A program made the position numbers and the translations under genes. This document shows, in pieces, positions 1-64,000 of a stretch of DNA of 64,000 bases. The notes beneath the pieces were generated by a model. The model searched no databases and had not been told where the DNA came from. It saw nothing but the letters and a program-made list of their open reading frames with translations. The stretch lies in assembly GCA_951406725.2 (NCBI GenBank), contig OX597820.1, positions 50,530,001-50,594,000 on the forward strand, in the 5' to 3' direction. The stretch is from Octopus vulgaris. Lineage: Eukaryota. Positions within the stretch are counted from its first letter, which is position 1, and the number at the start of each line of letters is the position of its first letter.

Positions 1-480
1 AGGATCTGTTAATCGAAATATATAGCAATTATTATCATTGATCATCAATACACATGAAAATATACACAAAAATACACACATACACACATATGTATGTGTG
101 TGTGTATGTAGGACAGAGAAAGTTACAGAGAGAGAGAAGGAAAGAGAGACAGAAATAGGGATAACATTTCTGGGAAAGATATAAATTTACGGAGTTAGGG
201 CAATATTTAGGCACGTGTATAAAGGACCTATGTTTGAGAAGTCTTTCACGTCGGTTGACTGAGCTGAATAAGGCAAGTAGTACTGCACATCACGAAAACT
301 TAAAATATAAACTATAAAACCGAGATGAAAAATATTACTCATTAACACGACCATCCCGTGTAGCATTTCAAAAATTTAAACTTGATTCTCTGTGGATGCC
401 TCATTATTATTCCCACTCTCAGAAGTTTTTAAACTTCAGAGATTCTATATAACCACGGGAATACGGACGTCTTGTACATT

Positions 481-730
481 TATTCTTTATCTTTTATCTT
501 TCACTTGTTTCAGTCATTAGACTGTGGCCATGCTGGGGCACCACCTTGAAGAAATTCTAGTCGAGCTAATCGACCACAGTAATTTTTTTAAAATCCTGGT
601 ACATATTCTCTCGACATTGTTTGCCGTATCGCTAAGTTACGGGGACGTAAACATACCAACACTTGCTATGTAGACGGGGAGGACAAACATAGACATAAAG
701 ACATACACGTAGATACATACATATATATAC

Positions 731-792
<62 letters not shown>

Positions 793-793
793 G

Positions 794-863
<70 letters not shown>

Positions 864-1034
864 TATATACATATAGATATACATATGACAGGCTTCCAAT
901 TTCAACCGAATCTCACAAGTCTTTGGTCTGCCCTAGGCTATAGTAGAAGACACTTGCCCAATGTGCCACGCAGTAGGACTGAAACCAGAGCTATGTGGTT
1001 GGGAAGCAAACTTCTTACCACAAAGCCACACTCG
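481..1034 (-). mobile_element. tRNA-derived SINE (octopus-type) with internal (TA)n expansion
   Basis: Minus strand starts GAGTGTGGCTTTGTGGTAAGAAG (A box)...GGTTTCAGTCC (B-box-like)...TTGGGCAAGTGTCTTCT. (TA)n occupies ~715-885. The 3' part ...CCCCAGCATGGCCACAGTCTAATGACTGAAACAAGTG is followed by an A-rich tail. Confidence 0.8.
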
Positions 1035-1039
1035 TACCA

Positions 1040-1570
1040 TTTGGTGATTTTCTACATATTTGGTTACCTTAAACGTTATACGAGATTCCTAGGTTTTTGT
1101 CAACGATTTGTATAGATTTGTGGACTGCATTTATGCTAGAAACATTCTGAATTGTAATTTTGACGATGAACTATATTCAATTTGTTCTATTGGACACATC
1201 GGCGCAAATTTTCTTGTGAATTGACAAGGCATTTACTACAAAATGTCATGACAACATAAAACACGAAACAGAAATAGATAAAACAAAATATTGATGCATA
1301 AAACCATTGTCCTACACAGCGTTCAAAGGAAATTGAAGATTTCACAAACACACATGTACAGCAAGGAAGGAAATATTGTAGTAAATAGAAGTCTATCGTT
1401 AAAACTATTAGCTACTGCGATAACGGCTCTCGTGAACCCAGCTGCTTCCAACAAAAGAAAAAGGCTACAATGGTTATGAGACATTAATGGATTTTGGAAA
1501 GTTATTGTTCCAAACTAAATAGAGAAGACTGCTAAGGAGATATTGAAAAACTTTCTCATGGAAAGATAAA
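1040..1570 (+). mobile_element. Possible highly decayed hAT (Buster/SPIN-like) transposase remnant
   Basis: Scattered frameshifted motifs in the expected order: CSIGHIGA (CTDGA-like), HC (~1305), QWL (~1468, RWL-like), EILKNFLMER (~1538). No TIRs found. Confidence 0.3.
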
Positions 1571-1699
1571 ACTCAAATATTTTCTAAGACTTCTAAGTAC
1601 AAATTTTAAAAAATCCTTTGTTTGCATGCATTTACACACAAGCATACGTAAATGCATGCATGTTTGCATGCAATTACGCACATATGTATCAGCGCATTC

Positions 1700-1850
1700 A
1701 TGATTGTATAGGTGAGAAACTCACTTCATAGCCATGTTGTTTTGCGTTCAGACCCACTGTGCGGTTGCATCAACGGGAATAGCACCGCGCCAACAAATGA
1801 TTTGTGATTGAAATGGCTTCACGGAAATTGTGTAAGTCTGTCGTCTGTAT
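1700..1850 (+). mobile_element. Decayed 5' half of the same tRNA-SINE family as 481-1034
   Basis: GGTGAGAAACTCACTTC...GCGTTCAGACCCACTGTGCG...ACGGAAATTGTGTAAGTCTGTCGT followed by (TATG)n; same layout as the 481-1034 copy. Confidence 0.45.
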
Positions 1851-2203
1851 GTATGCATGTATGTATGTATGTCATTGATCACTTTTATTTAAAAATGTCT
1901 TGCTATTAGAGAAGCAGTCGGTTACTAACCTAAATCCAAGGCTCCTTCGTTGGAATTTCAACATCAACAACATAGTATATTCTTGTTGGTATATATGTAT
2001 GTATTTGTGCAGATTTGTATGTTTAGCTTTGTGTATGTATTCGCGTGCATGTATGTATATTCAGATACATTTATACATGCAAGAACACGTGGTTGCGTCG
2101 AAATACCTAGTAAAGAAAAGGGACAATGATTCTCTTCCATCCTCGAAGTACAACTGAAGATATAGCTTAAGAGGTCAGCTGACCTGCTGATTTTAATATC
2201 TCT

Positions 2204-2258
2204 GCGATATTGAAAAGGAAAGCGGATAAGTACTGTCAGCTTCACCGAAATATCTAAC
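2204..2258 (+). ncRNA. Degenerate minimal hammerhead-like motif (possible PLE pLTR relic)
   Basis: TTGAAAA, then imperfect helix II (GGAAAGCGGATAAG/CTGTCAGCTTCACC), then GAAA-TATC. Helix I is poorly paired. Confidence 0.35.
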
Positions 2259-2912
2259 TTTTATTACCATATTATAAATTCACATTTATACTAAAGGTAA
2301 TTGATGCGCTTAATTTTTTGAGTAAAGTGAAAATTTGTATAAGGTGGTGCAATCAGAAAAAGAACTTAAGTCGCTAATTCGCACAATATGTAAGTAGAAG
2401 AGTAAAAACGTGCAAGAATTTTGTCAATTTGAAAATGTAAATTAGTTATTATTATCTACATTGCGAAAATGGGAATTTGTATCTTTCTTAGAACTGAGCT
2501 TCTTCTGATAGGAAAGATTTCAAATAATTAAAAACAGAAGTGAACATAGATTCGCAACGTATGTCGACATTTTAGTCAATGTTTTCTCCCGGGTTGAATA
2601 GTTCACACCACACCAATCACAAACCGTCATTTCCAGGTGCCCACTCTAAGTAGACTCTTTATTTTCGCCGTAACACTTGATATCTACCCAGCATAACTTC
2701 TTTCCAGCATATTCTGCTGTACACCAGATAAAATGAGAAGGATGCAAACTATATCTTCAATATACATTCTTACATTTCGGCATATACATGCATGCGCACA
2801 TACATAGGCATATATATACATGAATATATACACACACACGCACACGCGTGCACACACACACACACATACACACACACACATATATATATATATATAAAAA
2901 CATATGTATATT

Positions 2913-2978
<66 letters not shown>

Positions 2979-4030
2979 GAAGAGAGAGAGAAAGCGTGGT
3001 GAGTTTTTGTGTTTCTGAATATGTCTGAATGTAGAGAAATAAATACTACAACGAAAGGTCAAGGTTTTCGCTTTCAGCAAGGAACATATTTTGAGCACAC
3101 TAACCAGACTGACGTGACATTATCAACTCTATTTGTTTATCCTCCTCCCTCCTCTGTCCATCTCTCATACTTTCTATCTTTTCTCTTGCCGTCTGTCCAT
3201 ATGTATGCATGTGTACGATTATATATCTGGTTCAATTATATGCGTGTATCTGTTGATGTCTATGCCAGTTCGTGTTAGACCATGTACTATTTACCAATAT
3301 TTACTATTTCAAAGTGTTAACTCATTTCCATTTCTATTTCAAACCGACTTTATGTTTGTTCGCTTTTTGTTTTATTTTCATGTCAATATTGATGAGATAT
3401 ATTTTTAATATCTTCTTGTAGATGAACATAGACAATGTCTACTGAAACATATGAGTGATATTTTTTGTGAGAAATTTTTATTTTTTATTTTATTGCACCT
3501 AATGAAAGCAATTGGTTATTATAAAACATGCAACACTTCAATATCAAATTTGTTGTTGGCGAACCTATTTTGCGTTTAGTTACCAATCAGTCATAATACT
3601 GCAAATACCTACAGGCGGCCCAACTACTGAATGTTGCGACCCATTTAACTATGCTTGTAAGCATACCATAAATCAGCTGGGCTTAGGACTATGCTTCATA
3701 CTGATAAATTAAATGCTGAAGCCATTAAAGTTAAGGCTTAAGTACACAAGATGCAAATGGCTACTAAGTCAGAGGAGAAAGTACAATGTTTCATGGAATG
3801 CATCAAATCATCGGCAGCCTTAAATTTTGGTGGTTTACCGACATCTTTAAAGTGATGATATTTGTATTTTTGAAATTTTAAAAATGTTCCTTTTAAAGAT
3901 CTCTTATGAAATTTTAGAGTTCTTTTTAGTATTTATGTGCTTATCTCTGTGGTGATCAAACTTAGTTACTGGAATTTACTTCTGTCGCAAACGTTATCGC
4001 AAGCCTGTCCTAATATTCATTGATTTAGTA

Positions 4031-5205
4031 TACGAGAGTCATTAATGATTTCCCTGATGCACTTCCAAGGGGACTGGGAGAAATGAAACTTGGTATAATT
4101 ATTAGTATTTCTCTACAGAGTCACCACCAAGTTGTGAAGATCTCATCTTGGTAGTCGGTAGTTTGCGTTTGGAAATAAATTTACCATCATCCAAAAAGTT
4201 GATACCCTTCAAAAAATAATTCATGTTTGGAAAGATGGTGGATGACAGGTGGTGCAAGTTCTGGAGAGTAAGGGGGATGAGGAAGGATTTCATACCCGCA
4301 GAAGTTTGCTTTCATCAGGGCAGGATGCACGCTGTGAGCTGGGGCGTGGTTTTGGAGGGCGTGGACTCTTTTGACCCACAACGTCTGCAGTAGAGAAGCT
4401 ATGTTAATTGCGGTGTCCTTTGCCAGAAAAACACTCATCCCCATTCTGCGTTGGTCTCAAAAGAATGTGAGTATCGTCTTGTCCGCTGAAGGTTGGACAC
4501 AAGCATTCTTTGGAAGTGGTGAGTTATGATGCTTCCATTGCTCTGAGTGGACTTCAGTCTCAGGATCGTATTAAGAAACCCATGTTTCATTCTGTGAAAT
4601 AAATTTGCCCAAAGAATTCTCCTAGTTTTCATGGCACACTACCAGAAGAGCCTCGAAGCGATTGACTCGCTCCTGCTTCTGAAAAGGTGTGAGCATCCGG
4701 AGAATCCATCGTGCAAACAATTTTTTCCCCACGGACCATACACTTATCGTTACGTCTTGGACTAGTTGCCGAATAGTTATGTGGTGATTCACCCAAATAG
4801 CCGCTTCCAATTTATAGATGGTGTCGTCATAAATGGCGGAATGTGGTCGTCCTGGAATAGAAACAGTTTTTACCGGTGTCCGATTACATTTGAACTGGTG
4901 ATGCCATTGTTTGACTACGTCGTTTGATGGTTCATCGACTCCATAAACTTCATTCATCTCATCGATAATTTCTTATGGTGTACGTCCTTTCATGTATAAT
5001 AACTTGATCACAGATCTGCATTCAACTGCCTTCATTATAATTCCTTGGTCCACTTTAGCAGACATAAAAGACAAACGAATACAACTGGAAAGCTAAAATT
5101 TACAATGTGACATGTAAAGACATGTATGATTATCTCTGTACAAGCTGTGTTTCCTGCAATAACCAAAAGTGGGCCAGAGAAAATCTTTGATGAACACTCC
5201 TCGAA
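4031..5205 (-). mobile_element. Mariner (Tc1/mariner) DNA transposon with transposase pseudogene
   Basis: ORF 4622-4957 has an HTH, GRP and WILRML (WVPHEL-like); ORF 4187-4444 has HAPAH and HPPYSPELAP. Diverged TIRs at ~4031-4064 and ~5168-5205. Confidence 0.9.
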
Positions 5206-5339
5206 AGTTTTTGTTTTGATTACATTAGGTATGCGTTCGATGAGTGCATGCAACTTTTGATAATATCTATTGCGCTGTTTGTGATATATGTAGTTTAATG
5301 AAGTTTATCGTTGAACAATTAAGATTATTGACGTCATTT

Positions 5340-6410
5340 TCCCCCTAGTTATATTTTATACAAATATCACTATGACATCCTGTGATCATGACTATATTGA
5401 AAACGCTCCAATTTTCATCCACTTTGCCTGATGAAGGTATAGTACACATATCAGGTCTTCTGATATATGTTGATGTAATTAGATGAATGGTATATAGCTC
5501 CTGTGTAGTCGTTGTCTTCTCCAATTGTATAATTGTAGCTTTATGCAATTTTATATTTAGGAATAAGATCAAGTGATATCTAATAAGAGTCACTGGTATA
5601 GAGCTACTATTAACCGGTCTTCAGCCTTTCCTTTCCTTGCTGCTAACTCTGGTTGCTATTTCTGAAGTGTGGATGTCTTACGCTTGATAGATGTGCGCCA
5701 CGAAAAAGTAATTTTGTTGTGACTGTTAAATTCTATGCTCTCGCTATATCATTTTAAGTGTGTTTTTTTCTTTTACTTTGGTTTTGTACTACTCTAATGT
5801 ATTGTTTGTGTTTTGCTTAGCACGTTGTAAACAATTTTCTGTTATCTGAACGAATTGATTGTTTTGCTGTGTAGCATTGTGTAGTTTCTCGTGTTGTTTT
5901 ATGTGACGCGTAATGAAGTTATTATAATTATTACCGTAAAAAAGTTGGTAGTTTCAGGCAAATTTCTACTGCATTACATGCCACACCTGTGTTGCTGGGG
6001 TGTGTGTAGATTTGTGTGTTCCTTTTTGTTGTTGGGGGATTGCAATTCTCTCCGGTATAGTATTGCATCAGTTTCTTTTGATATGGGGTCTGGTGCATTC
6101 TTTTGTTGTATTAGATTTTGCATTTTGTGTTGTGTGTGTGTGTGCACTCCATTGAGTATTTGGCCAGCTGATGATTGTTTAATTTATTGGATATTTGCTA
6201 TATAGAGTGCGTTTTGTGTTTATGGATTCATTCGTTTCGTTTGTATTATTGAATTGCTAGTGTCTTGCGTCAGATGTGTGCTGTTCCAGGGCAGGGCTAT
6301 TTTGGGGGTAGTGTGTAGTGTTGAGGGTTCAGGTGTAGCTTCCACATTTTTGTTGATATGTTTGTTTTATCATATTCAGAGATCCATATATTACAGGTAT
6401 TGCTTTCACC
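5340..6410 (-). mobile_element. Possible heavily decayed Penelope-like element C-terminal/GIY-YIG region
   Basis: Minus-strand fragments YIANIQ, CNAVEICL, KIVY, QYI occur in GIY-YIG order. A half-hammerhead-like CCTGATGAAGG at ~5427 lacks its GAAA. Weak. Confidence 0.3.
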
Positions 6411-6419
6411 TTCATACAC

Positions 6420-9150
6420 TACTTCGAGCATATGTATGTAATTTTACAATTTCTCCACTTCGTTGTCGACAATATTGTGGTCAGTAGACATTTAGGGTTA
6501 GAACCGCGCACTTCGAAAAACCGAACTCCATCCATTCTGTACAGTCTCAACAAGCCACTCCATTTAAGGCTCTGGTCTGCGAACATATTTAAATCATTCA
6601 TGAAGAGAATGCGGTTGAGGTGAAGTTCATTCTTTCTCAGCTCATAGTCCGCATTTACTTTGCGTAGGACTACAGAAAGTGGGATCAAGTCTATAACAAA
6701 TTATAGAGGTGAACAAGAGTCTTCTTGGAAGATACCTGTTTTGATTGTTACCCTAGCTAAGAGCTGGTTGTTACAGGAAAGATGCGTTTCCAAAATCCAA
6801 GAATGAAGCAACACGTCGTAAGTCTTTTGAAGTCTATCGAGGCCTGACATAATATGTTTTGGTGCCATTTACAGTTCTTCATTCTAACCTTGTCTATCAC
6901 AAGGTTGTCCTTGGTGTTCTTGGCTCCTTTTCGGCATAGTTTGTTCTATTGTTAGTAGATTGTTTTCCGCAAGGAATGCATATATTTTCCTTGCGAGGAT
7001 ATCTGTTAATGCTTTCCATAGGAGGTTAAGACAAGCAGTGAGGCGGTAATTACCAACCTCATTGCTCTTTGACTGATCTATCATTAAAAATGCTAGTTTT
7101 TCCTTCTACCATCCACTTCAGAACTGCACCGGCCTGTAGGCAAATGTCTAATCGCAACTCAGTTCTCTTGTGTGTTGACCTAAACCACTTGTGCCAGGAT
7201 CCTTGAATTCCATCTGTCATTACTGCTCTTCAGTTTGGCAGTTTTGATATCTGTGCAATGACATCTTCCTTTGTTATGCAAACATGGTCCTGTCGTAGAG
7301 CCTCCGGATGGTGGAGTTCGGATCTCACGGAATAAATTCAATCCACCCGGCACCCTGTTTGTGAAAAACCTGTTGCTACCCGATGTTATTACAAATTTGG
7401 CGGGATCCTTGTGTCTCAGAAGGTGTATTATCTTATACGTTTCCTCCTAAGACCTTAAAAATCTGCCTCTGGTTGTTTGGAAATAACTGGTTTTGCTATA
7501 ACTGTAATATGCGATCTGTGTAGTGCTGCGCCTTTAATGTTTTTGCCCGTATACTTTGTTTTAGGGTTTCGATGACAATTTTGAGGCCTTTCTTTTCTAT
7601 TTGATACTTCGTGTCAACATATACCCTTTCACCTCCCTTTTTCCATTTTCCCATTTCCATTTGGACCATCTATGCGGTTCGGATCGTGACGCAAATTTAG
7701 AATATCGCCTTCAGTTCTCCTTTTCCACTTTGCCTCTTTCTGTCCATCTACTTTCCTCTCATTCTATACAACCAGTTCGTCTACTAAAATTGAAACAGAT
7801 CTGATCAAGTCCCTTTTTTCCGTTAGATCTTTTGTCTGAATATATTTCAGAATCTCATCAACTTTTTGGGTCATGTGTTTCACATTGTTACGCTCGAAGC
7901 TTCATAAATTCACAGACTTGGTCTCTGTTTTGTAATTATTATATCCTCGAGTCTTATCCTTAGGTTTCTCTACTCCTCAGTCATATCCTCTCGTAATTCA
8001 GGGTTTTCTATGTTATACTAATTAGCCAGCCTCTCTTCCACTACAACTTTATCTTGGCTAATATTCAGCTACATTATTCTTCTCCAGATTATCACCACTT
8101 TAGAGGCTTTTCCTGATTGTCTGTTTCTGAGTCTCATTAATTCCGAATTATTCCGAATTATTCCTATATGATTCATGAATCCGTTTTCAGTAATCTGTCA
8201 CATACCCAGCTGTTTTCAAAGTTCTAATGATCTTTTTCCGATAGACTTACATTTTCTACTGCTCTTGTCTAGCAAGACATGTTCATGGCACTGGATCGCC
8301 TTTTGGTTCATAACAGACCACTTGCGTTTGCGAGTACGTTGCATATTTTGACCAATAAAAGGAATATGTCTTGTAGTATGGCTATCAGTTGTTCGATTCT
8401 GACGGAGCCCACCCTGCAGCACAGTGGGGCAGCTGCTGGGTGGGGGACCTTCACCAGTAACGTTCACACTAATTAGGTATGTTTTTAGGTCACTACCAAC
8501 CGGTATTTTTACTGAGAAACCATCTCTATTAAGGTAGTCAACCCTGGTTTTGGTATATTTCTTCTCCTAGGCTACTTAACAGCTGAGGCTAACAAGTACA
8601 GCCTATCTGGAGCAGTGGTCATTTGAAGGCGTCAGATGCTCGCATTTTCCCACACTTCTCTTGTTGGCTTGGCGAAGGAGCCAACCAAGACTGCAGAGCT
8701 CTTACTACCCATAATTTGGGCCTGTTCCTTTCACATTTCTGCATGTTGCGGACCATGATCCTGATTCTCACTAGGAGGTAGGTAAGTGTCAGTTGATCGC
8801 GCATCTTCATCCAAATATTCATCCGGTGCTAAGTCCTGATTAACGGTTCATTCACCTTCATCCCAGGCATGGAGCCAGTGGACACTGACAGGGTGTCACC
8901 TCTGTGATTAAGGAGTCCTCTCTACCCCAGTTTTTACATCAGAGTGTTTCTTCCAGATAGACTGCGAAACAAGGCTCACAAGTTCTGTCTATCCGTTTTC
9001 AGAATGGCTATTGAATCCTTCAAGTGTTCCAGCTCTTTGCTGTACTTTGTTTTTAATCCCGCAGGGTGTCGAAAATCTGCCTTCCTCAACAAATAATTTC
9101 AGTGGGGCTGGCGGTTTAGTCGTCGACGACTCGACGGTTTCACAACGCCT
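6420..9150 (-). mobile_element. R4/Dong-type LINE, 3'-truncated (5' UTR, N-terminus, RT), pseudogenised
   Basis: ORF 6884-7084 NYRLTACLNLLWKALTDIL; ORF 6419-6688 LFMNDLNMF (YMDDLKL-like); ORF 8216-8467 RKRKWS. Collinear with the 17560-20905 element. Confidence 0.85.
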
Positions 9151-9789
9151 CTTCTTATTCATTCTGGGTAATTATCATTGAATATTATAATTTCAGTATT
9201 ACTGCTATAATCCCTATCTTATTATTTACTAGTTCACTACCATAGTTTCACAATTATTATTATAATCATATTATTACGATAAGTATGAGGGGTCCTAATA
9301 TTTGTCTCTCTTAATTCCTTTATTCACAAAATGATGGCAGATTTACTACAATTGTTTTAGCTGCTGCTGATGCTGCGGCGTGAAATAGAGGAGCGAGCTT
9401 GTGTGTACTAACACACGCGGCTTAACTGGACTGCAAGCTGATATGGTTGGTAGTAATTAAGAGCGGGGGGGAGAGGATTTTGGAAAGTGTCATCGGCAAG
9501 CTGGGACTTCCACAGCTAAGTTATCGAAATTTAGAAACTACATTTCAGAGTTTTAAGAAGCTATAATATTTTATCATATAAACGCCCCATCGTATTTACG
9601 ATCATAGAACGTATCTATGGCGACTCACATCGTACATAAATTTCAAAATCTATAAACATCTCAAAGTTTTAGCAAACATAGAAACTATTAGAAAAAACTT
9701 GCGCATTTGGGGAGGGGGGGGCAGCTGGTGAATGACAATAACATCGTGTGAATGATTTCAGCAGCACTGGGGCTCCATTAGAAGAGGAG

Positions 9790-11395
9790 GGGGAGACATG
9801 GGCAAACAACATCGGGTTTCCAGATCGTATTTAGACAGAATAATTTGTGGGCCTGTAGATACAAGTAACATACGTTGACACTCAAAGATGTCATCTACAC
9901 AGACCACAAATTTGCGATCTATACGGTCGACAGAGATAGAATTCGTAGGCAGGATCCCGGTAATGGAAACTGAATGGATCTTTCTCGGTGCGTCAATCAT
10001 TTACAGACCGGGTAAGGAAATAAGTCTATCGTGAATAATTCATGCTGGATAGCCTTAAAAGGGGCTACTAGAATAGGGTAGTTTGCGTTAATTAAAGAAG
10101 TAGGGTTAGCGCAATCTATAATACAGTTCGGGTGGGGTCTAGTTAGAAGGTAGAAGAATTATTTAGAAGGGGCTTATCGAACAATGTACTGAGCCGCGAT
10201 TGCCTTTTGGTCAATTTTTTAATGTCAAGCACGAATTCTGCGTTGTCAGAGCTAGAATACGTGTGCTAAGACATGAAGGAATGAAAGTCGTTCGATAGAG
10301 TCGGTTGGCAGTGCAACTTAGACACATTTCGATCTTTAAGAGGCCGGTACCGGTGCATGTTAATCGAATGGAAGCAAATGTGTGCAGAATTTCAGCGTGA
10401 GTGTACTGAAATATACAGAAAACTTAGTGTCTCGGAGACAGGGGTTGATTTCACTTCTTCTCTCAGCGGCATCTCACACATTCAGGGGAGGGTTGCGGGG
10501 TTCTGCGAAATGCTGATAACAGCCAAAGATATACGGTATTCAATGATTGACTGCTTGAAGAAATCTCCAGGTTTTGCGTTTCGAAGTTTCTCTCCATATG
10601 GCAGATTTGTTTTGAGATCTCTTGGCGGATTTCTACATATCTGGCAGTAGAATAGGATTTCCAATACTGTAATCCGTGGCATGGTGATTCTCCTGAGCAA
10701 GAATCCGAAAAAGGGGGACCAAATAAGTAGTTTTAACACTCGTAACTCAGCTGAATAAAGATTACGAGCTTCTGGCCAAGGTGTTAGGCTAGAGGTTGAC
10801 GTTTGTCACCGAAAAAGTAGTCGCTAACGCGCAGGTATTTTTGATTTATGGGGCTTTGTCAAACACGTTAATGAACGTAGGACGGATCCAGACATCAACG
10901 ACTCCATTATGAGGATCACTTTTTTTCAACTGGAATGGGCAGACAGTATTCCTATGTCTAATGTCCATGGCGAAAGTAATAGTGATGTGGACCAGGTGGA
11001 AACATCTGAAGACAGATACTTTCCTCTTCGAACAAGCCAGCATAGACTTTTTCAAGTTCCACTTCAAAAGGAAAATGAGAGTGGAAAGGAGAATTCTTAC
11101 CACTTACTATTTATGCCGACAAATGGGGGAATGTGGCGGGGGTAGCATGCATGAATGGGCCTGTTCTGAACATACGCCTCTTGGCCGGAGGGTTTGTGAA
11201 GATTAGAGGTGTGTACCCGGGGTGTCCTTCGCAGTCAGCACGACCAGGATGTTTGTCAACACTGGGTGGAATTCCCTCTTTTGAGGATTTTATTTAAATC
11301 GTCTTCATTGTTAGTGGTTTCATTGTATAGACGTATTTTTGTGTTAAACCACACTTTCCCATTGTTTTGTATTCTCCCTGTGGCGAATAAAAAAA
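9790..11395 (+). mobile_element. L1/Tx1-like LINE, internally deleted
   Basis: APE endonuclease motifs TWANNIG, SRSYLDRII, YTDHK. RT start KSPG...DYELLAKVL, then a jump to C-terminal AKVIVMWTRWKHLKTDTFLF (ORF 10961-11206). Ends GGCGAATAAAAAAA. Confidence 0.8.
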
Positions 11396-12000
11396 TGTTA
11401 TTATTATTGTTTTTCTTGCTGTTGTTGTCGTCGTTGTAAGAATTATAATTAATAATGTTATATCATTCTCGATTCCATTTTTTCATCTATCATTTTTATC
11501 TAATTTTCCATCTATTTTCTTCTCGCCAGCAGTATTCAACGCACTTCTATCTGCTGGCTCTTCTTTATTACATGTCCATATGGCCAAGCAGCGAAAGCAT
11601 TTCTCACAACGAAGAACGATAATACAAGTCTGAATAGAAAGGAAACGTAACGTAATGAAATGCAATGTAGTGTAAGTTTCTATAGAAATGAAATATAGAG
11701 AGTAAGAATGACTTTAAGGATGACTAAAAGATGCTGAGAAAATTTAGAGAATAAATGTGAAAGACTGGAACACAAGAAATTCTGATAAGCAATTACAGAT
11801 ATATGAACAGAAATATATAATATAGAAACATCAATGAGAGAATAAAGAAGAGGAAAACAAGGAAACAATGGTAGAAAGAGTACAGAATAGATAGGTAGTT
11901 AAGTGATATAGAGTGAAAAAGAGTGACAAACACATTAAAAAAAATCTAGATAAATCTAGCAAGGAATAAATCAATAATACTGAGCAATAAAGTATGGTTT

Positions 12001-12860
<860 letters not shown>

Positions 12861-13489
12861 CAGATGGCAGATATGTTTGATTTATATTTATTTCACTGTA
12901 CCAGAAAAGAAGAGGACGAAGAAAAAGAAGAAAGAAAAAAATTGAAAAGCAATATCATACAAAATAAAAAAAAAGACAATAAATATGTGTGAAAAAAAAC
13001 AACAAAAAAAAACGCAAAATGGAGAAAGAGAAATAGAGAAAAGATGGCGAAAAATAAATAAATTAGTAAAGAAAAAAATAAAACGTTGTAACAGGAAGCG
13101 AAAAGAAAGAAGTAATAAATATTTTTAAAAGCCAAGCGCAAGGAAGAACTGAAGAAGTAACAGTTTCAAACTCAGCAAAATTCTATTTAATCTTATTTCT
13201 TCTATTATTATTATATTGATGTTTACTGTATATTTCTTTTTTTCTTTTATTTATTGTCATTGTTGTTGAGCTTGTTGTTATTCTTTCATAGCTATTATGT
13301 TGTTGTTATAGAAGGATAGCTATTGATATGTTATTATAAGCATTGTGTGTTGTAAGATTCATAGCTATTGTTTTGTTCTTTATAAATTCTTTATTATAGT
13401 TAGTTGTATAGTTATTTCTTTACTGCTACATTCCTATATTTTGCTTGTGTTAGGGACCCGCCTATTGAGTGTGTGTACGTATATTAGAC

Positions 13490-13517
13490 AGCATGTATGT
13501 ATTTATAAGTCTGTATA

Positions 13518-13552
<35 letters not shown>

Positions 13553-13568
13553 TCTTATGCATATGCAG

Positions 13569-13613
<45 letters not shown>

Positions 13614-13930
13614 ATCTACCACTACACGTATATGTGTACACTCGTTGTTAATTGTTTTCGTAGCTGCTGTCTTTTTTACGTCTTAGCATTGTTTGAGGTG
13701 AAGCACATTCGCACGCGTGCTCGCAAACGCAGACATACATGCACACACACGTACACTAACACAGCCACTCATATACACTAACAGAACTACACGAATATAC
13801 GCCTACCTATATGAAGGGGCGTGTAACTTTATATATCTATATCTATATCTATCTATCTATCTATATATCTATATCTATCTATATATATATATACAGACAT
13901 ATATGCAATTATGAATGTGAATATATACAT

Positions 13931-13974
<44 letters not shown>

Positions 13975-14010
13975 GTGTATGTCTGTATATATATATATAT
14001 ATATATACAG
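13490..14010. repeat. (TA)n/(CA)n/(TATC)n microsatellite cluster
   Basis: Direct inspection. Confidence 0.9.
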
Positions 14011-15149
14011 TAATACATTCTTTACTCTAAACTGATATTCTTCCATTTTTTCCTCATATTCCTACATCTATCATTCCTTATTCTTTTGGTTGTTTTTCTA
14101 TTGTGTTGCCATAAACTATCACACCTCCACCGTTGATGCGGTAATTTACATGATATTGTTTCAAACATCATATATATTTATATAGACACTCATCTACCCT
14201 CATCGCATATATATACATATACCTATATCTATAAACGTGTAATTTTGTGTTTGTGTATGTATATGTGTTTGTGTAACTGTGTACGTCATAGTTATATGTA
14301 ATGAGTATTTGCCAGCCCTTTCCCAAAGGGAAAGGCGTATAACCATTACTTTACTTGTTCAAATTCCCAGAGATATGAAATTCTGGTGATATTATATGAG
14401 TATCTTGTTTTTTCTATTGTTGTCAATTTACAGTTTTATTCTTCTGACAACACTATTAAAAAGAAGTTTCTGTGAATATATATTCTTGTCATCATTTCTT
14501 GCACATATTATATAACGTCGTGTTTACTACTGAAACTCTTGCCTTCAATAGAGATATTATTTCATATTTGTTATTTGTCTGTTGCTAGAAAATAGTGTAT
14601 CGGCCTTAGTAATTAGTGATTCTCAGCTACATTCTTAGATCAAATCCTGTACAAACCTCCTAAGAATCTTATTCATGCAGAATTCTATAGAGTAAGTTCG
14701 ATTTTAGCATTCAGGTCAGTTTAATTGTCGTGTTTCCGCTCACAGAATGTGCAATAAAGTGCTCATGAAAGAAAGGACAGAAAAAATTGCAATTATATTT
14801 CTTGAAGTTGCATTTGGAAAGGGTGGAAGAAGTAAAACTTTTGACCTATATTTTATTTTTATCGTCCACGTAAGGTAGAAGAGCATGTTTGACATCAGTG
14901 TGATTCTAAATCAGAACTGCTAAATAGTCAAAACATAACTCAAATAGCTTTGTTAACGATTTTGATAATCTGCTTATGACATGATTTATAAGAGTGAAAA
15001 TTTGAAATCTTGACGTAATATATGTTGTGATTAATTACATCATATGGTTGTTGTACGTCTTAAGGTTGCTGAAGTATGAAATGGGATTAATTACATCACA
15101 TGAATTCTATATTCCTTGAGGGCGCAGAATGGTTGTCGTTAATCGTGAT

Positions 15150-15320
15150 AGCGAGTTGCCAGAATCGTTAGCACGCCATGCAAAATGCTTAGTGGCTTTT
15201 CGCCTGTCTTTACGTTCTGAATTTAAATTCTGTCGAAATCGACTTTGCGATTCATTGTGCGAGGTCGATAAAATAAATACCAGTTGAATACTGGGGTCGA
15301 TGTGATCGACTTAACCCTCA
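15150..15320 (+). mobile_element. Short tRNA-derived SINE (second family)
   Basis: GCGAGTTGCCAGAATCGTTAGCACGCC...TACGTTCTGAATTTAAATTC...GGTCGATAAAATAAATACCAG...CTGGGGTCGAT; homologous to 24010, 48525, 52140 and 54340. Confidence 0.8.
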
Positions 15321-15330
15321 GGAAAACAAA

Positions 15331-15605
15331 ACATGGTGATCTCTTATAATGATAAACAGTCCATGTCTTTGCGGGTGGAACCCGATTAGAGTTTTCTTCA
15401 GGTCAACTAGCGCATCACACTCAAAGCCTTGCTGAATAAGGGTTATGGTCAAATAACTGAGAAACAAATCTGAGGTATTGAGCAGAATATTGGCTGTAGC
15501 TCATGTTTTACAAGACAAAAGATGTACATGATAAAGCTTCCAATGAGAAACCATGGGAGCCAGATATTGGTATTGCATCAGTGCATACATATTTTATCAG
15601 GGCAT
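15331..15605 (-). mobile_element. Partial copy of unclassified ~550-bp (AAT)n-associated element
   Basis: Shares GAGCAGAATATT.GCTGTAGC.CAT, GTACATGATAA and CAGGGCA with 52888-53446; internally deleted; followed by (ATT)n. Strand is defined relative to the AAT orientation. Confidence 0.75.
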
Positions 15606-15620
15606 ATTTGTTGCATCAGG

Positions 15621-15664
<44 letters not shown>

Positions 15665-15671
15665 GATTGTA

Positions 15672-16027
15672 CTTCAGATCGAGTAGCATATCACGCAAGA
15701 TAGGTCCCTGAATAAGGGTTGTTGGAGGATGTTAAATGAAACACCCATATTTCAAAGGTGAATTAGCAAAACTCCAAATAATCCCTCTCATGGCTATGAT
15801 GCCCCTCCACTCCTTCTGCTCGTGATCAGAGATGGTCATATCGTCAGCTACTATGGGACATGCTCAACTGGTTAAGGTGAAGCAACTGACAAGCAAATCC
15901 GTTGTATTGAACAGAATATTTGCTGTAGCCCATCTTTTATACGAAGACAAAACATGTACATAATAATACTTCCAATCAGTTAAGATCAGAAGCCACGAAA
16001 GCCAGAGCCTGGTACTACATTAGGGCA
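15672..16027 (-). mobile_element. Partial copy of ~550-bp (AAT)n-associated element
   Basis: AGGTCCCTGAATAAGGGTTG...CTGCTCGTGATCAGAGATG...CTTCCAATCAGTTAAGATCAGAAGCC...AGGGCA matches ~53090-53446. Confidence 0.85.
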
Positions 16028-16434
16028 TATATATGTTTGGGGTGGGGATCGTCACAAATCTGCCTCGTGAGTTCTGACTAATTGATAGCTATCGACTAGA
16101 CTACACAAGTACAACTATGTAGACAAAGATCATAGGGTCATCATGAAAATTGTATCTAGATAATTATGCGGATGGTTAGCAGATATCAGTAATATAGTTT
16201 GTCCACAATTCTAATATTTTCGGCTACACAGAACACAAATGTTTTATACGTACAGTCGACCAAGGTACATAGCACACACAAGAAACTATCACTGGAAAGT
16301 AAATGAATCTTTCCCGGTGTAACAAATGTACAGAATCCGAATTGGAGAATTAGTTAAAATGGAGTGGAGAGGAGTAATGCTGGTTAGCCAAGAAAATCTC
16401 TATTAGATTACGGTCTATTACGTTTAGCATTGAA

Positions 16435-16720
16435 AGCACATGGCTCAGTGGTTGGAGCATCGGTCATGCGATCTAGGAATTGTAAGTCCGAATCCCGGAC
16501 CGGGCTGTGTGTTGTTGAGCAAGACACTTTATTTCACGGTTCTCCAGTTTACTCCGCTGTATCGGCCTTGGGCAATAACGGTAGCGTGGAGAGGGATTGG
16601 TATGCACGGGAGACAGCTGATCTTCTGTAAACAACCTTGCCCGGAGTTGTACCTCAGAGGTGAACATTCTATGTGCAATCCCCTGGTCATTCTTGACCGA
16701 AGGTGGTCTTTACCCTTTTA
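16435..16720 (+). mobile_element. tRNA-derived SINE with CORE-like segment (third family)
   Basis: TGGCTCAGTGGTTGGAGCA (A box), AGTCCGAATCCC (B-box-like), then TTGAGCAAGACACTTT; ends TTACCCTTT. Confidence 0.7.
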
Positions 16721-17169
16721 GGTTTAGCAAGGAAGTAATTCTAGATAAGATTTAGGAGTATATAAGCGCTTAGAAAAGTATTGTGACATATGTGCTGCTG
16801 CTAGTTTGAACTTCGGTAGCAATGCCCTGCTGCACAATAAGGATGTCACTCGGTTTAAATGGCTTACATTAGCAAATTTACCGTTATATGACAGACTTGT
16901 TACGGGACCTCTCGGCAGCTGACTACTGCTACTTGTAGTAGAGCAGCAGAATCCATAGTCTTGCGAAAAGAGGTGTTGGTGTTGCGGAAGAAAAGCCGAA
17001 TTCAGAGTTGATTGCAGAACATTAGCACCAGAACTCTGCTGAATACGGAATTGGTGATGTTGGCTAACGTGCTACTAAATATGTTGTTGGTTCTCTTCAA
17101 TATCTTCAATACACAGTTCGGAGAGATACAGGCATGTATAATACCAAACTAACGACAACCTCCGCTTCA

Positions 17170-17460
17170 CGAGGTATGTCATAGAATGGATGGATAATGA
17201 ACCAAACATGGCAGCGGATAGTTCCTATAAAAGTAGTCCCAGTTGATAGAGGAGCCCTAGTTATCCTCGCTAACAAACTTCACAACGACTTTATTGAGAA
17301 TGCATTAATTGAAAAATCTGTTTTATTGGGAAGAACAAGAATTGTAGGAAAGGTCCTCGATATCTCAATAAAGTGGTTGTGACCCAGTAACAAGGACATT
17401 TATTTTGTAATTAAAACATACGTCCACACCATGTAACTATCAAATGTCGAAAAATAATAA
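17170..17460 (+). mobile_element. 3' end fragment of an R4/Dong-type LINE
   Basis: ORF 17197-17382 VVPVDRGAL...IEKSVLLGRTRIVGKVL resembles the REL endonuclease C-terminus; ends in AATAATAA. Confidence 0.7.
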
Positions 17461-17559
17461 TGGTGATGACGATGGTGACGAACGATACCTTATCTCAGTT
17501 TAAAGGGACAGGAGTTTCTGAAGAAAATCTGGTTGTAACAGTGAAAATGAAGCTGAATA

Positions 17560-20500
17560 TTTGAAGGAAGGCCTTTAGTTCGGCAGTGGTTCAGACTGAC
17601 GACAGCTGTTATACGAATGCAGCTTCAGCAGATAATAGAGTAAGGAAGAAGTGGACCAGCGAAAGAAACATGATAGTGATGCAGTGTTATTTAGAAAGTG
17701 AACCTAAATCAAGGGGCTATCGAAAACGGATGTTAACACTTTAGATAGAGAAGAGTATGTTTAAAATCACTGAGCAGACATTAGTAGATGAAGCTAATGC
17801 TATTAGGAAAAGAAAGTGAATGAGAGAATTGGAGGTGGAAGAGATCACAAGAGAACTGGGAAAGAAAGACTAGGGAGTAGGAAAGACAAACAACATCATA
17901 AGACATACAGCTCAAATCAAAGAGGAACCGAAAGAAGAAATAATAATAGCACTACCAATAAGGAAGAGACAATTAGCACCTGTGACTTAAGTGATTTAAG
18001 TGAGGAATATCAGAAAAGTTTAGGTGAGGGGCAGGAAGTAATGAGTAAAGAAGTAAGAAAAAATTGCCAGTATTAAAAAGGCAACAACAGAAGGAAGTTG
18101 CTAGATATGACTTGGAAAGTAGATTCAGTTATCAGTAGGATAGATACCAAAAAATATAGGAGACATTAAATCATTGACCTATGCAGGACGGTAGTAGTCA
18201 CAAGAAGATTAGATATTTCACAGGGAAATACTAAAAAAAGAGCAAATATGGAAAAGTTGGAAAACAAAATAAAGTGAAGACTTTAACACAAGATCTGAGT
18301 TGAACAGAAGCTTGGAAACTGAATAAGTTAGAAAACACAAGATGCAAAGCTTCCTTTGAGAAAATATACTTGGTCAAAGAGAAAGGATTTGCGACAGTAA
18401 TAGAAAAGTTGAAAGAGCGTATTATAGCAGTAAAAGGCAAGTTCTCCAGATATCAGAAAAGAAAAGATCAGTATCAACAGAATAGACTATTTGAGACAAA
18501 CAAGAGGAGATTTAAAACCCAATAAATAGTGGAGAACGAAGTACTGAAGATGAGAAACCTAATGCAAAAGAAGCTAGAAGATTCTGGAATAATATTTAGG
18601 ATAAGGCTGTCAATCATAATGGAGATGCAGTATGGTTAAAGAAAGTGAGGGAAGAACTAGGGAGAGAGAAGCAGCCAGATCTAAGAGTAACTAGTGCGTT
18701 AATGAGGAAAGTGTTAAGGAACATGTGGAATTAGAAGGGCGCAGGACCTTATTTCGTTCAAGGAATCATGGGAACAACTTCAGAATTGCCTTAATGGAGG
18801 AATAATAGGGAGGGAGAACAATACATATTATGAAAGATAAGAGCAAGGGTAGTACAGCTAGCAACTATAAATTAAGCAGTTGCTTAACGCTAGTGTGGAA
18901 ACTGTTAACAGGAATGCTTTCAGAAAGCATTTACGAGCTTCTTGGCTACCAGAATTTGCTGCCGGAACAACAGAAAGGTTGCAGGAAGAAGGCGAGAGAA
19001 AGGTATGGTCTATTGTACATAGACAAAACAGTTCTGAATGAAGTAAAAGCTAGAAGGAAAACTCAAATAACAGCATGGATAGATATAGGAAAGTCTATAA
19101 CATGATCTCACAATCATAGGTAAGTGAATGTTTGAGTATATTCAGTATAACAGACAACATCAGAGAGCTAATTAGATTTAGCATGAAGAAATGGAAAGTA
19201 GATCTGTATTCATGTGGCAAACGCTTAGGGAATGTTTGTATCAAAAGAGAAGTTTTCCGAGGATTTCGTTGATCCTTATAATATTTGTCTTATGTTTGAT
19301 GCCACTCAATTTAGAATTAAGGAAGACAAATGTGGGTATCAGTTCAGAAATAGTAAAGGAAAAAATAGCCATTTGCTCTATATGGATGATCTGAAATATT
19401 TTAAATAAGAATGAAAAATAAATAAATTCGTTAAGCAAACTGTAAAAGTCATCAGCAAATATATAGCAAAGATCCATTGCACATAGACAAGTGTGCAATA
19501 TTAGACACAAGAAAGGGAACATGTAGTCGACAGCGAGGGCATCCAATTAACAGATGGTCTGACCTTAAAATCATTGAAAGGAGGAGAGAGAGTTATAAGT
19601 ATCTATAAGTAATAACTATAGAAATGAAAACGAAAATTGAGAAGGAGTATTAGATTTAGACGGTTGCATTAGGTTTGAGAACGATGAGGAAGCTAATGAA
19701 GTCAAAGCTAAACTATCCGAATCTAGTGAAGACTGTAAATACTTTGGCAGTATCATTACTTAAATACTCAGCAGCTTTTGTAGACTGGACAAAACTGAAC
19801 TATCAAAACTAGACAGAAGAACTACAAAGGAATTCAATATGAATGGAGGACCCCACTCAAGGGGAGGAGTAGCAAGATTATATTTAGTTGAAAAGAAAGT
19901 AGAAGAGGGGTAATATCACTAGAATACTGCATAGAGTTGGATAGAGTAGATATAGAATCCTACGTAGGTAATAGTGATGTAAGATTATTAAAAGCTACTG
20001 GAGCAACAACAAGACATAGGGAACCCGAAAACCCAATGAAGTTGAAAACCAGAAAAAAGAACAGAAATTATCTGACATGAAGGATAAGACGTTGCATGGT
20101 AGATTCCCAAATATAGTCGCAGGAAATAGTAGTAGTGAAATAGTGAGACATGGTTACAGAAAGAAAAACTGAAAAGGAAGACAAAATGTTTGTTAGTATC
20201 AGAAAATAAAGCAATGACGACTAATTCGATAAAAGCCAAGATAGACAAAAACCAAGTAGATTCCCATTATAGACAAATTAAAGAGGAAAGTGTTACTCAT
20301 ATATTAAGTGAATGTAGCATGCTGACACAGAAATTATAGAAGAAAAGGCATGAAAATCTAGGGAGAGTAATCCACTGGGAATTAGGTAGGAAGCTTAGAT
20401 TGGAACATACTGATAAATGGTATGAACATGAACGTAGTAAAGTACAGGAAAGTAAGAAATACAAGATGTTGTAGGACTTTAACATTCCAAATAATAGAGT

Positions 20501-20905
20501 AGTAGAGTCTAGAAGGCTGGATTCAGTAGTAATAGATAAAGAGAATAGAAAATACAAGATAATTGACTTTACAGTCCCGAATAATGAAAAAAAATCAATA
20601 CATGGGGTATAGAAAAAAGTAGCAAAGTACCAGGACCTAGCCATTGAATTAGAGACTATAGAAAGTGTGGGGAAAGTATATCCCAGTAGTAATAGGTGCA
20701 CTGGGGAATATTCCTAAATATTTGAATAGATGGATAGAGGAAACAGGCATAAAACCCAGTTCAGCACAGCTCCAGAAACAGCGCTTTCACAGACAGCTAG
20801 GATTCTTAGAAGGATTGTTGGCATCTAAGATTACTTGTAGCCCGATGTTAGGATGACTTTTCTTTTGCAACAGTCTAATCTGTTGTGTGTTTATGAAAAT
20901 CCTAA
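17560..20905 (+). mobile_element. Near full-length R4/Dong-type LINE (RT plus restriction-like endonuclease), pseudogenised
   Basis: N-terminal KKWTSERN...GYRKRM; RT NYKLSSCLTLVWKLLTG, EQQKGCR, AWID, YMDDLK; HILSEC zinc-knuckle remnant; REL IIDFTVP...KYQDLAIEL...IPVVIGALG. 3' UTR then (AAT/AAC)n at 20903-21032. Many stops and frameshifts. Confidence 0.92.
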
Positions 20906-20987
20906 TAATAATAAAAACAACAACAACAATAATAACATTAATAATATTAATAATAACAATAACAGCAACAACAACAACAACAACAAC

Positions 20988-21032
<45 letters not shown>

Positions 21033-21033
<1 letters not shown>

Positions 21034-22978
21034 GTCAAGACGAAAAGAGCGATTCGATTGTAAGATAATTTATTGGTTGAACGATATTTCAACAGTAAGT
21101 CTGTCTTCGTCAAGTTCAAGACAAGAAGTGCAAAAAATACAAAATCATAAAAATTTGAACGTAAAATATGAACGAGAGCAACCAGCGTCCATGCGTTGAT
21201 GGAATGACATCATCAGTTTTTGAGTTACAATTTATAACAGACGAAAAGAGAAAAACAGAAAAAAAAAACAGAAAAAGAAGACGACAGAAAGATTTCCTCC
21301 AATGCGCCAAATTTGCAGCGGATATGAATTTTGCACGGCCAAAATTTCGGAATAGCTGGATGGCCTTCTACTCCCCTTCGCAAAACGATCAAGTTCCTAT
21401 ATTCAGGATACCTTTGATCTTGTATCTAAAATCAATAACTCTTTTAAACACCGAGGCCGTATCCAGAACTGATTTTGGTAACCATAACTGTTTCTTCCTT
21501 ATATCTCAATATTGAGCACAATGGAGTAGAAGAGTGCATGGATGCCTTCGAAAAGCGGTAAAACAAAAGTATTCCATCAACTTTCTCTTTAGATTATTGA
21601 GGTTTGTGTTAGAAAGATTTTACCACCAGCCGAAGTGTTGCGCCATGGGAACCCTCATGGCAGTTAATTTCGCTAATGTCTTTCATGATGAAATTCGATA
21701 CACGGTTACTGAAGACATTCAATTCCCTTCATAGTCATGAACCAATACGCTGGTTACGGTTCATTGATGACACATGTTTTGTCTGGGAAGGGCCACAAGA
21801 TAGTTTAATGGACTTCTTGCATTCCAGTGACTGTTGTGCTAGAAACTATGGCTTTAAGTCCAACATAAAATTTACGTCTAGTTTTTCAAAAACTAGCGTT
21901 AGATGTTTGGACACAAAAGTTTTCTGGAGGCCGAGTTGTTTTGCAAGCCACGTCATCCCAGATTCATCTCCACCGCCGCTCCGATCATCCACATCCTCTT
22001 ATTCAGTCAAATCCGAAATCCCTATTTTTAAAGATAAAACGGATTTGTACTGATAGGGGATTACTGGAAACATGCAAATACTTTTGTATATCATTATTTC
22101 AAACGCGGTTACAGTGAACCATGATTAAAGAAAATAGCAAATGAAATGGCTATGATTAGCAAAGATAGTCAATCCTTCGGCCATAATTTTAGTAAACACA
22201 ATAAAATAGATGATATAATTCCTTTAGCTGGCACCGACATTTAGCTGGCATTTCAAAAGTGTTGCATGAAAGTTACCAGCATGTGGCGAAAATTATCTTC
22301 GTTTCAAACAGATATTTCTTCAGCCGAATATTGTAGCCTTTAGACGGAATAAGAATATAAGAGAATTATCGACCTCTACATCTGACATAAAGAAAACGAA
22401 CATTGGAGTATCTGCACGTTGTATCTTAAAGAATAGCCGCAAGATAAGTAAGCCTTGTTCCTTGAACAACAAGAGTGAAGTGAATTCCATCAGAAACCCC
22501 ACCATTTGGTGTAAGCCGCAGAATGCACGAAACACAATTTATGTTGGTTGTACAATGGAACAATTAAACAAAAGGTTTAATGGGCACAGATTCTACGCCA
22601 GGCACAATAACAGTAGTTCGATAGAACTTACTGAACATTTCATTTCAGGCGGCTGCAATTTTGAAGAAGACTTGAAAGTGAATATTCTCAGAAAATATTT
22701 TGAATCTGCATCACTTTCACTTCTCAGAATGTATGAGGAGAAATATGTTCGCGGGTTATTAATATGACGCCCTGGAGGAATGAATAAGATGACAGGAGAA
22801 TATCATCAAAGTTATACAAAACTCTTTGGTTAAATATTCTTCTTTCTCTTTTTTTTTTCATTCTTCTTTTTTTTTCTGTTGAAATGTCGTTCAACTAATA
22901 AAATATCTTACAATCGAATTGCACTCTTCGACTTGACTATTTACATTTGTGAAGAGTTACGTCAATCCTTTTTAAAAT
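21033..22978 (+). mobile_element. Penelope-like element (RT plus GIY-YIG) with inverted pLTRs
   Basis: CAMGTLMAVNFAN, WLRFIDDTCFVW (ORF 21676-22053), NTIYVGCT...KRFNGHR...YEEKY (ORF 22462-22767). 63-bp inverted repeats at 21033-21095 and 22876-22938. Confidence 0.9.
21077..21119 (-). ncRNA. Minimal type I hammerhead ribozyme motif in inverted PLE pLTR
   Basis: Minus strand: TTGAAC-TTGACGAA-GACAG-ACTTA-CTGTT-GAAA-TATC-GTTCAA. 6-bp helix I, 5-bp helix II, AUC triplet. Core position 3 is U facing G8, so activity is uncertain. Confidence 0.65.
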
Positions 22979-22979
22979 A

Positions 22980-23022
22980 TAATGATAATGACGATGATGA
23001 TGATGAAGATGACGATGATGAA

Positions 23023-23058
<36 letters not shown>

Positions 23059-23059
23059 A

Positions 23060-23095
<36 letters not shown>

Positions 23096-23210
23096 TTGAT
23101 GATAATGATAAGGATGAAGATGATGATGATGAAGAGGATAATGATGATGATGATGATGATGATGATGATAATGATGATGATGATGGTGATGATGATGATG
23201 ATGATGATAA
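22980..23210. repeat. (GAT)n microsatellite
   Basis: Direct inspection. Confidence 0.95.
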
Positions 23211-23211
23211 A

Positions 23212-23759
23212 GGCTCTGATCCAGTACTAGGCAGTGACTCTCATAGCTTCTGATCTTAACAGATTGGAAGTGTTATCATGTACATTGTTTTGTCTTGGTA
23301 TAAAAGATGGGTTACAGCAAATATACTGCTCAGTACCACAGATTTACTTGTCAGTCGTCTGATCTTAACCAGTTGAGCATGTCCCTTACTGGCTGACGAT
23401 ATGTGTATCGCAGATAACGAGAAGTATTGGTGGAGCATAATAGCCATGTGCTGAGATGAATTCTTTGGGGATAGAATAATTCATCTCTATAAATATGGAG
23501 GGTTTGTTAACATCCTTAATACAGCCCTTATTGAGGGACTTTTGAGCGAGAAGGGCTAATCAACATAAAGAAAATTGTAACTTGTCCCCGCCTGCAAATT
23601 CATGTGTTGTTAATCTTGATATGAGATTACTGTGTCGCGCACATATAGTTGTGTTGCATGTGCCTGGCGTACCCTTATGAGACGCGTAGTCATGATTGGT
23701 ATACTGGGCTTCGTATATTTATATGTCACTTTCATGGCATGCACTGTTCTCTCACTCAG
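23212..23759 (+). mobile_element. ~550-bp (AAT)n-associated element
   Basis: Reverse complement of 52888-53446; flanked by (GAT)n and (ACT)n/(AAT)n. Confidence 0.85.
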
Positions 23760-24012
<253 letters not shown>

Positions 24013-24207
24013 CCTTTCTAATATGGTTGCAAGTCTGGAAATTTGGGGGATTATATCGACCCCAATACTTAATTATTTCGTATTTTGCAGACCCCGAAAT
24101 AATGTGAGGTGAATTCGAACTGGGCGGAATTTGAACTCACCACGTAGCGACGGGTGAAATGCTGCTAAAGGTTTCGTCCGACACGCTAACGCTTCTGCCA
24201 GCTCGCC
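24013..24207 (-). mobile_element. Short tRNA-derived SINE (second family)
   Basis: Ends CGCTAACGCTTCTGCCAGCTCGCC (reverse complement of the head); contains GGCGGAATTTGAACTC. Confidence 0.8.
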
Positions 24208-25128
24208 GTTTTCATAATAATGCCGATGTTGACAAAGCCCTTACCCATCAATCAGAAACAGAATGGTTTCTCATAGCAGTCCTTTCTCTTTCTTTTCTTG
24301 TCTTTTTCCGACAACATGGTCGCGCACAAAATCGGCAGTGTAAAAGTATGTGGCCTGGGGTCACTTTGGAAGCAGAGTCACCTGCTCAACGACCACAGGG
24401 AAAGGGACTGAAAACAAGCACTTTTCTCTTTGACCTATCCCTGAGGAATTTCTTCTAGTTTTACTTGAAAAGGAAAATAAAGGTAGAGAGGGAAGTGCTC
24501 TCTTCTAGTCAGTTCGCCGAAAGGTGATTGAAAGTAGCGAGAATGGTACGAGTGAACGGGCCTGCCCTGAGCATATGCCCGTAAGTAGAAAGAGGAAGGG
24601 AAACGAAAAGAAAAAAAAAAAAGAAAAAGAAAAGGTACCTGCCCCACAAGTCAGGGTACCCAAGGTTTTTTTTTGTTTTCTATGATTAGCCCTTAGACGT
24701 CTCTTCCCTATTGAGGATTACATTGTGGATCTGCGATTTTTATTATATTAGACTTGTTTGCACGCAAAACACTAATAGACACACTCACACACATACGTTA
24801 TTCTTGCTTCGTCCTTTGCTGTCCATAATATTTTCCTTCATGTAAATACTTGTGGGTAATTAAGAAATCATTATTATTATTATTAAATGAAATCTCACAG
24901 CTTATTTTCGTGTGTATGATGGAAAGTATCAGCTGTCAACAGCCAGCAGACTAAGGTGGCATTTGTTTACTGCTCATGTTTCAAGGACCCTGCGGATAAT
25001 TCTTGCAGTTCCAAGCAATGCTGATTTTTTTAGGTGTGCTACCTTCACACTTGACTGATATTATTATCATTATTATTATTATCATCATCATCATCATTAT
25101 TATTATTATTATTAATATTATTATTATT

Positions 25129-25160
<32 letters not shown>

Positions 25161-25325
25161 TACATTTATTATTATTATTATTATTTTTATCATCACCATT
25201 ACCATCACTATCATCATTATCACCGCCATTACCATCAACATTATCATCATCACTATCACCATCACCACCATCATCATCAATGATATTGTTTTATGTGTAG
25301 TCACAGCAGTATCTTATTATTGTTA

Positions 25326-27780
25326 TTTTTTTTTATTTTTTTATTTCATTTATAAGCCACTTGGGCCGACATATAAGGGACAATACAGTAGACGAGGACA
25401 GTAAATAGTTAAGAAAACAATAATACTAAATATTAAACAAGAGAAAGATATCAATGCGATTTCCCCAATAGTGGAGATGACCACCCAGGGTTGGATCAGG
25501 CACCGCAGCAGTCGGGTGTACTCGGGAAGGGTACACTCTCCTTCTCAAATTCAACAGCCTACAGAGGAAATATTAGAGTAATAATGGGGTATTTTTACTA
25601 CATTCAACCACCTTTCAGTAAATGTACTAGGTGGCATCACTTCTCTCTCCACCCTCATCATCCTTTCCAAGGGAAATTTGAAAAGGATAATGAGGGATTG
25701 GCTGAAGAGAAAGATGTCTGTCTTCAGTTCTTTGAACCTGGTCCACTATACAACCTCTATACAACCAGACATATGAAAATCGCCTGCCTTTCCTGGCCAA
25801 AGGCAAGTGGCTGGTTAGTATTAACCCTGAACTTGGCCGCTAGTCGGATCCGTCCTATATGCAACAACCTTTCGACTTAAATGCAAAAGTCAGTAATGTA
25901 TGAACACTGGGCGATTGCGTGCAGAACGGTTTCGTCGCTCTGCGCTCATCCTGGACAGGTCCGTCTGACAGTACTTATGTGCCTGTAGATTTTATGTCGA
26001 ACCAGCAGTGACCTTCGCAAGCTCTACCAAGCGAGGTATCTCTGCAAGTAATCCATCGTCCCAGGATCAAAATTTCTCCGGAACTTATTGGTCATTTCGA
26101 CTTTGTTAACATCCAGGTCCGCTCCGAGTGCGTCATCACATTTTCCTCTACTAGCCTTTATAGAATTCAAGAGTGGATGTTTCACCGCCCGGTTTTCCCA
26201 CCAGGTAGATGTTTATGATTGCTTGGCAACATTGCAGACACCAGTCACCCTCACCCTGTCTGGGTCTCTTCTTGACCTAGGACTACAGCTCAATCAAGAA
26301 CATGCGATATGGAAAGGGTTGTTTCACAAATGGCATTTATATCTGTTCACCGTTTAGTCAGAATATCTGGAGATGCATGCCACTGCCTCAGGGCATATCT
26401 ACCTATCATTAACCATGTCATTCCCAGCCCTCCACGCAGAGGGTGATGGCAGTAGATGGACCAACCTAGAAACGAAAATTGTTCCCTCCACAAGAATTTG
26501 AAGAGGAGGCGATCCAACTCGGCGAGACGCAAACGGAAAAAAATAAAGACAGTCAAGTGTTAGTAGATGACGGGCGCGATGTATTCATTCGACGCTACTA
26601 TCCAACCTTTCAGTGACAGCTTCCTCGTAGCCCATTTCTGGGTGAGACTGGCTACAGTGATTGTTACCTCGCAGCAATTATGATCCACCTGGAGGTCTTT
26701 CCGTATTAGTGTCACTACGCCCCAACTCACTAAATTGGAAATAATCCCATTCCCAGTTGCAGTACAGCTTTTCTAGGAGATCGGCGAATAAGTCTGGCAC
26801 ATTTACGTAATCGTCCTACAGAAGACCATCCAAACCAGGTGACTTGCGCCTGGTGCAGCCGACAAGACATACTGAAAGCTGGATGAATCTATCTGCCTTT
26901 AAAAGCACTCACCGTCGGCCGTTGAGAGATACGGCGAGCCGCTGACGTAGGGACTGGAATCCATTACCGTCTCTGACCCGCCACTCTCCAAGAACAGCTG
27001 AGTAAACTGCTAGTGGAAGGCCTCATGCATCTGCCTGGAATTGCTCAGATCATGTCAGTCTTGTTTGGTCAAATACCGAATTGTGGTCTTGCTGCCATGC
27101 CACGCCTCTCACGCGAGACCATCGAATAGCTTAGGTCTCCTCGTTTCTCAGAGCATGTGACTTAGCTCTGGCAATGCACCCTTATAGTATCACATTAAAG
27201 AAATTGTATGCCATTCTCGCTGCTAGCACGTCGGTTGCAATGTCACCACAAGGACTCTCGTCTAACTTACCTTCTAGCTTCCCCTACTTTCTATTTTTAC
27301 TAAGGCTACTTTTTTGCAAAACCCAATCTATATTGCTCAAATCTCTCTTTGAGGTCTCATCATCACCTGTTGTTGACGATTCTACCTGTCAACTTTTGCT
27401 TAACTAACTTGTTGACCCGGTCCCTGTACACCTTACATGTCGGAAACAACATGTCCAGCTTTCAGTATCCGAGTTCCAATCTATGCGTGATATCTAGGTC
27501 GACCGTACTCATTACAATATTGTGATCTGAGTAGTCGACAGTTTTAAAAAGTGGATATCCTACAGATTTACCGTCTATTTTCCTAGTGAAAATCCTCTCT
27601 ATATGCGATCTAGATATCCTTATGCCGTTGGTCCAGGGCCACACTGGCGCATTAGGGAAATCTTTGCGTTAATTGTCATAGAGCTGGAACTGACTGATCA
27701 TGTGCTTGAGGCTTTTGCACACCCTGCTTGTATCAGCTACTCCCACACAATTCCGGTGTGCATCTAAGATCCTTAAAGAA
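25326..27780 (-). mobile_element. L1/Tx1-like LINE with RT core deleted
   Basis: ORF 27462-27644 WPWTNG...SRSHIERIF...YSDH (APE endonuclease); KSPGLDGL; ORF 26347-26556 LFKFLW...GGLGM. 3' coding end homologous to 10985-11100. A-rich tail at ~25326-25350. Confidence 0.85.
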
Positions 27781-27794
27781 CTGAAAAGTTGGAT

Positions 27795-27959
27795 AGGGGA
27801 TAAAACCCAGTTTAGAAGAGCACGAGAAACAGTGTTATTAGGGACAACTAGTATACTAGGGAGAGTTCTTGGCATCTAAGGTTACTTGTTGTAGCCCGAT
27901 GTCTGGATTTTTGTCTGTTCCAACAGTCTTATCTGTGGTGTATATAAGAAAATAATAAT
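27795..27959 (+). mobile_element. Short 3' end of R4/Dong-type LINE (same family as 17560-20905)
   Basis: ATAAAACCCAGTT...GGCATCTAAGGTTACTTG..GTAGCCCGATG...CAACAGTC matches ~20750-20900; ends AATAATAAT. Confidence 0.85.
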
Positions 27960-28705
27960 CAGCTAAAGTGATGAAAAGTGGAGTAGACACAAAGTGCAGA
28001 TCTCGTAACGATGAGATTGAAACAGTGGACCACCTAATCTCTGGGTGTAAATTCTCAGCACCTTTAGAGTATAGATCAAGAATACATGACAGAATTTATC
28101 AATATGGACACTGGATAATAAGTCGGCGGCATAAAATCAAAATTGCTGAGGAATTGAAAAAGAGCCAGACATAGGTTGTAACTGAGGAAGAAAATGTAAT
28201 GATGTTTTGGGACTTTCCAGTATATACACACCAAACCTTAAACCAGATATTGTTGTGAAAAACACAAACAATAAAATCTGTTAAATGATTGATATGGACA
28301 TGCCTTATGATTATAATATTTCGGCAAAAGAGTTTAATAATCTCAGAAAAGATAAAGATTTGCTGATTGAAATCGAAAACATTTGGCAACTCAAGATGAT
28401 TTCTATACCAGTGATTGGAACGATCAAAAAGGTACTGAAAATTATTTGAGGGTGATCCCTGGCTTACCATCCATGCAGGAAGTGCAAAAGATTGTCTTAA
28501 CTAGTAGCTCACACGTGTTGAGGAAAGCATTTTTCTCTTTTTCTTCTTTCATTTCTCTTTCTGTCTTTCTATCCCTTTTCCCTATTAAATGGCTTTGTAA
28601 ATGCACGATTTGATGTGTTTATTTGAATGGCCTACCAATGTATAGAGTGAGTTTCTTTGCCGTAGGTGTTGGGAAGACACTCGGCAACAAATGGAAACAA
28701 ACTGA
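27960..28705 (+). mobile_element. 3' part of R4/Dong-type LINE (CCHC, REL, 3' UTR)
   Basis: KCRS...ETVDHLISGC...HDRI, PDIVV, IDMDMPYDYNISAKEF, VQKIVLTSSSHVLRKA; 3' UTR homologous to 53490-53600. Confidence 0.85.
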
Positions 28706-28719
28706 AAGAAAATAAGAAG

Positions 28720-29012
28720 AAAAGATAAAAAACTATGAGGATTTAAATTGAGAGACACGAAGGTTGTAGTTAATGGTGCACGTGGAATAGTTAATAGTGC
28801 ACTTGGAAGTATCAGCATTCAACTGCCAACATGGCTGAAAAAGATCGGTGCAAGTGTGAATGCAGAATACCTACAAAAATCAGCATAGCCAGTAAAACAA
28901 ATGTCACCTTAGTCTGCTGGCTGTGGACAGCTGACACTTTCATTCATACTCAGCAATACAAGCCGTGAGTTTTCATACAACAACAACAACAACAACAATA
29001 ATAATATTAATA
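28720..29012 (+). mobile_element. 3' end of another R4/Dong-type LINE family
   Basis: VVVNGARG...WLKKIGASVNAEYLQKSA resembles the REL C-terminus; ends in (CAA)n(AAT)n. Confidence 0.6.
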
Positions 29013-29014
29013 AT

Positions 29015-29560
29015 AGATGCAGTACCAAGCAGTTTCTCCCGTGGCTTCTAATCTTAACTGATTGGAAGTGTTATCATGTACATTGTTTTGTCTTGGTATA
29101 AAAGATGGGCTGCATGAAATATTCTGCTAAATACCATAGATTTGCTTGCCAATTGTTTGACCCTAACCAGTTGAGCATGTTCCTTAAAGGTTGACGATAT
29201 GTGCATCTCTGATCACGAGCAGAAGTAGTGGGGGAGCATCATAGCCATGTGTCCCGAGGGATTCTTTGGGGTTTGAATAATTCACTTCTGGAAACATAGG
29301 TGTTTCGTTAAACATACTTAAACAACCCTTATTCAGAGACCATTTGAGTGCGATGGGTTACTCGACCAGAGGAAAATTCTAACTGACCTGCAAGGTCATG
29401 TGCTGTTTATCTTGAAATGAGATCACCATGTTGCGCACATATGGTTGTGATGCATGTGCTTAGTGTACCCTTATCAGAAGGGTAGTCATGATGGGTATAC
29501 TGGCCTTCGTATATTTTACCCCAGTGTCAGTTTCATGGCAAGCACTGGACTCTCACTCAA
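29015..29560 (+). mobile_element. ~550-bp (AAT)n-associated element
   Basis: GATGCAGTACC...GATTGGAAGTGTTATCATGTAC...CTCTCACTCAATAATAG; collinear with 23212-23759. Confidence 0.88.
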
Positions 29561-29681
29561 TAATAGTAATATCTTTGTGCTGCTCTCTCACTCAGTACCT
29601 GCATCGGTGGCATTTGAAATCAGAACTTATTGATGGATGAAATGCCGCTGTACATTTTTCTCGATGTGCAATTGGTTGTTA

Positions 29682-29754
<73 letters not shown>

Positions 29755-29849
29755 GTTATTTGTAGTAGTTGTATTAGAAGTAGTAGTCGATGTTGTAGTG
29801 GTATTATAAACTCGTCGTTAAGCATTTATGCTTATTTAATTTCTCATTT

Positions 29850-31250
29850 CATATTGCCCTAAATATTTTAAGGTATTAACCTTTCTAGCAAATCAAATTT
29901 GATTTGTTTTAAATTCATATTTTAATTACGCGCTCGTCTATAGTCCAATGGAATATATTCTCATGATATTACATACATCTTAATTTGTGTCCACCTATTT
30001 CCAATCTATTGTGTATTTGCAGACACTTCGTTACTATGATCCAAATTATATTGCCTATATATTTTGATATATAGATTATTTAATATTCTCTTCATCTTTT
30101 GTACAATATTAAGTCTTCTAATCTGTATTATATTGTTACAAGCTGATAATATTTATAAGTTTTCACATCAGGGTAACGAAATATTGCCTGTTGGATATAT
30201 CTGCTAACTCCATCATCTATATAAACTTTCAAATTTTACAAGATGTGAGCAGCTACTAAAGACATATTCAATAATTTCGTTTTTGTAATCCGTAGATATC
30301 TCTTACTGAAGCCTAATGTTTATTAAATTTTGGGCCGGCTTTGATTCCTGTGCTGTGAATATCAAATCTGGTGCCTCTTCATTTAGCCTAGAATTTATTG
30401 AACACTTAATGCTCTTTTGTCAAGCTCTCACAGCTGAGTCCATACTGGCTATGGAATAAAATACCTGTATATTGAAACATGATTTTTCAAAGCCAAGTCC
30501 GTTTATACGAATGATATAATTGTTTCCTCACACCATTGGTATTTAAATTTCAATTTCAATTAGGGAGTTACTAGAGTTCTGGTCATTCATTTTATTTAAA
30601 TCTATTACATAGATCTTCCAATATCTGATGGTCATAATCACTATTCTTTATTCTATAATATTTGTTTTAGCAAATTATTTTATCACACTTTGAATTTGTA
30701 GCTTGCTTTTTGATATTTCTAGTTGCTTTGTTCTAATCTGCATTTTTTCATTATTGTCGTAAGTACACGTTTGTACTTTTTTGAATCGTTAGTTATAAAT
30801 AATGATACGTTATTCATATACTATTACCATCAATATGCGGTTTCCCTTTCCCTGATTTTCGTTTATTTTTTTATGGTCCTCCAACTTTTATTTTGTAGAT
30901 TTTCATCAATCTACTTTAGAGTAGGTATATCCGATGTATATCGGCTTCAGAACGCTGTTTGCAACGTTATAGTTCTCGTTCAACTGTTAAAACAGTTCGA
31001 TTAGCGAATCTTCCTCTTACTCGTATTGATATTATTGATTAATTTATAACCTGAATGATTTTATCAGTGAGTTGGCTAGAGTATTTCTCTCATTAACTAA
31101 TTTATATCATTAGCTTCACATATTAATATTAATGTCATACATTTTCATAATAATTTCTTTTAAAACTACTTGTTTTCTGAGTTTTATCGCTTCGGCTTTA
31201 CATTTTGTGTAAATGGTGGTCCTCAAATTCTCTGACTTCCGTACCTCACA
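29850..31250 (-). mobile_element. Decayed Penelope-like RT
   Basis: Minus-strand fragments PSDIGRS, YQW, FDI and YIDDG (~30208-30225) occur in PLE RT order; many stops. Confidence 0.5.
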
Positions 31251-31309
31251 TAAAACTCACATAAAAGTCAGAAACATTCTCAGATTTAGTTAATTTAACT
31301 TACCTTTGG

Positions 31310-31800
31310 CACATATCTTTCAACCCACACTCATTGTCTTATTCTGAATAATTTGGTGTAGGCTCTCCATCTGGTTTATATCCTGACAGTAATATACATT
31401 GTTCCATTCAGTAAACTTTTTTTCTGTTGTGAGAGTAAGACAGAAGAAAAGGTGGGATTGGGGGGTAAAATAACCTTGAAAGATACCTCTTACTTTGGGC
31501 ATTTTCCTGGCGTTATTCATCGTTTCCTTGTCCTGCAATTAGATGGTTGTTTTCCAGTTTGACAAGTAATAAATGCTGCAATGCTTAGATAATAGAGTTA
31601 CTTTATGTATACGAAGTGTCTCTAAAATCGCTTAATGCTGTATGCTATCAAAGAGTATCCGTAAAAAAAAAAAACATCCATATCTTGCTAAGGCTTATTT
31701 TCCCCTTTTTCTTCCTTAATAGCCTTGGCAGCTGATATTTGCAGTGCTTTTCCATGCATCTAATATAAGTATTTGATCAAATGATCCATTTGTTTGGGTG
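31310..31800 (-). mobile_element. Decayed R4/Dong-type RT fragment
   Basis: KVRGIFQG..TP..LFFCLTL (ORF 31320-31538); LSKIW...FDSIQH. Confidence 0.6.
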
Positions 31801-32349
31801 TTTTTGTTACATACAACCTATCCAGGTATACTTTTACTTCCGTTTATTCTCACATGGCACACAGCGTTGTTTTCCTACTTAGTTTAATGTCACTATTTGA
31901 ATCAAATATACGATCGTATGCAAGAGTTAATCGCACTTTTCAAAGCGTTTTCACCTGCAAGGATTTCAAATATAATGATCTTAATTTTCTTTTACATCCA
32001 GGGTGTGTATTTTTAGGCAGTTTCTATTTGATATTTGAACTGGTGAGCTGATTACAGAGATGAAATGTGTGAATTAGTTATACACTGTATATGTGTTCAT
32101 GGAAGTGAGAGGTGCGTGTGGAAAAGCTTGTGGAGTGAATATATTGTGATGCAGAATACATGATCCTAAAAGGTTTCTGATAGTTTTCAGCAAAGTGGCT
32201 TTCATTTTCTCTACAACAATTCGCGGTTGTACATTCTTAGAACATACAATCATTGTTTCTCTCTCTACCTACCTCTCTATGTCTTTCGCTCTCTCACACA
32301 CATACAAATACACACAATACACCGTGCACATACAGAGGCACATGCACAT

Positions 32350-32406
<57 letters not shown>

Positions 32407-32410
32407 CATA

Positions 32411-32528
32411 TTGGCCTGCTCGCTTAGCCAGTGGAGTGGCGTCATTTGAAGGCTAAAACAATGCGAAGCGCTTTGTGACCAGCGATGTGTAGCAACCTCT
32501 TATAGCCTGGTCGGTCACGGTGATCACG

Positions 32529-32532
<4 letters not shown>
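32411..32532 (+). mobile_element. Short RTE-type 3' end (LINE or RTE-tailed SINE) inside (TA)n
   Basis: TTGGCCTGCTCGCTTAGCCAG...GTGACCAGCGATGTGTAGCAAC...GGTCGGTCACGGTGATCACGGTGAT; short tandem 3' terminus. Family call is from recollection of octopus repeats. Confidence 0.55.
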
Positions 32533-32562
<30 letters not shown>

Positions 32563-32983
32563 TATATAAACGCATGTGTGTGTATGTTTATGTGTGCGTG
32601 CGTGTTTGTGTGTCTGTGTGAGTGTATGTTGCATTATGCGAGTATCAGAGGAACTGAGATGTTCACGCGAAAACACTGCATCAGAATGAATATCTAGTTT
32701 CCTGAGAAAGTATAGTGTTAATAAAAATAACATAGTACAGTGACAAGGGTAATTGAACGAACAAAATTCATCACTCATAAAATATCGTGGAAATGTGAGT
32801 ATTTAATAAATGGAGAGAATATGGGAGCTCCATCAGCCAGTTCCAGATATTTTGGCCAAACAGCGTGAATATTTGAAAATATCTATATTCATCGTGATAG
32901 AGTAGATATTTTATTGATGTTACGTAGTCAGTTATATGTAGAATTTGAAAATCCGGCAGCTGTTAGATTCGAATTTGAAAATC

Positions 32984-33129
32984 CAAGGGCACTACAATAC
33001 CTGTACATTTTTCAAGGGCACTACCATAACCGTACGTGTTTCAAGGACACTACAATACCCGTTCATGCTTCAAGAGCACTACAATACCCGTGCATGTTTC
33101 AAGGGCACTACAATACCCGTACATGTTTC
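32984..33129 (+). repeat. 29-bp minisatellite, 5 copies
   Basis: Consensus CAAGGGCACTACAATACCCGTACATGTTT starting at 32984, 33013, 33042, 33071 and 33100. Confidence 0.92.
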
Positions 33130-33799
33130 TGCAACATCTATAAGACCGCAAATTAATTTAGTGCGATATCGTCGGTTTCAGTATCGAAAACCCTCTTTTT
33201 GAATACTCTAAACATTCTGGGAAAACTTACGAAAACAGTGGCCACCATATCGTTTTTATTCTTTTAACGATTTAAGTCATAAGACTGCGTTTAGGCTTTC
33301 CTTTTAATTGTTTTTTTTCTTTTGTCAGCTTATTCTAGCTTTCTTAATGGAAGTTGGTCTATAAAGTTTGTGGCAGCTGAACCTCTCTGACTATATCATT
33401 AAATGATTGGCTACTACATTTGACATGATTGCTCCTAAGTCTTGTATATCATTACCGCTCTGAATTATTTTGTTACTTGATGTCAGATGTGATACTTGTG
33501 CATTTCCTTGGTAATAAATAATCTGAAATTTTGATGTATTGAATTTCAAATTATTTTTTTCTGTCCGTTGAAAAATGAGGTTTAACTTATTTTAAAGTGT
33601 GACGGTATCGTCTGGAGTTTGATTAGCCACCAAGATTTTTGTGTCACCAGCGTAACTCGTTAACTTGGCCCAGTACTCTTGCGAGCTTATAGCTGATTGG
33701 GCAATGTTAAATAATCATGGTCTTAGAATCGTGCCTTGAGGTATAGCACTGATTACAGATGTCTTTGTTGTGAGAAAACTATTTAAAGCAACAGATAAT

Positions 33800-34460
33800 T
33801 TTCTATCTCATAAAAAGTCAACGACTCATTTTTATGGTTTTCCTATGATACTAAGATCCCTTATTCTTTGACAGATCAATATTGTTACGTGTTTTAGGAC
33901 AATCAAAGCTAATACAGTCACTGTACATTCTTCTCAACAGATTATTGAGAATAACGTTATAGCACTGCAATAGCTGAAAGAGGCAGAACACTAGTAACTT
34001 AGTTTTGTTTCGCGGTGATATCTACTCTTTAGAAAAGGAAAATAACCTAATTTTAGATGCATTTATGACGAGGTACGATGGTACAAAAATTGCTACCATA
34101 ATCGAGCCATCTATCTTACGAAACCTTCACAAGCGTATAGTTTTAGCTTTCAAAGACAATGGTCTGCTATTCTCAAGCTATTTGAGCTGCTACGCTATTG
34201 TTTTATCGGGGTGATTTTATAAACATCGTCGAATAATCCATACTTCTATCATTTCAATAGAATTAATGTGGAATATACAGTAAATATTGGAAAATATGCA
34301 TTGTAATATTTTTTCTCATTACGTAATGTTGCATGATTAGGTTGGCCATTTTCTATGTCTGTGTAACTATTTTTCAAATCACTGTCATTAAAATTGTCCG
34401 GGATTTAGTAAAATAAAAGCTATATTACTATAATGAATTTCCGTTACAACATAGCATTAT
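33800..34460 (+). mobile_element. Decayed Penelope-like RT
   Basis: ORF 34005-34214 DAFMTRYDGTKIA...ILRNL...AFKDNGL resembles PLE MGSYDGA...YRDDGL; downstream SNH and YNIAL. Confidence 0.55.
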
Positions 34461-34606
34461 TATATTTTTATGCTCGTTTTTAAATTCCATAGTGTCCTCA
34501 GTAAAATTCATCTCATGTTTTCCGTAAAGTAAGTATCAATCAAATAATGGTATCGATTAAATCAACACAACTTATCTCCGAAAATATCTAACGCTGTCAC
34601 TACATC

Positions 34607-34661
<55 letters not shown>

Positions 34662-35279
34662 TTAATAATAATAACAATAATAATGAAAATACTAACAGCA
34701 ATAATAATAGCAAAAACAACAACAAGAGTAACGACAAAAATGATAGATTATTTTTGTAGTTGTGAAATGTTTTTCTTTTATTTTCACAAATCGTATGATT
34801 TCTGATGTGAAACATAATAAAATTAAAATAACGTGTGTGTTCATCAGCTCCGAAATCTTTAGAGAGAATATTTGTCCCATAGGATATTGGCAGTTTCAAG
34901 TAGTATAGATTATTTTTTATAATTATTTGTGTTTGATTTTTATATTGTTTATAAACTGTCGATGTTTGCAATTTTTTTTTAACTAAAATGGACGATTAGA
35001 AAATTGAAGTTAGTGTTTCAATTTATCATACACTTTTTCGCTTTCACCAGTTTACTGACAGCTCCAACCAAATTTCTGAGTAAATAGCAATTAATGACTG
35101 AATAGATGACTCTTATGTGACTTGATTCTGGTCATACTCTTTCGGCTGATGATATCTATGTGATTGCTGTTGTAGTTGTCGATGTTGATATTGATGATAA
35201 TCATAACGATGACGACGATGAGGACGTTGATAATAACAACAACAACGTCGATGATGTGTTTGCTCATGTGTGGATTTTT

Positions 35280-35349
35280 GTGGTTCGTGTATGTATGTAT
35301 GTGTCTATACACACTTATATATCCATATATGCATATGTATGTGTGTGCG

Positions 35350-35384
<35 letters not shown>

Positions 35385-35496
35385 GTATGTATATATGTAT
35401 GTGTGTATGTATATGTGTTAATATATATATATATATATATACATTTACATAAACTCATATATATATACATAGATAGAGATAGACATGGATATAAAC

Positions 35497-35539
<43 letters not shown>

Positions 35540-35790
35540 TATATAACCCTCCTCACGCAAAACCACTTGCTAAGAAGATCGATTCTCAATCCCACCACAT
35601 GGTTCCTGCATGAGTAGTTGGGGCAAATCTCTTCCATTATAACCTCGGACCAACCAAATCCTTTTGGGTGCAGATGGTAGACAGAAAGTGTAAGCGGCTC
35701 GTCGTATATGTATGTGTGTGTTTCTGTGTGTGCGTGTGGGAGAGAGAGAGACATAGAGAGAGAGAGATGGAGAGAGAGAGGGAGAGAGAG
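35280..35790. repeat. (TA)n/(TG)n/(GA)n cluster with a decayed SINE head (~35565-35705)
   Basis: Direct inspection; GGGCAAATCTCTTCCATTATAACCTCGGACCAACCAAA resembles the family at 481-1034. Confidence 0.7.
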
Positions 35791-37059
35791 AAAGGGATTA
35801 TGTGTGTGCATTTCATGCTCAGTCATTACAGGTTTTCAGCCCCACACCTTCGAGGGTTTTCAATCCCCCACCAGGAGATATGCTGATAAAGAGGTAAAGT
35901 TCAACTTCTAAGTACATGCAACCCCGAGTATTTTGCTCTATTGCATCCTCTTGGTCAAATATATTTTTGATATTTTGCGAGCCTCTCATAACAAAACAGA
36001 AATCAATATTATACCGAATATTCTTCCAAGCGTGTGCATGGCTGTATCACTGACATTTCACTCAGTGAATATTCCACGTTTCACAGGATGTCAAATCCGT
36101 AGACATTTTAACTAAATACCCCTTTCACGACCGCAGTAAACTCAAATTTCATGCATGTACATACATTTCCATGTATTGTTTCTGTATTCAACCATACCAA
36201 CGTATATATATATATAATTTATATCTTTTGATACTTCAAATTATCTACTAACTCGTTTCTTGCCTTTACAAGCTTTTTATTCTCCATTTCTGTGTGACAA
36301 GTCTCATTCTCAGTTTCTTTCATTTCGTCTCTGGATTTCTCAACTACTTTTCTTTCAATACTTTCTCAGCTTTATTCTGCCCCTTGGCATATGCAATTTG
36401 TACAGTTTAGTCAATGTTCATATATATTCAGGGATTATTTTAATGCACATGTTGTAAATCCCTGCACATTTATCATGAGTGAAGTGCTTTGATGTGCAGG
36501 GGATAATTGTTGATATTCAACATATATAGTCTAAATTTCTAGACGACATATCAAAATGAAGAGAGAGCGTAGCGAAAGCATCACATGGAGACATAAAAGA
36601 TCCACGTCTCTACTTATTATTTGACTTGTCCTGGCCACGAGAATCTGCATCATCTCTGATTTCAATTATGTTATTTGTGAAGTAAGCAAATTCAAGTATT
36701 GTGTTACTTCTATTTTTATGCTATTATACTTCTGGTTAACAGTATAATAATTTTTACAGTTACTTGATATGTAGTTACTCTATATGTTGACATAGAATTT
36801 GTATTTTCATAATTATTTCGGATACACGTTCACTGTTTTTATACTATTTCCAGTTAGAAATTCCAAAACACACTCTAAGGAGTTCTTGTGTGAAATTAGA
36901 CAAAATAATAATTTTTGCATTGACATAAAGCTACATGATTATATGTGGAGAAGAATAATGTGATTGTCTTAGTTATGAAATATTATTTACAGTGATCTTA
37001 ATGAACACGAAACGATGGGTTTGCAGAGACACTAACATTATCAGGTAGATGCAACTAGT

Positions 37060-37440
37060 TGTGGTGCCACTTCAGACGGTTTTACAGCCAGCTGTCGCCA
37101 CTGGTCTCTGTTATCTGTCATGCGTAACAAGGTGACGGTGTGTTCTCTGCGTAACAAAATCTTGATGTTGCCAGATCAATATTTTCTCTGTATGATTCTC
37201 TTTTGCCCTCCATCCACTGTACCCTGGATGAGTTTTCGACTGAGTGCTGTCTCGGGATATGTGACCATACCAAGTATGCCTTCCTGTTTTTAGTTGAGCT
37301 GTGCGTGGTTCCTGTTTGCCAGCATAATTGTTGACCAGATACACGGCAAAGTTGTTCGTTTTGTGCTCTATGTGCAGGTTGCGTTGCAAGCCATCTAAAG
37401 CACTTGAACTCAAATGCTTGAATTCTTCACTCTGTATTAG
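37060..37440 (-). mobile_element. RTE-clade LINE 3' fragment
   Basis: ORF 37111-37503 TNNF...VNNYAGKQEP...WYGHISR..QSKT matches the RTE C-terminal WFGHV.R motif. Confidence 0.75.
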
Positions 37441-38029
37441 CTGTAAGAGTCCAGCTCTTACACACATACAGAAGGCAACATGGAAAAAAATAAAATCATG
37501 CAATGTATTGTCTTACCTTTTACACACATAATAATACGCTATGTTCAAATACTGCTTGTGGGGATCGATACAATGAAGTACCAGCTTAATACTGAGGGCA
37601 ATTCCATCTACTACCCATATGTACACATATAAAATATATACACATAAAAAAAAATTCATGTTCTTGTGCCCCGATTAGAAATAATTTATATTATAGAAAC
37701 AAAACGGATGAAAGAAATAGCTGAATCTATCGGGATTTGAACAGAGACTCAAAATAAACGAATAAAAAACTAAAACTACACGGCAGTCTATTTTGTTGTG
37801 CTGCTCTAGCAATTCTGAAGATGGTTATTAATAGTGTGACATTGGTAAGCGTTTATAACTAATATCGTTTTCGTCGTTTTATTGTAACGCAAGCAGCATC
37901 AAATCATTTTGAATATCGGTTCACATGAAAGGTAAGCTGATACTTAACAAGAATAACAAACAAAAAACAAAACAAAAATATAAAACAAAACAAAAACAAA
38001 TCAGAGGACAACAAATGTAACAAGTACGA

Positions 38030-38153
38030 AGCACAGTATCATCACAATCACCACCAGTAACATCAACAACTTCAATACGAACATCATCATCATCTTCACC
38101 ATCGCCAACATCAACACTACAACTAGCACTGTTATCATCAACACCATCATCAC

Positions 38154-38204
<51 letters not shown>

Positions 38205-38425
38205 GATTCTGTCGCTACCAACGTCGCTATCATGATCAGCAGCAGCATCATTAACACCGTTGTCATCGCCGTCCATATTATCTTCACCATGACAGTCACC
38301 ATCACCATCATCATCATCATCATCAACTAAGGACACAAGCACTACCATCACCAACATAATCCTCTCCACCATCACCAACACCACCACCACCATCACCAGC
38401 ACCACCATCACCACCACCACCGTCA
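38030..38425. repeat. Degenerate (CAT/CAC)n microsatellite
   Basis: Direct inspection. Confidence 0.9.
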
Positions 38426-38759
38426 CCTCGGATAAAATAAAGCATATGTAGCTGCGCAAAAACAAAAAACAACGGAGGCAACAAAAGGAGGCAAACAGTA
38501 TTGAGGCTACAGAGAAGCAGTGAATGATTTTTCTGTGTGTTTTTTTTTTCTTCTTTTACTACAGCAAACTTATTTATTTTTATTTGTTTATATATATTTT
38601 ATATAAGCATCATGCGTTTTTTTTTCCATTAACAAAATGAATCAACTGATACAAATCCAATGTATGATTAAGGTCAATGATTGATATGGATATACAGACC
38701 AGCTATATAATCGCGCACAAAAACCAACTGCTTATATGATTCTTCCAGACACACACAAA

Positions 38760-38787
38760 TATGTATGTACGCCTGTGTGAATGTATG

Positions 38788-38846
<59 letters not shown>

Positions 38847-38985
38847 GCATATATGTAGGTATGTATGTGTGTGTAAGTATGCATGTATAAATGGATGTAG
38901 GGATGTATGTATGTATGTATGTATGTATGTATGTATGTGTGTATAAGTAAGTATGTATTTATAAATGGATGTAGGGATGTATGTG

Positions 38986-39017
<32 letters not shown>

Positions 39018-39085
39018 TGTATGCATGCATGCAAGTATGCATGTATGTATGTATGTATGTGTGTGTAAGTATGTATGTATGTATG

Positions 39086-39116
<31 letters not shown>

Positions 39117-39380
39117 GCATGTATGTAGGTATGTATGTATGTGTAAGTAAGTATGTATGTATAAATGGATGTAGGTATGTATGTGTATATGTATGTATGC
39201 ATGTATGTATGTATGCATGCATGCAAGTATGTATGCATGTATGTATGCATGTATGTGTGTGTAAGTATGTACGTATAAATGGATGTATGTGTATATGTAT
39301 GTAGGAATTAAAGTATGTACGTATGAATGAATGCATGTATGTGTATATGCATATATGTATGCATCTGTGTATGTGTATAT
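38760..39380. repeat. (TATG)n satellite with higher-order units
   Basis: ATAAATGGATGTA recurs at ~38887, 38961, 39161 and 39275 within TATG runs. Confidence 0.9.
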
Positions 39381-39556
39381 CTGTACATAGGTTTACGATT
39401 AGCTACCTGTAAATATATGTATGTATGTGGTGCATATATATGCATACACACTCGCTCAGACACGCAGACACTGAGGCTCACATATGTGTATATGCGTTGA
39501 GCGAGACATACAGACAGACGGATAGATAGATAGAGAGAAGCAGAAAGATAGATAAC

Positions 39557-39599
<43 letters not shown>

Positions 39600-39751
39600 T
39601 GTGTATATATGCGCTTGAGCGTGTGTGCGCGCCATTGTAAGTGCGTGAGTGTTTGAATGTTTGAATGTGTTAACAGTAAACTCTACGCTCAGAGTACTAA
39701 GTTAGAATTTATTTAGTAAATATGTAGACTTAAGATTTATATAAACACACA

Positions 39752-39824
<73 letters not shown>

Positions 39825-39978
39825 TTAAAGAGATAAAGCGATAGATTGAAAGAGACACTTAGAGTGCTACAGCAGATTACCATTGAAAGTTCGCACTATC
39901 TAAAAGACCTTGATATGAATAAAGAGATGAATAGATCCGCAACGCGCCAACATATACACTCACAAGCACAAACACATT

Positions 39979-40021
<43 letters not shown>

Positions 40022-40651
40022 GCACACAGACACAATCTTTCTCTCGTGCGCGCATCTACAGGGCTGCCACATATATATATACAGAGATGTGTACACGACT
40101 CGATCCATATGAAGTAGTATACAGAGATAATAGTGTTTGCAATGTGATGTGAATATACTTTGAAATTGATAGTTATGGGTAACAAGATTTACACAGAAAT
40201 AGAGAGGTAGCGCTAGTGTATATATAGATTAAAGTAATATGAAATTGACTTAACTATCACTTGTAAGTTAGATACGCTGATGTGGGAGTATAAGGGGGGG
40301 ATAAAGACGATGATACAAGCTGGTACAGTTACCAAAGTTTGATTGAACGTTATTCAGAATATTACATAGTAATTAACATCTACAGCGTAGACTATCTGAG
40401 ACTTTTCCACAAGGATACGCTTATAGACACTTCTACAGACGCACAAACAGACACACACATAGAGGGACACACGCATATACAGACACACACGCACACACAC
40501 ATATACAAAGAAGTTAATAGTAAGCGTCATATATACCAACGCACACACATATAACTAGGTTCACCCCATCCCACCATGCATAACTATTTCAATGTATCTA
40601 TATATCTGTCTGTCTACCTTTACGAATCTTGTGTCCTTGTGTGTGTGTGTG

Positions 40652-40698
<47 letters not shown>

Positions 40699-40748
40699 TA
40701 TATAATATATATATATACAATATATGTATATATATATATATATAAATA

Positions 40749-40821
<73 letters not shown>

Positions 40822-40905
40822 AAGGGTGAAAAGGAACACACGAGTTGATATATATGAAAAAACAAGTAAAAAATAGAAAATGCTAAAATAATTTTATAGT
40901 GAACA

Positions 40906-40949
40906 TTTCAGTACCGGTTTCGGTCATTTTGAGACCTTTTCAACTGTAA
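40906..40949 (-). ncRNA. Minimal type I hammerhead ribozyme (left arm)
   Basis: Exact reverse complement of 41337-41380. Confidence 0.8.
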
Positions 40950-41336
40950 CGATTAAATAATTAAATTTAGAAAAATTAGAAGAAAAGTTTTTTTAAAAGA
41001 ATATTTCTATAGTAGTGTTCAGATTTAAGTGGCATTCTGCCTTTCTCGACTCCTTGTTTGCACTTGTGTGTTCGAGGTAGTTGTGAGTTCTTGGTAGGGT
41101 AGTAGAGGGAAGGCTGGTGAGGAAAGGGGGTGGGCACTCCCAGATTCTCCCACCCCCCTTTCCTCACCAGCCTTCCCTCTACTACCCTACCAAGAACTCA
41201 CAACTACCTCGAACACACAAGTGCAAACAAGGGAGTCAGAGAAAGGCAGAATGCCACTTAAATCTGAACACTACTATAGAAATATTCTTTTAAAAAAACT
41301 TTTCTTCTAATTTTTCTAAATTTAATTATTTAATCG

Positions 41337-41380
41337 TTACAGTTGAAAAGGTCTCAAAATGACCGAAACCGGTACTGAAA
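41337..41380 (+). ncRNA. Minimal type I hammerhead ribozyme (right arm)
   Basis: TTACAG-TTGAAAA-GGTC-TCAAAAT-GACC-GAAA-CCGG-TA-CTGAAA: U3-A8 core, 4-bp helix II, loopless palindromic helix III, GUA triplet. Predicted cut after 41374. Confidence 0.8.
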
Positions 41381-41426
41381 TGTTCACTATAAAATTATTT
41401 TAGCATTTTCTATTTTTTACTTGTTT

Positions 41427-41477
<51 letters not shown>

Positions 41478-42586
41478 CACCCACCAACATATAGTGTGTA
41501 TATGTATGTATGTGTTAGTGTGTTTGCATAATCTGAGAGTAATTCGCACACACATAGATATATATATGAAGTATGCATATACTTATTTATGGTACCGATC
41601 GCACACCCACCTACACCTACATATATGTTTACGTAAGCAAGGCTATATGTTTGGTCGACATTGTCCATAAACATGCATTGCATTGCAGCAAAACACACCT
41701 ATAAACATGCTCGATACGCACGAATTCACAAACTTTTAGTTGTCTACCTACAAGAACATAAACATAACATAAAAAATCACACGAAACGTATATCATCAGT
41801 GTCAGTTTCATTCGCAGACACGTACACATGCACATATAGCACTCCAGTACATATACACGCTTCCAGCCATTTTGAAACAAAATACCAAGCTCACACATTA
41901 ATCTATATATTTTCTAATCATACGAACAAACAATACATATAACTGAGTAATAAAACACAAAATAAAATACATCAAAGCATACAGTCATTGAGTAGTGTTT
42001 ATCACACACGAGGGAAAATATTTTAAAACATATGCATACATAGGCATAAAATAAAAGACATTGAAATACATAAACGCGCAGAAAAATCCATCCATATATA
42101 AATACATTTGGGCGAGTTAGCAATACTCGTGTTGCAATACAAAGGAATGTGTAAGATCAAGGTTCGCTATTTTCGCATAGAAATATATGTAAATATACAC
42201 ATGTGTCAAATAAACCTCAGTTGATACTGGATGCCTTTCGAGGCCACAAACCCGCTGAAAACGAGAACAAATCACATTCATAAGTAACCCGTATATTTTA
42301 GAAATAGAAGTCTATGTTACATAGGAAAATGTGGTTCAGAACATTTGGTGATTCAATTGTAGACACGATGGCGATAACTGAAATAAGGCTAGATAAGCTA
42401 GAGCAAGACTAAACTTCAGTTAAATCTCAATAACAACAGAGAGTAAAATAATGTAATTCATAAATCCTAGAAAAAATATGCACACAGACATACTCACACA
42501 TGCACATTCATATTCACAGAAATGCACACACACATACTGACACACACACAAACACAGACACACAAAGATATATAATATAAATACTC

Positions 42587-42639
<53 letters not shown>

Positions 42640-42740
42640 ACTTATAAAGAAAGGCAAAAGTAAATTATTTTAATATGCTGCCACTTTTTTGCTGAATTTT
42701 TTTTTCTGTAAAAACAATTCATCCTATATTAGTATATATA

Positions 42741-42776
<36 letters not shown>

Positions 42777-43330
42777 TGTATGTATGTATGTATGTATGTA
42801 TGTATGTATGTATGTATGTATGTATATGTATATATATTGGAAAGTCGATGATGATTATCTAATACAGTTTTGAAGTGTAAAGTTGATCTTTTTTATAAAT
42901 AATTTAAAAAAACAATGTTACGAAATCGTTTACCATGATTTTTTTTGGGAACAACTTTTTTAGTGTGTGAGCGTTTTCGTTTAACCTTTTCAAACACACA
43001 TACACACGCATGCACACACACGCACGCATGCATACACACAAACGCATGTATACATACACGCGCATGCACATACACACACACGCATGGTCAGCGGATCATA
43101 TATCCGAAAAAGAATACCACTTTAAAAAGTAGAACAGTAATGTATTTATATAAATTTCAGTATCTGTCTAATCACAGTGTGACCAATTGCTTTGCATCCT
43201 TAAGCACTTAGCTTTATACACGCCTCACAGCCATTAGTCTCTGACGAGTGGTGTATAAAGTTAAACACTTTATGCATGCAAATCCATTGGTCACTCTATG
43301 ATCGTTCATATAGTTAACTTCGTGTGGATA

Positions 43331-43401
<71 letters not shown>

Positions 43402-45089
43402 ACACACACTTGTATATATGCATGCATGAACATTAGACAAGATGGAACACGTAGTTTCATTGGATGAAAATGGATTGCTCATAACTGAATGACTTCGGGC
43501 ATTGGGTTGCTCATTCAAAGTTAATCTTTAAATTTCAAATATACAAAAACGACATAGTCACTAATACAACAAACAACACACAACATTCACTCACACAGAA
43601 CTTACGTGATGCATAAACAGAGCAAAGCTTACTCACACTCACACAATCACACATGCTAATGTACAGGGAATCGCTCCTGTACTAAAATACATCCATGATA
43701 CAAGACATATACAGACACAAAGCATTCATCTTGACAGACACCAATGGAAAACAATTATTTACACACAAAATACACACGGAACAACAATGCATATTGTTTA
43801 AACAGCCAAAATACGGAGTACACTCGCATACAGAACAGACAAAAGAACTACGATAATCAACAATGCAATCGTGCATACACACATACACACATATATACTC
43901 ACACAGATTCAAGTGCACGCACACAATACAGAGTACTTACAACGAGAGGGAAAAATAGGTTCAGGTAATTAAGCATACACGCATACATACACATAAAATA
44001 AGAATTACAGCCATAAATAGAACAGCGTCAGGTTTCTCTGTATGCATACGGAACATTGATTGCAAACAGAACACATATTCATAATACACGCACAAGTGCG
44101 GCTACAAACACGTAAAGAGACACGCATACATGAATATTACACGTGATTAGGAACAATGTGTCGAAGAGGCATCGATAAGTCTCCTGCCACCTACGACAAA
44201 TAGAAGTCAAATTTCCCTCAAACATAAGAAACACTCTACCTTTCATATACAATAGATAATGCAGTATTTGATATACAACGAAAGCGGCAAAATCCAAGCC
44301 AGATCGTCAGTGACCTTAGACTTGCCTATCATGAGTTGAATTGGGATTAAAATATCTTACAAATCACAGACACTCATCTATATTACAGCGAGGTAGAATC
44401 TCATGGCATAATTATTTTGACCAGGCGTAGACAATATACGTTTTACATATCCATTAGGTACATATCGTATCAAACACAATGAAACACACTACCAAAAGTT
44501 GTAAACGATATAAATTTCACACCTACATGAGAGAGAGAAGGGGGTAGAAGGAGAGAGAGAGAGAGATGAAAATGCTTTATGTTCTCTTGGTTCGTTGATA
44601 CATACTCGCACATATGCGCACAAATATATTATGGTAACCAAGTAGACAGCCTCGCGCATTAATTTATACTACTGACAGAAAAAAACCCCAGACACTGATG
44701 AATACATAATTTAAAGTCAGGAAATCTCACACATGCATGCAATCAAGTATACACTCATCTATACATACATACACATGCAAATATCAAATTCGATAAATTC
44801 GCACACTGACGGACGAGCACATATTCACTGACACGATGTGGAAGTTAGCTATACACCCACGTGCAAATGTATAAAGGAAGACTTAGGAATGGCGGTTAGC
44901 ATTACATACACACACTCTCATAGAGATAGCACATAGTCACACAAAGAACCGGAAGTATTAGAATCCTGGTGGACAGTGGGGGAAGGAAGAACAATTAATT
45001 GAAATGAAATGTTCATTAACTAATTGACAGATTAATAACAATAAAAATAACAAAGCAAAGAAAAAAAATCAAACAATTAAAGGAATGTG

Positions 45090-45327
45090 TATATGGTGGT
45101 GGTGGTGGTGGTGGTGGTGGGGTTAATAAATATCTGAGGGAGAAAACAAAGGGGATGATGTTGCAGCTTGTGATGCTGCTGCTGCTGCTGCTGCTGCTGC
45201 TGACTGTTATGTTGTCTCTGGTTGTGATGATGATGATGATGATGATAGTGATGGTTCTGGTGATAATGAGGATTATGATTAAAAAATAGGTGAGTGAGTT
45301 ACAATAACAACGAAAATGGTGTGGAAA

Positions 45328-45366
<39 letters not shown>

Positions 45367-45581
45367 GTGATAATGATGACGACACAGACGACGACTACGA
45401 TGACGGTGATGGTAATAGTGGTGATCATGAAGATGATGACGACGACGATGTTGATGATGATGATGATGATGATGACGACGATGGCGACGAGGTTCATGAT
45501 CATGATATCTGCAACCATGAAGGTAGTTGAATTGGAGCGGAAGTGATGGCTGTGCGGTTGTTCATGATGAGGCCATAACAG

Positions 45582-45618
<37 letters not shown>

Positions 45619-45697
45619 CACTGTTGGTTCGTTAATCAGGATAATGATGATTGCTCTAAAAATGGTGATAACGCTTTTCAAATAACTGACGACGATA

Positions 45698-45730
<33 letters not shown>

Positions 45731-45735
45731 TTGCT
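45090..45735. repeat. (GGT)n/(GCT)n/(GAT)n trinucleotide cluster
   Basis: Direct inspection. Confidence 0.9.
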
Positions 45736-46155
45736 AATGTAGCTGGGATTTTGATTTCAAATATATTAATAACGGAATCATGTTTATAACGTTCATTTCA
45801 CTTCGGAAATATACTACGAAAACGGTGATAAACGTAAAGAAGATGACAAGAACTGCTGAGCGTATATTTCTTGGTATCAGTTACCAGTATTAACCGCTTG
45901 AACGACAAAAGTCCTCCATAATTCTTTTAGTCACCCGCTTTTTTTTTGTCGTATATTTCGTTTGGTTAAGAAATGCAGAAATGGTTATATATTTGCATTA
46001 AGTTAATATTTGGTTTAGAGTTTTTTACACTAGCGAATGTCACAGCGAAGTGTTTCAGCAGTGAAAAGGAATGCTTTTAAGGGATTTATTTTCGAAAGCA
46101 CGGTCTACGCAGTTTCGCAATGGAGTTTACAACGCACACGCACGCAGACACACAC

Positions 46156-46190
<35 letters not shown>

Positions 46191-47599
46191 ACACATATTC
46201 GCAAACTCATGTATATACGTATACACACATATATATATATATGTATGTCTGTATATATGTATAGATACATACATACATGCACACACACACGTGTGTGTGT
46301 GTAAACAGAGTTAGTGGTTATAATAAGCGACTAAGGGATAACATATTCGTATGTACTATCGGTATCCCTTAAATGTGTTTTCCCCGGGCATTGGGGTGCA
46401 GGCACACTATGCACGTAGAGTGCAAGTAATGACAGGATAAACAAGGATTTAACAGGAAACAAATAAAAATAATCAGAAACTGGAGTAAACCTCAGATTAA
46501 TAAGCACATCGATTAGACCACATTCATAGCTTATTCTTTTAACACAAATCATGACGTAACAAAGCTTACGGCTATTTCTGCATCCGTTTGTAAACGCTGC
46601 CTATAACTATTTGCGAAAATAAAAATCTTCATCTTCATAGGACATTCGAATTAAGGCACGAAGCTTTATCAGAGTAAAAAACAAGACCATCCAATATAAA
46701 CCAAGGGAAGAAGGAATAGGGAAGAAAACATGGCCTAGAAATGAAGTCTAGTAGCCCAATATATTAAAAACATATAATCTACCATGTTGTGGCTACGAGG
46801 TCCGTAACGTAAATGATCGAGGTAATAATGATCTAAGGAGTACCACAAGTGTGGGACAATATGTTTCAAAATTCACGAAAAGAAGTTATCAAAATAAAAA
46901 AAATAATACAAGCAAATTTACTGACATGATTATCAATGGGGAGTACTTATGCTAACGAAGTAAACGCAAGCAAAATGTATCCAGAACATTACCGTAGGGT
47001 GCTTAAGAAAATGTACTCATAGAAATATTAACATGAATCCCACCTATGGTACACAATGCGGCAAATCTAATTCCAGCGGTCTCTACAAATGATCAGTTGA
47101 AATTTGTATCGAGGTCGCAAGTTAAAACTGTTACAATGGATATGTCAATAAAAATAAATCAGAAAAGATAGTGTCCGGGGGAAGAAAACAATGATATAAG
47201 TGCTGCTTGGCCGTTTATGTCCTTCAGGAACTTAACCTTATAACATGCATTATGGAACTGTCAAAGAATAAATAGCCTCGGGTTATAGTTAAGGGGAGGC
47301 AATTACCACAGATAATACAGCAACTCATTGAGTTACTAAGAAATGGATTTGGAATTAACATCATATATAGTGAACTGTGGTAATAATTTGATATAAACAG
47401 GTACGCAAGAAATATCTATCTTATAGTTACACTACAATGCACAAATAAAAATCACTTACAATTAGGCGGTTAATATTTAAGACCAAATCACATGTTAGTT
47501 ATAATCAATTAATGAAAGTCACAAGTTTCTACATTATACTAAATATGCTTAATAAGCATTACTTAATCATTAAAGCTAGATAGTTCCTATTATAATATA

Positions 47600-47995
47600 C
47601 TAGCAGTATCGCCCGGCGTTGCTCGGGTTTGTAAGGGACATAACTATAAAGCATTTTTAGAGAGTTATAGCCAAAAAAAAGCAAAAAATGCATTAAAAAT
47701 GGGAAAAAAATATGGTAATTTTTTTCAAAAATCGTTGACTCATCGTAGACATTTTTAGAGAGTTACTTCCCTTATATACTAGCGAAAAAATGCATTAAAA
47801 TGGAAAAAAAAATATGGTAAATTATTTTTTAAATCGTAGACTCTTCGTAGACGCGCGCTAATACCCAGAAGGGCTCGATATGAATCACGACTATAAGATA
47901 CCCGGTTTTGGTTAAACTGCACCGCAAAATGTGGGAGTAGTTAGGAATCTAAATCGTAGGAGACAGACACACAACTTCACTTTTATATATAAAGA
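47600..47995 (-). mobile_element. Non-autonomous Helitron
   Basis: Minus strand: A^TCTTTATATATAAAAG...CCCGAGCAACGCCGGG (hairpin) CGATACTGCTAG^T. 5' TC, 3' CTAG, AT target, no TSD. Confidence 0.85.
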
Positions 47996-48524
47996 TATCA
48001 TTAAAAAGAGTATGTTGGCACTATATAGGTCCACTGGCAAATTAGTATTTTGAGTAAAGTTTCTTTCATTCAAACAAATTACTAAACATACTTCAAAACC
48101 AATAAAAACTACCGTAAGATTAGAATGAAATACTAATTGAATTTAATAACTAAGAATTATTAACTAAAGGTATATTAACTTAAAGTGGCTGCAGAAAGTA
48201 CTATTACAATCAACAGTCTGTGCTTATATTACATTACCCTACAATTAGATTCTTCTTATCAATAAATCTAATAATCAAAAAATTATAACCTAATAATATA
48301 TTAACTCTAACTGGGTGCAGACATGCAATTTCAATCAATTGGCATCACTTACAGTTCTACATGGTATATCAATTTTTTACAAATATCTCCTGGTAAGTCC
48401 GGCTAACATAGTACAAAAACAAGCAGTCACGTACAATGTAGAGTGGAAGAAGCTGGACATAGAGTACAAAAATTTAAAGATGAAATAACATATAATATAA
48501 TCAAAATAAGTTGAATAAATCATA

Positions 48525-48752
48525 TTTCTTTACTACCCACAAGGGGCTAAACACAGACGGGACAAACAAGCACAGACACACGAATTAAGTCGTTTAGATC
48601 AACCCAAGTGCGTAACTGGTGCTTAAGTTATCGACCCCGAAAGGATGAAAGGCAAAGTCGACATCGGCGGAATTTGAACACAGAACGCAGCGGCCGACGA
48701 AATACCACAAAGCATTTCGCCCGGCGCGCTAACGTTTCTGCCAGCTCGCCGC
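48525..48752 (-). mobile_element. Short tRNA-derived SINE (second family), full length
   Basis: TCGACCCCGAAAGGATGAAAGGCAAAGTCGAC...GCTAACGTTTCTGCCAGCTCGCCGC. Confidence 0.85.
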
Positions 48753-49587
48753 AAACGTGGGGAAAATATTGTTCCTAAATAAGTAGGGCTATTAGTGTCC
48801 ACTTAAAGTGTGGGAAGGACAGTGAGTGGAGGAAAGAACAATAAGCTAGTAGTGAATTAAGTCTAAATTCCAGCAATTACCGACAAATACAGTCATGGTA
48901 TAAAATGTGCAAGAGGGTAAAGAAAGCCTCTGCTTAATTATAACCCGAGGCTACTTCCTCTTTGACCGTCCCATCATGCATGTTATAACGTTAAGCTGCT
49001 GTAGTACATAAGCTGTCATCGCCGCTGCTGCTGTTAATTATATTTATGTTGTTGATACTATTGTAGCCGTCCGGAAAATTTCTTGTGTATATGTTTCTGC
49101 TTGTCTATGGGTTCGCTTCGTATGTTGGATTTATTTATGTTATTTATATTTTATCTCCATTTCTCATATTTATCACACATATGTGGCAAAAATATATTTA
49201 TTTAATTATTTATATATTTATATATTTTGGTATTATTTTTATTTTTATCTTTATATATCTATGCGTATTTCGTATATGTATCACCGGTAAGTGCATATAT
49301 GTCTATAATATGTGAATGTGTGCATTATTTACGATTTTTTCCCTACCTCTTATCTTAACTTCTAACTTTTTGTCATACTGTTCCAATCGTGTTTTCTATT
49401 GAGCCTCGGTCTTTCTACTGCTTTGAGAGTAGCCTCTACGATCTGTCTAAGAGAAGAGAGAGAGGGAAAATAGTAAATTATACACATACGCATACAGAGG
49501 TAATACAAATGCAATACACATATATGCATTTACCTTCGTTACACATAAGAAATAGAGATAGATATATAAAATTTAAAATGATAAATA

Positions 49588-49619
<32 letters not shown>

Positions 49620-50700
49620 CATACATTATATATAAACATGTAAATAAATATATATGTCACATACCTTTGATAGATATAAGAAATAGACAGATAAAATATA
49701 CATAACAAATAAATAAATATAAAGTGTATGGATACAAACAACATACGAAGCGAAACCATACATACACACAAGCACACACAAAAGGTTTTACGGACGGCCA
49801 CAAAAATATCAACGATATATATAAAATCGACATCAGCAGCGCCTATGGCAACACTGGCAATAACAACAACAAGTACTACAACGATGGCAACACTGTGGTC
49901 GAATACACAATCGCAGAGAGATACAGAGACTGTGCCAAATGATTTGGGTCTGAAGGCAGAAGTAGCACAATGGGGTGAGAGGATGCGGCTGAAGGGGAGG
50001 CCATACTGCTACTAAGAACAGTGACACGCACACACACGCATACAAGCACACAAACAGAAACATGCACAGCCACACATGTATACATACACGGTGATGCAAA
50101 CGCATGCGCACATAAGGATACACTTCTTAGAAAAACAGAATGAACAACTGGAGCACGATCACACACGAAAACGAAAAGAGTCGCTGAAGATGTCACAGAA
50201 ATGCGACGAAAGATTCCTGGACAATGGGCATGAGTTACAATAAAAAAAATGACTATCCCGTAATACAACAATATATATATATCCATGAGTGTGCGTATGT
50301 GCGTTTGTGTGCATTTGTACGTGCGTGTGTAGTGTGTGTTTGTGTGCATGTGTGTGCCTTGTAAACTACTCCCAGTAACAGTAGATCGTGCTTTCGAACA
50401 TAAATTCCTTATATGGCATTACTCTTCCCAGTAGAAATACATCGTTTTGACATTCGCTATTGTAAAAACATTAAACCAAATATTAACTTAATGCAAATAC
50501 GTAACCATTTCTGCATTTGTTAACCAAACGAAATATAAGAAAAAAGGAAGGACGAAAAAGAATTATGGGTGATCTTTTTTGTTCAAGCAGTAATGAGTGT
50601 GAAAACTGATAACTGCTACCAAGACAATTGATATGAGTTAGAATAAAAGAAAATAAAAGCCAGTAATAGAAGATTGAAAAACAAAAATAGAGTGCATGTG

Positions 50701-50742
<42 letters not shown>

Positions 50743-51599
50743 TGTATGTGTGTGTCTGTGCATTTATATATACACATATAAAAGCAATGCATCCCTACGT
50801 TGCCCGGCTGTTATGACCTACAGCTACATTGTATTATTTGTTCCTTTCTTATGGACAGAATCGGCACAGTTGGTATATAGTGAACTGGAATACTGGTGTA
50901 ATGGAAGTTATTGTTTGTTTAGAAGTGAAGTGCGTTGGGGTTACAATTTGCGTGTGTTTGAATGTAAGTGCCTTCTGTTTTTAAGGAGGATCACAAACTA
51001 TGATTTGTTTCATCGTACAAAAGAGGTTAATATGATTTTGCTCAGAAATCACGTTTACAAAATTTTTATTTCTTCCCTTCCCCACGGCAATTTCTTTTCA
51101 AATTTTATCTTTTAATCCAGGTACAAAAATACAGAGATTAAGAGTCTGAGGAATTCATATACTTTGTAAAGTTGAATTTCTTAAAGAAATACTCAATACA
51201 CCTTCTACAACCTCGCCCACCTATCATCTACTCGCTTCCAAAATGCTATAAACTCCGAATGGTTTACATTTGTCAGATGTTTCACGCATGGGTATAATTG
51301 TAGTGAAATAGCAGACGTAAAAATTCCCATACCACCACCAGAAAACCCGACATGCTAGAAACATCAGGTAAACGACATTATTTCTGAAGAAAATTCTCCG
51401 CCTGCCAAAAATAAAAAATTGTGAGTTTGCATCTTTTTGAAACTGATGAGGTGATGGGTGGATGTTTGGGAAGGTCATTTTAGTGTTTATTTAAGAAAAG
51501 AGGAAGAAGAAAATTCTGAAAGATTCGTAATCACTGTTTCATTTTTCTTAGCTGATTAATATGCAAAAAAGTTTAGAAAGATGTGAAGTAACTGGATCA

Positions 51600-52770
51600 G
51601 GTGAGAGAAAATTAAAATATTAGCAACGTTTTTTTTTTCGTCTACAAACCAGAGATGGTCGATTTTTTTTATCTTCTAGCGATGAGTTGAACGACTGATT
51701 GAATGACCAAATCCAAGCTCCTTTGCTAGTCCATCAAAATTTATGATGGGATTTTTTTACCACCAGGGTTTGTAGGACGTCCTCGTCGAGCTCTACAGAT
51801 CATGCAGGACGTGGCACATCTTCTAAGCTGTAGCTTCCGGCTCGGAGTCTTTGGAAACACAGTTGAGCTGGTTTACGCTGAGGGTGCGGATTTCTTATTT
51901 TCCTGGTTTAAGACTAGATTTAGCATCCAGTCATCAGCGTTTTTCAGGTAAGTGTTTAGGCCAATGTAGTAAACATCGTTGTCAATTCCAGTAGTAAATT
52001 CCACTGCCAGTCACTTTTCTTGGCAGGTAAAGTCGTTCTATATCTGCCTTAAGTTGGTGAATTCTATTCACTGTCAACAATTTCCGTATTTTCTCTCAAG
52101 CTTACATATTTCTTTCATTGACCAGTTAATAATATTCAAAGGCGGCGACTTTGCAGAAACATTAGCACGCCAGGCGAAATGCTTAGCAATATTTCGTATG
52201 TTTTTACGTTCTGAGTTCAAATCCGCCGAGGCTCACTTTGCCTTTAATCATTTCAGGGTTGATAAATTAAGTACCAAGTGCGTACTGGGGTCGATCTAAT
52301 CGACTAGCCCCCTCTCCGAAAATTTCGGGCCTTGTGCCTTAAGCAGAAAAGAATGATATTGAAACTGTAAGTCACACCCGTTATGGCTAAAGTATTGATC
52401 GCTTCCATCCTGTTCAGTTCTTGCGTTCAGTTCTGTTTTGAGTATTGCTCTTACCCTGCAACAACATTCTTTTCTGATCTTTTCCTCTTCAATGAATGTT
52501 TAACTGCACCACCTTCAACTATCCTCAAGAATTTGTAGTTCTCCTCAGCTTCAAACACTTTTATGAAATTCTGTTGATCAAGTTTATTGTTAGATATGTC
52601 AACAATTTTCGTTCTGATAAAGGTAGCCTTTGCCCATTTAACTAGACCGAATTCCATCCTGATGTCATCACTGAACTGTTGTACTATTACTAGTAAGCCC
52701 TGTTGTTGCTGGTCATTTTTTGGAAAGATCTTAAAATTGCCCATGTAGAAAAAGTTGATTTATATTTTTA
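51600..52770 (-). mobile_element. R4/Dong-type RT and downstream fragment, interrupted by a SINE
   Basis: ORF 52451-52744 QQFSDDIRMEFGLVKWAK...YKFLRI; AINTLAI downstream. Confidence 0.8.
52140..52352 (+). mobile_element. Short tRNA-derived SINE (second family) nested in a LINE
   Basis: GGCGGCGACTTTGCAGAAACATTAGCACGCC...GAGTTCAAATCCGCCGAGG...CTTGTGCC. Confidence 0.85.
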
Positions 52771-52887
52771 TCAAATAATCTATAGCCACTTTGTACTTCA
52801 TCGTGAAATTTCGAAAGAGGTATCCTCCTCCTCCTCCTCCTCCTCCTCATCATCATCATCATCACCATCATCATCATCGTTTTTATT

Positions 52888-53446
52888 GTTGAGTGAGAGA
52901 GCAGTGCATGCCATCAAAATGACACTGGAGTAAAATATACGAAGCCCAGTATACCCATTATGATTCGCCATCTGATTAGGGTACACCAGTCACACGCATC
53001 ACAACAATATGTGCGCGAGATGGTGATCACATGTCAAGATAAACAGCGCATAACATTGCAGGTGGGGCCCAGTTAGAATTTTCTTCTGGTCGAGTAAACC
53101 ATTCCACTCAAAAGGTCCCTGAATAAGAGTTGTTTAAGGATGTTGAACAAAGCACCCATGTTTCCAGAGGTGAATTATTCAAACCCCAAAGAATCCCTCT
53201 CAACACATGGCTATGATGCTCTTCTACTATTTCTGCTCGTGATCAGAGATGCATATATCGTCAGCCAGTAAGGGACATGCTCAACTGGTTATGGTCAAAC
53301 AAACGACAAGCAAATCTGTGGTATTGAGCAGAATATTTGGTGTAGCCCATCTTTTATACCAAGACAAAACAATATACATGATAACACTTCCAATCAGCTA
53401 AGATCAGAAGCCACAAGAACCACTGCCTAGTACTGTATCGGGGCAT
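52888..53446 (-). mobile_element. ~550-bp (AAT)n-associated element, full length
   Basis: TTGAGTGAGAGAGCAGTGCATGCC...GGGGCA, flanked by (ATC)n and (ATT)n. Confidence 0.88.
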
Positions 53447-53489
53447 TTATTATTATTATCATTATTATTATTATTATTATTATTATTAC

Positions 53490-53995
53490 TTTTTTTTTCT
53501 TCTTTCAAATTTTCTTCCATTTCTTGCCGAGTGTCTTCCCGACTCCTAGGGCAAAGAAACTCATAGTGTATATTGGTAGGCCATTAAACCAAACTCAGTA
53601 GTTCGTTCATTTTTTTTTTTTTTTATTTTTTTTTTTTAAAGTTAAATTAAAATGCATGAGCAGCAACAGTTCTCACATCGACAATGCTCTTCTCAATACG
53701 TGTGATGTACCAGTTAAGACAATCTTTTGCACTTTTTGCAGGGATGGTAAGCCAGGGATCATTCTCATATAATTTTCGGTTCCCTTCTTGATCATTCCTA
53801 GTGCTCCTACGATCACTGGTATTGTAACCGCCTTGAGATGCCACATTTTCTCAATTTCAATGAGTAGGTCTTTATATTTTCTGAGCTTGTCAAACTCTTT
53901 CGCTGAGATATTATGATCACAGGGGATGCTCATGTCGATCAAAAAGCAAACTTATTATGAGCACAGGGGATGCTCATGTCGATCAATAAGCAAAC

Positions 53996-53997
<2 letters not shown>
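53490..53997 (-). mobile_element. Well-preserved 5'-truncated R4/Dong-type LINE 3' end in (ATT)n
   Basis: Open ORF 53673-53942 IDMSIPCDHNISAKEFDKLRKYKDL...IPVIVGALG...HVLRRAL; (ATT)n on both sides. Confidence 0.9.
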
Positions 53998-54245
<248 letters not shown>

Positions 54246-54339
54246 TTGTGGCTTTATGTTTTTTAGTAAATATTTCTTATCTTGGTTTCAATACGAGAGT
54301 TTTCCTCAGTATATTCAGCATAATTCTTGCTATTCAGTG

Positions 54340-54520
54340 GGCGGCGATCTGGCAGAAACGTTAGCACGCCGGGTTAAATGCTTAGACGTGTTTCGTCTGT
54401 CTTTACGTTGTGAGTTCAAATTCCGCCGAGGTCGAATCTGCCTTTCATCCTTTCGGGGTCGATAAATTACGTACCAGTGACCCACTGGGGTCGATCTAAT
54501 CGACTTAATCCCTTTGTCTT
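54340..54520 (+). mobile_element. Short tRNA-derived SINE (second family)
   Basis: GGCGGCGATCTGGCAGAAACGTTAGCACGCCGGG...GCCTTTCATCCTTTCGGGGTCGATAAA. Confidence 0.88.
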
Positions 54521-54993
54521 GCTTTTCAGTGTAATTATTTTAATATGTTTTTTTCTATTAATTATATTTGTATATGGTTTACTAAATTCTCTATCGAAAG
54601 GATTGTGCTTCCAATTTATTGGCTTTACGTCCTGCTTTGGTCAAAGAGAATCATATATTTCTCTGTGGTTTAGGTATATTTATTTTTGGTTTCGTGATTT
54701 GATATATAACTTTCTTTATTCATATACACAGGTGCGTAGATACTCACACAGAAGCACAAATACCTACAAACACATACACAGAGATATGCATTGTATCGCA
54801 CTGGTAGTTTTTATGAGAGTACAATGTTTGCATAATTTTGCGGGGTGAGTTTCTTTTAGTATCAAATGTATGTATGCACTTATATGTGTTGTACGCGTAA
54901 CAGTTTCCAGGAATTCATGTTTGACGTTTGTCATTTTTCTTTTTCGTGGGAGAGTTGACATAGAGACAATTGGGTTTTCTATTTTATTACAAA

Positions 54994-55381
54994 CTAGCAG
55001 TATCGCCCGGCGTTGCTCGGGTTTGTAAGGGAAATAACTATATCAGCATTTTTAGAGAGTTATAGCCAAAAAATAGCAAAAAATGCATTAAAAATGGGAA
55101 AATGTGATGGTAATTTTTTTTTAAATCGTTGACTCACCGTAAACATTTTTAGAGAGTTACTTCCCTTAGCGAAAAAATGCATTAAAATGCAAAAATATGA
55201 TAGTAAATTATTTTTTAAATCGTAAACTCATCGTAGACGCGCGCTAATACCCAGAAGGGCTCGATATGAATCACGACTATAAGATACCCGCTTTTGGTTA
55301 CACTGCACCGCAAAATGTGGGAGTAGTTAGGAATCTAAATCGTAGGAGACAGACACACAACTTGACTTTTATATGTAAAGA
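54994..55381 (-). mobile_element. Non-autonomous Helitron (second copy)
   Basis: Highly similar to 47600-47995, with the same TC/CTAG termini and AT target. Confidence 0.85.
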
Positions 55382-55949
55382 TATTTGCATCTCCGTAATT
55401 CTCCTACGAAAGACCTGATTGTTATATCGTAATTTGTAACCTGCACACAGTTCATGATATATTTTGAAGATCAACTTGTTTCTCTATGTGCAACGCGGCC
55501 TGATCCAGTTCCTTATCTTTAACAAGTGGAAACGTATTTCGTTTCTATTTTACTTTTGTCTCACATATTGCTACAAGAATCTATATTCAGAACTAGTTTG
55601 CGCAAGTGTCGAGCATTTTATTATTTCGAATTTAAATATGCTTTCACAATAGTCATCTTCAAATCAATTTTGCTGGACCGTTCCTTTATTTCATCTGCTA
55701 ATATGCAGGAAATGACATGTATTTTGTGCATATCGTCTTTGAAACTTCTCCTAATTGCCCCAATTTATTTTTCTTCCTTTCTTCCTTCTTTCTTTCAATT
55801 CTGTAGCTTTTAGATAATGTGCTTTCAGGAAGTTTCAACTCATAAAATATTTATATCTATTTTCTGTTGTAGATTGTGCGTTTGTTGATGCATTGTGAAT
55901 CTACTTAGTTGAGTGAATTTCCTTAGTTGATTTTCTCTTTGTACATTAT

Positions 55950-56640
55950 ATATATATATACATATATACCCAAGCCAATTCCCCATTTTCTAGGATGGTT
56001 AGGCAAAACAAGGCACACACAAGGTATGCCAATTGTTTCCCAGCTCAAAGAAGCGAATCTCGTTCTATACTGGGGTCAAGGCATAGATCACAACACCGAA
56101 TATCAGCAATGGGGCCAGAAGTTGGGCATCTGTCTTCCAGTTGCTTAGATTTTGAAGTGCCTGGCTGACCTCTTCAGTTGCTATAAGGGTCCAGAGTTGT
56201 TCAGGCGCTGTGTTCGTTCTTTTGATAGATCTTTTCTGAGGTTGTTTTTTCGCCGACCATATTTCTTTTCAAAATTCTTCAACATTCTTCTGCTTCTGGT
56301 GCTTCATCGATCTCTTTTTTATTTTTGCCAAGTACTTAGTAGAATGTTTTGGGGTCGGAGTTGAACTGTTTGTTTTGATCAAAGAAACGTTGACGTTTCT
56401 CATACCGGTGGATTCTTTGTGCTTTGGCGGGGATATCTTACTTTAGCTGTTCTTTTACCTCGAGTATACCTTGTTCTGTAATGTTGTAATTACGTAGTAT
56501 ATTTTCATCTCTTCTTGTTGCATAGTGGTGTTGATTGTCTACTAGTTTCATTAAGAATTGACATTTCCTTTCTCTTATTTTCCTTTTGTTTTGTATGCGG
56601 ATATTATTTATCGACAGGTTTTGTTTGAGTGATGATTCTC
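55950..56640 (-). mobile_element. R4/Dong-type LINE N-terminal fragment
   Basis: Minus strand K/R-rich region followed by a NWKTDA segment upstream of the RT, homologous in layout to ~18300-18750; abuts (ATT)n. Confidence 0.6.
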
Positions 56641-56662
56641 CTGTTTATTATTATTATAATTA

Positions 56663-56743
<81 letters not shown>

Positions 56744-56756
56744 TTAGTATTAGTAT

Positions 56757-56835
<79 letters not shown>

Positions 56836-56861
56836 TGCTGCTATTATTTTTCACTATTTTG

Positions 56862-57065
56862 AGCTGGTAGAAACCATATAGCATAGGAAAAATGCCTTCT
56901 GGAATTCGTTCCCTTCGTTTACACTCTTAGTTGATATCCCATAGAGGTCAAATTTGGTTTTCATCTCTCCGGGGCTAATAAAACAAATTAATATTCTAGT
57001 ACTGGTGTCAGTAGCATCGTCCGTGCTCTTCCCCTCAAAATTTCTGACCTTGTGCCTAAATTAGG
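56862..57065 (+). mobile_element. Decayed short SINE (second family)
   Basis: GAGCTGGTAGAAACC...GGTTTTCATCTCTCCGGGG...CTTGTGCCTAAATTAG. Confidence 0.6.
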
Positions 57066-57078
57066 AAAAAAATTTATA

Positions 57079-58367
57079 TTAGATAGGAAACTAAGTTCCC
57101 ACGGTATTTTAAAATTAATTTTTTTTTAAGGTTTAATAAAAAATAACAACTAATTAATCAACCCTTGTTGTTTACAACTTCTTCCTAACATTCAACAAGA
57201 TTTTCAATACCTTGTTGGTAGAAATCACTCGATTTCGACTCGAAAAATTGATCCAACCAAGCTCTCAATTCTCCATCAGTATTGAACGAAAATTCCGCGC
57301 ATAGCATCTGAAAGAGATCAAAAGATGTAGAAATACAGTTTGTGCCAAATCAGGAGAATACGGTGTGACAGCATTTCCCAGCCATACGTTTGAATGGCTT
57401 ACTTGGTCATATTGGCAATATGAGGGCGGGAGTTGTCGTGCAGCAGAAGAACTCCATGCTGACGATTAGGTCTTTTTCTTGAATAGCCGTGTTGAGTCTT
57501 TCCATCTGTTGAACATAGAACCCCGATTTGACCGTTTGGTTCCGTTCAAACATTTCGTAATGGATAATCCCTTCCTAGTCTCACCATACGCACAACATCA
57601 GTTTAGGCGGATGAAGATCTTGTTTCACGCGCGGTGCCGCTTGTTTAACGGGTCTAAACCAGTCCTTACTTTGCTTCATATTGATATACAGGCACCATTT
57701 TTCGTCGCCAGTAATAATTCGGTAAAGAAATCGATGCTTGTGTCCATGGGTTGAGCCATGACGAGAAAGCAAACCAACGGAGATAGTGGCTTGTTGATTT
57801 TGTTATCATTTAAAGCATGCGGAACTAAATGCTCCATACCTCTGAACCTTTCTCATCGAGTGAAGATGCTTCTCTATAGCAGTGTGGGGGCATTCCATTT
57901 TCTCTGCCAGTTCCCTTATCGTTTGACGAGAATTTTTGTGCAAAAGTTGGTTTAATCGCTCTTCAACGAGCTCAACTGCTCGGCCGAAACGAGGTGCATC
58001 TTTGAGGTTAAACTTTCCATTTTTGAACTTGGCATACCAATTCCGAGCGGTTCTTTGAGCTATGGCACCCTCTGCATATACAGCACGAATGTCACGAGCA
58101 GCTTTTGCGGCCTTAGAACCTTGATTAAAAACAAAAAGAAGGAGGTGTCGAAAATGCTCGTTTTTCTTAACTTGACATTCCATTTTAATGATCTGAAAAT
58201 AAACAAAAATTAACTAAAATTAACTAGAAAAAAAAAAAAGATTCCAAAATGATTCGAAAATAGAATTCTCCAAAAAAGGTAGATTCCAAAATTTAAAAAC
58301 GCAATAACTTCCAAAATTAAAAAAAAAAAACAACAAAAAAACGGTGGGAACTTAGTTGCCAACCCAA
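57079..58367 (-). mobile_element. Full-length mariner element with transposase pseudogene
   Basis: ORF 57806-58183 MECQVKKNEHFRH...DAPRFGR; ORF 57581-57772 IITGDEKWCLY...KLMLCVW. TIRs TTAGATAGGAAACTAAGTTCCCAC and GTGGGAACTTAGTTGCCAACCCAA with TA on both sides. Confidence 0.93.
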
Positions 58368-58702
58368 TAATAATTATTATTTTGGTATTGTTCGTGTAGG
58401 GTTATTGTAGTTACAGTCGTTTTTTTTTCTTTTATAATCATCATCATCGTTATTGTCGTCGTCGTCGTCGTCATCATCATCATCATCAAATGTTTCGAAC
58501 GAAGAATTACTAAGTCACTACGCGCACCTCTGGTAATCTGAGTAATATGTAAAAATTTGTCATGCTGGAGACAGTGGTTCTTTATCGTATGTTTTATTTT
58601 CTCTGTTCTACAGTTGGTTTCATTTTTACTCTATTAAGTTACGTACATTTATTTCCAGTGCCGAAATCTCTCCCGAGTAGATTAATGTGCTTAAATGGTA
58701 CA

Positions 58703-58831
58703 TAAACCCTTTGGAGCCGTAACATCGGTCTACCGGTGTCTGGCTTATTTTTCTCTGTACCGCAGCACCCACCAGTGGAATACCAGGTATCTAGGAAAAT
58801 AAAGTTCAGGAGGTCAGGGCTGAAAGGGTTA
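58703..58831. mobile_element. Possible small piggyBac-like MITE
   Basis: TAAACCCTTTGGAGCC...GGGCTGAAAGGGTTAA: imperfect CCC/GGG TIRs, with a clean TTAA on one side only. Confidence 0.3.
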
Positions 58832-59204
58832 AAAAAGAAATAAATATCTCTCATATATTGGAAAGCATTTATAAATCTATACTCTCCCCTGCATGCGTTG
58901 ATTAATGCCTATATTTGATATAATTTCTATCAAAGATTAATGGAATATTATCAGGGGGAAATCAAAACAGTCCTTGATTCACTAATGCCTATTTAATTAG
59001 ATTCCAATATCTACCTGAGGGAGACCACCTCATAGCTCTGGGGGTCAATAAAGAAGTCACTAATGTCCTCATCTTGATACAGAAGCATAGGTTTGCTATC
59101 TTCGAAACCGTGTGATTATGTGTGAACTTTCAAAATCATTTATCCTGGTCCTCGTCAATGTCAACTTCATCGACGTTGCCCGCCATCGTCATTATCGCAA
59201 TTGT

Positions 59205-60215
59205 CGTCGAAGTCCTCCTTCTTATCTTTCTTCTACTCCCCTTTCTTCATTTCATCCCCGTTTCCTTCCGCCTTTTTCTCCGCCTCGACCCATTCCTCAT
59301 CTCCCCCAATTCCCCCTCTCCTATTTCTCTCTCCACCTTTTCATCTATTCTCCTCCTCCTCCTCCACTTCTTTCTCTTCCTCCTCTCCAACACATCTTCC
59401 ACCTTCTACTCTTTCTCATCCTCTTTCACTTCCTCATCCACATTCTCTCCTTCCTCCATCTCCACCTCTCTTCCTATTTCTCCACCTCTACTCATCCATC
59501 CTTCTCCACCCCTGTTCCTTCTCCTCCTGCACCTATTCCTCATCTCCTTTCCACGCTTCCTCCTCTCCTCCCCTTTCTCTTCTTCCTTCTTCCTCCTCCT
59601 CCTCCTCCTCCACGCTCCCCCCACATCTTCCCTCTTCCTACTCCTCCAACACTTCTTCCCATCCTACTCCTTACCACTTCCTCTACATCTACCTCTCCTC
59701 CTCTCTTTTTTTCTCCTACTTGCATTTCATGCCCTCTATCTCCTCTGCCTCCTTCACCTTCACCAGTTCTTCCTCGTTGCTCACTTCCTCCTCCTCCTAC
59801 TCCTCCTCCTCTCCTTCTCATCTTTCTTCTCTTCCATCTCGTCCACCTCTTCCACCTCTTCCACCTCCTCCAACTCCTTTCCTCCTCCTCCTCCTCATTC
59901 TCATCATCATCACAGCATCCCATCATCACTTCCACTTCACCCTCCCCTCATCCTTTTCCCCACGTCCTTTTCATCTTCCCTGCTACCTCCCCCTCTTCTT
60001 CCACCCAACTTCCTCTTCATCCTCCCCTTCTCATCTTCCTTCTTCTTTCCCTCTTCTTCTACCTCTCCTCCCTCTTCTTTTTACTCATCTTCCCCTCCTC
60101 AACCTTCTCTTCCTATCCGTCTCTGCATTTCCTCTTCTTACTCCTATTTTTCCGCTTCTCTCTGCCTCCGCCTCTTCCTCCTCCTCTTTCTCTTCCTCCC
60201 TCTCCTCCTCATCAT
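59205..60215. repeat. ~1-kb degenerate polypyrimidine (TCC/TCT/CTT) tract
   Basis: Plus strand is mostly C/T; all three plus frames are open because stop codons are compositionally rare. Confidence 0.9.
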
Positions 60216-60399
60216 CATCAACGCCGTCCCGTCATCAACGAAGCAGCAATTTACATATTAGCGTGGATTACGAATCCCTTCATTTAATTTCCAATCCACC
60301 TCACCTTCCTTCACTGCTTTAACACAATTGTCATTACCCGACATATTTGCTCCACTTCCAACACCTCCATCGCCTCTCCTACCATTCTCTTCCTTCTAC

Positions 60400-60538
60400 T
60401 TATCATCATAATCATGAGCATGATCGTCATCATCGTCGTCGTCATCATCATCAGCAGCAGAAGCATCATCCTCATCATCATCAGCAGCAGCATCGTCGTC
60501 GTCGTCGTCATCATCATCATCATCATCTTCATCATCAA

Positions 60539-60603
<65 letters not shown>

Positions 60604-60660
60604 ACATTATCATCAACAGCATCATCATCATCATCATCATCACCACCACCACCACAAGCA
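60400..60660. repeat. (CAT)n microsatellite
   Basis: Direct inspection. Confidence 0.95.
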
Positions 60661-60839
60661 TGGCCATCGCCGCCATTCCTAAGTAATTATCAATATTAAT
60701 TATATTACATTGCATCGTATTATTGTTCTTTATATACATATATCGATAACTAATATTAATGTTTTACGCATTCTTGCAATATATATGCACACACAAAAGT
60801 ATTTATATACTCACACTCACGCATGCACACATGGTTACT

Positions 60840-61003
60840 TTTATATATATATATATATAGATAGATAGATAGAGAGAGAGAATCATACATACATATATAT
60901 ATATACACACACATTCATATATACACACATATAAATATAACTTTACTCACATATATACATATATATATATATACATATACATACATGCATACATACATAT
61001 GTA

Positions 61004-61052
<49 letters not shown>

Positions 61053-61478
61053 ATATATATATATAGATAGATAGATATATAAATACATACGTATTTGTAT
61101 TCATACATGTACGCTAAGCATATAGATTTTAATATTTTGTAATTGTTATTGGTTTACTTTTTTTTTACTTCAATTATTATAAAATATTATTTGAAGAATC
61201 TTTGGGCCGCGACTAATGCAAACGAAAGATCCTAGACGTGATCGGTTTTTAATATATTTGCGATGCAATTAGTAATATTCTCGCCATACACAGCACACAG
61301 TCGCTGACTTCATGTCAATACTGCTTTCTATAGGGGAAAAAAAAAGAAAAATTATTATTCTTAGTTATGGAATACTGAACAGCCGATATTGAAATTAAGT
61401 TAATATTGCATTTATGTATTTAATTTTATATCTCGAAGATTAATTTAGTATTCAGAGGCACAATGAAGCTGATTCCCT

Positions 61479-61558
<80 letters not shown>

Positions 61559-61615
61559 TGCCTGTGTCTGTCTGTGTATTTGATTTACAAGATTCTTTGA
61601 ATATATATAGGTATG

Positions 61616-61650
<35 letters not shown>

Positions 61651-61672
61651 AAAATATATTTATATACATATA

Positions 61673-61713
<41 letters not shown>

Positions 61714-61942
61714 GGAGATTTGTAAGAATGTATGTACATTTGTTTGTATGTGTAGATCTATGTGTATGTTTATTCGTGGATGCATAATTGAATGTATGTA
61801 TGAATGAATATTTGTTAGTATAGCCGTACACATTCATATACCTGTGGGTGAAGAAACATCTGTATGTACGTATGGTTGTAAGTATATTAATGTCCATGGT
61901 TATTTGTGTCTATGTGCGTATGTATGTATTATAATATATATG

Positions 61943-61989
<47 letters not shown>

Positions 61990-62007
61990 GTATATTTATA
62001 TAGATTT

Positions 62008-62056
<49 letters not shown>

Positions 62057-62070
62057 CATATATATATAGG
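60840..62070. repeat. (TA)n/(TG)n microsatellite clusters
   Basis: Direct inspection. Confidence 0.9.
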
Positions 62071-64000
62071 CTTATATGTGAGGAGTGTATACATATGTGC
62101 AGTCCATAAACATGTGCATTTCTTATTGAATAATTTAATAATTGAACATTATTGAATTCCCGTGCATTTATTATTCAATAAACATATATTCATCCTTTAA
62201 TCTTGAAATATTTCCACACTTCTGCTTTCTTTTTTTCCTCTCAGAATTGACCTTATACCATCAAAGCTGTCATTGTTGGCACGTGACACACTTGGTATGC
62301 CGTCTATTATTGTTTAAACATTCTCCCAATTCTATTTATGTCTATATTCATTTATTCAAATAAGTGTTTTAGTATTTTAATTAAAATATTTCTAACCGAC
62401 TTAGCTGTAACCGACAAACTGCGAATCGTTGCAAACATTTAGCGACATACAAATCTTCAGAGAATTTTAACGTTAGAATAGAATGAAGATCAACTTCTAT
62501 ATTTAGCCACTCCTAAATAATTGCGAAATAAACAATGGGAAACTATGGTACTAAAACCGTCACATGAAGGGAATTTCTCTAAGAAGTACACAGAAATTAA
62601 ATGCTTCACAACAGAAAGGCGGGGAATTTAACCATTGGAAATAGAAATCACAGCACATCAAGAAATTTTCTGAAAGAAAAATTAAATGTGTGTAAATTTC
62701 GAAGTATAATTATGAAACCTCACCACTCGAGGGTATTGTATTGTTTTGGGAAACAGTTATGTCTGTTAAGTGATCTGATTACTGTTGGATCAAAATCATC
62801 AATGATTTTGTATCCCAGTTCAATAAATGAGAAATGCATTGTTTCATTCTTCAAATAACAAACACCACTGACCTACAATTTTCCCTCTTGCCTTGTACAG
62901 AGAAAACAGACTCACATATGTCATAAATTATTAACAAATGCGAATAACAGAATCAGTATTCACTCATATCTAAAAAGATAACACAAATAACGCGAATACA
63001 AATGTAAGGAGTTACAACAATGTATACAGTTTACTGGTTGTGATTCAATGGAAACACTCATAATTGGTTGTTGAATACGCTTTGAATTTTATATTATATT
63101 TATGAGGAATTAATAACATTCTGTTAGATAAGCACGAAAAATAAAATGGATTCTCAAATGTAAAGTTAATCAAAGGTATTTTAAGTTAACTCTCTCTCTA
63201 ATCTGAGTTCTTCCGTTTGGTACTTGTATCAATGAACTTTATGGAAAGCAATGATTTAAAGCTAATCAAATTATGTATATAACTAAACCTTCTGGTATTA
63301 TTTTAATTTGATTATGGTTACATTTTGCATACGTTCTCATCACAAAATTATAGAGGTCCTCTTTATAGTTGCTTTGTTGATGCAAACTGGTGAAGTTAAA
63401 TTTAATTTCGAAAACTACTTCACAATAAATTAGGAAAATTTTACTCAGCAACAAGTGAAAGGCCATAGGAATATAGACACTGCAGAAATAGTGGCGCGAT
63501 TTGCTTCATGTATATTCTATGACATAAATTTGTGTGGTAAAAATTTCAGATTCGTTACCGATGAAATGTTTTTCATCCGATACACTCGTATCTCCTACTA
63601 ACATTGCTGCAAATATTATTGATCTGTTGTACCCTCCTCTGTTACTTATGTCATGTTCTGCGAGTACCAAGCGAATAATTTTCTTTCCCAATGAAATTGA
63701 CAGAATTATGCAGCTATAAAATAAATATCTAACTCTACCACTAACAACAACACCAATTATCGAACATTAATCTCACTTATAGGCCCAGGACTGCTCCCAT
63801 TTTTACCGTGCCCATATAGGCCAACATTACAACTGCTGCAACCTTTATTGTGATAAATACGATTGACTATACATGCGCATTGATATAAGCTTATAAAAAT
63901 CGCTATTAATATCGTCAAATTATAGAATAATTAAACTGCTGAACAAAATACCATGATACTGTAGTTTCTAATGTCCTTTTACATGCTAACTTCAAACCCA

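Follow-up and report, generated by a model that had tools for sequence, protein, structure and literature searches.

A hammerhead-bearing palindrome in Octopus vulgaris as a probable head-to-head insertion of two truncated Penelope-like element 3' ends

A 610-base palindrome with a hammerhead ribozyme motif on each strand raises the question of whether it is a mobile hairpin in its own right, a remnant of a larger element or an artefact, and of how its two halves came to face each other. It lies in a 64,000-nt stretch of the Octopus vulgaris genome (contig OX597820.1, positions 50,530,001 to 50,594,000, forward strand), referred to here as the window, and all positions without a locus name are window positions. 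A first-pass annotation had described near-perfect arms in (TA)n without a credible open reading frame, and this description holds. The arms, at 40856-41134 (minus strand) and 41149-41430 (plus strand), mirror each other as reverse complements, differing by three 1-nt indels and by no substitution; the (TA)n flanks were measured at 40657-40822 (interrupted) and 41431-41474; and within the palindrome no ATG-started frame exceeds 19 aa and no stop-free stretch exceeds 73 aa. One indel falls in a C5/C6 run that is variable across the element family described below; the other two, both deletions, are private to the left arm. The 14 nt between the arms had been taken for a separate spacer but are the element's own upstream sequence, as the right arm starts at 41132 and shares a GGG with the left arm. 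A 30-nt tail (40818-40847) is present on the left arm only, which makes the element asymmetric. The features are as follows, with the basis of each assignment in parentheses.

40657..40817, no strand: left (TA)n target microsatellite, interrupted (repeat scan)
40818..40855, minus strand: PLE "tail", consisting of ATATATAT plus 30 unique nt (match to L052:2322-2359)
40856..41134, minus strand: left arm, a 5'-truncated pLTR made up of the element's last ~280 nt (comparison with L052)
40909..40946, minus strand: minimal type I hammerhead motif with a U3-A8 core, predicted cut between 40912 and 40911 (descriptor)
41132..41134, no strand: GGG microhomology common to both arms at the inversion junction (junction unique in the genome)
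41132..41430, plus strand: right arm, the last ~298 nt of the element, without a tail and including the 14-nt unpaired "spacer" at 41135-41148 (comparison with L052)
41340..41377, plus strand: minimal type I hammerhead motif, predicted cut after 41374 (descriptor)
41431..41474, no strand: right (TA)n target microsatellite (repeat scan)

The arm is almost certainly the 3' end (pLTR) of a young, abundant and autonomous Penelope-like element (PLE). The first-pass annotation had proposed aligning one arm to the genome and looking for an autonomous RT/GIY-YIG PLE with the same pLTR, and both searches succeeded. The right arm gave 1,534 candidates in the genome (G000), and 42 of the 43 matches listed are 99-100% identical; the stretch 41149-41430 is 100% identical to eight other full-length matches, and a hammerhead 34-mer has 1,798 exact copies in the genome vs 0 for controls. 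Elsewhere, a 784-aa frame upstream of the same arm contains an RT domain (PF00078, 33.8 bits vs a cut-off of 29.6) together with a GIY-YIG domain at the C terminus (21.1 bits, slightly below the Pfam cut-off of 22.6; E = 0.00038). A homology search gave 503 homologues at E ≤ 1e-30 among 7,996 candidates, with PF01541 in many of the 120 listed. Recently active Penelope families have been reported in an octopus (PMC13282606).

Based on locus L052, the layout is an inverted partial copy, pLTR, tail, ORF1, ORF2, pLTR and (TA)n, with a unit of 4,394 nt in which ORF2 is broken. Locus L142 (G000:C2:45342700-45352600) has one unit whose frames are both open, ORF1 with 411 aa and ORF2 with 776 aa past the overlap. 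Full units ~4.4 kb apart form tandem arrays in L142 and at G000:C9:10675745-10684627, and pLTRs from partial tandems, both direct and inverted, occur in L052, L128 and L142. In near-full copies, the tail sits after the 5' pLTR and continues towards ORF1; the genome contains 881 exact pLTR-end/tail junctions and 40 exact internal tail-to-ORF1 junctions. Between its two end points the tail measures 38 nt, which fits the optional PLE tail of 30-40 nt.

ORF1 (L052:2389-3621) overlaps the RT-EN frame (L052:3561-5914) at a T TTT TTA heptamer in the ORF1 register, as it also does in L142, L049 and L032, and none of the 10 loci containing this site shows a change in it (L048 and L052 are the same copy). 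The overlap and the conserved heptamer suggest a putative programmed -1 frameshift, and such frameshifts occur in PLEs (Craig 2021, Fig. 1 legend, PMC8557442). Because no stable structure was predicted in the 80 nt downstream of the slippery site (-1.8 kcal/mol), this reading has no pseudoknot support. We note three other features of the window: a frame at 22270-22767 (plus strand) that resembles a decayed GIY-YIG endonuclease of another PLE family, with no Pfam match and a weak match to the octopus parent family (E = 0.085); a Mariner (Mos1-type) transposase HTH fragment at 57809-58213 (minus strand; PF17906, E = 4e-18); and five copies of a 29-nt tandem repeat at 32984-33129.

The first-pass annotation had left two readings, namely a PLE insertion without coding sequence, of which two inverted pLTR ends are left, and a non-autonomous ribozyme-hairpin family. 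The first is supported, the arm being the parent's 3' end. The second, in which the palindrome belongs to a hairpin or retrozyme-like family moving as a 610-nt unit, draws on the number of short palindromes. Among the first 100 hammerhead matches listed (contig C1), 44 form 22 divergent pairs 189-5,098 nt apart, and 7 of these 22 are less than 600 nt apart; scaled to all 1,798 matches, this gives a rough estimate of ~400 inverted insertions, ~125 of them short. In addition, L004, L060 and L062 are similar in size to the window palindrome. However, the junctions of these three loci differ from that of the window, whose junction 32-mer has one exact occurrence in the 2.8-Gb genome. Fold points vary from copy to copy, from <100 bases to >4 kb, and the sizes of inverted insertions form a continuum up to full length. 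A spacer and junction shared across copies, which the earlier annotation had named as the mark of a family, was thus not what we found, nor did we find the many copies with an identical internal junction that characterize MITE-like or fold-back families. Non-LTR retrozymes are defined by tandem monomers (10.64898/2026.07.22.740005), each with a type I hammerhead; here, the arms are inverted rather than in tandem. These data make a hairpin family moving as a unit extremely unlikely. A separate gapped-palindrome pattern, which allowed a gap of 8-20 nt vs ~31 nt in the window and therefore could not match the window's own site, had two matches (L053 and L054).

The earlier claim of one hammerhead per strand is borne out at the level of the motif. 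A minimal type I descriptor matched only 41343-41374 (plus strand) and 40943-40912 (minus strand) in the 64-kb window, compared to an average of 0.17 matches per shuffled window (30 shuffles) and a match in 1 of 2,000 shuffled arms. The order of the motif is CAG, the core UUGAAAA, helix II GGUC/GACC (4 bp), GAAA, a palindromic ACCGGU helix III, the cut triplet GUA and CUG; it has a conserved core with the 3-8 base pair, helices I and II, and the palindromic helix III. Rfam gave no match at the gathering score; the HH9 family matched weakly (19.7 bits vs 52; E = 0.053). Matches to miRNA families at the E-value level were rejected, as all were below the gathering score and reflect the perfect hairpin. 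One family member, L100 (G000:C13:524776-524806), shows the canonical C3-G8 core with the surrounding motif retained, which amounts to a double compensatory change seen in one copy; its protein is 98.9% identical over 190 aa, and it is the sole family copy found by the C3-G8 pattern. The other seven of the eight matches to this pattern are not similar to the element. Loci L095, L096, L097, L101 and L102 contain hammerhead-like motifs that combine a C3-G8 core with ACCGGT in DNA unrelated to the family; L095/L096 and L101/L102 are similar pairs. The active fold is predicted to be unfavorable as a monomer (+0.4 kcal/mol) and favorable as a dimer formed via ACCGGU (-21.7 kcal/mol), and the hammerheads are predicted to need a dimer for cleavage. 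Minimal hammerheads of this sort are reported to cleave poorly alone (PMC4209133), and hammerhead cleavage is reported to be dispensable for insertion of an anole PLE in vitro (PMC11167929). We infer that the hammerheads are passengers of the pLTR.

Across the family, inverted insertions consist of two 3'-end copies placed head to head in (TA)n, with end points fixed 38 nt apart, an AT run after each and short or no joining homology. Exactly one arm carries the tail in 57 of the 58 readable inverted insertions. In the first sample, made up of the 22 C1 pairs and 12 others (the window and loci similar to its right arm), 33 of 34 pairs have a single tail; the remaining pair (L014) is cut off by the locus end. 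The second sample consisted of 40 loci fetched around tail matches, taken from the first 100 of 881 and chosen by having a tail; an inverted partner is present in 25 of these loci and lacks a tail in 24. The sole inverted insertion with tails on both arms is L105:449-864. Set aside were L014, L125 (wrong side), L115 and L142 (tandems with the other end unseen) and 12 tailed copies without a partner within ~5 kb. If the arms carried tails independently, the probability of at least 57 one-tail pairs among 58 would be 2e-16 even at a tail rate of one half, a value to be read with the second sample being conditioned on one tail. Among unpaired copies, 3 of 20 consecutive ones have a tail. A hidden short inverted tail, looked for in tailless single copies, was found in 0 of 20 consecutive singles and in 1 of 10 others (L038). 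In samples partly selected for an intact motif, the 5' ends of copies are widely spread; L050 stops at the hammerhead edge, but clustering at that edge was not evident.

The single tail also bears on whether the palindrome is a fold-back artefact of long-read sequencing or assembly. The two private 1-nt deletions of the left arm, near 41047-41052, resemble unpolished read errors, and public contigs carry the family letters there. Twenty public sequencing runs, under five organism codes, contain at least half of the sampled words, and none of those listed is on record as RNA. In the contigs of four public runs, no listed piece spans the insertion, which says nothing about expression or about absence of the insertion; because no listed contig bridges the junction, as an artefact would also predict, the locus is known from the assembly alone. 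Against an artefact, the flanks are not mirrored, the unpaired center is genuine element sequence, and just one of the arms bears the tail, as in the other one-tail pairs. We consider this explanation scarcely credible.

How, then, were two 3' ends joined? The window palindrome is very probably a single non-coding head-to-head insertion of two 5'-truncated PLE 3' ends in (TA)n, which two target-primed reverse transcriptions, one on each DNA strand, likely produced. The GIY-YIG nuclease would cut both strands of the (TA)n target; one target 3' end would prime at the AU run found where the pLTR ends, and its counterpart 38 nt downstream, at a second AU run; each cDNA would stop after ~280-300 nt, and the two would be joined head to head through GGG/CCC. 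The anole PLE protein is reported to cut and extend both strands of AT-rich DNA in vitro and is predicted to be a dimer, and two RT start sites bounding its tail have been shown in vitro (PMC11167929).

Two further properties of the pairs concern the relation between the arms. First, arms within one locus have private or subfamily variants in common: in the older loci L060, L061, L063, L066, L067, L068 and L072, divergence is 0-1% between the two arms of a locus, compared to medians of 2.6-6.5% against other loci. Second, arms of near-equal length (within 40 nt) are enriched, with 7 of 33 pairs vs 1.9 by permutation in the first sample (p = 0.0007), which includes the window and L004, both picked by similarity, and 10 of 24 vs 4.1 in the second (p = 0.001). 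L059, with a secondary insertion, was kept among the 33 and is not near-symmetric by either parsing. In a separate locus, L064, a perfect palindrome is centered on a (TA) run and perhaps reflects two insertions or a template jump.

The one-tail rule, the shared variants and the near-equal arms together suggest coupled priming from two start sites, and we regard two coupled priming events as likely. Against this, the anole PLE is reported to prime at a site without target homology and with start sites alike on both strands (PMC11167929), and L105 is inverted yet has two tails. More tentatively, one RNA may be copied twice, with an asymmetric RT-endonuclease dimer using the pLTR end to prime one cut strand and the tail end to prime the second. 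If true, such double copying would explain the one-tail rule, the arm-shared variants and the excess of near-equal arms together; an asymmetric dimer carrying two sibling RNAs, or conversion between the arms, would suit the data equally, and gene conversion could likewise account for the shared variants.

A different route to near-equal arms with common private variants is snap-back, in which one cDNA folds on itself, or an antisense RNA self-primes as proposed in PMC3846280, and the RT copies back. Both properties are in agreement with this route, and the window's longer cDNA would have CCC at its end, with a GGG 14 nt away. However, the longer arm of the window lacks the tail, and snap-back copying from it could therefore not supply one. 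A length difference of >40 nt favors the tailless arm in 16 of 33 and 9 of 24 pairs and the tailed arm in 10 of 33 and 5 of 24. Snap-back is therefore unlikely, and we retain priming on both target strands as the preferred explanation. What is new here is the count of the one-tail rule, the arm-shared variants and the excess of near-equal arms, the architecture itself having been described for PLEs. The literature searched turned up neither a count of tails for each inverted insertion nor a proposal that one RNA is copied twice, although papers behind subscriptions may contain either. The several hundred estimated inverted copies are a ready dataset for a step listed as unresolved in PMC8557442.

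The first-pass annotation had also proposed that read-through RNA folds into a hairpin that sequesters its own ribozyme. This part stands as a prediction: the RNA is predicted to form one long duplex (-490 kcal/mol) in which the hammerheads would be buried, as would also apply to sister insertions estimated to number in the hundreds. That the host uses this hairpin, as an ADAR substrate or as a source of siRNAs restraining the family, would be compatible with the preferred origin, and siRNAs are reported to have matched Penelope inverted regions in transgenic Drosophila (PMC3681739). Still, the insertion is very young and by estimate one of hundreds, the A>G differences listed in one possibly-RNA run are also present in DNA runs, and no host exon was found among 100 window frames of 75 aa or more, a weak test. 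Even with the stable predicted duplex in its favor, we consider host use very improbable.

The window copy is dead on arrival, and the locus is ordinary transposon debris: a real but truncated, inverted PLE insertion. Its parent family is young and abundant and has at least one copy (L142) with both frames open; it therefore lends itself to tests of how tandem and inverted PLE insertions arise. Moreover, several hundred near-perfect inverted repeats in a cephalopod host are candidate dsRNA sources for editing and RNAi.

In L1 twin priming, both target strands prime and the products are joined through microhomology, with an upstream, non-duplicated segment inverted. The octopus palindrome would share the priming from both strands and has a microhomology joint as well; in contrast, the same 3' end is copied twice. 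Like Neptune-type PLEs, the parent element has an RT followed by a C-terminal GIY-YIG domain and a (TA)n target. Its CX4CxxC linker before GIY-YIG, with a long spacer, resembles the Neptune and not the Nematis rows of the Craig 2021 supplement, a linker comparison made by eye on four rows (two Neptune, two Nematis); the Neptune clade is reported to be paraphyletic (PMC8557442). Unlike in Neptune-type PLEs, a separate 411-aa ORF1 overlaps ORF2 at T TTT TTA.

The hammerheads resemble the minimal type I hammerheads of metazoan PLEs (Cervera and de la Pena 2014, PMC4209133) in their position in the pLTR near the 3' end, the palindromic helix III, G10.1-C11.1 and the U3-A8 variant, and that paper reports hammerhead pairs on opposite strands 100-700 bp apart, as in the octopus palindrome. 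They differ from those described in the available text in having a helix II of 4 bp and no extra base between A9 and G10.1, and the motif is known here from its sequence. The anole Poseidon element PAc (Frangieh et al. 2024, PMC11167929) similarly has two end points bounding a tail and an AT-rich target; however, the octopus end points are each followed by an AT run matching the target, whereas PAc is reported to prime without homology. The closest architecture is that of EN+ PLE insertions (Craig et al. 2021, PMC8557442, Fig. 2; Arkhipova et al. 2013, PMC3846280), with head-to-head pLTRs, a 30-40-nt tail at one end, a microsatellite target, heavy 5' truncation and partial tandems. Compared with the insertions presented in the available parts of these papers, both halves of the window copy are reduced to the pLTR, and where these papers describe the one-sided tail as occurring "often" or "optionally," the octopus family has it in 57 of 58 counted insertions.

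What the first reader, a model, noticed from the sequence alone, without database searches (positions are those of the whole stretch)
41337..41380. Intact-looking U3-A8 variant minimal hammerhead with loopless palindromic helix III
Seen: CAG-TTGAAAA-GGTC(TCAAAAT)GACC-GAAA-CCGG-TA-CTG. The canonical CUGANGA core appears as UUGAAAA, a compensatory C3-G8 to U3-A8 swap, which argues against a chance match. Known: PLE-type minimal hammerheads with palindromic helix III are proposed to cleave as dimers. Inference: each strand has only one sense copy, so dimerisation would need two RNAs in trans, for example plus- and minus-strand transcripts of this palindrome.
Basis: partly seen in the sequence, partly recalled or inferred. 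Interest (0 to 1): 0.7.

Follow-up and report, generated by a model that had tools for sequence, protein, structure and literature searches.

The report
Inverted retroelement pair with minimal hammerhead
A complete small hammerhead-ribozyme motif sits near the end of a multi-copy repeat that lies here as two back-to-back copies; it is likely the ordinary, already described ribozyme tag of a Penelope-like jumping gene, and is predicted to be locked in a long hairpin in any RNA that reads through both copies.

Summary
The motif is real: helix I, core UUGAAAA, 4-bp helix II, GAAA, palindrome ACCGGU and the cut site after 41374 are as described. Equally good motifs arose 6 times in 1000 simulated windows. 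It lies 57 nt from the 3' end of a multi-copy, apparently 5'-truncated repeat, present as a head-to-head pair (41132-41430 and 40856-41134) between (TA)n arrays. Across the family the only listed changes in the motif are at the helix II closing pair (G-C to G-U or A-U) and in loop II. U3-A8 cores, short palindromic helix III, opposite-strand pairs and dimer cleavage are all published for Penelope-like elements (PMC4209133). No RT or endonuclease could be tied to this family, so membership is inferred. A different element at 21034-22940 has RT-like and GIY-YIG-like remnants, the same inverted layout and another minimal hammerhead. U3 can also mispair with A17. Verdict: new member of a known kind, low interest.

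The parts
41340..41377 (+). Minimal type I hammerhead: helix I (41340-42/41375-77), core U3-A9 (41343-49), helix II (41350-53/41361-64), G12-A15.1 (41365-68), palindrome ACCGGU (41368-73), A17 at 41374; predicted cut after 41374
40909..40946 (-). Identical mirror copy of the hammerhead in the inverted arm; predicted cut after 40912 on the minus strand
41132..41430 (+). Right arm: 3' end of a multi-copy repeat; the family continues upstream of 41132 in other copies, so this copy is 5'-truncated
   Evidence: depth gradient, loose ends before 41132 in 4 of 4 runs, X4 record 17 identical over 41132-41334 with 173 further letters
40856..41134 (-). Left arm: inverted copy truncated 17 nt further (it starts at the equivalent of 41149); 287 of 287 aligned bases identical to the right arm (comparison includes 8 nt of AT repeat), three 1-nt gaps
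41132..41148 (.). Inversion junction: 3-nt GGG shared by both arms (41132-41134) and a 14-nt unpaired spacer (41135-41148) from the element's own sequence
   Evidence: position read by eye from the window and the loose-end table
41307..41342 (+). Candidate spliceosomal 3' splice site (branch-like motif at 41307-41311, T-rich tract, AG at 41341-41342) overlapping the 5' strand of helix I; untested
   Evidence: 145 of 6863 AG in the window score as well; D. virilis precedent in PMC4209133; no splice joint
41359..41403 (+). ATG at the loop II/helix II border opening a 14-codon frame that stops at 41401-41403; significance unknown
   Evidence: the Anolis PLE ORF starts at stem II
41431..41474 (.). 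(AT)22 at the right 3' end, likely the target site
   Evidence: (TA)-rich loose ends behind 41412-41413 in 3 of 4 runs
40657..40855 (.). Left flank: long (TA)n (40657-40822), a 25-nt non-repeat stretch (40823-40847; a possible PLE 'tail', untested), then (AT)4 at the arm end
   Evidence: tail described in PMC8557442

Best explanation
The motif is a minimal type I hammerhead near the 3' end of a multi-copy repeat that is likely a Penelope-like retroelement (or its non-autonomous derivative), present here as a head-to-head pair of truncated copies; it is predicted to cleave only slowly and only as a dimer, and would be locked in a long hairpin in any RNA that reads through this locus. Shown: the motif; the inverted pair with a 3-nt junction overlap; the (TA)n flanks; the multi-copy family with more depth at its 3' end; changes within the motif limited to helix II and loop II. 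Inferred: both arms were copied from one RNA in one target-primed insertion, with a template switch or re-priming at the GGG overlap. Inferred from published PLEs: in a tandem master copy two hammerheads on one transcript swap strands, pair ACCGGU with ACCGGU and cut after A17, perhaps with help from the element's protein. At this locus the motif is a passenger, not a device.
For: Motif beyond chance. Family: 20 of 24 listed runs from 10 studies and 5 organism labels hold the arm (3 are flagged as possible sources). 3484, 1949 and 1255 contigs of graded likeness were laid in three large runs; summed depth in X1 is about 1e6 over 41225-41360 against 30-49 for its lowest-depth listed contigs, and falls to about 1e5 towards 41132. 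Of 15 listed substitutions, 2 fall in the motif, and they are the partners of one helix II pair: 41364 C>T (6.5-20% of depth, G-U) and 41350 G>A (0.3-4%). Matching depths imply X4 records 20 and 21 carry both (A-U). The palindrome stops at the element's own 3' ends and the flanks differ. Published PLE features match: U3-A8 core, small palindromic helix III, opposite-strand pairs 100-700 bp apart, inverted 5'-truncated copies and microsatellite targets. A second element in the window (21034-22940) has RT-like and GIY-YIG-like remnants, an inverted terminal copy and a minimal hammerhead 49 nt from its end, against 57 nt here. The dimer is predicted more stable than two monomers (-22.9 against -15.4 kcal/mol).
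Against: No RT or GIY-YIG sequence was tied to this family: the three forward frames of the arm gave 0 Pfam hits, no homologue in two searches and two unrelated repeat-driven hits in the third. The two elements share no significant similarity, so the neighbour is an analogy only. Invariance of the core and helices I and III (0 of 23 sites against 8 of 104 flanking sites) is not significant (p 0.19). The paired-change probability (about 0.01) is post hoc and rests partly on contigs of depth under 5. The ATG frame stops after 14 codons. No cleavage was measured. U3-A17 mispairing is predicted at 0.44-0.83 in the dimer, and single-arm RNAs of 193-301 nt form helix II with probability only 0.24-0.33. 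Summed contig depth is not a copy number.
Confidence: 0.78

Rival explanations
1. The repeat is a non-LTR retrozyme or similar short non-coding unit that spreads as cleaved, circular monomers, and this is an inverted pair of partial monomers.
For: No coding signal in the arm. Multi-copy and AT-rich. Loop II and the strand upstream of helix I resemble the canonical HH9 model. Retrozymes are proposed to derive from PLE pLTRs.
Against: None of the 6 listed joints goes back from the 3' end to the 5' part; 3' ends run into (TA)n; depth falls towards the 5' end; the family extends at least 173 nt beyond 41132. Helix I has 3 contiguous pairs rather than the canonical 6, and its distal partners at 41381-41382 are variable. 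A longer tandem unit cannot be excluded from a 332-nt window.
Confidence: 0.1
2. The hammerhead and its repeat are real, but the second, inverted arm is an assembly or library fold-back artefact.
For: The arms have no substitutions, only three 1-nt gaps. No listed contig spans the junction, and depth at 41105-41128 could come from variant contigs laid on the left arm.
Against: The symmetry stops at the element's 3' ends and the flanks differ. The centre is asymmetric, with the element's own 14-nt spacer and a 3-nt overlap. The same layout is published for PLEs and is seen, diverged to 88%, at 21034-22940.
Confidence: 0.06
3. One reading: divergent transcription from promoters inside the two arms makes two same-sense RNAs at one locus, which dimerise in trans through ACCGGU and cleave each other.
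For: The two outward RNAs would be identical, not complementary. Inter-strand helix III and helix I are predicted to form. PLE pLTRs are reported to hold an internal promoter.
Against: Predicted Kd 1.6-3.9e-5 M; U3-A17 mispairing; read-through RNA forms a hairpin. Published minimal dimers cleave weakly even in cis, and no RNA ends were found at the cut site of the Anolis element. No promoter or transcript is shown here.
Confidence: 0.04
4. A chance arrangement of bases with no hammerhead ancestry.
For: Monomer stability is unremarkable, the Rfam score is far below gathering, and core invariance is not significant.
Against: 6 in 1000 windows by simulation; 0 of 12 pattern-only hits have helix II; the paired helix II change; the position matches PLE hammerheads.
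Confidence: 0.02

Closest known systems
Metazoan PLE hammerheads with a small palindromic helix III (Cervera and de la Pena 2014, PMC4209133; shrimp, fly, mosquito and rotifer rows of Fig. S3)
   Same: Type I, short helix I, palindromic insertion in helix III, U-rich upstream and AU-rich downstream flanks, near the element's 3' end. The M. japonicus row also has a 4-bp helix II, no bulge after A9, a CG insertion and A17.
   Different: The rows with an insertion all carry C3-G8; here the core is U3-A8.
U3-A8 minimal hammerheads of S. mansoni Cercyon PLEs (PMC4209133); natural U3-A8 cores (Perreault 2011, PMC3088659)
   Same: The same 7-nt core UUGAAAA occurs in row S. mansoni(4), which is PLE-associated. 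Opposite-strand pairs 100-700 bp apart are described.
   Different: Those have no helix III insertion and a bulge after A9. The three U3 rows among the 56 have G or U at position 17, so only this one has the competing U3-A17 Watson-Crick pair.
PLE inverted insertion structures (Craig 2021, PMC8557442; Cotesia example, Fig. S4A legend of PMC4209133)
   Same: 5'-truncated copy with an inverted truncated copy at its 5' end, microsatellite target, possible one-sided tail.
   Different: Here both arms are under 300 bp and hold no recognisable ORF.
Anolis Poseidon (PAc) hammerhead (Frangieh 2024, PMC11167929)
   Same: Hammerhead close to the insertion 3' end, an ATG at stem II, AT-rich targets.
   Different: PAc has C3-G8 and an open ORF, and was shown to be protein-assisted and dispensable for insertion in vitro; none of this is tested here.
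Non-LTR retrozymes (PMC7229834; bioRxiv 10.64898/2026.07.22.740005)
   Same: Non-coding, AT-rich, multi-copy, type I hammerhead.
   Different: No head-to-tail array was seen, the hammerhead is minimal rather than canonical, and the arrangement is inverted.

Membership tests
Hammerhead ribozyme (type I) | Core with a 3-8 pair, G5, A6, A9, G12-A14, A15.1-U16.1 and H17 | tested here: met
   U3-A8 is a documented variant
Hammerhead ribozyme (type I) | Helices I and II can form; changes among copies keep the pairs | tested here: met
   G-C to G-U and (inferred from matching depths) A-U at 41350/41364; no listed change in helix I
Hammerhead ribozyme (type I) | Site-specific self-cleavage | not testable with these tools
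   needs an assay; predicts a competing U3-A17 pair
Rfam Hammerhead_HH9 (RF02275) | Reaches the gathering score of 52 bits | tested here: not met
   19.7 bits
PLE-type minimal hammerhead | Palindromic positions 15.2-16.2 and loop 3; helix III forms only in a dimer | tested here: met
   ACCGGU; inter-strand pair probabilities 0.55-0.99
PLE-type minimal hammerhead | Unpaired nucleotide between 9 and 10.1 (in most members) | tested here: not met
   absent (offset 0); also absent in 2 published rows, M. japonicus and S. kowalevskii(2), so not strictly defining
Penelope-like element (EN+) | PLE-type RT and GIY-YIG endonuclease ORF upstream of the 3' repeat | tested here: inconclusive
   the copy is truncated; the three forward frames gave no relevant hit; no host genome held
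Penelope-like element (EN+) | Dispersed, 5'-truncated copies in tandem or inverted arrangement with the hammerhead near the 3' end | tested here: met
Penelope-like element (EN+) | Microsatellite or AT-rich insertion bias, optional one-sided tail | tested here: inconclusive
   (TA)n at both ends and in loose ends of 3 of 4 runs; the 25-nt tail candidate was not verified
Penelope-like element (EN+) | Retained spliceosomal intron and internal promoter in the pLTR | tested here: inconclusive
   acceptor-like site at 41341-41342 among the top 2.1% of AG; no joint seen; promoter not tested
Non-LTR retrozyme | Head-to-tail tandem units, each with a hammerhead | tested here: not met
   no tandem array at the locus and no go-back joint among the 6 listed; units longer than the laid stretch would be missed
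Non-LTR retrozyme | Abundant linear and circular monomer RNAs | not testable with these tools
   only contigs were available

The most novel reading that the evidence does not exclude
The family tunes its ribozyme by design. U3 with A17 gives an off state (helix I extended through the core), a splice acceptor overlapping helix I would swap the 5' strand on splicing, and head-to-head insertions would let divergent promoters deliver two same-sense RNAs that cleave each other in trans at the locus. That would be a splicing- and transcription-gated hammerhead switch present in many copies in one animal lineage.
Probability: 0.05. Interest if true: 0.65.

Novelty: new member of a known kind. Interest (0 to 1): 0.22.

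Why it matters
Modest. It adds one more abundant family of PLE-type minimal hammerheads. Its exact combination (U3-A8, 2-nt palindromic insertion, no 9.1 bulge, A17) is not among the 56 rows of Fig. S3 in PMC4209133. What PLE hammerheads do in vivo is still open, and a multi-copy family with natural helix II variants and a built-in U3-A17 mispair is a convenient substrate for testing dimer and protein-assisted cleavage. A real 287-bp fold-back could also be a source of double-stranded RNA if transcribed. None of this would surprise a specialist.

Tried and rejected
No whole genome is held, so copies could be studied only through Logan contigs. No RNA holder was listed; X4 is only guessed to be RNA, gave 6 contigs and says nothing on expression, ends or splicing. 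The exact-core pattern found 0 matches in viral contigs. The degenerate pattern found 12 metagenome loci, all rejected as chance for lack of helix II. The whole-window Rfam search listed no hammerhead among its best 150 of 295 matches (145 not shown); the miRNA matches are all below gathering and come from microsatellites and the fold-back. Protein searches of the arm's three forward frames found no PLE link; the reverse frames were translated but not searched. Pfam missed the neighbour's RT-like and GIY-YIG-like fragments, as did a word-based search; only the Atlas feature search pointed to them, which shows how weak such blanks are. Rfam also missed the second hammerhead. CpG decay as the cause of the C>T changes was considered and not favoured, because the matching G>A changes at 41336 and 41365 and any change in the CpG of the palindrome are not listed. 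Three look-ups in earlier scan findings returned nothing. Lunse et al. 2017 on PLE hammerhead variants could not be read and may already cover this combination. The host looks like a cephalopod from its microsatellite load and a SINE that I recall; this is recalled, not tested.

Full report
Observation. The window is AT-rich, microsatellite-laden, almost non-coding animal-like DNA. The quoted motif is present at 41340-41377: helix I CAG/CTG, core TTGAAAA, helix II GGTC/GACC with a 7-nt loop, GAAA, CCGG, TA. A15.1 to U16.1 read ACCGGU, a perfect palindrome that cannot close on itself. Strict matches arose 0 times in 200 simulated windows, and matches as good as the site 6 times in 1000. Twelve metagenome loci picked by the core and helices I and III alone had helix II of 0-2 bp in 12 of 12 cases. 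Rfam's HH9 model aligns here at 19.7 bits against a gathering score of 52. The monomer is not unusually stable.

Surroundings. The motif lies in a fold-back of about 590 bp. The arms are identical at 287 of 287 aligned bases, with three 1-nt gaps, so an identical hammerhead lies on the minus strand at 40909-40946. The symmetry ends at short or long (AT)n runs, and the flanks beyond differ. No genome is held. The arm is held by 20 of 24 listed runs from 10 studies and 5 organism labels, 3 of them possible sources of this DNA.

The family. I laid 4 of those 20 runs on 41105-41436. The three large runs gave 3484, 1949 and 1255 contigs with likeness from over 99% to under 90%. Summed depth in X1 is about 1e6 over 41225-41360 against 30-49 for its lowest-depth listed contigs. 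Allowing up to 31-fold for contig overlap, I read this as hundreds to tens of thousands of copies; the tool warns that it is no copy number. Depth drops about tenfold towards 41132, and in 4 of 4 runs the family continues upstream of 41132 with one shared sequence. This copy is therefore 5'-truncated. The right arm starts at 41132, the left arm ends at 41134, and they share GGG around a 14-nt spacer. Loose ends behind 41412-41413 run into TA repeats in 3 of 4 runs. None of the 6 listed joints goes back from the 3' end to the 5' part.

Variation in the motif. Of 15 listed substitutions, 2 fall in 41340-41377, and they are partners in the helix II closing pair: 41364 C>T (10%, 20% and 6.5% of depth in X1, X7 and X11) and 41350 G>A (0.3%, 4%, 1.3%). 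One 2-nt deletion is listed, in loop II. Matching depths imply that X4 records 20 and 21 carry both changes (A-U); both contigs have depth under 5, though 18 X11 loose ends show the same A. A diverged subfamily seen in the loose ends keeps helix I and the U3-A8 core. Five variable sites lie at 41381-41387, just 3' of the motif. Against over-reading: 0 of 23 constrained sites against 8 of 104 flanking sites gives p 0.19, and the chance that two sites are partners (about 0.01) is post hoc.

How it likely works. Folding two copies together gives the swapped dimer, with helix III and helix I between strands (-22.9 against -15.4 kcal/mol). Binding is weak (Kd 1.6-3.9e-5 M), and U3 pairs with A17 with probability 0.44-0.83, which would extend helix I into the core. 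An RNA across the whole fold-back forms a hairpin of -488.7 kcal/mol with no hammerhead helices, and single-arm RNAs form helix II with probability only 0.24-0.33. These are nearest-neighbour predictions without tertiary contacts. I infer that the working context is a tandem master element, where two motifs share one transcript, and that this insertion is a passenger. Plus and minus RNAs that start near the centre would be same-sense and could in principle pair, but nothing shows that they exist.

Membership. No coding link was found for the arm, so 'Penelope-like' rests on layout. The window supplies an internal parallel. At 21034-22940 a decayed element has RT-like motifs and a fragment whose nearest Atlas clusters carry GIY-YIG (19-56% of members, score 0.94-0.95; one set of 13 of 30 hits has no common family) or HTH_animal/RVT_1 (11-14%, in 10 of 30 hits). 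It has an inverted terminal copy (88% over 69 nt) beside (TAA)n and a minimal hammerhead with U3-G8 whose cut site is 49 nt from the end, against 57 nt here. The two families are not similar in sequence. Two further PLE-like hints are untested: an acceptor-like AG at 41341-41342 overlapping helix I (145 of 6863 AG score as well), and an ATG at 41359 whose frame stops after 14 codons.

What is in print. PMC4209133 (parts 1-2 of 4 of the text and parts 1-2 of 3 of the supplement read) reports about 1,300 U3-A8 motifs in S. mansoni, palindromic helix III variants, pairs on opposite strands 100-700 bp apart, an intron ending at helix I in D. virilis, no monomer cleavage and weak dimer cleavage. 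Of its 56 aligned motifs, 2 have U3-A8 and 1 has U3-G8; none combines U3 with a helix III insertion or with A17, and none is from a cephalopod. PMC3088659 (passages) reports natural U3-A8 cores and cites their activity in vitro. PMC8557442 (passages) describes inverted truncated copies, tails and microsatellite targets. PMC11167929 (parts 1-2 of 4) shows a protein-assisted PLE hammerhead that is dispensable for insertion in vitro. PMC7229834 (passages) and bioRxiv 10.64898/2026.07.22.740005 (parts 1-3 of 5; supplements closed) define retrozymes. PMC6765202, PMC13282606 and PMC7151607 were seen as passages only. Searches for 'hammerhead' with 'U3-A8' and with 'Penelope-like' and 'Octopus' listed one paper each, and I saw no description of this family in either. 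Lunse et al. 2017 was not available (seen only as a citation) and may cover this variant.

Verdict. The hammerhead motif is real, likely the 3'-end ribozyme of a Penelope-like family, in a known inverted insertion form. New member of a known kind; interest 0.22.

Noticed in passing
window 21034-22940: Decayed Penelope-like element on the + strand: RT-like motifs near 21613-22050, a GIY-YIG-like fragment at 22270-22764 and a half-deleted hammerhead near 22877-22895. An inverted terminal copy at 21034-21102 and beyond carries an intact-looking minimal hammerhead (minus strand, core at 21113, U3-G8, 6-bp helix I, 5-bp helix II, bulge after A9) next to (TAA)n.
   Followed up: partly
window 40823-40847: A 25-nt non-repeat stretch between the left arm's (AT)4 and the long (TA)n; it could be the one-sided PLE tail or simply part of the target site.
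   Followed up: no
window 41390-41403: A second acceptor-like T-rich tract ending in AG just 3' of the hammerhead; it coincides with the stop of the 14-codon frame. If used, the hammerhead would lie inside an intron.
   Followed up: no
window 15672-16032, 23209-23758, 28999-29565, 52884-53464: Dispersed repeat of about 550 bp, 78-85% alike, in both orientations, flanked by trinucleotide microsatellites; no hammerhead was found in it by my descriptor.
   Followed up: no
   Followed up: no
window 57809-58213 (-): Mos1-type transposase HTH fragment (PF17906, E 4.3e-18): a mariner remnant.
   Followed up: no
window 28286-28529 and 53685-53941: Two 77%-alike pieces beside (TTA)n arrays that look by eye like the 3' end of a non-LTR retroelement ORF; Pfam gave no hit.
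   Followed up: no
window 47590-47998 and 54984-55384: A second dispersed repeat in pieces, 93-96% alike, so younger than the others.
   Followed up: no
window 32984-33129: Minisatellite of five 29-bp units, 85% matches.
   Followed up: no
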